A stretch of DNA of 64,000 nt from a virus. The notes below the pieces were generated by a model. The model searched no databases, was not told the DNA's origin, and worked only from the letters and a program-made list of their open reading frames with translations. Position numbers and translations under genes: made by a program. This document shows, one piece after another, positions 1 to 64,000 of the stretch; the first letter of the stretch is position 1, and every line of letters begins with the position of its first letter. The DNA lies in IMG/VR virus record IMGVR_UViG_3300009008_000005, positions 64,001 through 128,000 of that record; one strand, given 5' to 3'.

Positions 1-1
1 G

Positions 2-190
2 GCCGTAGTAACAGCTGGAACGGACATTCCTCCTGGTGAGGTATGGGCGGGCGTCCCGGCCAAGAAGATATGTACGATAGAAGAATTCGCCGCACGAAGG
101 GGTGAGAGGAGGGAGCTGCCTAAGAACTGGCGGTCCCTTCCTTTTTACGGCATAGATCCGCTGGAACTCTGTAGGGCACCTAAGCCTTGA
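2..190 (+). CDS. 3' end of hexapeptide-repeat (LbH) acyltransferase, partial
   Basis: Frame 2 reads AVVTAGTDIPPGEVWAGVPAKKI..., the typical LbH C-terminal motif; TGA at 188-190; enters from the left edge. Confidence 0.7.
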   Translation, partial: AVVTAGTDIPPGEVWAGVPAKKICTIEEFAARRGERRELPKNWRSLPFYGIDPLELCRAPKP

Positions 191-1999
191 AGGCTTCTGG
201 GTCCGGGCCTGTCCAACGTACAGGAACTTCAGATCGTCGTCAATTGTGAAGTGGTAGCCTTCTACGTCGTCAGCCCAGTAGAACTTGCCTGCGTCTCCCT
301 GGTCCCCAAACTCGCAGGTCTGGCTCTGCCTGACTACGATCCTATCGTGCTTCAAGAACCTTGGGACCTTCTCGTATCCATTCAAATACACATTGAGCTT
401 GCCTACCTGAGGCAACATCTGTCTGACAACAACCTCAAGCTGTGCCTCCCTGCTGGGGATGGATGCGAGGGAGGCCGTCACCATGTTTCCACAGGACATC
501 TCTTGTGCGCTCTCGTCCCCGAAGAATCCATCCACCAGATCTATGGTGGGAGGGAATCCTGCCCTATCTGGGTTTAGTAAAGACATGTTCTCTGCGTGCA
601 GAACGTAAGACTCCTTCGAGCCCAGAAGCTTCAGATCCTTACCATAGAGGAGCTTACTCATCTGCCTACCAGCACCTGAGCTGCGTAGGTGTAACCGAGA
701 GGGCTTGAACCAACTACCCGGAGGCTCCTGCAACTCCAACATCTCTTCTAGGAATGCATCCTGGAATAGGAATGCGTTGCAATCTAGCCAGCCGAGATCA
801 TAGACAGGTCCCATGTCTTTAGCCTGGCCTGCCCCAGTCCACCTAACCTCATCCCAACTATTCGTTTTCAGTAGGAATAGGCAGATCTTCTTTGGGTCGT
901 CTACATCCTCCCACAAGGCCGTTGTCCTCTTGAAGAAGTCCTGGCAGAGTTCGACATCGTCCTGCATGAAGTAGAAGTACCTAGCCTTGTACCTCCGCTT
1001 CGCCTCTAGGAAGATGTCCCGCAGGAAGCGTGTGTACCCACGCTTCCCATAGCGGTTCCGCATTGTTGTGAAGTCCCACCCATAACGAGAGGCAAGGGTC
1101 TTCACCTCGTGATAGGAAGCCTCGCTTGGATCCTCCCACACAGACACGTGAACCTTGTAACCCTTGGAGTCCCTTATGATGTCTCCGAGGACCTTCAGTA
1201 AACCAGGTTCCCTATTGTAGGTCGTGATGAGGACACAGATATCCTGTGCTGTGGCTGTGGCATGGTCTGCATCTGTCCAGCGACTGTAGGAACCTTCCCC
1301 CAAAGATGCGTATGGACGCTCTACTTCTGATAGGACTTCAAAGCTATGCCTACCGTTGCATGCAAAGCACCTGCCGCAAGGGGCACCGTCAGCGCCAGGA
1401 TGCCAGCAGCTCCATGTCTCCAGAAGGATACCGTCGTAACCTCCCTCTAAAGCATCGTCCCATATGTCCTGCTTCGTCTTACGGATCAGAGGAAAACGTA
1501 GGTCCTCGAAAATCGTGACAAGCTCACTCGCAGGAGCACTTACCCTGCAGTTCGAGCCTTCCCCTACCACATGGAAACGGAGCAACTCCTCTGCTCGTCC
1601 TCCCACCTCTATCCCAACTTCGATGGGTTCACCGTAGTGACGGGCGAACGAGCACAAGTACTTGTACTGCTCGCCTATACGCATGTGCCCCTCTGATCCT
1701 AGCTCCAGGGCTACGGCCTTCTCCTCGATATCAGCGTCCAGGATTAGGGGAGCATCGTCTTGCCCACGACCTACGAATAAGGTCGGATGTATACACTTAC
1801 CCGCTTTAGGGTGCCACCGCCCTAGCATAGAGCGGAGAAGATCCATAGAGCGGACTTCGACATCCCTACTCATACGTGTGTCGATCCTGTCCAGGACGTA
1901 AATCGGCTGTACGGTCTTACCTTCTAAGACTAGCTGGCACAACCTAGCCGTAGAATCAAAACCGCCTGTCCAGAATAGATTTACCCTACTTACTGACAT
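2..1999 (-). CDS. Fusion of QueC-like PP-loop domain, GT2 domain and a second (apparently truncated) GT-A domain
   Basis: Manually translated, not in ORF track (no stop before the edge). LFWTGGFDST ... TWSCWHP..PCGRCFAC; then ICVLITTYNRE ... YFMQDDVEL; then VTASLASIPSR ... DAGKFYW ... FTIDDDL. Confidence 0.75.
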   Translation of the reverse strand, partial: MSVSRVNLFWTGGFDSTARLCQLVLEGKTVQPIYVLDRIDTRMSRDVEVRSMDLLRSMLGRWHPKAGKCIHPTLFVGRGQDDAPLILDADIEEKAVALELGSEGHMRIGEQYKYLCSFARHYGEPIEVGIEVGGRAEELLRFHVVGEGSNCRVSAPASELVTIFEDLRFPLIRKTKQDIWDDALEGGYDGILLETWSCWHPGADGAPCGRCFACNGRHSFEVLSEVERPYASLGEGSYSRWTDADHATATAQDICVLITTYNREPGLLKVLGDIIRDSKGYKVHVSVWEDPSEASYHEVKTLASRYGWDFTTMRNRYGKRGYTRFLRDIFLEAKRRYKARYFYFMQDDVELCQDFFKRTTALWEDVDDPKKICLFLLKTNSWDEVRWTGAGQAKDMGPVYDLGWLDCNAFLFQDAFLEEMLELQEPPGSWFKPSRLHLRSSGAGRQMSKLLYGKDLKLLGSKESYVLHAENMSLLNPDRAGFPPTIDLVDGFFGDESAQEMSCGNMVTASLASIPSREAQLEVVVRQMLPQVGKLNVYLNGYEKVPRFLKHDRIVVRQSQTCEFGDQGDAGKFYWADDVEGYHFTIDDDLKFLYVGQARTQKPSRLRCPTEFQRIYAVKRKGPPVLRQLPPLTPSCGEFFYRTYLLGRDARPYLTRRNVRSSCYYG

Positions 2000-2404
2000 G
2001 ACTTTCTATGGGCACCCATGTGAGCTTACGCCCCCTGCTGACAAGGATGAATACGGTCGAAAACTTCTTGCACGTAATAACGGATCCAGGCTTGTGAGCC
2101 ATGAAGAGCCACTTGTCCTCTACTAGCTGGGCTACCTTGCCCTCCTCTTTACGTAGGTCCGCCTGGACCTTGAGCTTCGTGGAAGATAGGAGGAGTACTC
2201 TGTAGCCCTCCTCTAATTGATAGGTAGGTACGACAGGACATCATCTACAGGCTCTCCCCAGGCCGACAGATCCTCTCCAGTAGAGGGCTTTTGATCGGAC
2301 ATCTGCTCTTCCAAATCACACAGGGAAGCCTGTATGTCCTGGACGAGTTTTACCATCATGCGGTCCTTCCGCATCAACGTGGGAATAACTAGCTTACGGA
2401 CCAT
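1986..2404 (-). pseudogene. Small gene split by an apparent 1-nt deletion near 2213
   Basis: MVRKLV...LSYLPIN* continues as QLEEGYRVLLL...ESHVSK* in the -1 frame; no start or RBS for the second part. Confidence 0.4.
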
Positions 2405-2453
2405 GAATACCCCCGTCCGTAAAGTGTAGCACACCCCCTTTCGGGACACGTAG

Positions 2454-2468
2454 TATTTCGGTGAAATA
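2454..2468. promoter_or_regulatory. 15-bp palindromic operator
   Basis: TATTTCGGTGAAATA, 6 nt before ATAAGAA. Confidence 0.7.
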
Positions 2469-2516
2469 GCTGGAATAAGAAGATTGGAAAAGGAACCCCA
2501 TAACAAGGAGGGCTCA

Positions 2517-2939
2517 ATGCCTGAAGCTGTGTTCACCTACACCTGGAATGAAGACCTGCAGGTCTCCCTGGAATCCGTCACCGGGGTGGAACTCGAAGTC
2601 CCCCGTGCGCCGGATACCTCTGCGGAGGGCGTCGAGGTCCGCATCACGGCCTCCATCGCCACCATCAAGCTAGGCTGCGAGCCGATCCAGCACCCGAGCT
2701 TGGTGGTCGCTCGACTCAGCCGGGAGCCGATAGGCGTACCAGGGGAGGCCGGAGTGCTGATCTTCCGCCGCTCCGAGCGGGCGTGGACGATCAAGGGCTC
2801 TGCCTCGAACGGGTCCGACGTAGTCCTCTTCCTCCAGAAGATCGGCCGTCTGCCCCAGGGGGAGTTCTTCCTCCGCAAGAAGGGAGCCGTGCTGCCGACC
2901 GAGGAGCCGGTCCCGGCTGACGCCGCACCCACAATGTAG
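2517..2939 (+). CDS. Hypothetical protein
   Basis: GGAGG RBS, upstream palindrome and ATAAGAA motif, downstream terminator. Confidence 0.75.
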   Translation: MPEAVFTYTWNEDLQVSLESVTGVELEVPRAPDTSAEGVEVRITASIATIKLGCEPIQHPSLVVARLSREPIGVPGEAGVLIFRRSERAWTIKGSASNGSDVVLFLQKIGRLPQGEFFLRKKGAVLPTEEPVPADAAPTM

Positions 2940-2957
2940 AGAAGGTTGCGGGTAAAA

Positions 2958-2982
2958 GAAGGGGGCTGCGGCCCCCCTTCTT
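2958..2982. terminator. Intrinsic terminator
   Basis: GAAGGGGGC-TGCG-GCCCCCCTTCTT hairpin with A/T flanks. Confidence 0.7.
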
Positions 2983-3053
2983 ATGTATGACCGGAAGGTG
3001 AAGACTAGCCCCACAGAAAATCTACAACCTTCCGGAGGTGCAAATGCACCTAG

Positions 3054-3127
3054 TCGGGGCGACTGGATTCGAACCAGCGACTTCGAGTACCCAAAACTCG
3101 TGCGCTACCAGGCTGCGCTACGCCCCG
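3054..3127 (-). tRNA. trnP: tRNA-Pro(TGG)
   Basis: Acceptor CGGGGCG/CGCCCCG, anticodon loop TT-TGG-GT, T-loop TTCGAAT. Confidence 0.95.
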
Positions 3128-3190
3128 ATACGGAACTATTATACCGGCTTTTACTGGAATAAGGATATTGTAACAACCAGGAGGTGACAC

Positions 3191-3445
3191 ATGATTTGTA
3201 ACGTGGAGGCAACCAACGCTCAGGTCCAGGCCGTCATGGTCGGGGACGACAAGCACAAGGTTGCGACCTTGAAGAAGGGGGAGGGCCTTTGGACCGAGGC
3301 CGGAGCCCGGATCACCCGGACCGGGGTGACGCAGTGGAAGATCTACGGTCACGGTGGTGGCGACATCATGCTCCAGACCCTCGCCGGGATGGGACTTCTC
3401 CCGAGGAACAGCAAGGTGGCGAAAGTCATGGGAGGTGCGGAGTGA
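3191..3445 (+). CDS. Hypothetical protein
   Basis: GGAGG RBS, ATAAGG motif upstream. Confidence 0.75.
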   Translation: MICNVEATNAQVQAVMVGDDKHKVATLKKGEGLWTEAGARITRTGVTQWKIYGHGGGDIMLQTLAGMGLLPRNSKVAKVMGGAE

Positions 3446-3759
3446 ACGTCTACTTCAAGATCCACATCCACCTGCGGGAGGGCGAGGAGATCACCTACAA
3501 GGAAGGCCAGGAGATGGCCAAGCACCTCATGGCAACACACAGGCTACCGCTCAAATCCGTACCCTCAGGGAACACGGAGGATGGCGTCCACGTAGAGAGC
3601 CACACCACCGAGGTCGAGGGCGACGACGACAAAGCCATGAAGATCGCTCTCGAAATCGCAACCACCATCCGGGACCACCTTGGCAAGCTGATCAAGGTCA
3701 CTCCCGTCATCGTCACAGAGAGATTCATTGGGTACGCAGACATCGGACCGGGGGAGTGA
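3442..3759 (+). CDS. Hypothetical protein (GTG start)
   Basis: GTGA overlap with previous stop, GGAGG RBS. Confidence 0.7.
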   Translation: MNVYFKIHIHLREGEEITYKEGQEMAKHLMATHRLPLKSVPSGNTEDGVHVESHTTEVEGDDDKAMKIALEIATTIRDHLGKLIKVTPVIVTERFIGYADIGPGE

Positions 3760-3760
3760 G

Positions 3761-3976
3761 ATGACAGATCTTCTGGAGAAGGACCAGACCCTCGAAGAAG
3801 CGACCTGGTGGCCAGAAGTGCCTGAGGGTACCCCGGTGACAAAGCTCCCGCCCGGTGTCTACGTCGAGCGATGTGCCGTCGAGGAGGTCCTCGAAGAGGT
3901 CTTCAAGCCGCACAGGAAGCCCCGGATCCAACTCTCTGGTATCCTTGGGAGGGCGACACGAAGAGCGGGTAAGTGA
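3761..3976 (+). CDS. Hypothetical protein
   Basis: GGGGAG RBS; followed by terminator. Confidence 0.65.
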   Translation: MTDLLEKDQTLEEATWWPEVPEGTPVTKLPPGVYVERCAVEEVLEEVFKPHRKPRIQLSGILGRATRRAGK

Positions 3977-4072
3977 ACCTGAGGGCGGCTTTGCCGCCCT
4001 CTTTACGTGCAAAAAACCTCCAGGTATGTGGGATAAGAAAATTGAACCCTATCCTGTACCAGGAGGTACATC

Positions 4073-4297
4073 ATGCCAAGGATCCAAATCGTCCGATCCA
4101 CTGACTGGGTCGAAGCCCTTCCACATCCCGGACTCGGTCCGGAAGATATCCTCCTGCAGAAGGAGCACGGAAACGACGTGCCCGAAGTAGGGACCAGCTG
4201 GCGTCCGCCCACCGGGTGTCACGAGATGCTTCTGTCCTCCCCGGACAAGAAGCGGAAGAATCTGGACCAGTACGACGACAGCCCTGACGCCTGGTAG
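4073..4297 (+). CDS. Hypothetical protein
   Basis: Own promoter motif (4033), AGGAGG RBS and terminator. Confidence 0.7.
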   Translation: MPRIQIVRSTDWVEALPHPGLGPEDILLQKEHGNDVPEVGTSWRPPTGCHEMLLSSPDKKRKNLDQYDDSPDAW

Positions 4298-4389
4298 GGT
4301 GTACGAGGGCCACACCTGGGAGCCCGTTCGGGCTCCTTTTTAGCCCAAAATATGGGATAAGAAGAGTGAACCCTAGTATGGAGGTGAGT

Positions 4390-4695
4390 ATGTCTGGATA
4401 CGTTGAGATCATGCAGCTCGGCCAAGAGCCCGTCAAGCTACGACTGGGCATGGGTGTATCGACCGCCCTCGAAGCCTACGAGAAAATCATCGGGATCGAT
4501 GGGGACCACTACCTCCTGTACTCCAGGGGGCTGGACAACATGGTGCCGATCCACTGGGACGACGCCCGGACGTTCCACCTCGAAGACAAGGATCATCTCA
4601 TCATCATGGTGCGGATCATGGGCTACCCGGAGGACTCGGAGAAGTTCGGAAAGACTCCCGCTCTTCGCAGACGGGATAAGGAGGTGATGCCATGA
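4390..4695 (+). CDS. Ubiquitin-like (beta-grasp) domain protein lacking di-Gly
   Basis: YVEIMQLGQEPVKL ... LEDKDHLIIMVRIMGY aligns by eye with the Ubl at 63774; GG replaced by GY. Confidence 0.5.
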   Translation: MSGYVEIMQLGQEPVKLRLGMGVSTALEAYEKIIGIDGDHYLLYSRGLDNMVPIHWDDARTFHLEDKDHLIIMVRIMGYPEDSEKFGKTPALRRRDKEVMP

Positions 4696-5033
4696 GCGGG
4701 GTAGTCAAAGTCTCGAAGATCGGGTGTCGCCCGATCAAGGTCGTGTGGAAACCGGGGATGACCGTCAGGGATGTCCTCCAGGCCATCCACGATGACCTCA
4801 ACCACCCCATGGACTACCACCTGGAGATCATGGGGCCGGACCGGGACAACCGGGGCCCCGTCCACTGGGACACGGTCGAAGAGCGGCCGGTGGTGGAGAA
4901 TGACCACCTGATCATCCATGGGCGCATGCTCGGGGATGGCCCCGGCGTCACGGAGTTCTACCGGAAGCAGGTCGAAAAGTACGGGCTCACCCCCGCACAG
5001 AAGGCAGACAGGAAGGGAGGGTACCATGCGTGA
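4692..5033 (+). CDS. Ubiquitin-like (beta-grasp) domain protein lacking di-Gly
   Basis: VKVSKIGCRPIKVVWKPGMTVRDVLQA ... VENDHLIIHGRMLGD; paralog of 4390..4695. Confidence 0.55.
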   Translation: MSGVVKVSKIGCRPIKVVWKPGMTVRDVLQAIHDDLNHPMDYHLEIMGPDRDNRGPVHWDTVEERPVVENDHLIIHGRMLGDGPGVTEFYRKQVEKYGLTPAQKADRKGGYHA

Positions 5034-5265
5034 GTTCAAGATCGGCTTCTTCCTCATGGTCACGGCAATGACCATCACGTTCATTCTCCTCAACGCCACC
5101 ACGGGACAACTTGTCCTGGTCACACTCCTCGCCTCCTTCCTCTTCGTTGTCAACCTCGCCACCGGAATGTCGCTCCTTGTGATCGGTGGGTACTCGGGGT
5201 GGGCCTTCGCAACTGTCGTCAGGGCGTTGTGGTTCATGCACACCCTCAACCCACCGGGGGTGTGA
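5026..5265 (+). CDS. Small membrane protein
   Basis: About three hydrophobic segments; GGAGG RBS. Confidence 0.7.
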   Translation: MREFKIGFFLMVTAMTITFILLNATTGQLVLVTLLASFLFVVNLATGMSLLVIGGYSGWAFATVVRALWFMHTLNPPGV

Positions 5266-5266
5266 C

Positions 5267-5503
5267 ATGGGACGAGCTGAATCCGACAAGAGCGGACACC
5301 ACTGGACCGGGTGGCTTCCGCTCAAGCGCCACGACCCACCGAAGGATTCTGGGTGGTACCTGGCTACCGTGGACCTGGGGACCGGCGAGAAGTACGTCGA
5401 GATCCTCTTCTACGACAAGGACCAGGACCTCTGGACGAGGGACAAGGCCAACCACAACGTCGTGGCCTGGTCCACGATCCCCCCAACCTGGAAGGAGTTG
5501 TGA
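5267..5503 (+). CDS. DUF551-like phage protein
   Basis: W..L....PP...GWYLATV ... VVAWSTIPP pattern. Confidence 0.6.
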   Translation: MGRAESDKSGHHWTGWLPLKRHDPPKDSGWYLATVDLGTGEKYVEILFYDKDQDLWTRDKANHNVVAWSTIPPTWKEL

Positions 5504-5504
5504 T

Positions 5505-5771
5505 ATGGGCAAGCCAGTACAAGTGAAGCTCTACCCGCTCAGCGGTCCCCCCAAGAAGAGGAAGCGTCCCTTCAAGTGGTTCACTGGTGAGAATCCTACC
5601 AAGAGCGGTGAGTACCTCGTGACGTTCTTGAACCGAGACGGGAGCCGTGAAACCACGTCCGACTGGTTCAGCACCGAAGAAAACATTTGGGACAGCGAAG
5701 GGTACCCATGGAAAGTAATCGCCTGGGCCCCGCTCCCCGCACCATACCGTGGGAAAGGAGTGATCGGATGA
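5505..5771 (+). CDS. DUF551-like phage protein
   Basis: P.KSGEYLVT ... VIAWAPLPAPY pattern; paralog of the previous gene. Confidence 0.65.
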   Translation: MGKPVQVKLYPLSGPPKKRKRPFKWFTGENPTKSGEYLVTFLNRDGSRETTSDWFSTEENIWDSEGYPWKVIAWAPLPAPYRGKGVIG

Positions 5772-6160
5772 GCAGGAAGAACACCTCCCTTAGTGTAACA
5801 GTTTTAACCACCTACCACTTCGTCATCACAGAGGCGCACTGCGACCACTGCAGGTTCATCCTGGGGGAGGAGACGTCGGAACACTCCACGGACTCCGGCC
5901 ACGCCGGGGCCATGGAGAACAACCAGAACCTCACCGGTCTGTACGGCTGCTACGCCTGCGGTGAGGACATCTGCGACAACTGCGTCGCCGAGGCTCCCTT
6001 CTGCCCCGACGTGGAGGAGCCCCCTACCCGAATCTGCAAGAAGTGTGCGGAGAAGGGGATCCGCTGGGCCTACGAGATGGACGGGGAGCCCACCCACGTC
6101 ATCGACAAGGACAACAACGAAGTTCCCATGGCCAAGAGTGGGCCGTGGGTCAAACAGTAA
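5768..6160 (+). CDS. Cys-rich zinc-finger protein
   Basis: CDHC, CYAC, CDNC and CKKC motifs; ATGA overlap. Confidence 0.65.
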   Translation: MSRKNTSLSVTVLTTYHFVITEAHCDHCRFILGEETSEHSTDSGHAGAMENNQNLTGLYGCYACGEDICDNCVAEAPFCPDVEEPPTRICKKCAEKGIRWAYEMDGEPTHVIDKDNNEVPMAKSGPWVKQ

Positions 6161-6173
6161 GGAGGTGCGCTAC

Positions 6174-7166
6174 ATGGAACTGAAGCGAGTGATCGACGTC
6201 CCCACCGGGAAGATCGCCGTGGTCGAAGGGGAGAAGGGGCTCTTGGAGCTAGTCTCCCTGGGGGACTACGGCAAGGACAAGAACCTGAAGGCCGACTTCC
6301 TCGGCCTCGCCGAAGCCCCGGAGCGGGTGGTCCACCAGGACATGCTCCCGCTGGAGGAGAAGTGGGTCGTCACCATCTCCACCCAGCACGGCTGCCGGAT
6401 GAACTGCAACTTCTGCGACGTGCCCCTCGCCGGGAACGGGCGGAACTGCTCCCTCGGAGACCTGGTCGAGCAGGTCGACGCCGGGATCGCCCTCTACCCT
6501 GAGGTGCGGGCTACCGAGCGCCTCAACATCCACTTCGCCCGCATGGGTGAGCCTACCTGGAACCCCTACGTCCTCGACGCCGCCATGGAGTTCCTCAACC
6601 GCTACCCCTGGGCCAAGGTCGTCCACCCCGTCGTCTCCACGATGATGCCGAAGTGGAACGAGTGGCTCAGGACCTTCATCCACACCTGGCTCCGGATCAA
6701 GAACCACGCCTACGGCGGACAGGCGGGTCTACAGCTCTCGATCAACTCCACGAACGAGATGGAGCGAGAGATCATGTTCGCCAAGAACGCCCACACGATC
6801 GAGGGGATCGCCAGGGTCATGGACGACATCCGTCTGCACAAGGGCCGGAAGATCACCCTCAACTTCGCCGTGGCTGGCTACGAGATCGACCCCGACATCC
6901 TCCTCAAGTACTTCGACCCCTCCGCCTACCTCATCAAGCTCACCCCCATGCACAAGACAGCGACCGCCATCAAGTACGGCATCGAGACCTGCGGGGACTA
7001 CACCGAGTTCCACCCGTACGAGCTGGACGAGGCTCGTCTCCGTGCGGCAGGTTACGACGTCCTGGTGTTCATCGCCAGCAAGGCCGAGGACGAGGGGCGG
7101 ATCACCTGCGGCAACGCCGTCCTCTCTGGGAACATGCCCTTCGGGGCAGGTCTAATCGAGCCATGA
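6174..7166 (+). CDS. RlmN/Cfr-like radical SAM methyltransferase
   Basis: ISTQHGCRMNCNFC (CxxxCxxC), MGEP, LQLSINST, C-terminal ITCGNA. Confidence 0.8.
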   Translation: MELKRVIDVPTGKIAVVEGEKGLLELVSLGDYGKDKNLKADFLGLAEAPERVVHQDMLPLEEKWVVTISTQHGCRMNCNFCDVPLAGNGRNCSLGDLVEQVDAGIALYPEVRATERLNIHFARMGEPTWNPYVLDAAMEFLNRYPWAKVVHPVVSTMMPKWNEWLRTFIHTWLRIKNHAYGGQAGLQLSINSTNEMEREIMFAKNAHTIEGIARVMDDIRLHKGRKITLNFAVAGYEIDPDILLKYFDPSAYLIKLTPMHKTATAIKYGIETCGDYTEFHPYELDEARLRAAGYDVLVFIASKAEDEGRITCGNAVLSGNMPFGAGLIEP

Positions 7167-7708
7167 GAGAAACGGACGCAAGAGAGATCGGTATTCGTGC
7201 CCACTCGTCCCAGACCTATGGAGAGAAGCACCTCCCCTACTCCCTGCACCTCGATATGGTCGCAGGCGTCCTCGCCGAGTTCCTGGTCGACAGCGACGAG
7301 ATCGACCAGGTGGCATACCTCCACGACATCCTGGAGGACACAGAGTGGACGTCTGAAGACCTGAAGAAGCACGGCTTCTCCGAAGACGTGATCGGTGCGG
7401 TTGAGTTCTGCACGGATGCACCGGGGAAGAACAGGAAGGAGCGGAAGGCTGCGACCTACGAGCGCATGGCGGAGCAGCTGGGTGTGCTTCCCACGCAGAA
7501 GTACGTCAAGCTCGGGGCCCTCGTGAAGGTGGCGGACCGGATCGTGAACCTGCGTGCATGTCACATCTGGCCCAATGCCAGCATGCTCAAGATGTACATG
7601 CAAGAGGACGAGGCTTTCTCCGAAGCTCTCTGGGGGCACGACTGGAGCGGGGTCGTCCCCGATCGCATGTGGAATGCCTACAAGATGCTCGTGGACCCGG
7701 GAGGGTAG
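7163..7708 (+). CDS. RelA/SpoT-type HD hydrolase (small alarmone hydrolase/Mesh1-like)
   Basis: AHSSQ..PYSLHL ... AYLHDILEDT ... LVKVADRIVNL. Confidence 0.8.
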   Translation: MRETDAREIGIRAHSSQTYGEKHLPYSLHLDMVAGVLAEFLVDSDEIDQVAYLHDILEDTEWTSEDLKKHGFSEDVIGAVEFCTDAPGKNRKERKAATYERMAEQLGVLPTQKYVKLGALVKVADRIVNLRACHIWPNASMLKMYMQEDEAFSEALWGHDWSGVVPDRMWNAYKMLVDPGG

Positions 7709-7740
7709 GGAGTTGAGGTAGAAGAGTGCGGTGTGGCATC

Positions 7741-7950
7741 ATGGTGGGCAAGGAGGCCATCATGATGCTGCACATCGCCCTGGTCCTTGTATTCACTTTC
7801 ATTAGCCCGGACGATCCACCCCCACCAGACCTACAGATGCAGCACCAGATGCAGCAGCTGGATAATGCCCTACAGGATCTAAACACCTTCGACCTACCTA
7901 CGGACGCACCACATGCAGATCCACCTGGAGACCCTTATGACTCAGAATAA
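7741..7950 (+). CDS. Small secreted or membrane protein
   Basis: Hydrophobic N-terminus, Pro/Gln-rich tail; start uncertain. Confidence 0.5.
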   Translation: MVGKEAIMMLHIALVLVFTFISPDDPPPPDLQMQHQMQQLDNALQDLNTFDLPTDAPHADPPGDPYDSE

Positions 7951-8461
7951 GAATGAGAAGACAGAGGAGAAGGGGACGATCACCCTTCGCCCTTCTGCAG
8001 TACGCACCTGGTTGCTGATGCTCGTAGGGGTAGCTGGTGTAGGGGGTGGTAGCATCGGTGTGCAACACCTCATCCCAGCACTCACACCGGATAAAGAGGT
8101 TGCGCAGACCCAGGTGAACTCTGCTGTCGAAACCTTGATGTCGAGTGTAGTGACCGCTGCGAAAGCTGACATCGAGAAGGACATGGATGAAAACCTCAAG
8201 GAACTGAAGAAAGACCTTAAGGAGTCCATCGCAGACAAACTGAACACCGTGTCTGTCGCCCTGAAAGCAATGGTGAAGCTGAACGAGGCCGAGATCCTAC
8301 GTGAGGCTCAGGGTGATGCTGCCCTGCGTAGAGAACTAGACGAAATGAATAAGCAAATCAGTATCTTACGTAGTGCTGTCCAATCCATCGAGGAAGAACT
8401 CGACGCTGGGATTGAAATGGCTCCGCTTGTATTTGAAGGTGAGACGTCAGGTCCCCCGTAG
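7937..8461 (+). CDS. Membrane-anchored coiled-coil protein
   Basis: One TM segment followed by heptad-like helix. Confidence 0.7.
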   Translation: MTQNKNEKTEEKGTITLRPSAVRTWLLMLVGVAGVGGGSIGVQHLIPALTPDKEVAQTQVNSAVETLMSSVVTAAKADIEKDMDENLKELKKDLKESIADKLNTVSVALKAMVKLNEAEILREAQGDAALRRELDEMNKQISILRSAVQSIEEELDAGIEMAPLVFEGETSGPP

Positions 8462-8468
8462 GTAAAAG

Positions 8469-8557
8469 AGGAGTGGGGGGGATTCGAACCCCCGGGGGAC
8501 CTCACGGCCCCCACTGCCTTTCCAAGACAGCGCAATAAGCCTCTCTGCCACCACTCC
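8469..8557 (-). tRNA. trnS: tRNA-Ser(GGA)
   Basis: Acceptor GGAGTGG/CCACTCC, loop TT-GGA-AA, long variable arm. Confidence 0.92.
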
Positions 8558-8579
8558 GTGGGCCCCGAAGGGCCCTGAA

Positions 8580-9119
8580 TCACGTCACCTTGATGAAGGG
8601 CTCCAGGTAGTCCTTCCAAAGCTCAGGCATGGACTCATCCCAACTCAAACCTGAAGCTACGAACCCTGGTAGGTTATCCGGCTTCTGGGGTCGCCTGACG
8701 AGATGCATCTTCGCCTCTGCGAGAGAAGCACCACCCTTCTTCTGGTTGCATCCATCGCAGCACGTAACGATATTCCCCCACGCCGTAGTTCCACCGGAAC
8801 ATCGAGGAATGACGTGGTCGACTGTCATGTCCCGCAACAGGATCTTTGTCTTGCAGTACTGACATCGACCCTTGTCCCGTAACCAGATATTCTTCCTGTT
8901 TAGACGTACGCCCCTCTTGAAGAAGAGGTTAGAATGCCTGTTGAACCTAACTACGGCTGGGGTCTTGTAGGTGCGGTCACTGTATGTGCGAATGATCTTG
9001 TCCGGGTCTTCGTACTCCTCCACTACAGAGGCCCTACCGGACAGCACCATAGTGATCGAATCGAACCAACCCACACAGCGGAGTGGAACATAACTACTGG
9101 ACAAGACTAAAGTTTCCAT
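8580..9119 (-). CDS. HNH endonuclease (McrA-like)
   Basis: LRDKGRCQYC ... TVDHVIPR..GG ... NIVTCCDGCNQKKG. Confidence 0.9.
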   Translation of the reverse strand: METLVLSSSYVPLRCVGWFDSITMVLSGRASVVEEYEDPDKIIRTYSDRTYKTPAVVRFNRHSNLFFKRGVRLNRKNIWLRDKGRCQYCKTKILLRDMTVDHVIPRCSGGTTAWGNIVTCCDGCNQKKGGASLAEAKMHLVRRPQKPDNLPGFVASGLSWDESMPELWKDYLEPFIKVT

Positions 9120-9172
9120 GACTACACCTCTCCTACCTCCCTTAGTGTAACAGTTTTAGCCACCACGTATTT

Positions 9173-9286
9173 CCTGCCCTCAACCCGACGATCCGCCGTG
9201 TGACGTCCCCAGGTTACTTAGGCCCTCCCCGCCGGGAGGGTACAACCCCAGCACCAACCGGCGTACACCCGGCGGTATTAGACAGG
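9173..9286 (-). ncRNA. Candidate structured RNA between tRNA-Ser(GCT) and HNH gene
   Basis: Nested stems CCTGTC/GGCAGG and CCGCCG/CGGCGG plus an internal CCCTCCC/GGGAGGG hairpin. Confidence 0.35.
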
Positions 9287-9289
9287 AAT

Positions 9290-9383
9290 TGGAGGATAGG
9301 GAGGGATTCGAACCCTCGGAGGACATCGCTGCCCTCACCGCCTTAGCAGGACGGCGCAATAAGCCAGACTCTGCCACCTATCC
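9290..9383 (-). tRNA. trnS: tRNA-Ser(GCT)
   Basis: Loop CT-GCT-AA, long variable arm, CCA encoded. Confidence 0.95.
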
Positions 9384-9386
9384 AAG

Positions 9387-9460
9387 TAGGGTGAGTGGGA
9401 TTCGAACCCACGATCCTCGGATTAAAAGTCCGATGCCTTACCAGACTTGGCCACCACCCT
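9387..9460 (-). tRNA. trnK: tRNA-Lys(TTT)
   Basis: Cloverleaf, loop CT-TTT-AA. Confidence 0.95.
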
Positions 9461-9464
9461 GTAG

Positions 9465-9538
9465 AGCCGGGAAGGGGAATCGAACCCCTGACCTGCGGAT
9501 TACAAAACCACTGCTACTACCAACTGAGCTACCCCGGC
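9465..9538 (-). tRNA. trnT: tRNA-Thr(TGT)
   Basis: Cloverleaf, loop TT-TGT-AA. Confidence 0.9.
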
Positions 9539-9539
9539 A

Positions 9540-9631
9540 TGGAGGAGCAGGAGGGATTCGAACCCCCGGAAGATGCATGCACCTTCGGTGGCTTTCAAGG
9601 CCACTGCGATCAACCGCTCTGCCACTGCTCC
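9540..9631 (-). tRNA. trnS: tRNA-Ser(TGA)
   Basis: Loop CT-TGA-AA, long variable arm, CCA encoded. Confidence 0.95.
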
Positions 9632-9683
9632 GTAAGGTTCTCCCAGTAAGGTTCTACTATATAGGAAGAACCGGAACCATCAG

Positions 9684-9756
9684 AGCCCGAGGCGGGATTC
9701 GAACCCGCAACCCCCTGCTTACGACACAGGTGCACAGCCAGTTGTGCTTCTCGGGC
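9684..9756 (-). tRNA. trnT: tRNA-Thr(CGT)
   Basis: Loop GT-CGT-AA; atypical A at position 8. Confidence 0.85.
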
Positions 9757-9757
9757 A

Positions 9758-9832
9758 TGGGCCCTCAGGGATTCGAACCCTGGATCGACCGGTTATGAGC
9801 CGGTGGCTTTAACCAGACTAAGCTAAAGGCCC
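9758..9832 (-). tRNA. tRNA(CAT), most likely Ile2 (lysidine type)
   Basis: Loop CT-CAT-AA; acceptor GGGCCTT resembles bacterial Ile2; elongator Met not excluded. Confidence 0.85.
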
Positions 9833-9833
9833 T

Positions 9834-10562
9834 CTAGACTTCGAGTACCATATCATTCCTGAATCGCTCGTCAATGCGGTGCCTGTACCCTCTTGGGTTG
9901 CAGACCACCAGAGTGTCGTGAATCTCGTACTCTGCGTGGTCGTGCATGTGTCCATGGACCCAGACGTTCGGCTTCAACTCCCGGATCACGCCCTCCAGAG
10001 GTGTGAAATAGAAGGCGTTCATCTCGGAGAACTTGTACCAGGGCATGACGCTCTGCTCTGAAGGGGCGTGGTGTGTGATTACCACGTCACCCTGAGAGAC
10101 ATTCTGCTTCAGGAACTCGACCGCCTCCTTGTTCGCATCGAAGACCCAGGATGCGAAGCGCTCGATGAGGTGGAAGTCGGACATCCCCCGCTGGTTCACT
10201 GGTAGCTCTGCCTGATACGAGGGTGGGAACCATAAGGTCGTCCCGTGGAAAGTTGTACCTTCTAGAGTCACACTGGAATTCTGGAGCGGGTATATCTGGT
10301 CTCCCCACTTGTTCTTTAGCCACTCGAACTTCTCCGCTACAGCCTCCCTGGATGCATGATAGTGCTCGTGATTCCCGGCTACGAGTATGAGGCGATCCCA
10401 CTTCTTCAGGATCTCACGTATAGGGGCTCCCAGCTGGTAGCAGATGCTTAGGTCCCCGGCTGAGATGAGTGTAGGTGCGACCGGCACAATCTCGTTGAAC
10501 GCCTCCCTGCCGGGGGATTTGTAGAACTCGATATGGAGGTCGGATACAGGTTGTACTAACAT
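9834..10562 (-). CDS. Calcineurin-like metallophosphoesterase
   Basis: SDLHIE, AGD, VAGNHEHY, ITHHAP, WVHGHMH, CNPRGY. Confidence 0.9.
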   Translation of the reverse strand: MLVQPVSDLHIEFYKSPGREAFNEIVPVAPTLISAGDLSICYQLGAPIREILKKWDRLILVAGNHEHYHASREAVAEKFEWLKNKWGDQIYPLQNSSVTLEGTTFHGTTLWFPPSYQAELPVNQRGMSDFHLIERFASWVFDANKEAVEFLKQNVSQGDVVITHHAPSEQSVMPWYKFSEMNAFYFTPLEGVIRELKPNVWVHGHMHDHAEYEIHDTLVVCNPRGYRHRIDERFRNDMVLEV

Positions 10563-10575
10563 GTGGCCTCCTTAG

Positions 10576-10648
10576 TAGGGTGGAGAGGACTCGAACCTCC
10601 AATCGCCGGATTAAGAGTCCGGTGCTGTTCCAGTTTAGCTACCACCCC
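10576..10648 (-). tRNA. trnK: tRNA-Lys(CTT)
   Basis: Cloverleaf, loop CT-CTT-AA. Confidence 0.95.
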
Positions 10649-10649
10649 A

Positions 10650-10741
10650 TGGAGGAGAGAAGGGGATTCGAACCCCTGGAGGACATCTCTGCCCTCAATG
10701 CCTTTCGAAGACACCGCAATAAACCACTCTGCCATCTCTCC
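10650..10741 (-). tRNA. trnS: tRNA-Ser(CGA)
   Basis: Loop TT-CGA-AA, long variable arm, CCA encoded. Confidence 0.95.
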
Positions 10742-10746
10742 ACTAG

Positions 10747-10819
10747 CAGGGGTACAGGGATTCGAACCCCGGACATCCGGCTCCAAAGGCCAGCGTTCTA
10801 CCAGCTGAACTATACCCCT
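10747..10819 (-). tRNA. trnQ: tRNA-Gln(TTG)
   Basis: Cloverleaf, loop CT-TTG-GA. Confidence 0.93.
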
Positions 10820-10833
10820 ATTTCGCCGAAATA
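10819..10833. promoter_or_regulatory. 15-bp palindromic operator between tRNA-Gln genes
   Basis: TATTTCGCCGAAATA. Confidence 0.7.
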
Positions 10834-10837
10834 CTAG

Positions 10838-10908
10838 CTAGGGCGGTAGGACTCGAACCTACGATCCCGGGACCAGAACCCGGAGCCTTACCACTTGGCT
10901 ACGCCCCA
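10838..10908 (-). tRNA. trnQ: tRNA-Gln(CTG)
   Basis: Cloverleaf, loop TT-CTG-GT. Confidence 0.95.
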
Positions 10909-10914
10909 ATACAG

Positions 10915-10985
10915 AGCGGGTAGACGGACTCGAACCGACGTAACCAGCTTGGAAGGCTGGTGTCCTACCATTGGACGATACCCGC
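10915..10985 (-). tRNA. trnG: tRNA-Gly(TCC)
   Basis: Loop CT-TCC-AA, U73. Confidence 0.95.
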
Positions 10986-10989
10986 ATAG

Positions 10990-11061
10990 TGACCCTGGGG
11001 GGAATCGAACCCCTCGTTACCGGGTTGAAAACCCGGCTTCCTACCATTGGAAGACAGGGCC
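10990..11061 (-). tRNA. trnE: tRNA-Glu(TTC)
   Basis: Cloverleaf, loop TT-TTC-AA. Confidence 0.95.
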
Positions 11062-11063
11062 GG

Positions 11064-11136
11064 AGAGCACGGTGGGCTACGATCCCACGATCTTCGGTTT
11101 TGCAGACCGACGTCTTACCAACTCGACCACGTGCTC
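11064..11136 (-). tRNA. trnC: tRNA-Cys(GCA)
   Basis: Loop CT-GCA-AA, U73; atypical T-loop ATCGTAG. Confidence 0.85.
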
Positions 11137-11140
11137 GCAG

Positions 11141-11212
11141 AGCCAGGACCGGGACTCGAACCCGGACTACCGCCATACCACAGCGGGGTACTACCATTGA
11201 TACGATCCCGGC
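11141..11212 (-). tRNA. trnT: tRNA-Thr(GGT)
   Basis: Cloverleaf, loop GT-GGT-AT. Confidence 0.88.
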
Positions 11213-11216
11213 GTAG

Positions 11217-11288
11217 AGCGGATGATGGGATTCGAACCCACAACGTCCTGCATGGCAAGCAGGGACTCTACCATTGAGCTACATCCGC
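11217..11288 (-). tRNA. trnG: tRNA-Gly(GCC)
   Basis: Loop TT-GCC-AT, U73. Confidence 0.95.
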
Positions 11289-11623
11289 TTATTCCACTCA
11301 TCCTCGAAGAAGTCTTCCACCCAGTCGTGGTAGTCCAACTTAGCCTCATCTTGCATGGTTTCATAGTAGGCTTCGGATCCTCTGCAGTAGGTGGAAGGAG
11401 TCTTCCTCTTTACTGACAGCCACTGCCATGCACCACAGTTCTGACACTGAGCTTCCTCTACATCCTTGGAGCCGATTACCTTCCCCTCCGAATTGTATTC
11501 GTACTTAGTGCCCCACTGATACTGTGGGAGATCCCCAGCCCCACAAAGGAGGCAGTTGTAATGGATTCCACGGGCCTCTACGGTTCCACCATGAACCGCC
11601 CAGCCGCCACCTTTAGTAGGCAT
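11279..11623 (-). CDS. Zn-ribbon protein within the tRNA array
   Basis: CLLC and CQNC pairs; fills the gap between tRNA genes. Confidence 0.65.
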   Translation of the reverse strand: MPTKGGGWAVHGGTVEARGIHYNCLLCGAGDLPQYQWGTKYEYNSEGKVIGSKDVEEAQCQNCGAWQWLSVKRKTPSTYCRGSEAYYETMQDEAKLDYHDWVEDFFEDEWNKRM

Positions 11624-11657
11624 TAGGTCCCCCTTTAGAATACAGTAGCATATAGTA

Positions 11658-11732
11658 TGGTGGGGGTGGAGGGATTCGAACCCCCGTGTGTCGGCGTGTA
11701 AAACCGATGTCTTCCCACTTGACGACACCCCC
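11658..11732 (-). tRNA. trnV: tRNA-Val(TAC)
   Basis: Loop TT-TAC-AC, CCA encoded. Confidence 0.93.
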
Positions 11733-11736
11733 ATAG

Positions 11737-11809
11737 TGGACCCTACCGGACTCGAACCGGTCACCTCCGCCGTGCAAAAGCGGCATTCTCCCAGATGAAC
11801 TAAGGGCCC
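11737..11809 (-). tRNA. trnA: tRNA-Ala(TGC)
   Basis: Loop TT-TGC-AC, G3:U70 pair. Confidence 0.95.
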
Positions 11810-11812
11810 ATA

Positions 11813-12100
11813 TTATTTTCTCTTCCTGCGCCGAGCCTCCCGCATCCTATCAGCGTTCGCCCTACGGCAGTCCTGGCATCTGCACCCATCACGACTGTAC
11901 CGACCATACTCGCCGTGAGCGTACTCTTTCTTCTTACGAGTAGTCCACCCAGCCAAAGCAGCATGTGACTCAGAACAGAAAAACCTCTCCTGGTCACGGG
12001 GACCGACATCGCAAAGGAGATGCAGAAAAAGGGTAACAAGGTTCGGAAGGGGGCAAGAAAGGGGGCAAGAGCGGAATCCTTTGTCAATACTCGTCCGCAT
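11813..12100 (-). CDS. Small Cys-rich basic protein
   Basis: FCSESH and HGEYGRYSRDGCRCQDCRRAN motifs, similar to HNH-associated Zn modules. Confidence 0.5.
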   Translation of the reverse strand: MRTSIDKGFRSCPLSCPLPNLVTLFLHLLCDVGPRDQERFFCSESHAALAGWTTRKKKEYAHGEYGRYSRDGCRCQDCRRANADRMREARRRKRK

Positions 12101-12117
12101 CCATTTGTGCTACATAG

Positions 12118-12193
12118 AGGAAGTGGTGGGATTTGAACCCACGACCTCAGGCTTCGGAGACCTGTGCTCTATTCCAAGCTGAGCTACACTTCC
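12118..12193 (-). tRNA. trnR: tRNA-Arg(CCG)
   Basis: Cloverleaf, loop CT-CCG-AA. Confidence 0.95.
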
Positions 12194-12195
12194 AA

Positions 12196-12274
12196 TGGTA
12201 GGAGTGGAGGGATTCGAACCCCCGACACCCGGCTCCGTAGACCGGTGCTCTGGTCCAGACTGAGCTACACTCCT
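12196..12274 (-). tRNA. trnR: tRNA-Arg(ACG)
   Basis: Loop CT-ACG-GA, CCA encoded. Confidence 0.95.
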
Positions 12275-12276
12275 AT

Positions 12277-12312
12277 GCGGCGGGGTGCCTATCCAGACTA
12301 GACTACACCCTC
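12277..12312 (-). pseudogene. Orphan 5' half of a tRNA
   Basis: GAGGGTG-TA-GTCT..AGGC-A-CCCCG, then truncated; D arm resembles Arg(TCT). Confidence 0.6.
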
Positions 12313-12313
12313 G

Positions 12314-12391
12314 TGGTCGGAATGGCCGGATTCGAACCCACGATTTCCGCCTTGAGAGGGCGGCGTCCTAAGCCAGCTAGACTACAGGGCC
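12314..12391 (-). pseudogene. Chimeric tRNA-Glu(CTC) with non-matching 3' end
   Basis: 5' GGCCCTG, loop CT-CTC-AA; 3' strand CATTCCG-A-CCA does not pair and the T stem is broken. Confidence 0.75.
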
Positions 12392-12395
12392 ATAG

Positions 12396-12468
12396 CACCC
12401 CCGACAGGACTCGAACCTGCATATCCCTGATTAGAAGTCAGGTGCCTGTCCAGTTAGACTACGGGGGT
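12396..12468 (-). tRNA. trnR: tRNA-Arg(TCT)
   Basis: Cloverleaf, loop CT-TCT-AA. Confidence 0.95.
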
Positions 12469-12469
12469 A

Positions 12470-12562
12470 TGGTGGGGAGAGAGGGATTCGAACCCCCAAT
12501 GTTCACTCATTAGAGAACGGATTTACAGTCCGTCGCAGAACCTCCATCTCTGCAGTCTCCCC
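12470..12562 (-). tRNA. trnY: tRNA-Tyr(GTA)
   Basis: Loop CT-GTA-AA, long variable region, CCA encoded; D arm atypical. Confidence 0.88.
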
Positions 12563-12563
12563 T

Positions 12564-12641
12564 TGGTGCGCTAGGGAGGACTCGAACCTCCAACATCCGG
12601 CCTCTCAGACCGGCGACTCTACCAGATTGGCCTACTAGCGC
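12564..12641 (-). tRNA. trnL: tRNA-Leu(GAG), short variable loop
   Basis: Loop CT-GAG-AG, A73, CCA, variable loop ATGTT. Confidence 0.92.
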
Positions 12642-12712
12642 ATGTGACATGGTGGTGGTGCTGGAGAACCCAGCTCCGGGAAATCCGAGGAAAAGGCCAC
12701 CACCATGTCGAG

Positions 12713-12788
12713 TCCCCACGGAGGGATTCGAACCCCCAACATCTGGTTCCTGAAACCAGCGACTCTACCTAAGTTGGCCCACGTGGGG
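12713..12788 (-). tRNA. trnL: tRNA-Leu(CAG), short variable loop
   Basis: Loop TT-CAG-GA, variable loop ATGTT. Confidence 0.92.
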
Positions 12789-12797
12789 AAAGAGCAG

Positions 12798-12871
12798 TAC
12801 CCGCAGTGGGACTCGAACCCACAACCTCTGGCTCCTAAAGCCAGCGCCTCTACCAGTTGGGCTACACGGGC
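12798..12871 (-). tRNA. trnL: tRNA-Leu(TAG), short variable loop
   Basis: Loop TT-TAG-GA, variable loop AGGTT. Confidence 0.92.
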
Positions 12872-12875
12872 GTAG

Positions 12876-12949
12876 TACCTAGGGTGGGACTCGAACCCAC
12901 AACTTCCGGATTTTAAATCCGGCACCTCTACCAGTTGGGCTACCCAGGC
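12876..12949 (-). tRNA. trnL: tRNA-Leu(TAA), short variable loop
   Basis: Loop TT-TAA-AA, variable loop AAGTT. Confidence 0.92.
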
Positions 12950-12953
12950 CTAG

Positions 12954-13028
12954 TAGCCACGGCGGGATTCGAACCCGCAACCTCTGGATTTTGAATCCAG
13001 CGCCTCTGCCGGATTGGGCTACGTGGCC
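12954..13028 (-). tRNA. trnL: tRNA-Leu(CAA), short variable loop
   Basis: Loop TT-CAA-AA, variable loop AGGTT. Confidence 0.92.
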
Positions 13029-13029
13029 A

Positions 13030-13106
13030 TGGCAGGTGGACCGAGACTCGAACTCGGAATCGCCGGATTTGGAGTCCGGTGCCTTATCCAATTTGGCCAT
13101 CCACCC
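13030..13106 (-). tRNA. trnW: tRNA-Trp(CCA)
   Basis: Loop CT-CCA-AA, G73, CCA encoded. Confidence 0.95.
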
Positions 13107-13136
13107 TCATTCCATATCCTAGAATATGGAATTTCG

Positions 13137-13210
13137 CACCCCCGGCAGGATTCGAACCTGCGACTTACGGATTAGGAATCCGTCGCCCTATCCAGCTGGG
13201 CCACGGGGGT
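13137..13210 (-). tRNA. trnR: tRNA-Arg(CCT)
   Basis: Cloverleaf, loop TT-CCT-AA. Confidence 0.95.
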
Positions 13211-13246
13211 ATAGGGAACCTGATTGTCAAAGACCGACTTTCACAG

Positions 13247-13319
13247 CGGGCAAGGTGGGGCTCGAACCCACATACTTCCGGTTAACAGCCGGATGCTGAG
13301 CCTGTTCAGCTACTCACCC
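13247..13319 (-). tRNA. trnN: tRNA-Asn(GTT)
   Basis: Loop CT-GTT-AA, G73. Confidence 0.92.
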
Positions 13320-13322
13320 AAA

Positions 13323-13417
13323 GGGAAGTGGTCCGGCTTTGAACCGGAATCCCCGAGCTACCTTTCGGTGTTCGCCCGGTGCTCTAACCTTGAGCTACCA
13401 CTCCACATCCACTTCCC
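13323..13417 (-). ncRNA. tRNA-like RNA with a 17-nt anticodon loop containing a GAAA hairpin
   Basis: Intact acceptor, D and T arms; loop CGAAC-ACC-GAAA-GGT-AG. Confidence 0.65.
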
Positions 13418-13419
13418 GG

Positions 13420-13492
13420 GGTGTGCGACGGGGATCGAACCCGCACCCTCCGGCACCACAAACCGGCGCTCTCCCACTTGAGCTTCGCACAC
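13420..13492 (-). tRNA. trnH: tRNA-His(GTG)
   Basis: Loop TT-GTG-GT, C73; genomic -1 base is T. Confidence 0.9.
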
Positions 13493-13494
13493 AG

Positions 13495-13565
13495 CGAGGA
13501 TGACGGGACTCGAACCCGCTTTATCGGATAGACAGTCCGATGCCTTTCCTAATGGCTACATCCCC
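13495..13565 (-). tRNA. trnD: tRNA-Asp(GTC)
   Basis: Loop CT-GTC-TA, G73. Confidence 0.93.
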
Positions 13566-13584
13566 AGAGGTCCTCAAAGAACAG

Positions 13585-13656
13585 TAGCGGGACCGGGATT
13601 TGAACCCGGATGTCCTGGGTTATGGGCCCAGTGAGTTACCAATACTCTACCCCGCT
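13585..13656 (-). tRNA. Initiator tRNA-Met(CAT)
   Basis: GGG/CCC anticodon stem, T-loop TTCAAAT, A1:U72. Confidence 0.9.
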
Positions 13657-13755
13657 ATAGACAGCACTGACTTACTTCTCCAGTCAGGTGAGGCCAGACG
13701 TTCGGCCAGTACTGTCAGGCTCCAGTACGTGCCCATGGGAGGCGTACTGGAACAG

Positions 13756-13829
13756 TGGACCCAGGCGGAATTGAACCGCCGACACCTCGGTCTTCAGCCG
13801 AGTGCTCTACCGAACTGAGCTACAGGTCC
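13756..13829 (-). tRNA. trnF: tRNA-Phe(GAA)
   Basis: Cloverleaf, loop CT-GAA-GA. Confidence 0.95.
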
Positions 13830-13830
13830 A

Positions 13831-14079
13831 TTACTTACGCATCAACTTCGGCTGCTCCTTCGGATCGAAGGACATCTTTCCGTCCTTATCGAAGCTCCAG
13901 ACATCCGATACCTCACGCATCTCCGGAAAGATCACATCTTCGTCCACCTCATAGGTAAGTTCTCCTAGTGCCTCCTTAACCTTGGAGCGAAGTTTTCTAT
14001 TTGCGAACCTCTTACCCTGCTTATCCGACGCCGCCTTGGTGATGCCGGTGATCGCTGTTTTCTGATAGGACCTACTCAT
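13831..14079 (-). CDS. Small basic phage protein
   Basis: MSRSYQKT ... DKQGKRFANRKLR ... DVWSFDKDGK; GGAGG RBS. Confidence 0.75.
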   Translation of the reverse strand: MSRSYQKTAITGITKAASDKQGKRFANRKLRSKVKEALGELTYEVDEDVIFPEMREVSDVWSFDKDGKMSFDPKEQPKLMRK

Positions 14080-14093
14080 ATGGACCTCCGAAG

Positions 14094-14167
14094 TTCCTGC
14101 GAGTGGATTTGAACCACTGACCTCTCGGTTATCAGCCAAGGGCTCTACCGGACTGAGCTACGCAGGA
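14094..14167 (-). tRNA. trnI: tRNA-Ile(GAT)
   Basis: Cloverleaf, loop CT-GAT-AA. Confidence 0.95.
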
Positions 14168-14354
14168 TTGTGTGAGAAAACCGCCGTGGGCTAGGAAAGA
14201 ATCTGATTGCCAGAGAGCGCACACAACCGTTTACCGGCCTCGGGCCACGATCGCAAATAGCGATCATGAGACCTCCCGGTAAATGACATATGTGTTCTCG
14301 CCAGCAAGCTGACCTCCTACGGCTACGCTAATCGTACGGCGTAGATATTCCGTG

Positions 14355-14430
14355 TCAACAAGAATCTTATACCAGGAACAAAAAAATTTTAGACCTTGGG
14401 AAAACCTGAGCCCTACACGGCATAAGAGTA
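14355..14430. promoter_or_regulatory. Divergent ATAAGA promoter-like motifs (tRNA array leftward, ncRNA rightward)
   Basis: TCTTAT at 14365-14370 (minus) and ATAAGA at 14422 (plus). Confidence 0.55.
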
Positions 14431-14438
14431 GTGTAAGG

Positions 14439-14556
14439 TCAGGCCTCTCCGCCGAGAATGTGCTGTCTTATGCAGTACCTAAACCACCCCGGGGAAGCAC
14501 TAAACCCAGGAGTCGTAGGTGCATACTAGGCAGGCGGAGAGGCGAGGAAGGCCTGA
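14439..14556 (+). ncRNA. Candidate rod-shaped small RNA
   Basis: TCAGGCCT/AGGCCTGA, CTCCGCC/GGCGGAG and TATGCA/TGCATA stems between a promoter motif and a terminator. Confidence 0.5.
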
Positions 14557-14640
14557 AAAGGGGAGGGGACCGCAATCCACTCCTCTTTTACCTAGAGACG
14601 AGTGCTGCACTTCCCGCAGAACTTGTTAGCCGAGCTAGAC

Positions 14641-16011
14641 TTATGTCCACAGGATGGGCACGTGGGCAGACCCAGTAGTCTCGAACGTGAGCTTCCTTCG
14701 TGTGGTGAACGGGTACGCAGAGGCACGATCCATCGTCGTAGCAGTTACCCAGGCAGCACCATCCCACAGCTCGCAGATGACATCAGTGTTTGTGTCCTTC
14801 ACCAACGCCGTCACGACCTCCATCTTGATCCCCGGGAAGGGAAGGGGATCTGCGATGTAAATGCAGTCACCCGCCGCAGCACCAGCGGGGAACTGGAACG
14901 TGGATCCAGTCTGACTACGGGCAGCGGCGGTCACACTGGTGAACCTGGACCCGGAAGGCTCCGACGCAGCGTACTGATGGACCTCCATGGCCCAAGCATA
15001 GGAGTCCCCCTCCCCAAAGGTCGACTCGAAGCCCATACCTGGGAGGCCAGTGGCGTTCTCCCCGATAGTACACATCGCCTCGTCACCAGCGATGGAGGTG
15101 TCCATGAAGGACATGTGTACATCGCTTGAAGCATTCAGGGTCAGCTTCGACCGGTCCAAGTCACCACCGGAGATCAGTACGGTATCCCCAGCAGCGGTCA
15201 CCACATGGTTCGTGGATGACCCATCAATCCGGAATCCGATGAGCGCTACCTCAGCCCCATTGACAGTCTGAAGCCCTGTAGTCACGAATCCCGTAGATAC
15301 CGCACTACCATGGATGACACCTCCGTCATTGAAGATGCCTATACCCGCTCCCTGACTACGGAGAATGGCGCTGAAGATATGAACAGTACCGCCTCCGTCC
15401 ACCCAGAGCCCACGGGTGAAGGTGGTGTTTGCGTTCGTATGCACGTTTGTGATGTTGAGGGAGCCGGAGTCGATCTTGATAAGATTCGTCAGAGTAGGAG
15501 ACCCAGTAAACATGAAGTCAGATATCTCCATGATACCGGAAGAGTCGATCTGGATCCCTGTCGTCCCCGTACCGCCTAGTACATTGATCTGCCTACCGAT
15601 GATGCTGCCTGCGTTCGACGAGCACAGGAATCCGATGTCCCCGTTCGTAGAGAAGCAGTCATGAAGCTCAATGTCGTACTTCCCTGCAGGGATGTAGAAG
15701 GAGGCCGTACCCGGATCAGACTGAGCTGCCCACTTCACCCTGAGGCCGATGACCTCACAGTCCTTCCCGATGGTGATCGCATGGGACGATGCATCATTCG
15801 GTACAATCCTGGTAACCTCGTGCCGACCAGGGGCGAAGAGGGTCACGTAGTCAGGGACAACAATTGGGTCCTCAATGTAAGTACCTGGGTAGACTTCGAT
15901 GAGCATCCGATTGTTGGTGTTCACAACCAGAGCTGCTGCGTCGCACGCATCCTTCACGGAGGTGTAGTCACCACCAGCGGTGGCTACCGTATACACCTGG
16001 GCGTACGACAC
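14641..16011 (-). CDS. Tail fibre/tailspike with pectin-lyase-like beta-helix (downstream part)
   Basis: GGDYTSVKDA ... IEVYPGTYIE start-of-helix motif; Gly/Ile/Thr-rich repeats. Confidence 0.75.
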   Translation of the reverse strand: MSYAQVYTVATAGGDYTSVKDACDAAALVVNTNNRMLIEVYPGTYIEDPIVVPDYVTLFAPGRHEVTRIVPNDASSHAITIGKDCEVIGLRVKWAAQSDPGTASFYIPAGKYDIELHDCFSTNGDIGFLCSSNAGSIIGRQINVLGGTGTTGIQIDSSGIMEISDFMFTGSPTLTNLIKIDSGSLNITNVHTNANTTFTRGLWVDGGGTVHIFSAILRSQGAGIGIFNDGGVIHGSAVSTGFVTTGLQTVNGAEVALIGFRIDGSSTNHVVTAAGDTVLISGGDLDRSKLTLNASSDVHMSFMDTSIAGDEAMCTIGENATGLPGMGFESTFGEGDSYAWAMEVHQYAASEPSGSRFTSVTAAARSQTGSTFQFPAGAAAGDCIYIADPLPFPGIKMEVVTALVKDTNTDVICELWDGAAWVTATTMDRASAYPFTTRRKLTFETTGSAHVPILWT

Positions 16012-16063
16012 GGCTACTGGATCTTCCCAGCCCGCCCCATCGGCACCATCAGCAGTGAATACC

Positions 16064-16378
16064 TTACCCTCTGCATCCCCCAGTAGCCAGGAGTGTGTCA
16101 GCCTCTACGGGCTCCCAATCTTCCCACGCTGATGACCCATCGCCCTGCCCACGCAGGTATCTTCCATCAGGTACACCTGTACTCTTGATCGCCGTGCCCT
16201 CTGGAGTAGCGGGACCGGCATCTTCAAGGGCCTGTATGCGAGCATCGGCCCCGTCCATCTCACCCTCAAGATTCACGAAGGCGTCATCGGTATCCGCACG
16301 TAAGTCTGAGCCTACACGATCCGCTCTGTTCAGGTGTGGGTACTTCGGTCCGTCTACTAGACTTCTACTTCTGGCCAT
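16064..16378 (-). CDS. N-terminal part of the same tail fibre (frameshift at G5 run 16077-16081)
   Basis: Removing one G gives ...LLATGDAEGKVFTADGADGAGWED in frame with 14641..16011. Confidence 0.7.
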   Translation of the reverse strand: MARSRSLVDGPKYPHLNRADRVGSDLRADTDDAFVNLEGEMDGADARIQALEDAGPATPEGTAIKSTGVPDGRYLRGQGDGSSAWEDWEPVEADTLLATGGCRG

Positions 16379-16709
16379 TATTCCTCCTACCCCTTGAGAT
16401 TCGTAGGGCTAGAGCTAGCGCAGCCGCTGATGGTAGTCCTACGGCTGTCCCTGTGGCTATGGAAGCGTTGCGTATGGGGATCTTAGGGAATTTCCCTAAG
16501 GGTCGCTTAGGTACCTTCCCAAAGAGCTTGCGTAATACCCAGCCTTTCAGTCCCTTCTTACGATTTAGCTCGGAGAACGTATCTCCGACGCCGGAGTTGA
16601 TTCCGTCGAAGATGGCTTTAGTCTTGAGGTAGTCCTTTATACCTACCCCTGCACCAATGCCTGCCCCGCCTACGATCCCACCTGCAAGGTCTCTATAACC
16701 GTCTTTCAT
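16365..16709 (-). CDS. Basic Gly-rich protein, putative virion-internal
   Basis: K/R/G/A-rich; part of the minus-strand block. Confidence 0.65.
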   Translation of the reverse strand: MKDGYRDLAGGIVGGAGIGAGVGIKDYLKTKAIFDGINSGVGDTFSELNRKKGLKGWVLRKLFGKVPKRPLGKFPKIPIRNASIATGTAVGLPSAAALALALRISRGRRNNGQK

Positions 16710-17271
16710 ATGCTGGTACCTGGTCCATTTTAGTGACGACCTTCTTCTGCATCTTTGGACGTATCCGAAGTGGGTAGCCAGAAGCTGCTAGCGGGTCGAG
16801 GCCTAGATATTTCTTACCCTTCGCAAGAGCTGCCATACTCGCAAGTCCAGTACCTGGAATACCACCACCCAGCACCGCACCTGGAAGAGAACCTACGTAC
16901 GCATCGGGATGCTGCACTGCGATAGGGATAACATTCTTAGAGAACCCCTTCGCAGCCTTGCGGGCTACCCACGTCCATAGGTTCTCGCCCTGCTGGGTGA
17001 AGTGCTCCTTCGGTATCTTCCGTAGAGCTTTCTCGCTGGCCTCATGACCCAAGCTATGGGCTAAAACCCTACCCGCCAACTCCCTGTCATCAAGTTGCTT
17101 ACTAGTTCTATGCATAGACTTCGGGATAAAAAGCCGCATGTTCTCGGTCCCCTTGAAGGGTACCTGTACGGCCTTTCGTATCAGCTTGTCAGCTCTAAGA
17201 AGAAAGGCTTGCTTCTCTTTCTCCTGATTGTATGTCTGTAAGGCGAAGCCCAGCTTTGTGACCTCTGGCAT
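16693..17271 (-). CDS. Basic protein, putative virion-internal
   Basis: N-terminal TKLGFALQTY..EKQA motif. Confidence 0.7.
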   Translation of the reverse strand: MPEVTKLGFALQTYNQEKEKQAFLLRADKLIRKAVQVPFKGTENMRLFIPKSMHRTSKQLDDRELAGRVLAHSLGHEASEKALRKIPKEHFTQQGENLWTWVARKAAKGFSKNVIPIAVQHPDAYVGSLPGAVLGGGIPGTGLASMAALAKGKKYLGLDPLAASGYPLRIRPKMQKKVVTKMDQVPAYERRL

Positions 17272-17744
17272 TACCTGCTCCTGAACTTAGGGAGTTTCTT
17301 TATGGAATCATCGATGCGATCCGTGCGGAGGGAGGCCATTGATGACATTAGCTTCGTAACAGCATCGTCTACGTTAGTCCCGGGTTCGAGCGGGATCTGG
17401 CCCACCCTACGGGCCTTCAGCACATCATCTAGCACTGCCTGCTGTACGTCTAGAGGAGCAGCCTTGAATGCCGGGGGAGCTTTGAAGGATGGTGGCTTAG
17501 GGGAAGAGCCGAACATGCCCTGCATGAGCTTGCTGACGTCATAGTCGACCTTGTCACGGCTCATGATACGCCCCTTGTCAAATCGGGGTAGAGTCCTAGC
17601 CTCATGATGACCGGCCCTGACGTCCTGGATCAGCGTGTCGTCGTACTTGTTGAGTGCGTCCGTAAGGACCTCGGTCAGCTGCTTTCTCACAGCCTTCCTA
17701 CGGGATCCTCTCCGGAACAGGTCAAAAGCTCTACCGAAGCGCAT
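17271..17744 (-). CDS. Basic hypothetical protein
   Basis: Coupled to the next gene; K/R-rich. Confidence 0.7.
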   Translation of the reverse strand: MRFGRAFDLFRRGSRRKAVRKQLTEVLTDALNKYDDTLIQDVRAGHHEARTLPRFDKGRIMSRDKVDYDVSKLMQGMFGSSPKPPSFKAPPAFKAAPLDVQQAVLDDVLKARRVGQIPLEPGTNVDDAVTKLMSSMASLRTDRIDDSIKKLPKFRSR

Positions 17745-17776
17745 AGCGTTCCCCCTAGATAGTTACCTCGGTGCTC

Positions 17777-18349
17777 TTATACCTCGGTCCCGTAGGCTAT
17801 TAGCTTCAGGTTGGGCCTGTAGAGGGCCCAACCGATCAGCTTGTCCTCGGTCAGATGCACTCGCTCTAACACATCCAATATTGTAGCAGACCTGTCCACG
17901 AAGGGGCCATGTTTGCCCCAATTTCCAGTGTGGAAGTACCCTCCGTCTCTCTCAAAGAGACAGAGGTTATGACCACCAGTACGTTTCTTATCCGACATCC
18001 AGGACACACTAATGACCTTGGGGTGGTACTCAGGGCGGATCGAAGCTGCGCACCATACAGCAAACTCATCGCAGTCTAGAGCGCCCTTAGGTTGTGGCCT
18101 CCCCTTAGAGACCTCACTGATGCAGTACGCAACCCAATGCGGGGAGCCGACCGCATCCCATAGTTCCCTCTTGCCGTCCTTCGTCCAGGTCAGCTTCTTA
18201 GCCATAGCCGTGGCCGTACCAGGTTTCAGGTCTGCAGACACGGTGTAATTCTTGTACTTACGATGATACAGCCACCTGTAGAATCTGGACCACAGAAAGT
18301 ACAGGCGGGTGAACATCAGGAAAGAGTAGCCTTGTTTCCAGAACCACAT
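17777..18349 (-). CDS. Transglutaminase-like/papain-fold cysteine protease
   Basis: ALDCDEFA ... GGHNLCLF ... FHTGNWG. Confidence 0.6.
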   Translation of the reverse strand: MWFWKQGYSFLMFTRLYFLWSRFYRWLYHRKYKNYTVSADLKPGTATAMAKKLTWTKDGKRELWDAVGSPHWVAYCISEVSKGRPQPKGALDCDEFAVWCAASIRPEYHPKVISVSWMSDKKRTGGHNLCLFERDGGYFHTGNWGKHGPFVDRSATILDVLERVHLTEDKLIGWALYRPNLKLIAYGTEV

Positions 18350-18405
18350 GCGCCACCTCCTACCCAAGAGTATGCCTTACGGCATGCCTCAGAGACAACC
18401 CGAGG

Positions 18406-18420
18406 TATTTCGGCGAAATA
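18406..18420. promoter_or_regulatory. 15-bp palindromic operator
   Basis: TATTTCGGCGAAATA, 4 nt before ATAAGAA. Confidence 0.75.
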
Positions 18421-18461
18421 CGGAATAAGAACTGTGGAGACAACCCACAAAGGAGCTTCCG

Positions 18462-18941
18462 ATGCCACCTGATGAATGGATAATGCGACCGACTGTAGCC
18501 TACCATCCTGCGGAGGAGCCGAGAGTCCGTGAGCGACGAACCTTCGCCGTACAGGCGAAGGAGGTGCTCGACGAATACTTCAAGACCCTCATCACGCCAC
18601 CTTCCCTTGACGACCTGAGCAGGCTGGAGAAGCTGCTGGAGGAGAGGCTCGGACTCCTCTGTAGCATCCAACAATCCAACATCTCCCTTGCTGACAACAG
18701 GATCTCCATGGCTGTGGTGCGCCGGGAGCGGGTCAGTATCTCCGACGAGCATATAACCCTCCGCATGGGTCGCACTCTCAATGAGGGGGAGGTCTCACTG
18801 GTCGTGAACACCAACGCAGGGGTGCGAGGGGCCTCTACCGAGGTCGGCTGGTGCCATAACTGCGACTCCCTGCCCTACAACTGTGGTTGCCGTGGTCAGC
18901 GCTTCTCCCCGAGGGAGACCGGTGTCGCAGCCACTGGGTAG
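18462..18941 (+). CDS. Hypothetical protein with WCxxC..C.C motif
   Basis: AAGGAG RBS, palindrome and ATAAGAA upstream; GWCHNCDSLPYNCGC. Confidence 0.7.
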   Translation: MPPDEWIMRPTVAYHPAEEPRVRERRTFAVQAKEVLDEYFKTLITPPSLDDLSRLEKLLEERLGLLCSIQQSNISLADNRISMAVVRRERVSISDEHITLRMGRTLNEGEVSLVVNTNAGVRGASTEVGWCHNCDSLPYNCGCRGQRFSPRETGVAATG

Positions 18942-19368
18942 CTTCATTGACTCCAAGGTCCGGAACTTCTTCCGGGCCGTGGACGCTATAGGTCCTACGG
19001 AGTTAGAAGCGCTGCGGAGAGAGCTGCTGGAAGCGTACGGATTGAACGCATTCGTGAGCTTCCTACCTGGAGGCTCGTTCGGGGTCAAGATCACCGGCCG
19101 AACGGGATACTCCGCAAGGCAGCTATCTCTACGTCTAGAGGAGGACGTAGAGATATACAGTGTAAGTCGGCTGGCGCATAACTGGTGTTCTACCTGCGAC
19201 CTTCCTAGGGCGAGGTGCAGCCACAGCAGGGCCTACGGGTGGGGAACCCCATATGGAGCGGCTAACACGATACAGGACACCATAAGGTACTACACGAGCA
19301 CCGCTTCCAATTCGACATTCAACCTGGATCCGATGTGGGGTACTACGAGCGCTACAACATATCGGTGA
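18883..19368 (+). CDS. Hypothetical protein with WCxxC..C.H motif (start uncertain)
   Basis: NWCSTCDLPRARCSH; followed by terminator. Confidence 0.55.
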   Translation: MVAVVSASPRGRPVSQPLGSFIDSKVRNFFRAVDAIGPTELEALRRELLEAYGLNAFVSFLPGGSFGVKITGRTGYSARQLSLRLEEDVEIYSVSRLAHNWCSTCDLPRARCSHSRAYGWGTPYGAANTIQDTIRYYTSTASNSTFNLDPMWGTTSATTYR

Positions 19369-19369
19369 G

Positions 19370-19392
19370 AAAGGGGGCTTCGGCCCCTTTTT
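19370..19392. terminator. Bidirectional terminator
   Basis: AAAGGGGGC-TTCG-GCCCCTTTTT between convergent genes. Confidence 0.8.
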
Positions 19393-19394
19393 AC

Positions 19395-19658
19395 CTAGGG
19401 CTCGGAGACTTCTTTGAGAGCTTCATACCTCGCTCGGAGGTCTTTTATGATCTCCTGTAGGCCTTGCTCATACTCCATGCGGTCAGACATCCAGCCGTCT
19501 GTGACCTCATACCAGCCCTTGTCCTCGTCCTCCTTCACCTCGGCCTTGGTGACGAAAACAGGCTTGTCCCGGTACGGATCCTTCTTGCAGTACGGCTTGC
19601 AGATTCCGTAGCAACCAGAAAGGGAGAGGAGTGCCACCCATAGTAATAGATTTCGCAA
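19395..19658 (-). CDS. Lipoprotein, o-spanin candidate
   Basis: Signal peptide with lipobox LSGC; in the block containing the holin. Confidence 0.55.
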   Translation of the reverse strand: MRNLLLWVALLSLSGCYGICKPYCKKDPYRDKPVFVTKAEVKEDEDKGWYEVTDGWMSDRMEYEQGLQEIIKDLRARYEALKEVSEP

Positions 19659-19661
19659 GAG

Positions 19662-20348
19662 TCACCTCAGTAGATTGCGAAGAAGCCCTGTTAGTACCTT
19701 CCTACCGTCACGACCTTTTCGGATCCTACGAGCGAAATCCTCCCCGATGTCCATACTAGAGGTGTCCCAAGTAGGAATAGAGGACGGAGCATTATCCCGG
19801 AGTATCTTCATAGCTTGATCGCCAAGACCCCGCTGCTGGGCCGCACGCAACAGCCTCACGTGCTTCTTCGTCAGGTGGGAAGAAACAAGAGGAGGTGCGT
19901 GCTGAAAAGGTTTAGCACCGCCCTCTACTTTTGTTATGAACTTCGCTGGGATTCTCTTCCGCACCACTTTCTCGTCGTGGGTGCCCATTCCACCAAGACG
20001 TAAGGAGTCTTCCAAGGAGTCTGGGATATCAATCTTGATAACCCCACCCGAAGGTTTCCAAGGATTGGGGGCTAGGAAATGCTTCTCCTGTGGTGTCATT
20101 CCCAATGAACCCAAGAACTTGAGCTGTTTTATTCGTGCTTTACTGGGGACAGCATGTCGGTTGTTGCCCTCAAGAATATTGGATGCACCAACCCGGGCGT
20201 AACGCTTAGCGAGATCTGGGTCACCGGTTACGTAAGTGCCCTCTGGGAGCCCTTCCCGTAGAACATCTGCAATGAAAGGCTCACCCATACCACGGTAGTA
20301 TGTCTTAGCGTACTTATAGAGGGCCAAGCCTTCCTGTAGATGCAGCAT
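19662..20348 (-). CDS. ADP-ribosyltransferase-fold protein
   Basis: YYRG ... GTYVTGDPDLAKRYA ... GGVIKIDIP ... HDEKVVRKRIPAKFI. Confidence 0.55.
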   Translation of the reverse strand: MLHLQEGLALYKYAKTYYRGMGEPFIADVLREGLPEGTYVTGDPDLAKRYARVGASNILEGNNRHAVPSKARIKQLKFLGSLGMTPQEKHFLAPNPWKPSGGVIKIDIPDSLEDSLRLGGMGTHDEKVVRKRIPAKFITKVEGGAKPFQHAPPLVSSHLTKKHVRLLRAAQQRGLGDQAMKILRDNAPSSIPTWDTSSMDIGEDFARRIRKGRDGRKVLTGLLRNLLR

Positions 20349-20352
20349 CCCC

Positions 20353-20712
20353 TTACCTCGACCAAATAGAAGCCCTATTCGGCTGCTCGAACCTTGGCTC
20401 CCCGTAGCTGTTCAAGGCTTCTTCAGACAGGTATTTTCTGAGAGATACGTTCCTCTTGTATGCGTCCTTGTTAGCGTACACATTCCCTACGCCACCCGGA
20501 GTACCCTTCGTCTTCAAGAGTGGCCGGTAGTCAGGATCCTGCCCCTGTCTGTAACCACTGCTCCCAGACGTGTAGACATTCCACCTGGGGACTCGCTTGA
20601 AGCTGTATTTCTTGCTCTTGTCGCTCCTAGCACCAGGATCAGCTGCTAACTTGAGCCTACGGGCTAGCTTTAGGAACTCTTTCGGGGACTTTTTTCTCCT
20701 GGGTTCGTGCAT
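20353..20712 (-). CDS. Basic protein, putative virion-internal
   Basis: KKSPKEFLKLARRLKLAA N-terminal motif. Confidence 0.7.
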   Translation of the reverse strand: MHEPRRKKSPKEFLKLARRLKLAADPGARSDKSKKYSFKRVPRWNVYTSGSSGYRQGQDPDYRPLLKTKGTPGGVGNVYANKDAYKRNVSLRKYLSEEALNSYGEPRFEQPNRASIWSR

Positions 20713-20731
20713 GGCTGCACCTCCTCAGGAG

Positions 20732-20977
20732 TCATTTTGGCATAGAGGGACGCTTCTTGGGAAGAGGGACATTCCGGCCATGCTTGGCGAACGCCGCAGC
20801 AATGGCGTCCGCATCCCCCTTATTGAGAGCCGTGGCAAGATCTGAAAGAGCTCCGTTCTGGGCCTCTTCGAAAGTCTCAGGCTGGTTCTTCTCTGCGGCC
20901 TTATCAGAGATCCAGGTGATGAGGGCTGGTAGGAAGACGGCGAGAATGGAACCAATGATCTGCAGTATAGCTTCCAT
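20732..20977 (-). CDS. Single-TM protein, i-spanin or holin-like
   Basis: N-terminal TM IIGSILAVFLPALITWI. Confidence 0.55.
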   Translation of the reverse strand: MEAILQIIGSILAVFLPALITWISDKAAEKNQPETFEEAQNGALSDLATALNKGDADAIAAAFAKHGRNVPLPKKRPSMPK

Positions 20978-20986
20978 TAGCTTCTC

Positions 20987-21268
20987 CTAAAGACTAAGCC
21001 CTAGAGTTAGTTCTCGGGGCTTAGGTCTACCTGGGCCCTTGATCCTTCGGCCACCTGGCATGCCTTCAATGGGCTCTTCCCACACACCAGCTCGCCAGTT
21101 AGGCTCATACTTACGTTTGGGTTTACGACTGTTTATGATCTTGTTCAGGTCCCCGCTGTCCGTCATCCGCCTAAAGGTAGTAAGGGTGTTTTTATCTTCT
21201 ACGCCAGCAGCCTGGAGGTAGCCCTTCTCCTTCGCCCGGAAGTCCTGCTGGCGCTTCCCCTTCTTCAC
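20987..21268 (-). CDS. Basic hypothetical protein
   Basis: K/R-rich; ATGA overlap. Confidence 0.65.
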   Translation of the reverse strand: MKKGKRQQDFRAKEKGYLQAAGVEDKNTLTTFRRMTDSGDLNKIINSRKPKRKYEPNWRAGVWEEPIEGMPGGRRIKGPGRPKPRELTLGLSL

Positions 21269-22164
21269 ATCACTAAGGAGGGTTGTGCTTCCTTCAACCT
21301 AAAGGCTAGCTTCATGAAGTGCCCAGGTGAGGACTTCTTCACCTTCAGCTGCTTCTTCTTGTCAAAGTGTCTCTTCGCAAACATCCCAGTGCCAATACTA
21401 CCGACCAATGAGGGTAAGAGACTTGAAGCATACGTCCCGAAGGCCGCTGCCAATGGACGATACTTCCGGATCTTCTTGAACTTCGCCGGACCTACCGCCT
21501 TGCGCAGCTTCCGCAGACCTCTGAGAGAAGCTCTACCCTCTTCCCATGCTACCGTTGCAGCTGGGATAGATGTGGCTGCGGTGATACCGCCTGCCGTAAG
21601 AGCCTTCTGCTTGTCTGTCATCTTGTCCGTAGCACCGAGACCTATGAGTGCGGCACCTTGAATGGCCCCCATAGGGAGCCTCCCTAGTGCACCTGTGTTG
21701 AACTTCTGGTAGATCTTTGAGGGTAGCGCACGTCCTCCCAAGTGCCCAAGCTCATGGGAGTAAAGAGCCGGAGAAGGTCCAGTAACGACGGCACCTTTTT
21801 GCTTCGGACCCAGTAGAGACTTTACCTTCTTAGCGAAAGTAGCGATATCAGGGTCGGGATCCTTGCTGAAGTGGTCCACAGCCTCTCGGCTGTAAGAGAT
21901 GCCGCTGAGGGGTACCCCGGTGCTCTTCTCGAACTCCTTCGGGGTGAAGAACCTTACCCTGCCTTTAGGATCCATCTTTTGACGAATCTTTGTGAAGTCG
22001 GCCTCAGGGACAAGGTGATTCCCCATAGCAGCAAGGGACAGACCTCCGCCTGCCATCTGCGCCAATTCCCCTGCACCCAAGAAACCCGCTAGACCAAGAC
22101 CTACCTGCCTAGCGCCAGCCTCATCATCGGAGATGAGTTTTTTCTTTTTCCTGCCCCAGGCCAT
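21265..22164 (-). CDS. Basic protein with YugP-like Zn-metallopeptidase domain
   Basis: SHELGH ... WEEGRASLRGL ... LAAAFGTY; C-terminal FMKLAFRLKEA. Confidence 0.6.
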   Translation of the reverse strand: MAWGRKKKKLISDDEAGARQVGLGLAGFLGAGELAQMAGGGLSLAAMGNHLVPEADFTKIRQKMDPKGRVRFFTPKEFEKSTGVPLSGISYSREAVDHFSKDPDPDIATFAKKVKSLLGPKQKGAVVTGPSPALYSHELGHLGGRALPSKIYQKFNTGALGRLPMGAIQGAALIGLGATDKMTDKQKALTAGGITAATSIPAATVAWEEGRASLRGLRKLRKAVGPAKFKKIRKYRPLAAAFGTYASSLLPSLVGSIGTGMFAKRHFDKKKQLKVKKSSPGHFMKLAFRLKEAQPSLVM

Positions 22165-22985
22165 TAGTCCCTGAACCTACCTACGTGAGAGTCGAAGTAG
22201 CCCTTCAGGTCGTTCTCACGAGCCTTCATGTTCATCGTTGGCTTGAGCCGTCCGGAGGAGATCTCCTTCTTTAGGAACTTCGCCCTGTCCTCATTCGAGG
22301 ACAGATTGTAGAGCTTGCGAGCCAGAGGATCCTTCAAACCCTTCCTGATAGAATCTCCGGCCTTGTAGGGAGAGCCTCCCTGGGCCTGGTGGGCGATGTA
22401 GTTCAAGCCTGACATACGCCCGACACGCTGCTTCCGAAGTGCAGACACCTGATCACGGATATGTGGCGCAATGAGCTTTCGGCCTTCCCGACGACCTTCC
22501 CTACGCTTCTTCTTCCCCAGGTGTGATCCTGCAAAACCACCTGCAGCTCCACCAAGGATTGAGAGCGCACCAGCAGCACCTCCGCCTATCCGCTTCTTCA
22601 GGAGCTGTGGTAGGGCCCAGCCCGCTACACCTCCACCCATAAGACCTAGCGCACCCATCCTACCGCCACGGATGTACTTCTTGTGGGCGTCCTTGTACTC
22701 CTGGGAAGACGTAGTCTTCTTGGACTGCTCACGCAGAGCCTCTAGGTGGTCAGCAGGTGACATCTTAGCAGAGTTCTTTTCGATGTATTCCTTACGCTTC
22801 TTCCGCCAAGCCTTCCCCTTCGCATCCTTCCGATAGGCTGCGAAAAGCGGAGCTTTACTGTTCAGGGCGTTATTCTTTTTCGCAAAAGCTGCTGCAGCTC
22901 GCACCTTCGGGTCCTTGGACTTTGAAGGCATAAGCTGGTCCTTTGCCTTCTCCAAAGCTCCCCTGGTCTCGTGCTTCAAACTCAT
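22164..22985 (-). CDS. Basic Gly-rich protein with hydrophobic hairpin
   Basis: K/R-rich with GALGLMGGGVAG and GAAGALSILGGAAGG segments. Confidence 0.7.
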   Translation of the reverse strand: MSLKHETRGALEKAKDQLMPSKSKDPKVRAAAAFAKKNNALNSKAPLFAAYRKDAKGKAWRKKRKEYIEKNSAKMSPADHLEALREQSKKTTSSQEYKDAHKKYIRGGRMGALGLMGGGVAGWALPQLLKKRIGGGAAGALSILGGAAGGFAGSHLGKKKRREGRREGRKLIAPHIRDQVSALRKQRVGRMSGLNYIAHQAQGGSPYKAGDSIRKGLKDPLARKLYNLSSNEDRAKFLKKEISSGRLKPTMNMKARENDLKGYFDSHVGRFRD

Positions 22986-22987
22986 AG

Positions 22988-23350
22988 CTACTCCTTAGGG
23001 GCAGCGGTACCCTCACCTGTTGCACCAACACCCGGTGCCCGTGCGACTGCCGCACCAAGGAGGACTTCGACCTGCTTGTCTGTGAGCTTGGGATACTCCG
23101 CCTTCACCGCAGCGATGGCGACCTTCGCCTTCTCCTCACCAGAGGGCTTAGACTCAGGGGCTTCCTTGATCTTCCGTGCGGCCCACTCCTCTACGAAGTC
23201 CACGACAGTGGTGACCCACTGCATGATCTGCTCCTTCTCGATCTTGAGCTTGAGTTTCTTCGCCAGGGCCAGCAGTCCCCATGTAAGGGAAACAGCGATG
23301 AGTCCACCGATAAAAGGCAACATTTCGATGACATTCGTCTTCCAATCCAT
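22988..23350 (-). CDS. Holin (LL-H family-like)
   Basis: One N-terminal TM, then VDFVEEW ... SGEEKAKVAIAAV. Confidence 0.65.
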   Translation of the reverse strand: MDWKTNVIEMLPFIGGLIAVSLTWGLLALAKKLKLKIEKEQIMQWVTTVVDFVEEWAARKIKEAPESKPSGEEKAKVAIAAVKAEYPKLTDKQVEVLLGAAVARAPGVGATGEGTAAPKE

Positions 23351-23428
23351 AAGGACCTCCGTAGTTCAAGCCTAAAGAAAGGATACCCGGAACCCGGGGT
23401 TCGGCGCAAGATTCCTGGCATAAGAAGC

Positions 23429-23965
23429 ATGGAAGAAAACCTGGAGGTGTATATGGTAAGGCTTGAACAACTCGTCGAGGACTGCGTACGGCGCAACGTC
23501 ACCGAGATGAGTAGAAACATCCGGAACTCGTTTTTGATGAAGAGCGAGCTTGGAGAGAACGTGCTCCAAGACCTCGCACTCCTGGGTATCGTAGCAGAGG
23601 CCCATTGGGGTATCGCAGGGTTACGTGTCCACGTTCTCCGGCGAACACTCAATGGAGACATTCTGCAGGTTTACAGATACCATGGCGTCGTATCTAGGAA
23701 TGCTAACCTGGACGAAATCAACTGCCCTGAGGCCGGTGTAGCTGGGCACTACAACTGTGGTTGGTGCCCACGATGTGACACGGACCTGAATCGGTGTGTG
23801 TGCCCACGGAGCAGCCTAGGTGAGAGGAGTAGGTCACTGAGACGAGTCGAGATTAACCAACGCAAGGGTCGACTCTATGGACTCACGAGGGAACCTATGA
23901 CCTTCACGCTTCCGGCTCCGAACTACACGATGCCCAATGGAGTCCCGCTCGCCATGTGTATCTAA
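23429..23965 (+). CDS. Hypothetical protein with WCxxC..C.C motif
   Basis: GWCPRCDTDLNRCVC; ATAAGAA at 23420. Confidence 0.6.
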   Translation: MEENLEVYMVRLEQLVEDCVRRNVTEMSRNIRNSFLMKSELGENVLQDLALLGIVAEAHWGIAGLRVHVLRRTLNGDILQVYRYHGVVSRNANLDEINCPEAGVAGHYNCGWCPRCDTDLNRCVCPRSSLGERSRSLRRVEINQRKGRLYGLTREPMTFTLPAPNYTMPNGVPLAMCI

Positions 23966-24012
23966 AAAGGAGGGCGTGAGCCCTCCTGGAAGGGCTCTGC
24001 CCTTCTTACCCC

Positions 24013-24270
24013 TTAGAGAAAGGGGTGGTAGTTGCTTCCGTAGTTGTTCCAGTACATCTCTTCCTCCATCTCCTCGATGGTCAGCATGTTGCTGCCAGGC
24101 TGGGAGGAAACAGACGTCGAGCCCGGACCCCAAGAGCGGAGGATCCGACCCCCTGACTCCACAGGAGCCTTGTCCTTGGCCACCGACCCCGGGAACTTCA
24201 TCTTCTCCTTGAGGGTCTCCAAGTCACCCTCGGTCAGAGTGTGTTTCACCGCACCGACGATTCCGCTCAT
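24013..24270 (-). CDS. Hypothetical protein
   Basis: AGGAAAGG RBS; divergent from the lysin across a palindrome. Confidence 0.55.
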   Translation of the reverse strand: MSGIVGAVKHTLTEGDLETLKEKMKFPGSVAKDKAPVESGGRILRSWGPGSTSVSSQPGSNMLTIEEMEEEMYWNNYGSNYHPFL

Positions 24271-24284
24271 CCCTTTCCTCCTGA

Positions 24285-24299
24285 TATTTCGTTGAAATA
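24285..24299. promoter_or_regulatory. 15-bp palindromic operator upstream of the lysin
   Basis: TATTTCGTTGAAATA between divergent genes. Confidence 0.7.
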
Positions 24300-24357
24300 C
24301 TTGTCGAACACCCCCATTCAGGGCTACACTTCCCTTATACCAGTAAGGAGGTGTCCA

Positions 24358-25395
24358 ATGGTTCTGAAGCGAGGTTCCAAGGGAACAGAGGTAGAAAACT
24401 TACAAGACATGCTCAACCGTGCTGGCTACTCCACAGGTATTCCGGACGGTGATTTTGGGCCAATCACGGAAGCCGCTGTAGAGGCGTTCCAGAAGAAGCA
24501 TGGGCTTACGCCTGATGGTATCGTAGGTAAGCACACCTTCACGATGCTGGAGTGTACGCTCAACCAATCCGAACTGCACATCACCGATGACATCGTGGAT
24601 ACCTTCCACGAGGCAGTGGCCCTTGAAGACCAGATGCCTATCACGGAGACGGACAAGCGGATGTCTGCGGCCATCAAGCTCATGCAGACCTGTGACAACG
24701 GCCAGGGTTGTAGGTACGGTGGGTGGCCAAACCCCTACCAGTTTGACAAAGACCCCTTCAAGGAAGGCGATGTGTTCCCACTTCCGAGGGTTAGCCGGAT
24801 CGTGGAGGGGACCAAAGTAGTCCAGCCTGCTCACGGTGGGACGTGCTCCCCTTGGGGTGGCCTATTCTTGGGCTGGTGGCTCTGCACCAACCAGGACTAC
24901 AACTTCCGGATCGGCCGCAACGCCAGGTGGATGGCTACATGGCCCCATGACAAGGTCTATAAGGGCCAGGTAATCCCAGGGTATGGAGACTACTCCGAGG
25001 TTGAAGGAGTTCTCCGTCTGGAACACCACCCGCTGAATCTCCTCTACAAGAGCTGGGAGTGGCTCAACCAGGTGAACATCGTCGAGATGTCTCACCACGT
25101 CATCCTTATCCTCAAGGTCGGAGGGGAAGACGGGCTGCACCTGGAAGATCCCTACCTCCCTGGGACACCCGTCAGGTCAGGTCTTTATAGGCTCGCCGCA
25201 GACGGATATTACCCCCGCAGGGAAGGTAAGAAGTTCTACTCCGGGACCAAGCAGACCTTCCGCCTCGTGAAGAAGGTCGAGAAGACCACACAAGCCTGGG
25301 ATGTCTACAGGATCGCAGACAACCACCCCGACGACTGCTGCCCCACCTCCGGCCCGTGGGCTGGTCGCACACCTAGGACCCTCGGCCTAGAGTAG
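24358..25395 (+). CDS. Peptidoglycan-binding domain plus putative papain/NlpC-P60-like catalytic domain (endolysin candidate)
   Basis: LKRGSKGTEVENLQ ... DGDFGPITEAAVEAFQKKHGLTPDGIVG; GTCSPW and SHHVILI. Confidence 0.75.
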   Translation: MVLKRGSKGTEVENLQDMLNRAGYSTGIPDGDFGPITEAAVEAFQKKHGLTPDGIVGKHTFTMLECTLNQSELHITDDIVDTFHEAVALEDQMPITETDKRMSAAIKLMQTCDNGQGCRYGGWPNPYQFDKDPFKEGDVFPLPRVSRIVEGTKVVQPAHGGTCSPWGGLFLGWWLCTNQDYNFRIGRNARWMATWPHDKVYKGQVIPGYGDYSEVEGVLRLEHHPLNLLYKSWEWLNQVNIVEMSHHVILILKVGGEDGLHLEDPYLPGTPVRSGLYRLAADGYYPRREGKKFYSGTKQTFRLVKKVEKTTQAWDVYRIADNHPDDCCPTSGPWAGRTPRTLGLE

Positions 25396-25482
25396 TCTCT
25401 CCGGCTTCCTCCGTCACTTCTAATCCCGCAGATTCTGGCATAAGAAGACTGTAAGGGATCACCACAAATACGGAGGAACCGA

Positions 25483-26505
25483 ATGCCAATACAGGAAGCA
25501 GTTCAATCATCGAACATGCCTGCGGGCGCAACGGTGGCTTACAAGAGGGCCATCGAACTGCGTGACACCCTCATCGCCAACGGCATGCTCCGCCGTGTCA
25601 ACCTCACCCCGGATACCGATCCGAGGCGAGAAGGCGACAACGTCGGACCAGAGACGAACATGTTCCGCAACATCTACCCTTGGGGGGTTCACGGGACCGT
25701 CTCTGGTGTCGAGACCTACTTCACCCTGCCTAAGCTCCACTTCTTCAGCGCCGATCACGGCATGGTGTCGGACTACCTTCAGGTCATCGTCCTGGACGAG
25801 CTGCAGGGTACGATCACCAGCAAGTATGACTCCCGATGTGGCTTCCGCATCATCGGTGAACAAACCGGCGAGGCTGAGTACGCACACATCCTGAGGGCCA
25901 TCCTGGAAGGCCGGAAGGTAACGTACTCCGCAGGTCGGCGGAAGATCACCATCATCGGACAGGGGTCCTCCCCGGAGAACGAGGATTCCCGGGCCACGAC
26001 AGAGAACTTCGAGCGGAATCTCGTCTGGGTGTCGAGTGACTGCAGCTCCATTATCCGCCTGAAGGCTCCGAACTTCAGCCTAACGCCGGGTCAGCCTCTC
26101 ACGAGACCGTGGGACCGTTACCTGTGCTACAATCGCATGAGCGACCTGCCGAGGTCACGTCTTCCCTCCGAAAGTACCCGCATCGTGGAGCCCTTCCTCG
26201 ACAACGCCATCCCTGGGCGCAAGGGCATCACCGACCATGGATTCCACTGGGTCTGCCTCCCGCTCGTGTCTTGGGACTTCTGTGGGGTGATCGAGACCGA
26301 GCGGAAGGTCGTCTACCTCTGGAACGACTCGACCCGCAGCTTCTACACCCTCAGTGATGCCGCCGTGGCAGCGCCGACCCCCACCACTCCCTTCGACTTC
26401 GCAGGGCTCTACTACTTCCTGCGAGGTGACATCAGAAACTGCTCCATCAGTGGGCCCAGCAGGGACGAGGGCTTCCTCATCTGGAAGAACAGGGGGATAA
26501 GATGA
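25483..26505 (+). CDS. Hypothetical protein
   Basis: 340 aa, GGAGG RBS, ATAAGAA at 25440. Confidence 0.8.
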   Translation: MPIQEAVQSSNMPAGATVAYKRAIELRDTLIANGMLRRVNLTPDTDPRREGDNVGPETNMFRNIYPWGVHGTVSGVETYFTLPKLHFFSADHGMVSDYLQVIVLDELQGTITSKYDSRCGFRIIGEQTGEAEYAHILRAILEGRKVTYSAGRRKITIIGQGSSPENEDSRATTENFERNLVWVSSDCSSIIRLKAPNFSLTPGQPLTRPWDRYLCYNRMSDLPRSRLPSESTRIVEPFLDNAIPGRKGITDHGFHWVCLPLVSWDFCGVIETERKVVYLWNDSTRSFYTLSDAAVAAPTPTTPFDFAGLYYFLRGDIRNCSISGPSRDEGFLIWKNRGIR

Positions 26506-27596
26506 ATACGAACATGAACCACGCCGAATTCCACAAGTTCGGCCACAACCTGCTCCGGTACCTCACCAACGCCGGGGTGATGGAGAGGCACGACAGCAAG
26601 TACCCGGTGCCGGGTCCCCAGGAGAACCTGACGAGAAGCCCGTTCATGTCGGAGAACAAACGGCTCTACGGGACCTTCGGGCGGGATAGGAACGGGGTGC
26701 AGTACTTCATCCTCCCGATGTGCACCGTGAAGGACAAGAACGCAGGTTGGAGCCACGCCAACATGCCCGGGTTCATCCAGCTCTTCGTCTTCGACACGCC
26801 CGAATCCCCGCTCGACTGTGCGAGGTTCGACCCCAAGTACGGATACCGCATCCTCGTCGGGCACAACGACCTGTACACCCACGATGACATCTGGGATCTG
26901 GTGGACGTCCTGTCCCTGGGTGGGCAGATGCGCTTTCCTGTCCAGGATGGAAGCATCACGATCGAGAAGTACCTCAAGGAAACGTCGTCGCTGAAGGCGA
27001 AGAAGCCCGTCCTGAAGAAAGGTACGCCGGGGCTGAAGAAGACGAAGGTGCCTGAGATGACGCAGGAGGAGAAGGATGCGGACGAGTACCGGCGTCAGTA
27101 TGAGTTCTTCGCACACCGGAAGAACGAGGTCTACCCGCCCCCGCCCGAGCCCGAAGACGTCCGGGCGTACACCGAGCTTCGGGGGACACTGAGGGACAAC
27201 GTCCCCGACCGCCTCAAGCGGCTCGTCTTCCGTGTCTCCGACATCCTGCCTCCGCTCGGTGAGTTCCACGTGGGCGACTTCCTGAAAACTCCTCCGAATG
27301 GCTTCGGGGAACACCCCAATGGGAGTTCCTCGCTGCTCGTGCTCCCACTGCTCGACGTCACCGAACCCACCGGGAAGTCCTGCTGGAAGAACCTGAAGGC
27401 GTTTGTGAAGTTCAACAACCGGCTGAACGGCGTCGAGTTCTTCTCCGACGACTCTGTGAAGCTGCGGTTCCTCACCCCGGGCGACATGACCGACCTCGAA
27501 CGGGTCCTCCGTGGGACCATCGTCGAGGGGAAGTGCCACGGACTGATCCGGGGCGTGAACACCGCACTGACCTACAAGCTCGCCACATCCCTCTAG
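26502..27596 (+). CDS. Hypothetical protein
   Basis: 364 aa, ATGA overlap, high GC3. Confidence 0.8.
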   Translation: MNTNMNHAEFHKFGHNLLRYLTNAGVMERHDSKYPVPGPQENLTRSPFMSENKRLYGTFGRDRNGVQYFILPMCTVKDKNAGWSHANMPGFIQLFVFDTPESPLDCARFDPKYGYRILVGHNDLYTHDDIWDLVDVLSLGGQMRFPVQDGSITIEKYLKETSSLKAKKPVLKKGTPGLKKTKVPEMTQEEKDADEYRRQYEFFAHRKNEVYPPPPEPEDVRAYTELRGTLRDNVPDRLKRLVFRVSDILPPLGEFHVGDFLKTPPNGFGEHPNGSSSLLVLPLLDVTEPTGKSCWKNLKAFVKFNNRLNGVEFFSDDSVKLRFLTPGDMTDLERVLRGTIVEGKCHGLIRGVNTALTYKLATSL

Positions 27597-27693
27597 ACCC
27601 GCCAGCTCCCTCCTAAAATGCAGCGTCCGCTGCATTTTTATTACCTAAAACCGGGCATAAGAACAGTAGAGACCAAACCACCGTGGAGGTGCA

Positions 27694-27981
27694 ATGAAGA
27701 AACGTCTCATTTTGACTGCGATCCTGCTTGCGCTGCTGATCCTTCTCAGCTGGATCTGGGGTGCATTCAGAGGTCCGCTCGAAGGCGCTGCCGCTGTCGG
27801 CCAGCTCACGGATGACACGACAACATACGTGGCATCCAGAGCTATGGCGGAGGGTCTCATCGGCAAGGTACTGTTTCTGGTCCTGCTCTGCGGGCTCGTG
27901 GTGATCTGGTTCACCCAGCTCAAGGAAGGGGCCGTCAAGTTGGCTGCGAAGATTCGTGGCCGGAGGAGGAATCTGAAGTGA
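27694..27981 (+). CDS. Two-TM membrane protein
   Basis: Two hydrophobic helices; GGAGG RBS. Confidence 0.75.
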   Translation: MKKRLILTAILLALLILLSWIWGAFRGPLEGAAAVGQLTDDTTTYVASRAMAEGLIGKVLFLVLLCGLVVIWFTQLKEGAVKLAAKIRGRRRNLK

Positions 27982-28994
27982 AGAAGTACATTCTGCTCGC
28001 CGCCGTGTTCTCCATCGTCATCGCCGGGTGCCTGGGGCCCGCCGAGGTGCAGCCGATCGAGGAGATCGGTGCGAACGAGACCGCCTTCGTCATCCCCCTG
28101 GAGGGTGCGTCGAAGGACTCCCAGGGTCGGTTCATGTCCGAAGAGTTCCTCCAGGAGAACAAGGTGGCGGGCAAGCGAGTCGTGATCCCGGTCCGCAAGC
28201 GCAAGATCGGCCGGGGGTGGTGGAATTACGAGTGGATCCCCACGATCAAGGTGATCCGGGTGGACCGCACCCCGATCACCATGCGAGTGGACATCCCCGT
28301 GGAGAGCCGGGAGAGCATCGGCTTCAAGGTGGGCGTGAACTTCACAGGCGTCATCGAGGAAGACAACGCCGCCACGTATCTGTACTGGTACAACATCAAG
28401 CCGTTGGCGGAGGTGATGCAGACCAACGTCTACGGGCTGTTCCAGAAGGAGCTGTCCGCAGGCTTCGGGAAGCTGACCATCGATGAGTGCCGGGAGCAGA
28501 AGATCGACGTGGTCAACGGAGCCTCCGAGACCGTCAAGACCTTCTTCGCAGGGAAGGGGATCACCATGCTCAACATCGGACAGGCGGAAGGCCTGACCTA
28601 TGTGAGCCAAGATCTCCAGGACTCCATCGACAACGCCTACATCGCCAACCGGAAGCTCGAACGGGCACAGGTCGATGCCGACACGGTGAAGATCCAGGCG
28701 GCAGGTGATGCGGCGGCGAAGATCGAGACTGCCAAGGGCGATGCGGAGGCTGTGCGAATCGCAGCCGCTGCTGAGGCAGAGGCGAACATCAAGGTCGCCG
28801 CCTCGATCACCCCGGAGTTGGCCCTCTGGCATGGCGTGAAGAAGTGGGGTGGCATGCTGCCGATCACCCTCATGCTGAGCGGCGGGATCGACGGGGGCTA
28901 TGACGAGGTGCTGGATATGAGCACCTTCATCCCCGACCACCAGCCGTCTCCCGCACAGCCGGAACCGGAACCGCTAGCAGGTGGCACCCTGTAG
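27978..28994 (+). CDS. SPFH/Band-7-like lipoprotein
   Basis: Lipobox IAGC, SPFH-like core, AEAEA-type coiled-coil tail. Confidence 0.7.
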   Translation: MKKYILLAAVFSIVIAGCLGPAEVQPIEEIGANETAFVIPLEGASKDSQGRFMSEEFLQENKVAGKRVVIPVRKRKIGRGWWNYEWIPTIKVIRVDRTPITMRVDIPVESRESIGFKVGVNFTGVIEEDNAATYLYWYNIKPLAEVMQTNVYGLFQKELSAGFGKLTIDECREQKIDVVNGASETVKTFFAGKGITMLNIGQAEGLTYVSQDLQDSIDNAYIANRKLERAQVDADTVKIQAAGDAAAKIETAKGDAEAVRIAAAAEAEANIKVAASITPELALWHGVKKWGGMLPITLMLSGGIDGGYDEVLDMSTFIPDHQPSPAQPEPEPLAGGTL

Positions 28995-29020
28995 CGACCG
29001 GGTGAACCTGGCGTAACGAG

Positions 29021-29042
29021 AAAGGGGCTTCGGCCCCTTTTT
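29021..29042 (+). terminator. Intrinsic terminator abutting the next promoter motif
   Basis: AAAGGGGC-TTCG-GCCCCTTTTT then GGTATAAGAAG. Confidence 0.8.
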
Positions 29043-29078
29043 AGGTATAAGAAGATTGAACCCTAAATAGGAGGTGAC

Positions 29079-29624
29079 ATGGACTTCGAGGAACTTCGCA
29101 AAGACGTGGTCGGCACCATGCAGGTCCGACAACTCACACCAACAACGTCAGGTTTCGTCTTCCAGACGGAACCCCTCTACACGGACTACGAGGGAGTGCT
29201 CTACGACCTCGGAGCCATGACTGTGGACATCAACCTGAAGAATAGCATCGTGCGGGTGTCTTCGGACACTACTCCTGAGGGGGAGAGTCCACACCCCCAC
29301 GCAGATCCCTATGGCGTCCTAGACATGGGATACCACGGAATCGTCCTGTGGGAGTGTATCAGCAGCGGGGAATACAGGTCTGCTGTCCAGCTGCTCCTCG
29401 ATATCCTCACAAATATCACCGACGACATCACATACAGGTCCATAAAAGAGTGGCCCAAGATCGAACCGAACCCGGACGGGCTCAAAATGCTCCGTGTCAT
29501 CCAAGCCCTGGCGAACGTCACAGTGCAGGTCCAGCCTGCCGCCGTTTCACAGGAGGAGTGGGAGGCCATGAGCCGGTATGAGAAATCACAGTGGTGGCTC
29601 AACTGGGCGATGGAGCGGAGCTGA
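29079..29624 (+). CDS. Prokaryotic E2/UBC-like protein, catalytic Cys replaced by Asp
   Basis: YDLGAMTVDI ... PHPHADPYGVLDMG ... AVQLLLDIL ... YRSIKEWP. Confidence 0.55.
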   Translation: MDFEELRKDVVGTMQVRQLTPTTSGFVFQTEPLYTDYEGVLYDLGAMTVDINLKNSIVRVSSDTTPEGESPHPHADPYGVLDMGYHGIVLWECISSGEYRSAVQLLLDILTNITDDITYRSIKEWPKIEPNPDGLKMLRVIQALANVTVQVQPAAVSQEEWEAMSRYEKSQWWLNWAMERS

Positions 29625-29696
29625 GGGAAAAGGTACGGGCCCGTAGGGGCCCTACCTTTTTAGGTATAAGAAGAGTAGTCAATCAGGAGGAAGCAC

Positions 29697-30446
29697 ATGA
29701 ACCGATATAAGATTCAGAGACAACTGCAGAAGGCCTTCAGCGGGAGAGGACCGGTGAAGAGCCTCACGTTCCCCAGTGACAGTCGCATCATCTTCAAGAC
29801 GAAAGTCATTCCCATCGTCGCAGATGGGATCACCCACAAGCTTGGCCCCTACACCGTCGAGATCGACCTAGAATGGAGGGAGGTAAAGCTCCTCACGGAC
29901 AACGACTACGACGGCTACGACTACGTAGGTACGCACCCTCACGACGACGGCGGAGGTATGTGCATGGGGAATGGGACCCACCTCTTCAAGACCCTCCTGG
30001 ATGAGAGAAAGTTCGAAGAGGCTATCCAACTCCTCCTGGTCCACATGCGGACCTGGACTCCGAGTGACGACATGGTACCCCTGTGGGTCTGGGGTGGGGT
30101 CGCACCCATGGACTTCATGACCGACAGGTTCTGCGACGAATACTGGCCCATACCGCTTCATCGCATCCCGAAAATGAATGGGAGTATCGTCTTCCCAAAG
30201 TTGCGCTCGGATCCCAACGATGTCGAGGTGGAGCACTTCACCCTACTCGGCGACGTGAGTGAGGAAGTCTATAGCGGTGGTGACACCGCCTTCATCCGAT
30301 TCGTTCGCAACACCAAAGCACGGAGAGCCACCGCAGAAGTGTTCGACCGGAAGACTCCCGGTGGTCCACTCAAGGCGTGGAAGCGCTTCTGCATGGGTGC
30401 CGAAGCTTGGGGCGAAACCTGGACCTCAAGGAGGGCTTACATATGA
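29697..30446 (+). CDS. Prokaryotic E2/UBC-like protein with catalytic Cys
   Basis: HKLGPYTVEI ... THPHDDGGGMCMGNG ... AIQLLLVHMRTW. Confidence 0.6.
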   Translation: MNRYKIQRQLQKAFSGRGPVKSLTFPSDSRIIFKTKVIPIVADGITHKLGPYTVEIDLEWREVKLLTDNDYDGYDYVGTHPHDDGGGMCMGNGTHLFKTLLDERKFEEAIQLLLVHMRTWTPSDDMVPLWVWGGVAPMDFMTDRFCDEYWPIPLHRIPKMNGSIVFPKLRSDPNDVEVEHFTLLGDVSEEVYSGGDTAFIRFVRNTKARRATAEVFDRKTPGGPLKAWKRFCMGAEAWGETWTSRRAYI

Positions 30447-30847
30447 CCGTGTGCAATAAAACTGATCTCACGAAGCTGCAGACCCTCGCACAGGACGTGC
30501 AGCAGCTGGTCGAGCAGTACTTCGATACGTACTGCAAGGCGGGCGATCCCTACACCACTGAGGTAAGGAGCCTTCTGGAGAATTTTCTCACTCTGTACCT
30601 CCAGGATGGCGAAGGCAGCATCTACCTCGGAATCGGACAGGGTCCGGACCCCTCCGTCGTCGAAGTGTGGCCCTCCGGGGATGCGTCCTTCTCGAAGCTG
30701 AACGACCTCTGCGACCTGCCCATCGGCGCACGGTGGGCTTTCCATATTCCGTCCGAACTCTTCAGCCCGAACTGTCGGCCTGGGTACGGGTACACCGATA
30801 ACAAACCGTACATCCCGGCCTGCTACAGTGGAGGAGAAATAGTATGA
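30443..30847 (+). CDS. Hypothetical protein (paralog family RWxFxIP)
   Basis: KLNDLCDLPIGARWAFHIPSEL. Confidence 0.7.
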   Translation: MTVCNKTDLTKLQTLAQDVQQLVEQYFDTYCKAGDPYTTEVRSLLENFLTLYLQDGEGSIYLGIGQGPDPSVVEVWPSGDASFSKLNDLCDLPIGARWAFHIPSELFSPNCRPGYGYTDNKPYIPACYSGGEIV

Positions 30848-31221
30848 GCAATGAACTCTGCAAACTCCAGGTGTTCGCAGGAGGCCTGCGGCAGCACTTG
30901 AAGGCCTTCGCAGGAACCTTCTCCGCCAAGTACCGACCGTCCAGCTACCAGATCCGAACCTCTGCGGAGGCGTACTTCCGCAAGTCGTTCCCCGGCAACC
31001 TGCTCCCCGCTGTCTGCGGGGTGTCGATGTCCACATATGCTGGTGATCCGAACATGTTCGAACTCTACCCCGCCACCGAGCCAGGGGCGGCGAAAGTCAA
31101 CAAGATCCTCGGCCTCCCCCACGAGGCAAGGTGGACCATCGTGCTCCCCAGGACCATCCTGGAGGCCAACCCGATCCTGGGTGCGCCAAGATCTGGATTC
31201 GGACGGGTGCGTGGTCCGTAG
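30844..31221 (+). CDS. Hypothetical protein (paralog family RWxFxIP)
   Basis: KVNKILGLPHEARWTIVLPRTIL. Confidence 0.7.
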   Translation: MSNELCKLQVFAGGLRQHLKAFAGTFSAKYRPSSYQIRTSAEAYFRKSFPGNLLPAVCGVSMSTYAGDPNMFELYPATEPGAAKVNKILGLPHEARWTIVLPRTILEANPILGAPRSGFGRVRGP

Positions 31222-31307
31222 ACCTCTACTCACGGGTGCCCTTCGGGGTGCCCGTGGGCCCATGAGGTTTTTACGGTATAAGGCTGACGTAGACCACAGG
31301 AGGTAGC

Positions 31308-31607
31308 ATGGCGTCAAAAGTATTGATCTACGGAAAGCCTTGTACGGGGAAATTTACAATGGTGGCGGGCATGGGTTACATGGAGCAGCTAAGGGGTAGG
31401 ACTGTATTTGTCCTAGACCCTGATATCGGAAAGGAGCCCATAGATATCCTAGAGTGGATGTCAGAGAATGCTGACAGGTTCGACACTCTCGTCGTCGTAA
31501 TGCAAGAGCATATGCGGAACCCCGACAAGCTGCAGGGCGAAGATAAATCCAGCATCCTCAAGGAATTCGACACCGCCTTCAGGGTGGAGAGGGTAAAGGT
31601 GAGGTGA
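31308..31607 (+). CDS. Small P-loop-like protein
   Basis: LIYGKPCTGKFT Walker-A-like motif in only 99 aa. Confidence 0.5.
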   Translation: MASKVLIYGKPCTGKFTMVAGMGYMEQLRGRTVFVLDPDIGKEPIDILEWMSENADRFDTLVVVMQEHMRNPDKLQGEDKSSILKEFDTAFRVERVKVR

Positions 31608-31608
31608 C

Positions 31609-31815
31609 ATGAGAGATCCTGACGAAAGTATGCTCAGGGGGACCTTGCGTTCCACCCTTGAGAAGAGATGTGCCTCCTACTGCATGGATGACCCCGAAGA
31701 CCGGGAGCATGCCGTAGACGAACTGGAGGAGGCCATGCTGAAGTATATCGGTGTCGTCTGCCATAACCTTCGAGTACGCTGGAACGAGATGCGTGACGCA
31801 GAGGAGCTACTATGA
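31609..31815 (+). CDS. Hypothetical protein
   Basis: GAGGTG RBS, operon fit. Confidence 0.65.
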   Translation: MRDPDESMLRGTLRSTLEKRCASYCMDDPEDREHAVDELEEAMLKYIGVVCHNLRVRWNEMRDAEELL

Positions 31816-32321
31816 GCCCTACACCGAACTTCCAAGCACGTTCTTCCATGGCTGCGGAGAACTTCCGTAGCACTGCGGACTTTCTCCTGGAGACTCAGGG
31901 TTGGACTCTGCATGGACCTGATACAATGGTCACCAATGGAGTCCGTATCTCGCAGATCGCCACAGGGAACATCACGAACCCGTTCTACTTCCTGTACCAC
32001 GGGTCCTACTCCGGGAATCGCCCCGGGCTCCGTAGGAGCGACACCGCACGGAAAGCTATTGCATCAGGATTCCTCCTGCGGGCTATCCGTGTCATTCCCG
32101 TCATCCTCGTGACTACACATCTCCCGGAGAGAGGCACAACGACCAAAAAGATGCTTCAAGCCGCCATCGAAGCTTGTGCGATCTACGACATCATCTGCAT
32201 CCACGACGTCGAAGACGTAGAACGGCTACAGGTCTATCGTGAAGCCGAAAACAGCACACAGTGCGACACAAGTCGGGCCTTGAAGTGGTTCTCCAGGTAC
32301 AGGTGGGCTTACGATGAGTGA
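31812..32321 (+). CDS. Restriction-endonuclease-fold-like protein, degenerate active site
   Basis: FQARS ... RPGLRRSDTARKAI ... LVTTHLP; PD-(D/E)xK acidic residues not evident. Confidence 0.45.
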   Translation: MSPTPNFQARSSMAAENFRSTADFLLETQGWTLHGPDTMVTNGVRISQIATGNITNPFYFLYHGSYSGNRPGLRRSDTARKAIASGFLLRAIRVIPVILVTTHLPERGTTTKKMLQAAIEACAIYDIICIHDVEDVERLQVYREAENSTQCDTSRALKWFSRYRWAYDE

Positions 32322-32603
32322 TGACTGCAAAGAGTGTGGATGTAGCAAGGGTACCAGGCGAGTCTAGTAGAACAACGTGAGACGCATAGGGCACAGTACG
32401 CACGAGACCAACTCAAGATGAACTCACTGCTGCGAGAACTGAACCTGGCTAAGCACGTCATTGGGATGTGCCGTAACCAGCTCCGTGAGTTCGTAGCCAT
32501 CGAGGAACGAGGGACGGATTACGCAAAGCTCCACGGCCCAGCAGTTATACAAGCCGCTCTCGACGCAGTGGAGGACTTCTATGAGCGAGGAAAAGAAACC
32601 TAG
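32314..32603 (+). pseudogene. Small gene with apparent 1-nt deletion near 32352
   Basis: MSDDCKECGCSKG joins YQASLVEQRETH... if one base is added. Confidence 0.4.
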
Positions 32604-32826
32604 AGTCCTGAGCAAGGAACTGGTGGACCTGTCAGATCAGGGCTACAGAATGTCCTACGAGGACCAGAAAACATTCCTTCAAGCCATCGTTGAAGGGTCT
32701 AGCCGTCTTGGGATAGAGGCTAAGAAGATAAAGCCTAAGGAGGTAAAGAAGAAGGCCGTGCCTCCTAAGAAGCCTAAACCTGTCGGCTCTCGCCTAACCA
32801 GAGTAAAGAAAAGGCGTAAAGGCTAA
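32581..32826 (+). CDS. Basic protein ending GSRLTRVKKRRKG
   Basis: Followed by terminator. Confidence 0.7.
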   Translation: MSEEKKPRVLSKELVDLSDQGYRMSYEDQKTFLQAIVEGSSRLGIEAKKIKPKEVKKKAVPPKKPKPVGSRLTRVKKRRKG

Positions 32827-32853
32827 ACAAGGGGGCTACGCCCCCTGTTTACC

Positions 32854-33162
32854 TCATGGTTCCTCTCCCCGAAGCTCTGCAGGGATACTGAACATCCAGC
32901 GGGTGTTGGCCGGTCTTCCCGACCACTTGTTGAGGATCACGAAGCTCTCCATGTTGCGAGGCATGATATCAAGCCTTCCGTCCAAATCCGAAGGCATGAC
33001 GCACACCCGAACACGGGCCTTCTTGTCCTTGACCTTATGGCGGAGGATGTTCTCGATCACGGGACGGAACATCTCGAATGGTACAGGTGAGCGGAGAGCA
33101 GCGACCCTCGTCTCCAACTCCGTCTGTACCTCGACAGCCAACTCCGAGTACTTCTCTATCAT
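32854..33162 (-). CDS. Hypothetical protein (paralog family RWxFxIP)
   Basis: ILNKWSGRPANTRWMFSIPAEL; GGAG RBS. Confidence 0.65.
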   Translation of the reverse strand: MIEKYSELAVEVQTELETRVAALRSPVPFEMFRPVIENILRHKVKDKKARVRVCVMPSDLDGRLDIMPRNMESFVILNKWSGRPANTRWMFSIPAELRGEEP

Positions 33163-42435: not shown

Positions 42436-42788
42436 CGGTTGCTCTCCAAAACTTGCCACGCCGAATACATGGACTTGCGGAAGTCATCAGCGGCCTTGAT
42501 GAGGTTGTCGGCATCAAAGCGCAGGTACCATCTTTCCCGGAGTCTGCCCTTACGCAGGTACAGCCTCTTGCATATGTGCAGGCTGTATCCTCGTAGGTCT
42601 GAGAGGAGTATCTCACAGATGTAGGTCCAGCGCTTTTCTGCCCGGGGATAGAGCTGGAACTCGAAGAAGCCTTCCCCGATGTAGCCAGAGTACACCTCCA
42701 CACCGAGGTCTCTAAAAGTGTATGATACACCAAGGAAAGCCCCCTCTACGTCATTCCGTACTGGCGGGGGTTTCCACTCGCTCCGCAT
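42432..42788 (-). CDS. Hypothetical protein
   Basis: GGGGAG RBS, operon fit. Confidence 0.6.
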   Translation of the reverse strand: MRSEWKPPPVRNDVEGAFLGVSYTFRDLGVEVYSGYIGEGFFEFQLYPRAEKRWTYICEILLSDLRGYSLHICKRLYLRKGRLRERWYLRFDADNLIKAADDFRKSMYSAWQVLESNR

Positions 42789-43335
42789 TCGGAACTCCCC
42801 CTTCGACTTGGAACCCATAAATCCCCTGCACGTCATTCATGCAGCACACGGAGTCGACAGCCATCCCGCAGAGAACCATACCTTTAGCCACGGCAGGTGT
42901 TTCCATGATCTGGCCACCTAGGAACGTCTCCTCTGAGTGCCTACCTATGTTCTTCAGGATGCTCTTGTCTTCTACGAACACGTGAGAGATCCGGAACCCT
43001 TGCTCTTCAGCATAGAGGACTGTCCTAAGGATCTTCTCGTGAAGCGTCATCTCGTTATCGACCATCCTGATGGGTACTAGCCTTAGAACCTCTTCGGGTG
43101 TGAATGTCTCCTCGACCCGCTCCTTGAAGTCCGGGTCACCAGGTCTCTGTAAGTGCTTTACCCTGATGGGACTGTTCGCCTCGAAAGCGATAGCGATCAC
43201 CAGGGGCTGCGAGAGCACACGTCGAAAAGCCCGTACAACAGCGTCCACTGTGGGCTTCTCTGGTAGCTCTACGTCTACCGTTAGAACCTTCGGCGTCATC
43301 AGCTCACTCTGGAGCCTCTTATCGCCTGTGTTCAT
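42751..43335 (-). CDS. Hypothetical protein
   Basis: Operon fit. Confidence 0.65.
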   Translation of the reverse strand: MNTGDKRLQSELMTPKVLTVDVELPEKPTVDAVVRAFRRVLSQPLVIAIAFEANSPIRVKHLQRPGDPDFKERVEETFTPEEVLRLVPIRMVDNEMTLHEKILRTVLYAEEQGFRISHVFVEDKSILKNIGRHSEETFLGGQIMETPAVAKGMVLCGMAVDSVCCMNDVQGIYGFQVEGGVPNAERVETPASTE

Positions 43336-43675
43336 AGTCCCCACCATCCCTAAAGGCGTGTGCGTAGTAGGTCTTGGGCTCAGTCTCCCCTTGTAGGAGA
43401 GTCCACGCTTCCTCGATCTGTAGCATAGGGTCCGTTCTCAACAGGTTGGCTACACGTTCCCCTTGAGGCCGCATGCTCTCCGCATACTTACGCTCTAGAG
43501 GGATCGGGTACATCTGCGTACCGCAGAAGCAAGGGTCCTCTGGCGAGGCTACCTTACGCAGCCTGTAGCACACAGGACACCTCCACTCCACACGCTTCTC
43601 ACCGGACTCGAACCCGAATGCATCGGACTTAGAGAACCGGGAGAAGGCGTCACCTGTCTCCCAGAACTCTTTCAC
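43319..43675 (-). CDS. Zn-ribbon protein
   Basis: CPVC ... CFCG. Confidence 0.65.
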   Translation of the reverse strand: MKEFWETGDAFSRFSKSDAFGFESGEKRVEWRCPVCYRLRKVASPEDPCFCGTQMYPIPLERKYAESMRPQGERVANLLRTDPMLQIEEAWTLLQGETEPKTYYAHAFRDGGDYEHRR

Positions 43676-44070
43676 GGCTTGTGCAGCCCCAGCGGTGGAA
43701 TCCCATATCCATCAGAGAGCAGATTCCCGTCTGGGTCCCTAGCCTCCTCAATGGCGATCCCGTGCCTTACCTCTGCGACCTCTTTCGCCATGCGCTCCTG
43801 GAGCTGGTCCACTGCGCTTTGGACCGGGTCTTCTTCCTCTTCGAACGCATTCGGGTCCCGGTCGTACTCCTCGAAGTCCGGCTCTGCTGGTTCTTCAGGT
43901 GCTGTGCCAGCAGGGGCCATGAGAGAGTCGAGATGATGGAGCATCTCTTGGACGGTCTCAACAGCCGTTAGGATAGAGAATGTCATCCCACCGATGGTGA
44001 TGACTATTTCGCCGAAATAGTCGCCCTTCTCGGGGATGAAGGTGATGGATAGTTTCTCTAGAGTGATCAT
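43672..44070 (-). CDS. Acidic hypothetical protein
   Basis: GGGAGG RBS; contains a coding copy of the palindrome. Confidence 0.7.
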   Translation of the reverse strand: MITLEKLSITFIPEKGDYFGEIVITIGGMTFSILTAVETVQEMLHHLDSLMAPAGTAPEEPAEPDFEEYDRDPNAFEEEEDPVQSAVDQLQERMAKEVAEVRHGIAIEEARDPDGNLLSDGYGIPPLGLHKP

Positions 44071-44072
44071 CG

Positions 44073-44429
44073 CTAACCTCCCTTATTGGACCGCTCGTAC
44101 TCGATCTTTAGCTGCTTCCAAGCCTCTTCCTGGTCTGGAAGCTCTCCACTGCTTCCGGAGAAAGCCGCAGGGGTCAAGTGAACCTCAAGGTTACCGAGTT
44201 CCTTCAACGTGTCCTCCTTGAGCTTCTCGACCTCTTCCTCATTGCTCTCCGTGAACGGGAGACGTGCTGCCACGTACTCCTTCAACATCTCCCTAGCAGC
44301 CTGCTCATTACCGAGAGCAGCCTCCATGAGGAGGGTAGTCTTGAGCACCTCAGAGCGCTCCTCCCTCTGCACCACGCCCAGCATCATGCTCTCTTGGATC
44401 GAGCCCGCCGGAGGGGTATGAGGATACAT
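44073..44429 (-). CDS. Tail assembly chaperone extension (GT-like), reached by -1 frameshift
   Basis: -1 frame is open from the slippery site: KWVSSPGGWWRLRLWRSMYPHTPPAGS... Confidence 0.6.
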   Translation of the reverse strand: MYPHTPPAGSIQESMMLGVVQREERSEVLKTTLLMEAALGNEQAAREMLKEYVAARLPFTESNEEEVEKLKEDTLKELGNLEVHLTPAAFSGSSGELPDQEEAWKQLKIEYERSNKGG

Positions 44430-44470
44430 GGAGCGCCAGAGCCGGAGACGCCACCACCCTCCCGGCGAGC

Positions 44471-45046
44471 TTACCCATTTTTTACTTCACCGAGCATGTA
44501 CATCTCGTGCGCACGGTTCAGGAACCACCCGTACTGCAGGAAGACATGCCCTAGCGCCGTCATAGGCATCGAACGCCGGAGGAGACGCAGCTTTGCGAAG
44601 ACACTGTCGTCATCAATGACGTCGGTCTCCTTGTCCACAATGATCTGAGGCAGTGGGAACTCCTTACCGCCTACATGCAACTCCACGATCCCGAAGGTCA
44701 GCTGGAAGTTCCTGTAGCGAGAGTTCACGTACGCCTGTGCCTTACCCATGGAAGATGACAGGTGCTCATTGACCCACTCCTCTTCCTCACCGTTCATGGT
44801 CTGGAAGACCACACGGATCTGCTTGGAGGCAACGACATCCTGCTTGATGTGGCCGTTGATGAGGTCTCCGAAGTCGAAGGAGACATTCTTGTCCGCCTCC
44901 TTCTTCTCCTCCTCAATCTTCTTGGCGGCACCAAGGTCTACATCAGATCCAAGGCCCAGGACAGATAGCGCCTTTGCGATCTCTTCCGGATCCTCCTCAC
45001 GGGGGACGTCCTTCGGGGGTACTTTGGCTTTATCTTCGCCAGCCAT
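44471..45046 (-). CDS. Tail assembly chaperone (G-like)
   Basis: Ends GTA AAA AAT GGG TAA (A_AAA_AAT slippery heptamer) with a downstream hairpin. Confidence 0.6.
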   Translation of the reverse strand: MAGEDKAKVPPKDVPREEDPEEIAKALSVLGLGSDVDLGAAKKIEEEKKEADKNVSFDFGDLINGHIKQDVVASKQIRVVFQTMNGEEEEWVNEHLSSSMGKAQAYVNSRYRNFQLTFGIVELHVGGKEFPLPQIIVDKETDVIDDDSVFAKLRLLRRSMPMTALGHVFLQYGWFLNRAHEMYMLGEVKNG

Positions 45047-45333
45047 TAGTCCTCCTCCCCTTCACGCATCTTACGGGCCTGCTCCAGCTTGTGCCTCACA
45101 GAGGAGACCAGCCACTTCGACGGGGTGTCGAGGGTAAGGTCGCTCGTGGGGATCAGGAAGAGGTTCCCGTTAGGGAATACGACCGCCATACGGCGCTTCG
45201 GCTTTGCATCACCCTCCGTGAAGGTGAGCATCATCCACTTTGCCTCTTCGAGGTGAATCAGCTCGTTCCGCCCGAAGCCCTCTTCTTCGAACTTCACGGC
45301 ATCCATGTTCTTGGGATCTACGACCTTAGCCAT
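45046..45333 (-). CDS. Hypothetical protein
   Basis: AAAGGAG RBS; frame is open to 45549. Confidence 0.6.
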   Translation of the reverse strand: MAKVVDPKNMDAVKFEEEGFGRNELIHLEEAKWMMLTFTEGDAKPKRRMAVVFPNGNLFLIPTSDLTLDTPSKWLVSSVRHKLEQARKMREGEED

Positions 45334-45572
45334 CTTGCTCTCCTTTCTGCGTGCACATGCAGCGCAGTAGTCCAACGTAATACAAACCGCTACGTCTAAC
45401 GGTTCTTGCAGCCCAATGTCCGTAATGACGCTGGGGTGCTGACAGTACCGCTCCCTCCGTTCGATGTCTCCCCCGAAGATGCAATCGACTTCCGACCTCT
45501 TGATCGGCGGTAGGGAACGATTGCTTCTTTTGGCGGGCGGAGCTTCCACGTGCTACCTCCACAACAGCGCAT

Positions 45573-46253
45573 TCATTCACCCTTTTCCTCTCTGTACAAT
45601 TCCCACGTACACAAAGCCTCAACCGGCTGTGAAGTGGGATTTTCGACAACCACTGTGTACTTCCCTGCGTCTAGCCTAGTCCGCAACTCGTGGGCTCCAA
45701 TAGAAGCACCATGCCGCTCCCCGGACTTGTAGGCCTCGAATCCCTCAGCACCTCCATGGATGCATCGAAGCTGTAAGAAAGGAGGATGGGCCATCACGGA
45801 TATGCTGAAGTCTACGGGATGGTCAATCACCCACACTACAGCATTTCCCTCCGTGGGCACCTCCACGGAGACCTCATCCGAAGCGAAGAGCTTACTCACG
45901 GGGCCCGGTACCATGCTCTTGGGCCCTACGACGATGAAGTTCCCTCGCTCAGAGCCTCTCATAGCGACCTTGTCCGAGACCCTTCGCATAGAGGCGATGG
46001 AGAACAGTGCGGCGTTGTAGGTGTTCACACTACAATCCCCACCAAGTTGCATGAGGAACGTCCGTTCGTCATCCACGACCATATCGAGTATTTCGCCGAA
46101 ATAGTCTAGGATGGACTGGTCGAGGTTCTCCATGTCAGTCCATAAAGACTGAAAGGCCTCCCCCGATATTTCCGTCCCCAGGAAGGCTTTCTTCACCTCG
46201 AACGTCCCCAACTCCTCCTTCACGAACGCCACTTTCCTCTCTGTCTGTTCCAT
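45573..46253 (-). CDS. Hypothetical protein
   Basis: GGAGAAGG RBS; contains a coding copy of the palindrome. Confidence 0.65.
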   Translation of the reverse strand: MEQTERKVAFVKEELGTFEVKKAFLGTEISGEAFQSLWTDMENLDQSILDYFGEILDMVVDDERTFLMQLGGDCSVNTYNAALFSIASMRRVSDKVAMRGSERGNFIVVGPKSMVPGPVSKLFASDEVSVEVPTEGNAVVWVIDHPVDFSISVMAHPPFLQLRCIHGGAEGFEAYKSGERHGASIGAHELRTRLDAGKYTVVVENPTSQPVEALCTWELYREEKGE

Positions 46254-46713
46254 CCCTTCTCCTTCGGATGCGTTCCAGTCTAGACATATCTGAGCCTGGA
46301 AGGTTACTTATGTCATAGCCGCCTGAGGCTGTCTCTTTGATGTCTTCACGCTGGGCCTGCCTACGAGCCCAGCCTCGCACGATGTACCCAAGGCAGAACA
46401 TCTTGGCCTCTGCGGGGGACAAGTGCTGGATGAGGTCTGCGTCCACTCCGCATTGTGTCATGCTTCTAGTGACGGACTGCTTCATAGGAAGCGTCCACTC
46501 ATCGTCCATGGCCCTCTCTATGGCCTGGATCTGCTCTGCGGTGAACGTCTCGGGTATCTCAATGATGGGCATCTGATCTATGGCCTCCTCGACGTACTGC
46601 ATGAATAGATCGTCCTCTACAGCCCTGATCTCCTCTGCGGCATCGTCTGTTATGTCGGCCCATAGGTCATCCCTCTCAGCCCTGTAGAAGGTCTTAAACA
46701 GCTCGTCAGTCAA
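46135..46713 (-). CDS. Acidic protein with SRLERIRRRR motif
   Basis: TTG start; operon fit. Confidence 0.55.
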   Translation of the reverse strand: MTDELFKTFYRAERDDLWADITDDAAEEIRAVEDDLFMQYVEEAIDQMPIIEIPETFTAEQIQAIERAMDDEWTLPMKQSVTRSMTQCGVDADLIQHLSPAEAKMFCLGYIVRGWARRQAQREDIKETASGGYDISNLPGSDMSRLERIRRRRDGTDREESGVREGGVGDVRGEESLPGDGNIGGGLSVFMD

Positions 46714-46960
46714 TAGGGATCCTCATGCCTTCACTTACCTTATCCCACGAGCCATCCGCACCCCTGTCCACGAATCTATGGTCAGGATCATCAGGGGACA
46801 GAGTCGAACCGAACACGGCGGTCCACACCCTCTCCCTAATCTCCTTCGACTCCAGGAGCCTCTGCGCATACTTCAGAGACCTGTGATTCATGTTGTCCTT
46901 GAGGAGTGAGGCAATCATCTGAATTCCCAGTTCCTCTAGCGCTTCCGTGTCTAGGGTCAT
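46706..46960 (-). CDS. Hypothetical protein
   Basis: GGAGG RBS. Confidence 0.65.
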   Translation of the reverse strand: MTLDTEALEELGIQMIASLLKDNMNHRSLKYAQRLLESKEIRERVWTAVFGSTLSPDDPDHRFVDRGADGSWDKVSEGMRIPID

Positions 46961-47310
46961 TGTTTCCTCCTACTCTTCAGGCGCTCTAAACGGCTACCTG
47001 TCGGCTTGTCGACGAACTGGTCTTCGATTACCTTCGTGTAGGTTCCCTTATTGAGCATCTCAGAGCCCCAGCCCCTCACAAGAAATCCGACAATAAAGGC
47101 CTGTAGCTGCTTTAGGTTCCCACGAAAGTGGTGGAGGACATTCTCTTCGATACTGTTCGCATCTAATGCATCCATGCAAAGGACTAAGAGCTTGTCGTAG
47201 TCCTTGCACTCCATGATCTTCTCGACCAAGGGGAGTCTCAGGTGATGAGGAGTCAGCTTAGACACCTTTCTTTTAGGTGCAGGCCCACTCCAGGCATCCA
47301 TTCTAGCCAC
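46957..47310 (-). CDS. Hypothetical protein ending GSRLERLKSRRKQ
   Basis: Coupled start/stop. Confidence 0.7.
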   Translation of the reverse strand: MARMDAWSGPAPKRKVSKLTPHHLRLPLVEKIMECKDYDKLLVLCMDALDANSIEENVLHHFRGNLKQLQAFIVGFLVRGWGSEMLNKGTYTKVIEDQFVDKPTGSRLERLKSRRKQ

Positions 47311-47534
47311 TACTGCGTGTCCTCATCCCATTCGGTGATAGCCGCCATGAGGTTAGGGTTAAAGATCATGGCCTGGCACAGAGTACTCTCTACCGGACCG
47401 TGTCTATTCGTGGCCTTTACCTGGAGAGGTGTCCCATGCGGGTCGTAGCCCTGGTCCATGGACTTACTCACTAGCTCCGCTAGATGCTTCGGCCCTCTCC
47501 CTTCGAGGAGTATATAGGCTTGTTTACGCTTCAT
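47310..47534 (-). CDS. DUF1737-like small protein
   Basis: LAELVSKSMDQGYDPHGTPL ... LCQAMI pattern. Confidence 0.5.
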   Translation of the reverse strand: MKRKQAYILLEGRGPKHLAELVSKSMDQGYDPHGTPLQVKATNRHGPVESTLCQAMIFNPNLMAAITEWDEDTQ

Positions 47535-47618
47535 CTTGCTTCTCCTGCAATCGTTCAACTAGCACACCAATGCACTCTGGGCAGACATCCGTACGGGACT
47601 TCCTGGTACGAAGGATCA

Positions 47619-47831
47619 TCAGTGTACACCCTTCAGCGTAGCCCGAATCTCGTCTAGGCGCTCTAGGAGGATACGGTCCGCCTCTTCGGCGAGGTCTCCA
47701 TCATCACATTCGAAGATGGTGGAGATTCCCAGATTCGTCTGGAGCCGCCATTTCCCTCCAAAGGGACACAGCGTAACGGTGTCGTTACCCAGCTTACGCT
47801 GAAAGACGTCTCCTTCCTTTGTCCAGCTCAC
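47619..47831 (-). CDS. Hypothetical protein
   Basis: Operon fit. Confidence 0.6.
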   Translation of the reverse strand: MSWTKEGDVFQRKLGNDTVTLCPFGGKWRLQTNLGISTIFECDDGDLAEEADRILLERLDEIRATLKGVH

Positions 47832-48136
47832 GGAGTCCCACCTTCCATCTTCAGCTGGCCGAACTTGCGGGCTAGGGCCTTGTCCATGTCGACCCCAATG
47901 CGTCCCCCGATCTCAAGGGTTAGAACCATGATGGAGGCCAAAGTGTCCTCAGCGTCTGTCATTGGGGAGTCTTTCATCCGCTGGGGGCTAGCCATACATG
48001 CGTAGAGCCTCGAAGTCCTCTGTACGAGTCTCATGCAGGCATGTGCAGGAGTTTCGATGGTCTTCCACCATCCCTTACTGTGACAGAGGACCTTTATCTC
48101 CTCTGCCCAGCCTTGCAACGTAGCCGGATTAGGCAT
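47828..48136 (-). CDS. MazG-fold protein with degenerate acidic motif
   Basis: LQGWAEEIKVLCHSKGWW ... EDTLASIMVLTL ... GVDMDKALARK. Confidence 0.5.
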   Translation of the reverse strand: MPNPATLQGWAEEIKVLCHSKGWWKTIETPAHACMRLVQRTSRLYACMASPQRMKDSPMTDAEDTLASIMVLTLEIGGRIGVDMDKALARKFGQLKMEGGTP

Positions 48137-48308
48137 CTGTAATCTCCTTGATCTCCTCTGAGGTGTGTCCACGGAGAGATGTTCGCTCATCGTCCGTAAG
48201 CTTGTCCCATATGCTATCGAGTTCGTCGGCTATGGAGTCCCCTTCCTCTTCGTAGTTACCTGCGTAGGCACTCTCCATCGCCTTCACACCCGCCAGATAG
48301 TTCTTCAT
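48129..48308 (-). CDS. Small acidic protein
   Basis: Operon fit. Confidence 0.55.
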   Translation of the reverse strand: MKNYLAGVKAMESAYAGNYEEEGDSIADELDSIWDKLTDDERTSLRGHTSEEIKEITDA

Positions 48309-48321
48309 GTGCTTGGAGGGG

Positions 48322-48741
48322 CTAGTCATCGGTCTTGGCCTTATCCAACTCGATCGCCTTGCCGATGGTCTTGGCCTTCTCTTCCATCTCACGCTGCTTT
48401 TGGAGGTACTCTTCCTTCTTTAGGAGGTCTTCATCGGTCGGGTTCGCATTGGGGCCCATGAGGATGAGCCTGGAGGGCTCTGAGAATCTCACGTCCACGA
48501 TCCCTTCCATCCCACGGAGCCGTAGAATGCCGATGATGGCCGCAGAGAGGGCCCCAAGGGACAAAATCTTCTTCCCCACGATGATTTTGGTGTACTTACC
48601 GTTGATACAAGAGTCCACCATGGCTGAGACGAGGCTCACGAACTCGGAGTCCGCTGCTACGATCTCTTCCCAACCCCTCTGGAACTCCTCTTGGTCGATG
48701 ATGTTGACCGAAAGGTTGTCCGTAATGCTCCCCACGTTCAT
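48322..48741 (-). CDS. Hypothetical protein
   Basis: GAAGG RBS. Confidence 0.65.
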   Translation of the reverse strand: MNVGSITDNLSVNIIDQEEFQRGWEEIVAADSEFVSLVSAMVDSCINGKYTKIIVGKKILSLGALSAAIIGILRLRGMEGIVDVRFSEPSRLILMGPNANPTDEDLLKKEEYLQKQREMEEKAKTIGKAIELDKAKTDD

Positions 48742-49319
48742 CGAATCACCTTCACGGCCTGCCAGTCACCGAAGATGACTGTTACCTCAGCGTGACCCTC
48801 GTCACCACTCACCTGGAACCTTGGGAGGATCTCCGAAGGCATCTTGAAGATGAGTCCTACATTGCTCTCTGCATGTACAAGGGCCATGGAGGAGGCATTT
48901 TCCATCGAAAGTAGCTCTGCGAAGCCCTCGTAGTTAACTACGAGGGTTACGGCCATCGAGCGGTGATGGAAAACAGCACCTTGGGAGATACCCTCACTCA
49001 CATTTCCAGGCTCGATACCTAGGTGGAAGATGTTTTTGAGCCTATGGACGGCTGTGATGCCCTCATCATTGGCTTCATAAGGCCCAAAGGCGACATCGGT
49101 GCCCTTGATGAGCTTTCCGTCGATACCTTCGGACCCAGAGGGGTCCATTGCGCCTTCCCGGAGCTGATCGAGGAAGTCGCCGATCGCCATTGTTGCTTCG
49201 GTATGCTTCTCCATCTGCTCAAAAAGCAGTTTTACCTCTGCTTGGAGGTCTTCGAGCGTAGGCGGGGCAGGATCAGGACACTTACAGGTCTCAGCCCTCT
49301 CCTGGATCACTTTCTCCAT
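48738..49319 (-). CDS. Hypothetical protein
   Basis: GGAGG RBS before MEKVIQ. Confidence 0.65.
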   Translation of the reverse strand: MEKVIQERAETCKCPDPAPPTLEDLQAEVKLLFEQMEKHTEATMAIGDFLDQLREGAMDPSGSEGIDGKLIKGTDVAFGPYEANDEGITAVHRLKNIFHLGIEPGNVSEGISQGAVFHHRSMAVTLVVNYEGFAELLSMENASSMALVHAESNVGLIFKMPSEILPRFQVSGDEGHAEVTVIFGDWQAVKVIR

Positions 49320-49740
49320 CGTCGGGGTGTCCTCCAGCCTTGGCTTCGTCGGTGAAGCTGACGGTTGGCTCGAAGGGGTCGAGGATTGGTCGGATGTTAG
49401 GTTGGGTGATTGATCCTGTTTCTTGCTCTTGCCCATAGGTTGCCTCCCAGTGCGTTGCAGATACCATGGAGAGGATCCTTGCGACCTCTTTCTCATGGTC
49501 AGAGTTAGGGCACATTGACGCCTGCAACTCTACAAGCGCCCGTGCGATATCCAGCCTCTCGGAAATAGACATCTGCCTTAGTGTGGACATTACGGTGCGG
49601 AGTCTATGAATCTCCGTGTTCGAAGGAAGGACCATCTTCGTCACTTCTCGATAGTCTTCCCATGTCCAAGGCTCACCGGCTTCGACCTCCATTCGGAAGC
49701 GACTTAGGGTGTCCCTACCGACGATTTTACCGTCCATCAT
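49291..49740 (-). CDS. Hypothetical protein
   Basis: GGAG RBS. Confidence 0.65.
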   Translation of the reverse strand: MMDGKIVGRDTLSRFRMEVEAGEPWTWEDYREVTKMVLPSNTEIHRLRTVMSTLRQMSISERLDIARALVELQASMCPNSDHEKEVARILSMVSATHWEATYGQEQETGSITQPNIRPILDPFEPTVSFTDEAKAGGHPDDGESDPGEG

Positions 49741-49871
49741 TTTCGTCTCCTATGGCCTCATTGTGGTGGTTCAGGAACGGGTGTCAAGTGAAAATGTTTA
49801 CCACGATGCTCAAAGTCGTATACATATGCTCTATTTTTACGTGGAATAGGTAGGGGCTCATTTTCCCGGGG

Positions 49872-49913
49872 TATTTCGGCGAAATAGCCTGTTTGGTGTA
49901 TTTCGACGAAATA
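49872..49913. promoter_or_regulatory. Tandem 15-bp palindromic operators
   Basis: TATTTCGGCGAAATA (49872) and TATTTCGACGAAATA (49899), just before ATAAGAA at 49921. Confidence 0.8.
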
Positions 49914-49951
49914 GTACGGCATAAGAAGAGTGGACCCCAAGATGGAGGCAT

Positions 49952-50257
49952 ATGCATATGACAAGGAATGAGTTCGCTCGTATCCTGGATGGATTGATCT
50001 CTTCCCGGATCCCGAGCTTCGTCAGGGAGAGTGTAGTGATACAGTATGACCGCAGAGCAGTACACGACCGGATACGGATGAGGCTCCCTCAATTTCTCCA
50101 CGACACCACGACAAGGGAGAGGGAGACCGGCATCTTGTGCGATGGGTGCCATACATTCTTGAAGGATATACTCATCGGTGATCTTCCGGGGTGCACAGTC
50201 GTGTGTGTGGACGCACGCAGCGAGGAATTCTACATCGCTGTCACCGTACGATACTAA
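49952..50257 (+). CDS. Hypothetical protein
   Basis: GGAGG RBS after operators and promoter motif. Confidence 0.65.
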   Translation: MHMTRNEFARILDGLISSRIPSFVRESVVIQYDRRAVHDRIRMRLPQFLHDTTTRERETGILCDGCHTFLKDILIGDLPGCTVVCVDARSEEFYIAVTVRY

Positions 50258-50379
50258 AAACATGAACATCCCAGCATAAGAATAGCGAAACTCAACCGTG
50301 CCCTGGGAAGGAAAACCGTAAGGTTTTTCTTACCTTTCCGGCATAAGAATAGTGAACCCAACCTTGTCTAGGAGGAGCG

Positions 50380-50670
50380 ATGACAACAAGTGACTGGGCG
50401 CTCTTCGCCCACCTACTAGGGCAGGTCTCCGAAAGTCTGCTACGCACAGCTACTCAACCCGTCGGAAGGGTATCGAACCCCACTACTATTCGAATAGGAT
50501 TCGACGCTCTGCGTGGTGATATCCCCCATAAAATCCGAGATTTCATCGAGGCCAATGACCTCGATCTAGACTTCACCAACTCAACCTCGCTCGTCATCGA
50601 GAACGGGACCAAGATCCGTATCTCCATCCTATATGGGCCCAGCAGGGATCGCTACGTGAGGAGAATGTAA
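50380..50670 (+). CDS. Hypothetical protein
   Basis: AGGAGGAG RBS, ATAAGAA at 50343. Confidence 0.65.
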   Translation: MTTSDWALFAHLLGQVSESLLRTATQPVGRVSNPTTIRIGFDALRGDIPHKIRDFIEANDLDLDFTNSTSLVIENGTKIRISILYGPSRDRYVRRM

Positions 50671-50951
50671 TGCCAACAGAGCAGGACTTCGCAAGGCAGC
50701 TCACAAATAGTATCCGACAAGCGATCCAAAACTACCTCGATACCCCGGATAGATCGCTGAGTCGTCTCGTTAGCGCAGCGTCATGCGGCCACATATACCA
50801 CCCCATCCGAACTAGCATCAACAGTGATGCCGAGTTCCGAGACGTCTACGAGATAACTTTCGTCAGCGGACCTGTGGATCTTGTAGCTAGGAGGGCTGTT
50901 ATCTCGATCAACTATAGGACATGGACCCCCACGGAGGGCTGGAATGGATGA
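50670..50951 (+). CDS. Hypothetical protein
   Basis: TAATG coupling. Confidence 0.6.
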   Translation: MPTEQDFARQLTNSIRQAIQNYLDTPDRSLSRLVSAASCGHIYHPIRTSINSDAEFRDVYEITFVSGPVDLVARRAVISINYRTWTPTEGWNG

Positions 50952-50990
50952 CATCGAACTCGAAGTGAGATACAGCTAGGAGGTGAATCT

Positions 50991-51638
50991 ATGTCACATT
51001 GGCTACGAAAGAGGTGCAGTGACCTGGGTGCGGAGGCCATGAACCTTCGCCGAAAGCTCGGGAAGGTGGAGAACGAGCGGGACACCATCGCACGGAAGGT
51101 GATCAATCTAATCCTCCCGGAGTTCATCCCGCTCTGGAGGAAGTACAACTTCTGCCTCTACAAGGGAATCCACTGGGATGTGGTCGACGATGACTCGTCG
51201 AAGTACCACCACTACTCCCGCTCCTTCAACAGCTACTCCTACATCTTTGACCAATACAAGGGGGAGTCCTGCATCGTCATCGAGCAGCGCACGAACACGG
51301 GTACCAACGACAGGATGGAGTTCCCGCTCCGCTTCGTGCACCTTCACGACGAGGACACCATCGTGATCGACCCGGAACTCTACAACTGGGTCGAGAAGGA
51401 CCTGAGGGATGCACTGGACCAGGGACTGAAGCAGGCCCTCGCTGCGAACATCCAGTTCGAAGAGGCTGCGGGTAAGGCGGACTGCGGGTTCCTCATCCAG
51501 CCCGGTAGCTGGGACCCTCAGAAGGATCCATGGCTCACCACGGACGGAAAAGGTAAGCTCCGAGGGGTTGGCTCCAAGGCCAAGAGTGACCTCACCGTCG
51601 AGGAGATCACGGATCGGTGGCGCTACAAGAAGCCTTAG
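50991..51638 (+). CDS. Hypothetical protein
   Basis: GGAGG RBS, high GC3. Confidence 0.75.
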   Translation: MSHWLRKRCSDLGAEAMNLRRKLGKVENERDTIARKVINLILPEFIPLWRKYNFCLYKGIHWDVVDDDSSKYHHYSRSFNSYSYIFDQYKGESCIVIEQRTNTGTNDRMEFPLRFVHLHDEDTIVIDPELYNWVEKDLRDALDQGLKQALAANIQFEEAAGKADCGFLIQPGSWDPQKDPWLTTDGKGKLRGVGSKAKSDLTVEEITDRWRYKKP

Positions 51639-51647
51639 GGGGCGCAC

Positions 51648-51890
51648 GTGATACCTTCTGAGGTGGCAGCAGAAATCAACAACCTAATCATCTGGAAGCT
51701 CCGGGAGGCCCTGGTCTCCGGAGATATTCCGGTGGATGCAGACGGAACAGGGAGGTACGATCCTGAACGTGTGTGGATGCCTGTACAGACGAGGCTGACC
51801 GAGATCGGCAACGGCGGTCTGACGTCCACCACTGTCATAGGGCACCGCAAACTTGAACTGAAGATCTACGGATACCGAAATAGAGAATGA
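51648..51890 (+). CDS. Hypothetical protein
   Basis: GTG start, operon fit. Confidence 0.5.
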   Translation: MIPSEVAAEINNLIIWKLREALVSGDIPVDADGTGRYDPERVWMPVQTRLTEIGNGGLTSTTVIGHRKLELKIYGYRNRE

Positions 51891-51912
51891 ACCAAACTGC
51901 CTGGAGGAAATC

Positions 51913-52200
51913 ATGCATAAGCTTATGTTCTACGTCGTCATCTTCGTCATCGTCATCTCCGTCTCTTGCGGACGAGGCTTCCTCGTCGGCGAGCAGCGGG
52001 TAACCACAGCCGCCGAGAAGGCCGGTCTGCAGAGTGCGAAGATCATATCCTCACACCGCATCTGGCCCGTGTTCTTCGGCTGCGACAAGCACGATGCGGC
52101 GGGCTTCAAGGTCGAGGGGATCAACCCCAACGGCATGAAGGTCGACGCCATGGTCTGCTGCGGATGGATCCTCAAGGGCTGCACCATGAGGTACGAGTAG
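51913..52200 (+). CDS. Phage lipoprotein
   Basis: Lipobox-like VSC; FFGCDKHD ... NPNG ... VCCG..KGCTMRY. Confidence 0.7.
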   Translation: MHKLMFYVVIFVIVISVSCGRGFLVGEQRVTTAAEKAGLQSAKIISSHRIWPVFFGCDKHDAAGFKVEGINPNGMKVDAMVCCGWILKGCTMRYE

Positions 52201-52208
52201 GGGTGCCA

Positions 52209-52484
52209 ATGCCTCAAGAACCACTCTTCGTAAGAATAACCGATGAGCAACTGTGGCGGTTCCTAGACCATGCTCAGCGGGTGGTGCAGAGTAAAGTGTA
52301 TGAGCACGCTGGGTCTGACCATATGGAAGGAACTGTGAGGGTCGACGTCATCGCTGAGATGCGTATCTTCCGGGACCAGGAGTTGGGTCTGGATGGTAGA
52401 AGGGACTTCTGGGTATCTGGCTATGGCGCTGATCCGGGTGCAGGCTCTCGGAGAATCAAGTTCAAAATCCACTACTATGAGTAG
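52209..52484 (+). CDS. Hypothetical protein
   Basis: Ends at a bidirectional terminator. Confidence 0.6.
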   Translation: MPQEPLFVRITDEQLWRFLDHAQRVVQSKVYEHAGSDHMEGTVRVDVIAEMRIFRDQELGLDGRRDFWVSGYGADPGAGSRRIKFKIHYYE

Positions 52485-52486
52485 GG

Positions 52487-52507
52487 AAAAGGCCTTCGGG
52501 CCTTTTT
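52487..52507. terminator. Bidirectional terminator
   Basis: AAAAGGCC-TTCG-GGCCTTTTT. Confidence 0.8.
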
Positions 52508-53024
52508 ACCCCGAACGTGTGTGAGACCGCACCTCTGTACCATCTTTCCGTGTGTAGGCCCTTACAGTCTCCGTACCCTCTCCGCCCGGAAGCAGCTTAC
52601 CCTGTGCGAGATAGCCCCTAGCACCCTCCAAGGGAGAGTAGCCGTAGGCCTTGTAGACCTTAACAAGGTTCTCATTGGACACTGACCTGTCCTTGTAAGC
52701 GTCTGGACGGACAACGAAGGCTGCGTCCGGGAAAGACTTGCGAACTACGTTGTGAAGTACCGTCCCCACCTTCTTGTTGCGGAACTCTGGCTTCACATGG
52801 AGACCCACTAACTCGAAGATCTGCTTTCCAGGTGCGCTTATATCCCGTAGCACGATCTGCCCGATCATGGGATCCTCTCGACTACCTAGAAAGAACGCAT
52901 AGTGGCCGGGTTTCTCTGCACGTGTGAAGTAAAGCCCGTTCCGCTCATGTTCGTCCACTACCTTGAACCTAAGGTACTCGGTGGACTGCCCTGAGGATGT
53001 GCCTTTGCCTTTAGGAATAGCCAT
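52506..53024 (-). CDS. GNAT acetyltransferase with C-terminal VRAYTRKDGTEVRSHTRS motif
   Basis: LHVKPEFRNKKVGTVL (motif A) and LVKVYKAYGY (motif B). Confidence 0.7.
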   Translation of the reverse strand: MAIPKGKGTSSGQSTEYLRFKVVDEHERNGLYFTRAEKPGHYAFFLGSREDPMIGQIVLRDISAPGKQIFELVGLHVKPEFRNKKVGTVLHNVVRKSFPDAAFVVRPDAYKDRSVSNENLVKVYKAYGYSPLEGARGYLAQGKLLPGGEGTETVRAYTRKDGTEVRSHTRSG

Positions 53025-53122
53025 TGACCACCTCCCTGACGTACATGGTAACACGCACGTATGGCGTGCAAAAAGTAAATACCTTTGGGGGATAAGAAAG
53101 GTAGAACCTAAGGAGGTAAGCC

Positions 53123-53359
53123 ATGCCGATCATACCGATACCACATGACGAACTCAAAGCGTCGCTAGACTACTTCACCGCTAACCTAGAGGCGAACCTC
53201 TTCCGGTTCAGAGTGCTCGAACCGCATCTGGCCCTCTCTTCTGTCTACGTGCGACCTGCCAGTATGCTTCGGCAGAGGCTACGAGTGTTCCCTTCTGTCT
53301 CTATGCGCACACATATCGATACGCCTGAGCGTAGGATAGAAGTGCACATAAACTGGTAG
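53123..53359 (+). CDS. Hypothetical protein
   Basis: AAGGAGG RBS, ATAAGAA at 53092. Confidence 0.65.
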   Translation: MPIIPIPHDELKASLDYFTANLEANLFRFRVLEPHLALSSVYVRPASMLRQRLRVFPSVSMRTHIDTPERRIEVHINW

Positions 53360-53693
53360 CTCTGGTGCAAAAAAACTCTGGCCTCTCTTTGCTTAAAGAA
53401 ATACATGATCCAGGTATAAGAGAATCAAGCCGAACCAGCCGACTCCCATATTTTGGTTTGTCCGCTGCCGAGGCTTTTATATAATTGTGGGCGTGCGTTG
53501 CTGCTCAAACAGTTGTCCTGGATCCTGACTCCGCACCAGGGGAAGGGCACTGTATCTGTGACGGGGAGCCGTAGGAGCCTTGATCCAGTCATGGAATAAA
53601 GGAGGGGGATTAGCCCCCCTTCTTTACATGCAAAAACTGGCTATAAAAAGAGATAAGAATAGTGAACCCCAACCGTACCTTAGGAGGTGCACT

Positions 53694-54098
53694 ATGTCCG
53701 AGAAGCTGCAGATTCATCTCTACCGTGGACTCCCTGGCTCCGGCAAGACCACCGCTGCCCAGAAGAACCACCGCTACGTCTTCGAAGCGGATGAGTTCTT
53801 CATGGTGGGGGACGAGTACAAGTTCAACCCCCGCAACATCGGCGACGCTCACGACTGGTGCCAGGCCAGGGTGAAGCGGGCCCTGTTCCAGGGGAAGACC
53901 TGTGCGGTGTCCAACACCTCCACCCGCCGCTGGGAGGTCGCCCAGTACCAGCAGATCGCCGACATGTTCGGTGCCGAGCTGGTGGTCCACCACTGCACCG
54001 GGAAGTTCGAGAACGTCCACGGCGTGCCGGAGGATGTGATCGAGCGGATGGGTGACCGGTGGGAGGCCTGGGACGGCGAGGAGACCTACGAGGACTAG
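53694..54098 (+). CDS. P-loop kinase (AAA_33, polynucleotide-kinase/N4BP2-like)
   Basis: RGLPGSGKTT ... EADEFF ... AHDWCQ ... VSNT ... NVHGVPEDVIERM. Confidence 0.85.
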   Translation: MSEKLQIHLYRGLPGSGKTTAAQKNHRYVFEADEFFMVGDEYKFNPRNIGDAHDWCQARVKRALFQGKTCAVSNTSTRRWEVAQYQQIADMFGAELVVHHCTGKFENVHGVPEDVIERMGDRWEAWDGEETYED

Positions 54099-54153
54099 AT
54101 CCATTCAGGGGGGAGTGGGAGAAGGGGGCGCTCTGCGCCCCCTTTTTACCACC

Positions 54154-54531
54154 CTACTTCTTACGTAGAAGTCTGTGCTCCTCTACCTCTGGTCTCTCCG
54201 CTGCACGTGTGCATAACCTGGCGCAGTCCTCTTCGGTCTGTGCTACATGACCACTAGCGATCTTCTCTCCGCTACCGGCGAGGATGTACCAGGCTCGTGT
54301 GTAGTACCTCGTCGTCTCTGTCCAGATCTGTAGGATCTCTCCATGCGCAGGGGTGAACGTGAATGTGACCTGCTTCAACTCCCCTCCACATCCAGGGCAG
54401 GTGTAGTGTGCATCATTGAGTACCACCTGTCCCGTGGAGGAACAAGCTTCGCATTTAGGTAGTCCTAGTGTGGGCTCTTTACGAGCGTACCAGACCCTCT
54501 CTCCCACCGTGTGGGGAAGCTCTATTCGCAT
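54154..54531 (-). CDS. Protein with DnaJ-like Zn finger
   Basis: CEACSSTG ... CPGCGG. Confidence 0.55.
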   Translation of the reverse strand: MRIELPHTVGERVWYARKEPTLGLPKCEACSSTGQVVLNDAHYTCPGCGGELKQVTFTFTPAHGEILQIWTETTRYYTRAWYILAGSGEKIASGHVAQTEEDCARLCTRAAERPEVEEHRLLRKK

Positions 54532-54549
54532 GTTGTACCTTGGGTTAGG

Positions 54550-55992
54550 TTATAGGCGACTAGCAGTCTTGTATAGGTCCAGAGCCATCCCGAGCTTGGT
54601 GGGCTCCTTCTTCTCCTTACCCTTCTTCATAGCAAAACCTGCCGACCCACCAGCCGCAGCTACGCCGCCCCATGCACCTACGCTCTTGCCGGTCTCCTTC
54701 TTCAGAGTCTTGTGTGCAGCGTCGGCCTTAGTCTTCTTTAGACCCAGGAGGACCGAATCCCGATTCATCCTCTTCTTAGCCTTGTGCTTTCGCAGATGTC
54801 CCTTCAGGTCCAGAGGGCCCTTTGCAGGGGTGTTAGATTCAAGGAAAGTCTTCGCTGTGGATTTTATCTGCCCTTTAAGTTCCTTATTGGCCCTAATAAC
54901 ATTCGGAATACCTTCACGAGTTCCCTTGAAGGTCATAACGTCCTTACCCTTACGGAGGAGATCCATCGCCTTTCCTGCGGTCTTGCTCATCTTAGGTGCT
55001 TCAGTTGGTTTAGGGGCCATTGTAGATTTACCACCCATCCAACTGGGTGTTTTAGTAGGCTTAGCTGCTGCGGGAGTAGACTGGTTCAAAGGGGCCTTAC
55101 CGGCCATGTAACGTGTATGGTCCATGCCACCAGTGTATCCCTGCGGTGCGTAGGATTTCTGTGTAGCTCCGTAGGCAGATGCATTGGACTTAAGATTAGT
55201 CTTAGCACTACTAGAGTGTCCACCCATCCAAGTCGGCATCGCCTGACGCATTTTCAGCCTTCCAGCCTTTGCTCTGCTGGATGCGATGGCCTTATTCACA
55301 CCGCCTGTGAGCCAACCCCCTTTTGCGGGCTGGGCAGCTTGAGCTTTCCTAGTAAGCGCAGCAGGCCTAGGTGCAGGTCCACGGGACATGGGCAGAGTCC
55401 TGGCTCCTCTCTGACCAAGAGGCATAGCCGACCTTGTGCGAGCTGCGTTACCAGCAGCAGCACGTACGTCAGCGTAGCTGGCCTGTGCACGCTTCAGCAT
55501 GGACTCCCCGTTACGAATCTTCCCTGCCTTCTTATCCTTGGATCCGCTCGTTGCTGTATTCATCTCGTTAGCCTTTCGTGGTAGCTCCTTCACAAACTTA
55601 GACCTCTTCACAACAGTCTTTACTGCTGCCGATGACTCCTTCTTCATAGCCTTCCGACCTAGAGCTGCGCCGCCACCGATAGCTCCCCACGCACCAAGAC
55701 CCTTCAGGGTCTCCTTGCCCAAAGTGTTGCGGGCTGTTTCCCTATCCATGCCTGCCAAGATATGATCTTTACGGTTTCTCTGCAGTAGGTCCTTTGAGGC
55801 CTCTACCATCTGTGCTCTCAAGGAGCCTTTAGCTCCCGGGTCCTTAGCTGCTGCTTCCGATAAGGCTTCTGCGTCAAGGTCCAGGGCCTTCATCTTCCTT
55901 CTAGACGATAGGTAATCACGTCCAGAGGACCTGGCCTTACCGAAGCTGAAGATCTCCCCGGTTCTCTTTAGACCTCTGCGCACCTTTCCCAT
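54550..55992 (-). CDS. Large basic low-complexity protein, putative virion-internal
   Basis: K/A/G-rich, duplicated KET..GAWG..GG..MKK module, C-terminal TKLGMALDLYKTA. Confidence 0.7.
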   Translation of the reverse strand: MGKVRRGLKRTGEIFSFGKARSSGRDYLSSRRKMKALDLDAEALSEAAAKDPGAKGSLRAQMVEASKDLLQRNRKDHILAGMDRETARNTLGKETLKGLGAWGAIGGGAALGRKAMKKESSAAVKTVVKRSKFVKELPRKANEMNTATSGSKDKKAGKIRNGESMLKRAQASYADVRAAAGNAARTRSAMPLGQRGARTLPMSRGPAPRPAALTRKAQAAQPAKGGWLTGGVNKAIASSRAKAGRLKMRQAMPTWMGGHSSSAKTNLKSNASAYGATQKSYAPQGYTGGMDHTRYMAGKAPLNQSTPAAAKPTKTPSWMGGKSTMAPKPTEAPKMSKTAGKAMDLLRKGKDVMTFKGTREGIPNVIRANKELKGQIKSTAKTFLESNTPAKGPLDLKGHLRKHKAKKRMNRDSVLLGLKKTKADAAHKTLKKETGKSVGAWGGVAAAGGSAGFAMKKGKEKKEPTKLGMALDLYKTASRL

Positions 55993-56051
55993 AGGAACCT
56001 CCATACACACGGATTATCGCACCCGCCTAGGCCACGATGCAAGCGCAGGGG

Positions 56052-56066
56052 TATTTCAACGAAATA
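56052..56066. promoter_or_regulatory. 15-bp palindromic operator
   Basis: TATTTCAACGAAATA, 5 nt before ATAAGAA. Confidence 0.75.
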
Positions 56067-56104
56067 CGGGCATAAGAAAGGTGGACGATCAGAATGGAGG
56101 TGAC

Positions 56105-56338
56105 ATGAGTATAGGAAGAGATCTCCCCTTCGACATCCTGGAGGTGCTGAAGAATGCGGAGTTCGCCCTGGACTATATAACCGAAACGGGGAGGCAGAGC
56201 AGTACCTATCACACAGCTACCGACATCGTTATCCGTAGGGTAAGGGAACTCGGTGACATGTACCAGGATCTCACCTTCCAGACCATACTTGACCCACGCA
56301 ACCGGATAATCCGAGTGGAGGTGTTCCAAAATGAGTAA
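56105..56338 (+). CDS. Hypothetical protein
   Basis: GGAGG RBS after operator and promoter motif. Confidence 0.65.
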   Translation: MSIGRDLPFDILEVLKNAEFALDYITETGRQSSTYHTATDIVIRRVRELGDMYQDLTFQTILDPRNRIIRVEVFQNE

Positions 56339-57062
56339 GCTGCGGAACCGTTTCTACATCAAGATTGAGTTCGCCTACGCCGATGAACCGGCGAAGACGC
56401 ACGTCATGAGGAAGCTGTTCTACACGTACAGCGGTGCCGTCACGTACCGCACCACGTTGAACAGCTCCGAAGGTGCGCACATGAGACTGCAGGGCGAGAG
56501 AGTCATCGTCTCGAAGATCGGGCCGGTGGAACCCTTGCATAAAAGAGACACGGAGGTGGAGGAGATGCCGGAAGAGCAGCAGAGCACAGGGACGAAGATC
56601 TGGACAGGGAAGGCGAAGCACGCATGGGGCGAGAGGTCCGTGAACGAGTCCTTCGGCTACCTACTCGGGCAGTGGAAGTTGAAGAGACTGCTGCGGAAGG
56701 GGGACACGGCCTACCTGCAGTTCTTCTCCTCCGACGACACCTGGAAGATCGTCGTGGAGAAGGAGAACGGCAAGTTCGTTCGCATGGGCGTCAAGTGCCC
56801 GTTCTTCGAGGGGACCTTCCGATATGGCCAGGCCGTCTTCCGCACCCCTTTCACGGACAACGACCCACAGGAAATCCTGGAGCAGCTCGACGACACCCAC
56901 GCCCTCTACGGACTCGGCAACGGGTTCACCTGGACCGAGATGGAGGCCGAGGAGGTCGAAGAGGAGGTCGAAGAGGACGCCACGGATGCTACCGAGACCG
57001 TCCTGCTCGACGAGGATGACCTCCCGGAGAATGCGCCTCCACCGGAGCAGCACATCCACTAG
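56331..57062 (+). CDS. Hypothetical protein with acidic tail
   Basis: GGAGG RBS, high GC3. Confidence 0.75.
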   Translation: MSKLRNRFYIKIEFAYADEPAKTHVMRKLFYTYSGAVTYRTTLNSSEGAHMRLQGERVIVSKIGPVEPLHKRDTEVEEMPEEQQSTGTKIWTGKAKHAWGERSVNESFGYLLGQWKLKRLLRKGDTAYLQFFSSDDTWKIVVEKENGKFVRMGVKCPFFEGTFRYGQAVFRTPFTDNDPQEILEQLDDTHALYGLGNGFTWTEMEAEEVEEEVEEDATDATETVLLDEDDLPENAPPPEQHIH

Positions 57063-57152
57063 AGTGGGTTGCACCCTCACGTGAGATAAGGCCCTGCGGG
57101 GCCTTTTCTTAGTTCCAGGTATAAGAAAAGCAGACAAAAATGGAGGTGACTA

Positions 57153-57458
57153 ATGGGTGAAGTACTGACAACGGCTGCGCAAGTTGAAGCTTTGGTCGCA
57201 CTCGATCACGCCCCGGATGTGGGGATCGGTCGGACTGCCATCGTGGAGCTTGTGCAGAAAGCTAAAGTGTCCGAGGAGCGATTGCAGGTCATCGGGTCCA
57301 GCCGGTCCCAGCTCCTCACGTTCATCCTGAACCAGGGTAGCTGCTGCCAGGGTCATGATGATTGCATGCACGGATATGAGGAGGCTTCCAACGGGTCCAA
57401 CTGCAGGGCTTGTTGGCTGGCCTTCTCCGAACGAAGCCTCGCAAGGAGAGATACATGA
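57153..57458 (+). CDS. Cys-rich protein (C..C..C..CW family)
   Basis: GSCCQGHDDC ... NCRACWLAF. Confidence 0.65.
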   Translation: MGEVLTTAAQVEALVALDHAPDVGIGRTAIVELVQKAKVSEERLQVIGSSRSQLLTFILNQGSCCQGHDDCMHGYEEASNGSNCRACWLAFSERSLARRDT

Positions 57459-57823
57459 AGATCCAGTACCAGGTCGAGAAGGGAGCCGACAAGCTCGTGG
57501 CGTTCCTCGCCGGATGCGTCGGTCACGCCTTCGTGAACGGAGATACCAAGAACCAGTCCATCATGGCCATCATCGGAGAGCCGGGGAAGAAGTCCACGTC
57601 GATTCACGTGATCAACTCCCAGGGCGGCAACGGCCCCAAAGAGATCGTGTTCCGTGAGTTCGTGAAGGCCGACAAGGTGGGAGAGTGGAAGTTCATCCTC
57701 CAGCCCACGTCCGTCCGGATCGAATACGACGGCAAGGCCGATGCCTGTCCCTACTTCTCGAACGACATCCTGACCAACAGGTTCGTCCTCCAGAACGACC
57801 TGAAAATGGCCAGCAGCCAGTAG
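57455..57823 (+). CDS. Tandem paralog array member 1
   Basis: KLVAFLAGCVG ... WKFIL ... YDG ... YFSND. Confidence 0.7.
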   Translation: MKIQYQVEKGADKLVAFLAGCVGHAFVNGDTKNQSIMAIIGEPGKKSTSIHVINSQGGNGPKEIVFREFVKADKVGEWKFILQPTSVRIEYDGKADACPYFSNDILTNRFVLQNDLKMASSQ

Positions 57824-57831
57824 GAGACAGC

Positions 57832-58257
57832 ATGTCTGACGGCGTCATAGCTGTATCCATTGAAATCCTAACGAAGGAGGGGGTGGAGAAATTCAAGAGG
57901 TGGCTGACCATCCGACTGGGCCTCATGCTCATGAATGGTGACATCAACACCTTCTCGGAAACCACCTCCTTCCTCTACCCTAGGAAGGAGAAACTGGTCA
58001 CGGAACCGGAAGAGTACATCACGGAGCTGCGCCTTATCCGGATGACGGACGATGTGCAGTCCTTCGAAATAAACTACTTCGCACGGCCCAAGGGGATCCG
58101 ACTGTTCGAATCCAAGTGGTGGTTCAACATCCTGACCAACAAGGCGTTCCTGGTCATGAACGGGCACCGGAGTAGCAACCACCTCTTCGCCAATGCGGAC
58201 CTCAAACCCTTCGGCGATAAGGTCTATGTACAAGGTCAACTGGAGGCACAAGCATGA
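57832..58257 (+). CDS. Tandem paralog array member 2
   Basis: KFKRWLTIRLG ... WFNIL ... MNG ... LFANADL. Confidence 0.7.
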   Translation: MSDGVIAVSIEILTKEGVEKFKRWLTIRLGLMLMNGDINTFSETTSFLYPRKEKLVTEPEEYITELRLIRMTDDVQSFEINYFARPKGIRLFESKWWFNILTNKAFLVMNGHRSSNHLFANADLKPFGDKVYVQGQLEAQA

Positions 58258-58727
58258 AAGACGTGAATCTCGAATATAGAATGCTCGTTCCGGAGACCCG
58301 GAAGACATTCCGGCGTTGGATCGCCGCACATCTGGGATCAGCCATCGTGGCTGGCGTCATGAGGACTCCGAAAGGGAGGTCCGCCCCGATCATTGACGTC
58401 ACGATCGGGGACTACAGCACGTACATCGAGCACCTCAAGGCGTCGAACGACAACGGGCTGGAGAAGATCTCCCTCTCCTTGCTGCACAAGACGGATGAGG
58501 TGAAGGCCGGGAGGCAGTCCCACTGGGATACCCTCTGCGACTGGATGATCCACCTCGGCGAGAAGGAGTGTTACGTCGTGTTCGAGGGCGACGAAACCTG
58601 CAACGCCAACTACCTCTTCACGAACGACGACCTCTCAGACCTCGCAGACGAGGTGTGGTCCGGTGGGGAGTGCATCACGTTCGGCATCGAGACCACCAAG
58701 GAAATCGATGCGGAGACCGTGGCATGA
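58254..58727 (+). CDS. Tandem paralog array member 3
   Basis: TFRRWIAAHLG ... WMIHL ... FEG ... LFTNDDL. Confidence 0.7.
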   Translation: MKDVNLEYRMLVPETRKTFRRWIAAHLGSAIVAGVMRTPKGRSAPIIDVTIGDYSTYIEHLKASNDNGLEKISLSLLHKTDEVKAGRQSHWDTLCDWMIHLGEKECYVVFEGDETCNANYLFTNDDLSDLADEVWSGGECITFGIETTKEIDAETVA

Positions 58728-59131
58728 GCGCCCGGGTCGGGTTCAAGATCAAGAGCCGAGCTGCGGACTTCGGGGACTTCCTCATGAAGGTCATCGGCCA
58801 GTTCGTTCAGATCTGCTCCACCTGTGGAGTGGACCAGGACGGAAGTCCGCAGTTCACCTACTCCGAATCTGATGCAGATGGGATCCGGATGTTCATCCTC
58901 ACCAGGCTGGAGAAAACCCACTACGTGATGGGGCACTTCCACGTCGACAAGCTTTCCGGGGTGCTGCACGAACACTGTACGTGGTCCTTCATCAGGAAGG
59001 ACGGCGTGTGGCACGCTCTGTTCGAGGGTAACGGGAATGGGAGGACTCCGTTCTACCTCCAGTCCCACACCGAGAAGTGGGCGGATACCTTCGGCCCGAT
59101 CGAAGAGCCTCGTGATGTCCCTCCTGAGTAA
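58724..59131 (+). CDS. Tandem paralog array member 4
   Basis: DFGDFLMKVIG ... WSFIR ... FEG ... FYLQS. Confidence 0.7.
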   Translation: MSARVGFKIKSRAADFGDFLMKVIGQFVQICSTCGVDQDGSPQFTYSESDADGIRMFILTRLEKTHYVMGHFHVDKLSGVLHEHCTWSFIRKDGVWHALFEGNGNGRTPFYLQSHTEKWADTFGPIEEPRDVPPE

Positions 59132-59357
59132 GACCGGGATCGGTAGGTCCAGCGTCTGCGAGAGGGGAAAGAGGTGCTCGGAATGCAAGGGTGATCTGGT
59201 CAAGTTCTACACCGGGGACTTCTATCTCGGAGACGAGGGGAAGCTCGTGTTCAAGATCTGCTGGAAGTGCCGCTGCGGTAGTGCCTACTACAGCGAGGAT
59301 GGAGGCAGAGACGCACCGCCCAGGCTGAAGAGAGCTGCGAAGCTCGTTCTGAAGTAA
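59115..59357 (+). CDS. Zn-ribbon protein
   Basis: CSEC ... CRCG. Confidence 0.6.
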   Translation: MSLLSKTGIGRSSVCERGKRCSECKGDLVKFYTGDFYLGDEGKLVFKICWKCRCGSAYYSEDGGRDAPPRLKRAAKLVLK

Positions 59358-59389
59358 GAAAGAGGGGAGGGGCTTCCCTCCTCTCTTAC

Positions 59390-59653
59390 CTAGCCCTCTT
59401 CGATTACTTGTTCAATCTGGTTGATCACGACGTCGACTACCAGCCTGTCTATACTGGTCTGCTCGTCTGGCCCAGAATTCTTGTAGGCCTCTGAACATGA
59501 GGGGCACAGAACGGCCTTCGCCTCTCCGTATGGAGTAGCGATGTGCATCTCAAGGAACTCGACGACTGCAGGGTCCTTGTACTCTTCCCTGCAGACTGGA
59601 CACTCGTGAACACTGAGTGCCTGCCAAAGTCTCTTACTATCTTCATCGGGCAT
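59390..59653 (-). CDS. Zn-binding small protein
   Basis: CPVC ... CPSC. Confidence 0.6.
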   Translation of the reverse strand: MPDEDSKRLWQALSVHECPVCREEYKDPAVVEFLEMHIATPYGEAKAVLCPSCSEAYKNSGPDEQTSIDRLVVDVVINQIEQVIEEG

Positions 59654-59658
59654 TGAAA

Positions 59659-59997
59659 TCACAGTCCAGGTAGTTTCCCCACTCCTACAACAGGAGGCTT
59701 GATCCTGTCCAGGATATCTTTGATCTTGTCTATATGCCCCCCATCCATTATGTCGGGAAAGGCGCTAAGGAGGGAACTGTAGTCCTCATCAGCCTTCTGG
59801 AGAGCTTGCCGTGCCTTGCCTATCTCTCCATTGGACACATAGCTCATCGCATCCTCGATGTAACCGCTTATGTCGCTACTGCTGCCCTCGATCTGATCCG
59901 TGATCTCAGTAGCACAGTCCTCCAGATAATCCTCTAGGTCACTGCTGAGGTCCTCGATGAGGTCCAGCTCCGAGTCCAGGCTTATGTTATCGTCCAT
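59659..59997 (-). CDS. Acidic helical protein
   Basis: GGAGG RBS; D/E-rich heptads. Confidence 0.7.
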   Translation of the reverse strand: MDDNISLDSELDLIEDLSSDLEDYLEDCATEITDQIEGSSSDISGYIEDAMSYVSNGEIGKARQALQKADEDYSSLLSAFPDIMDGGHIDKIKDILDRIKPPVVGVGKLPGL

Positions 59998-60018
59998 AAT
60001 AAACCTCCATAGAACATC

Positions 60019-60321
60019 CTAGGGCCTGGGGTTGCGTGCCGCAAGTCTCTGCAACCTTGTGCCCTTGCTGAAAACCGTGTCCCCTTCTTTAGGGATGGGC
60101 CAGTCTATGTTGAAAGTAACGTCGGGTGTGACGCATACCGGGTAGCTGTTTGAACCTCGCTCCCCTAGACAGGTGACCTTTGCGTGCGTGATGTAAGGAG
60201 TAAATTCAAACTCGATATCTGCAAGCTGTTGGTCGGTGGCCCGGTCCAACACTGTCAGCTGGATGCCGCCACCCACCCCATTCATGGTGAGGTGGAGGAC
60301 GACACCCTCAGACTTATACAC
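60019..60321 (-). CDS. Hypothetical protein ending GTRLQRLAARNPRP
   Basis: GTG start, operon fit. Confidence 0.55.
   Translation of the reverse strand: MYKSEGVVLHLTMNGVGGGIQLTVLDRATDQQLADIEFEFTPYITHAKVTCLGERGSNSYPVCVTPDVTFNIDWPIPKEGDTVFSKGTRLQRLAARNPRP

Positions 60322-64000: not shown

Follow-up and report, generated by a model that had tools for sequence, protein, structure and literature searches.

A Cys-bearing and a Cys-less E2-like protein encoded in tandem by a large phage: candidate stand-alone paralogs of the E2 of its own Ubl-conjugation system

The canonical E2 signature is H-P-N-[IV]-x3-G-x-[IV]-C-L. Among the UEVs, which resemble E2s, Mms2/Uev1A binds Ubc13. In prokaryotes, Ubl conjugation has been studied as an anti-phage defence (Bil, CBASS Cap2), whereas here it is a virus that carries the machinery, with several E2-like copies. 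The Bil systems (Chambers et al., PMC10557695) are classes 6d and 6c of Iyer et al. 2006 (PMC1779556). Their E2s have a catalytic Cys and a conserved downstream His, with no HPN-like motif upstream, and their E1 is a multidomain protein with a Cys domain (PMC10557695, PMC1779556). Inactive RWD-like E2-fold proteins also occur in bacterial Ubl operons, as class 6e of Iyer et al. 2006 (PMC1779556).

The DNA analysed here (the window) is a stretch of 64,000 nucleotides, positions 64001-128000 of a 180,825-bp IMG/VR virus record (IMGVR_UViG_3300009008_000005). This 181-kb record is 99% complete according to CheckV. A first-pass annotation made from the sequence alone had described two E2-like ORFs in tandem, and both are present, on the plus strand. 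ORF-A (29079-29624) encodes a UBC-fold E2-like paralog of 181 aa, a candidate non-catalytic E2 variant; it keeps an HPH motif (29292-29300), and the column of the catalytic Cys is occupied by Asp82 (29322-29324). ORF-B (29697-30446) encodes 249 aa. Its residues 1-135 (29697-30101) form a UBC-fold E2-like domain with HPH at 29934-29942 and Cys89 (29961-29963) in the catalytic-Cys column, and residues 136-249 (30102-30446) make up a C-terminal region of about 115 aa of no recognisable family. This region matched nothing in Pfam, PHROG, NCBIfam or PADLOC, and ESM Atlas yielded nothing usable for it; it may have a role in target recognition.

BLASTP aligns the two proteins over 108 aa at 30% identity (E 5e-10), a similarity far beyond chance, and on this measure they are clearly paralogs. 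All of the motifs quoted by the first-pass annotation were found: LGAMTVDI in ORF-A and LGPYTVEI in ORF-B, HPH in both, DMG and CMG, and AVQLLL and AIQLLL, respectively. The active-site segment is HPHADPYGVLDMG in ORF-A and HPHDDGGGMCMG in ORF-B. Alignment places Asp82 of the former onto Cys89 of the latter, which bears out the earlier claim of an Asp at the Cys position. ORF-A otherwise retains the HPH, the Gly at +2 from the Cys column, the LLL helix and a Trp. In ORF-B, the loop from HPH to Cys is one residue below the commonest length in the family described below, and the residues flanking the Cys, GGGMCMG, are unlike the family consensus PCLGN. The active-site residues support the reading of one live and one dead E2-like copy.

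We have modelled both proteins with AlphaFold2. The model of ORF-B residues 1-135 has a pLDDT of 76 and a pTM of 0.74, and that of full-length ORF-A a pLDDT of 86.6, with blocks of 92-97 in the domain. The two show the same order of elements, from a helix through a beta-meander and a loop to further helices. With the ORF-A model, the best 50 Foldseek matches are all E2s (top E 6.9e-3, probability 0.99), and the matches of the ORF-B model are weak (E ≥ 0.12) and mostly E2s. A VIA-align search of 48,161 representative chains gave as best match UBE2S (1zdn_A; Z 8.0, rmsd 2.9, 109 aa) for ORF-A and UBE2E1 (3bzh_A; Z 7.8, rmsd 3.0, 105 aa) for ORF-B, Z-scores that are middling and, by the tool's own warning, may occur by chance. 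For either model, nearly all of the best 45-50 structural matches have the UBC superfold (E2, UEV, RWD, Cap2 and Bub), and the VIA-align list for ORF-B also includes Atg10 and UFC1. Our case for the E2 fold is therefore built on the uniformity of these hit lists together with a significant and motif-exact sequence match, rather than on the Z-scores alone.

The sequence match was obtained by comparing a 20-sequence profile of the family with all PDB sequences. There were 19 matches at E ≤ 10, of which 17 are E2 enzymes. The top match is human UBE2L3 (E 2e-4, ~110 aligned positions), on which the HPH of the family falls over HPN and its Cys over the catalytic Cys86. Both ORFs thus have models with the UBC alpha/beta fold, as the E2-like reading in the first-pass annotation predicted, and the equivalence that it drew between the HPH...C of ORF-B and the HPN...C of E2s agrees with this significant profile match. 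The HPN-type motif expected ~9-10 residues before the catalytic Cys is present in the form HPH, and the Cys itself is found in ORF-B (Cys89) and replaced in ORF-A (Asp82). That the two are UBC/E2-fold proteins is well supported by the models. The Pfam models UQ_con and Prok-E2_A-E gave no match at E ≤ 10 with ORF-A, ORF-B or a third paralog (see below), so the comparison with the Prok-E2 families suggested in the first-pass annotation matched neither ORF; UQ_con was matched by 1 of 60 relatives (E 0.0027), under the threshold. Scans of ORF-A and ORF-B against the whole of Pfam, PHROGs, NCBIfam and PADLOC likewise returned no match.

The same genome carries a Ubl-E2-JAB-mini-E1 cassette 34 kb downstream of the two genes, and the E2-like protein in it is the third paralog. 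The cassette starts with a ThiS-type Ubl gene (63786-63986, plus strand; 66 aa, PF02597 E 8.2e-7), the product of which ends VEGG-TSV. It then runs past the end of the window, the third paralog lying just outside. This paralog is an E2-like protein of 520 aa with HPHVSGGRVCWGN and a Cys-rich tail. It is followed by a JAB protein of 401 aa with an intact JAMM signature (E...HSH-x7-S-x2-D) and weak matches to Prok-JAB and the PADLOC JAB models, and by an E1 consisting of a single ThiF-type domain of 241 aa (PF00899, 1.4e-22). Genes for a ParB and a Cdc48-like AAA ATPase lie beyond the E1. ORF-A and ORF-B are outside any cassette, 34 kb from the E1.

The three paralogs were combined into a profile, which was scored against 1.84 billion cluster representatives (50% identity clusters); it matched 2060 of them at E ≤ 1e-3, of which 101 reached E ≤ 1e-10. 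Conservation was counted in 154 domains from the best 150 of the 2060 matches, and the counts describe the family as a whole, the ORF-A/ORF-B lineage having no orthologs: the HPH residues are found in 152, 154 and 150 of the 154 domains, the Cys in 151 and the Gly at +2 in 152. HPH and Cys are thus near-invariant in the relatives. The motif derived from these best 150 matches, H-P-H-[VI]-x(3-6)-C-[LFW]-G-N, reads as the canonical E2 signature with His replacing Asn. The Cys is lacking in 3 of the 154 domains, ORF-A among them, and Asp in its place occurs in ORF-A alone. No orthologs of ORF-A or ORF-B were found in the profile search, and a word-indexed homolog search with ORF-B returned ORF-B only. 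GenBank phages gave no match in blastn searches with the locus or in tblastn searches with the domain of the third paralog and with a mainstream member of the family (P0016). A tree built from 147 domains places the third paralog in a mainstream clade and puts ORF-A and ORF-B, each on a long branch, into an unresolved group. Pfam, NCBIfam, PHROG and PADLOC include no model for the HPH-type E2-like domain. No paper describing a phage-borne HPH-type E2 family came to light in the literature searched, although one may exist outside its coverage.

Related loci were found with a degenerate DNA pattern for HPHVxxxGxPCLGN, which located 9 IMG/VR contigs and 28 MAG stretches, 37 loci together; the MAGs are from Myxococcota, Planctomycetota, Gammaproteobacteria, CPR phyla and Chloroflexota. 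In 30 of the 37, a JAB gene lies directly 3' of the E2-like gene, in most cases accompanied by a mini-E1 and, upstream, by a Ubl, and the remaining 7 are incomplete or without downstream coverage. Linkage to an E1, a Ubl and a deconjugating peptidase is therefore a property of the family, and of the third paralog here. Phages of 90-230 kb elsewhere have 2-4 E2-like copies beside the E1. A tandem pair in one of them (phage G004) keeps the Cys in both copies; in two proteins of another phage contig (G002), a Cys-less copy at the N-terminus is joined to a copy with the Cys at the C-terminus, and the same fusion, in the same order, is seen in P0021, P0042 and P0092. Such two-domain forms make up about 5 of 150 proteins. 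We considered a Cys-less N-terminal copy as a general feature of the long cassette E2s and rejected it, since an iterated HMM found one in only 3 of 106 N-terminal regions. The genes flanking ORF-A and ORF-B have no homologs in the three other large phages used for a comparison of synteny.

The upstream regions of ORF-A and ORF-B are built alike: in each, a GC hairpin with its T-run is followed by one and the same 20-mer (CCTTTTTAGGTATAAGAAGA) and then, 6-7 nt before the ATG, by AGGAGG. In front of ORF-A, a terminator-like GC hairpin (GGGGC-TTCG-GCCCC with a T-run, 29024-29043, plus strand) lies 3' of an upstream gene of 338 aa and is followed by the promoter-like motif GGTATAAGAAG (29044-29054), which is within the common 20-mer, and the Shine-Dalgarno sequence at 29069-29074. 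Between the two ORFs the series is repeated, again on the plus strand, with a terminator-like hairpin (GGGCCC-GTAG-GGGCCC with a T-run, 29637-29659), a second copy of GGTATAAGAAG (29663-29673) and the Shine-Dalgarno of ORF-B, AGGAGG (29685-29690). The 181-kb genome has 17 copies of the core ATAAGAAG, where its base composition would predict 3.4, and in 9 of the 17 a Shine-Dalgarno and a start codon follow 31-57 nt downstream; among these 9 are the copies before ORF-A, ORF-B and a small paralogous gene pair at 4390-5033. Another copy, left unscored by the rule of a Shine-Dalgarno plus start, lies ~90 nt upstream of the Ubl gene (63786), so that ORF-A, ORF-B and the Ubl cassette all have this promoter-like motif in front of them. 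With 17 copies, 9 of them before a Shine-Dalgarno and start, we take ATAAGAAG to be a promoter-like element that recurs across the genome and is not private to ORF-A and ORF-B. The "own promoter cassette" of each gene in the first-pass annotation is hence a real sequence feature, but the element is not theirs alone. A polymerase of the phage itself may read it. Sigma-70-type promoters were looked for and none was seen.

ORF-A, between its promoter-like motif and the following hairpin, looks monocistronic. ORF-B is followed by an orphan gene of 134 aa (30443-30847, plus strand), the ATG of which overlaps the ORF-B stop (ATGA), and this in turn, by a further ATGA overlap, by a gene of 125 aa (30844-31221, plus strand) that is its paralog (E 1e-11). 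From these overlaps, ORF-B appears to be translationally coupled to both. A hairpin and then a further motif, GGTATAAG, lie 3' of the 125-aa gene. ORF-A and ORF-B, divided by the intervening hairpin and the second copy of GGTATAAGAAG, belong to separate transcription-unit-like blocks. A third copy of the small coupled proteins is encoded on the opposite strand at 32854-33231 (E 2e-9). The three have no relatives in the databases searched, a profile search returning themselves alone, and ESM Atlas yielded nothing usable for the 134-aa protein.

From these observations, we propose that ORF-A and ORF-B are probably divergent stand-alone paralogs of the E2 of the phage's own Ubl system, ORF-B being an accessory E2 and ORF-A a non-catalytic variant. 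In this scheme, which is drawn from sequences and predicted structures, the JAB peptidase would trim the TSV tail of the Ubl to expose Gly-Gly, the 241-aa ThiF-type E1 would adenylate the Ubl, and an E2-like protein would then take over the Ubl as a thioester on the Cys of its HPH...C loop and transfer it to targets. ORF-B would be a second E2, charged by the distant cassette E1 and having targets or partners of its own, because its HPH...C loop is intact (Cys89) and it has a private C-terminal region of 115 aa. The likeliest partners would be the 134-aa and 125-aa proteins to which it is coupled, and ORF-B may act with, or on, these two. ORF-A should be unable to carry a thioester because of the Asp at the Cys position. 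It nevertheless has an intact, well-folding UBC domain with HPH, which suggests a non-catalytic E2 variant that may serve as a Ubl binder, a regulator or an adaptor.

The first-pass annotation had likened the two genes to an active E2/UEV pair. On such a reading, ORF-A would form an obligate heterodimer with ORF-B, as Mms2/Uev1A does with Ubc13, and direct how or where the Ubl goes. The genes are adjacent, on the same strand and behind the same promoter-like cassette, and their dead-then-live order is that of the rare fused proteins (P0021, P0042, P0092 and the two of G002), a hint of the Rosetta-stone type. The fused forms are, however, a small minority of the family and may not be orthologs of ORF-A and ORF-B. 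Between the two genes lie a terminator-like hairpin and a new copy of the promoter-like motif, the ATGA overlaps tie ORF-B to two other genes, the tandem copies of phage G004 both keep the Cys, and ORF-A retains the HPH. A prediction of the ORF-A/ORF-B complex, at full length and with alignments, gave an ipSAE of 0.00 in both runs, which were made without controls and which we count neither for nor against the pairing. We consider UEV-type pairing a reasonable idea, but an obligate pair unlikely. If, on the other hand, ORF-A were a decaying duplicate without function and ORF-B alone mattered, one would expect the loss of the nucleophile, in which ORF-A is one of only three among 154 domains, and equally its long branch and lack of orthologs. 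Yet the frame of ORF-A is intact over 181 aa, with a strong Shine-Dalgarno, a promoter-like motif of its own and a terminator, AlphaFold2 is very confident across its domain (blocks of 92-97), and it has kept the HPH, Gly(+2), LLL helix and Trp; decay thus seems quite improbable.

A role outside the phage's own system is a further alternative, with ORF-A, ORF-B or both mimicking E2s as decoys that trap or misdirect a host defence of the Bil or CBASS Cap2/Cap3 type. Ubl conjugation serves bacteria as a defence against phages (PMC10557695; 10.1101/2023.09.04.556158), a Cys-less E2 has the form expected of a dominant-negative trap, and the two ORFs are orphan, fast-evolving and separately promoted. 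We regard this as very unlikely nonetheless, given that both belong to the E2 family of the phage cassette and not to the Bil or Cap2 types of E2, and that canonical E2s are closer matches to their models than Cap2 or Bub are. The view that we find hardest to credit is that HPH and the Cys or Asp form a metal-binding site, so that the domain is no thioester carrier and ORF-A is not dead. His/His/Asp can substitute for His/His/Cys as ligands, the change from Cys to Asp being conservative for a metal though not for a thioester nucleophile, and the family does have His at the Asn of the canonical HPN. Against such a site, the motif aligns residue for residue, at canonical spacing, on the HPN...Cys of UBE2L3, the family is tied to genes for E1, Ubl and JAB, and only 1 of 154 domains has Asp in the Cys column.

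If ORF-A and ORF-B are indeed stand-alone paralogs of the phage's own E2, a wider reading suggests itself, which we offer tentatively and think more doubtful than the assignment of the two proteins: large phages may run a Ubl conjugation of their own with a diversified set of E2s, and the HPH-type family may be an unrecognised close relative of the eukaryotic-type E2s. The set would comprise, besides the E2 of the cassette, a dead E2 resembling the UEVs and a solo accessory E2 equipped with a target module of its own, and, if real, would parallel the eukaryotic radiation of E2s and UEVs. The family is large (>2,000 clusters at 50% identity) and absent from the family libraries searched, and it carries the canonical motif almost letter for letter. 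What is new here is the solo active/dead pair, candidate stand-alone paralogs of a canonical-looking E2 family in a phage Ubl system, a family undescribed in the literature and libraries searched. A single Ubl, a small E1 and three E2-like proteins make up a compact set for testing. It opens the questions of what phages tag, whether the E2 paralogs differ in their targets and whether regulation by pseudo-E2s arose outside eukaryotes.

Among the described systems, the PRTRC cassette has genes for ThiF, JAB, an E2-like protein and ParB together, as in the phage. The phage E1 and ParB match the PRTRC models (TIGR03734/TIGR03736) partially, with E-values of 1.7e-11 and 9.8e-12, at scores below the NCBIfam cut-offs (43.9 bits vs 144.75 for ThiF and 44.2 vs 278.6 for parB), and no Prok-E2 model matches the phage E2-like proteins. 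The dead E2-fold proteins of class 6e are a precedent for ORF-A, but are of a different family and are encoded inside an operon; ORF-A, by contrast, stands alone, 34 kb away from the cassette. With the type I and II Bil systems (BilABCD), the likeness is one of gene order: Ubl-E2-JAB-E1 is the order in the cassette of the third paralog, though not at ORF-A and ORF-B, and the Ubl of the cassette likewise continues beyond the Gly into a tail that would be trimmed by a JAB. The E2 and E1 differ from those of Bil, the former in having HPH upstream of the Cys and, in the cassette, a long N-terminal region, and the latter in being a single ThiF domain of 241 aa. Moreover, Bil is a bacterial defence, and the HPH-type system occurs in both phages and MAGs.

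The UEVs (Mms2/Uev1A, Tsg101) resemble ORF-A in having a UBC fold without the catalytic Cys, here beside a Cys-bearing paralog. ORF-A differs in keeping HPH, and in that it and ORF-B lie in separate transcription-unit-like blocks. It is not of the eukaryotic UEV lineage, its nearest relatives being the HPH-type E2-like proteins of phages and MAGs, and by these sequence relationships its loss of the Cys appears to be independent of that in the eukaryotic UEVs. The canonical UBC-type E2s (UBE2L3/UbcH7, UBE2S and UBE2E1; UQ_con, PF00179) share the fold of the phage family and, at equal spacing, HP[H] falls on HPN, the Gly before the Cys is in place and the Cys falls on the catalytic Cys. The phage family departs from them in having His for Asn and a near-invariant Gly-Asn after the Cys (C-[LFW]-G-N), and no member among the 60 relatives and three paralogs scanned passes the Pfam threshold. 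It is borne by phages or MAGs, and the E1 here is a single-domain ThiF of 241 aa where that of the canonical system is multidomain. In the structure searches with the ORF-A and ORF-B models, Cap2 and Bub score below the eukaryotic E2s. Judged by both sequence and model, the domain is closer to the canonical E2s than to the E2-like domains of Bil, Bub or Cap2.

The promoter-like motif ATAAGAAG, with the extended consensus GGYATAAGAAGAKTGRAYCC, occurs 17 times in the whole genome against 3.4 copies expected. In the window it lies at 2475, 4357, 23420, 25440, 29047, 29666, 49921, 57118 (with one mismatch) and 63692. It is usually found on the + strand after a GC hairpin, 31–57 nt 5' of a Shine–Dalgarno sequence and ATG. 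This layout, together with the excess of copies, suggests from sequence that the genes preceded by the motif form one temporal class, and a phage-encoded RNA polymerase may be what recognises the motif. It also precedes two adjoining small paralogous genes on the + strand (4390–4695 and 4692–5033; 33% identity, E = 2e-14), whose proteins have in common ...DHLII..R[IM][ML]G with a tail after it; neither gave a beta-grasp match in Pfam.

Upstream of ORF-A, the E2-like paralog with Asp at the catalytic-Cys column, is an envelope-related gene block (24241–28994, +). One of its genes is for a PG_binding_1 protein (E = 3.7e-21), and two others specify orphans of 340 and 364 aa that are weakly paralogous (E = 0.002). 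Also encoded are a membrane protein of 95 aa and a 338-aa protein with a lipoprotein-signal-like N-terminus (MKKYILLAAVFSIVIAGC).

ORF-B, the Cys-bearing paralog, is translationally coupled via ATGA overlaps to two mutually paralogous orphan genes (30443–31221, +), and a third paralog of these lies at 32854–33231 (−). The three proteins, of about 125–134 aa, have the common pattern ...P...N...P..ARW..IP, and the 134-aa copy ends in ...YSGGEIV. A profile search found no relatives of them outside the present phage.

The Ubl-E2-JAB-E1 cassette begins at 63786 and continues beyond the window end (L009:3786–12988, equivalent to G000:C1:127786–136988 of the whole record). The set is full, in the order Ubl (GG-TSV), 520-aa E2-like protein with a Cys-rich tail, JAB and 241-aa ThiF E1; the genes 3' of the E1 are three unknown ones, one ParB-like, whose PRTRC_parB match (9.8e-12) is sub-threshold, and one for a Cdc48-like AAA ATPase (PF00004, 1e-21).

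In some members of the E2-like family, a Cys-less N-terminal copy of the domain (for example HPYIYPEGRPRRP and HPSVDESGNPVFQ) is fused to a Cys-bearing C-terminal copy, as seen on another phage contig (L023, G002:C1:38001–48000) and in the relatives P0021, P0042 and P0092. A matching Ubl-E2-JAB-mini-E1 cassette, whose copies may be chromosomal, prophage or mis-binned phage DNA, is found on long MAG contigs (L026–L053) assigned to Myxococcota, Planctomycetota, Gammaproteobacteria, CPR and Chloroflexota; the HPH-type E2-like family is thus apparently not confined to phages.
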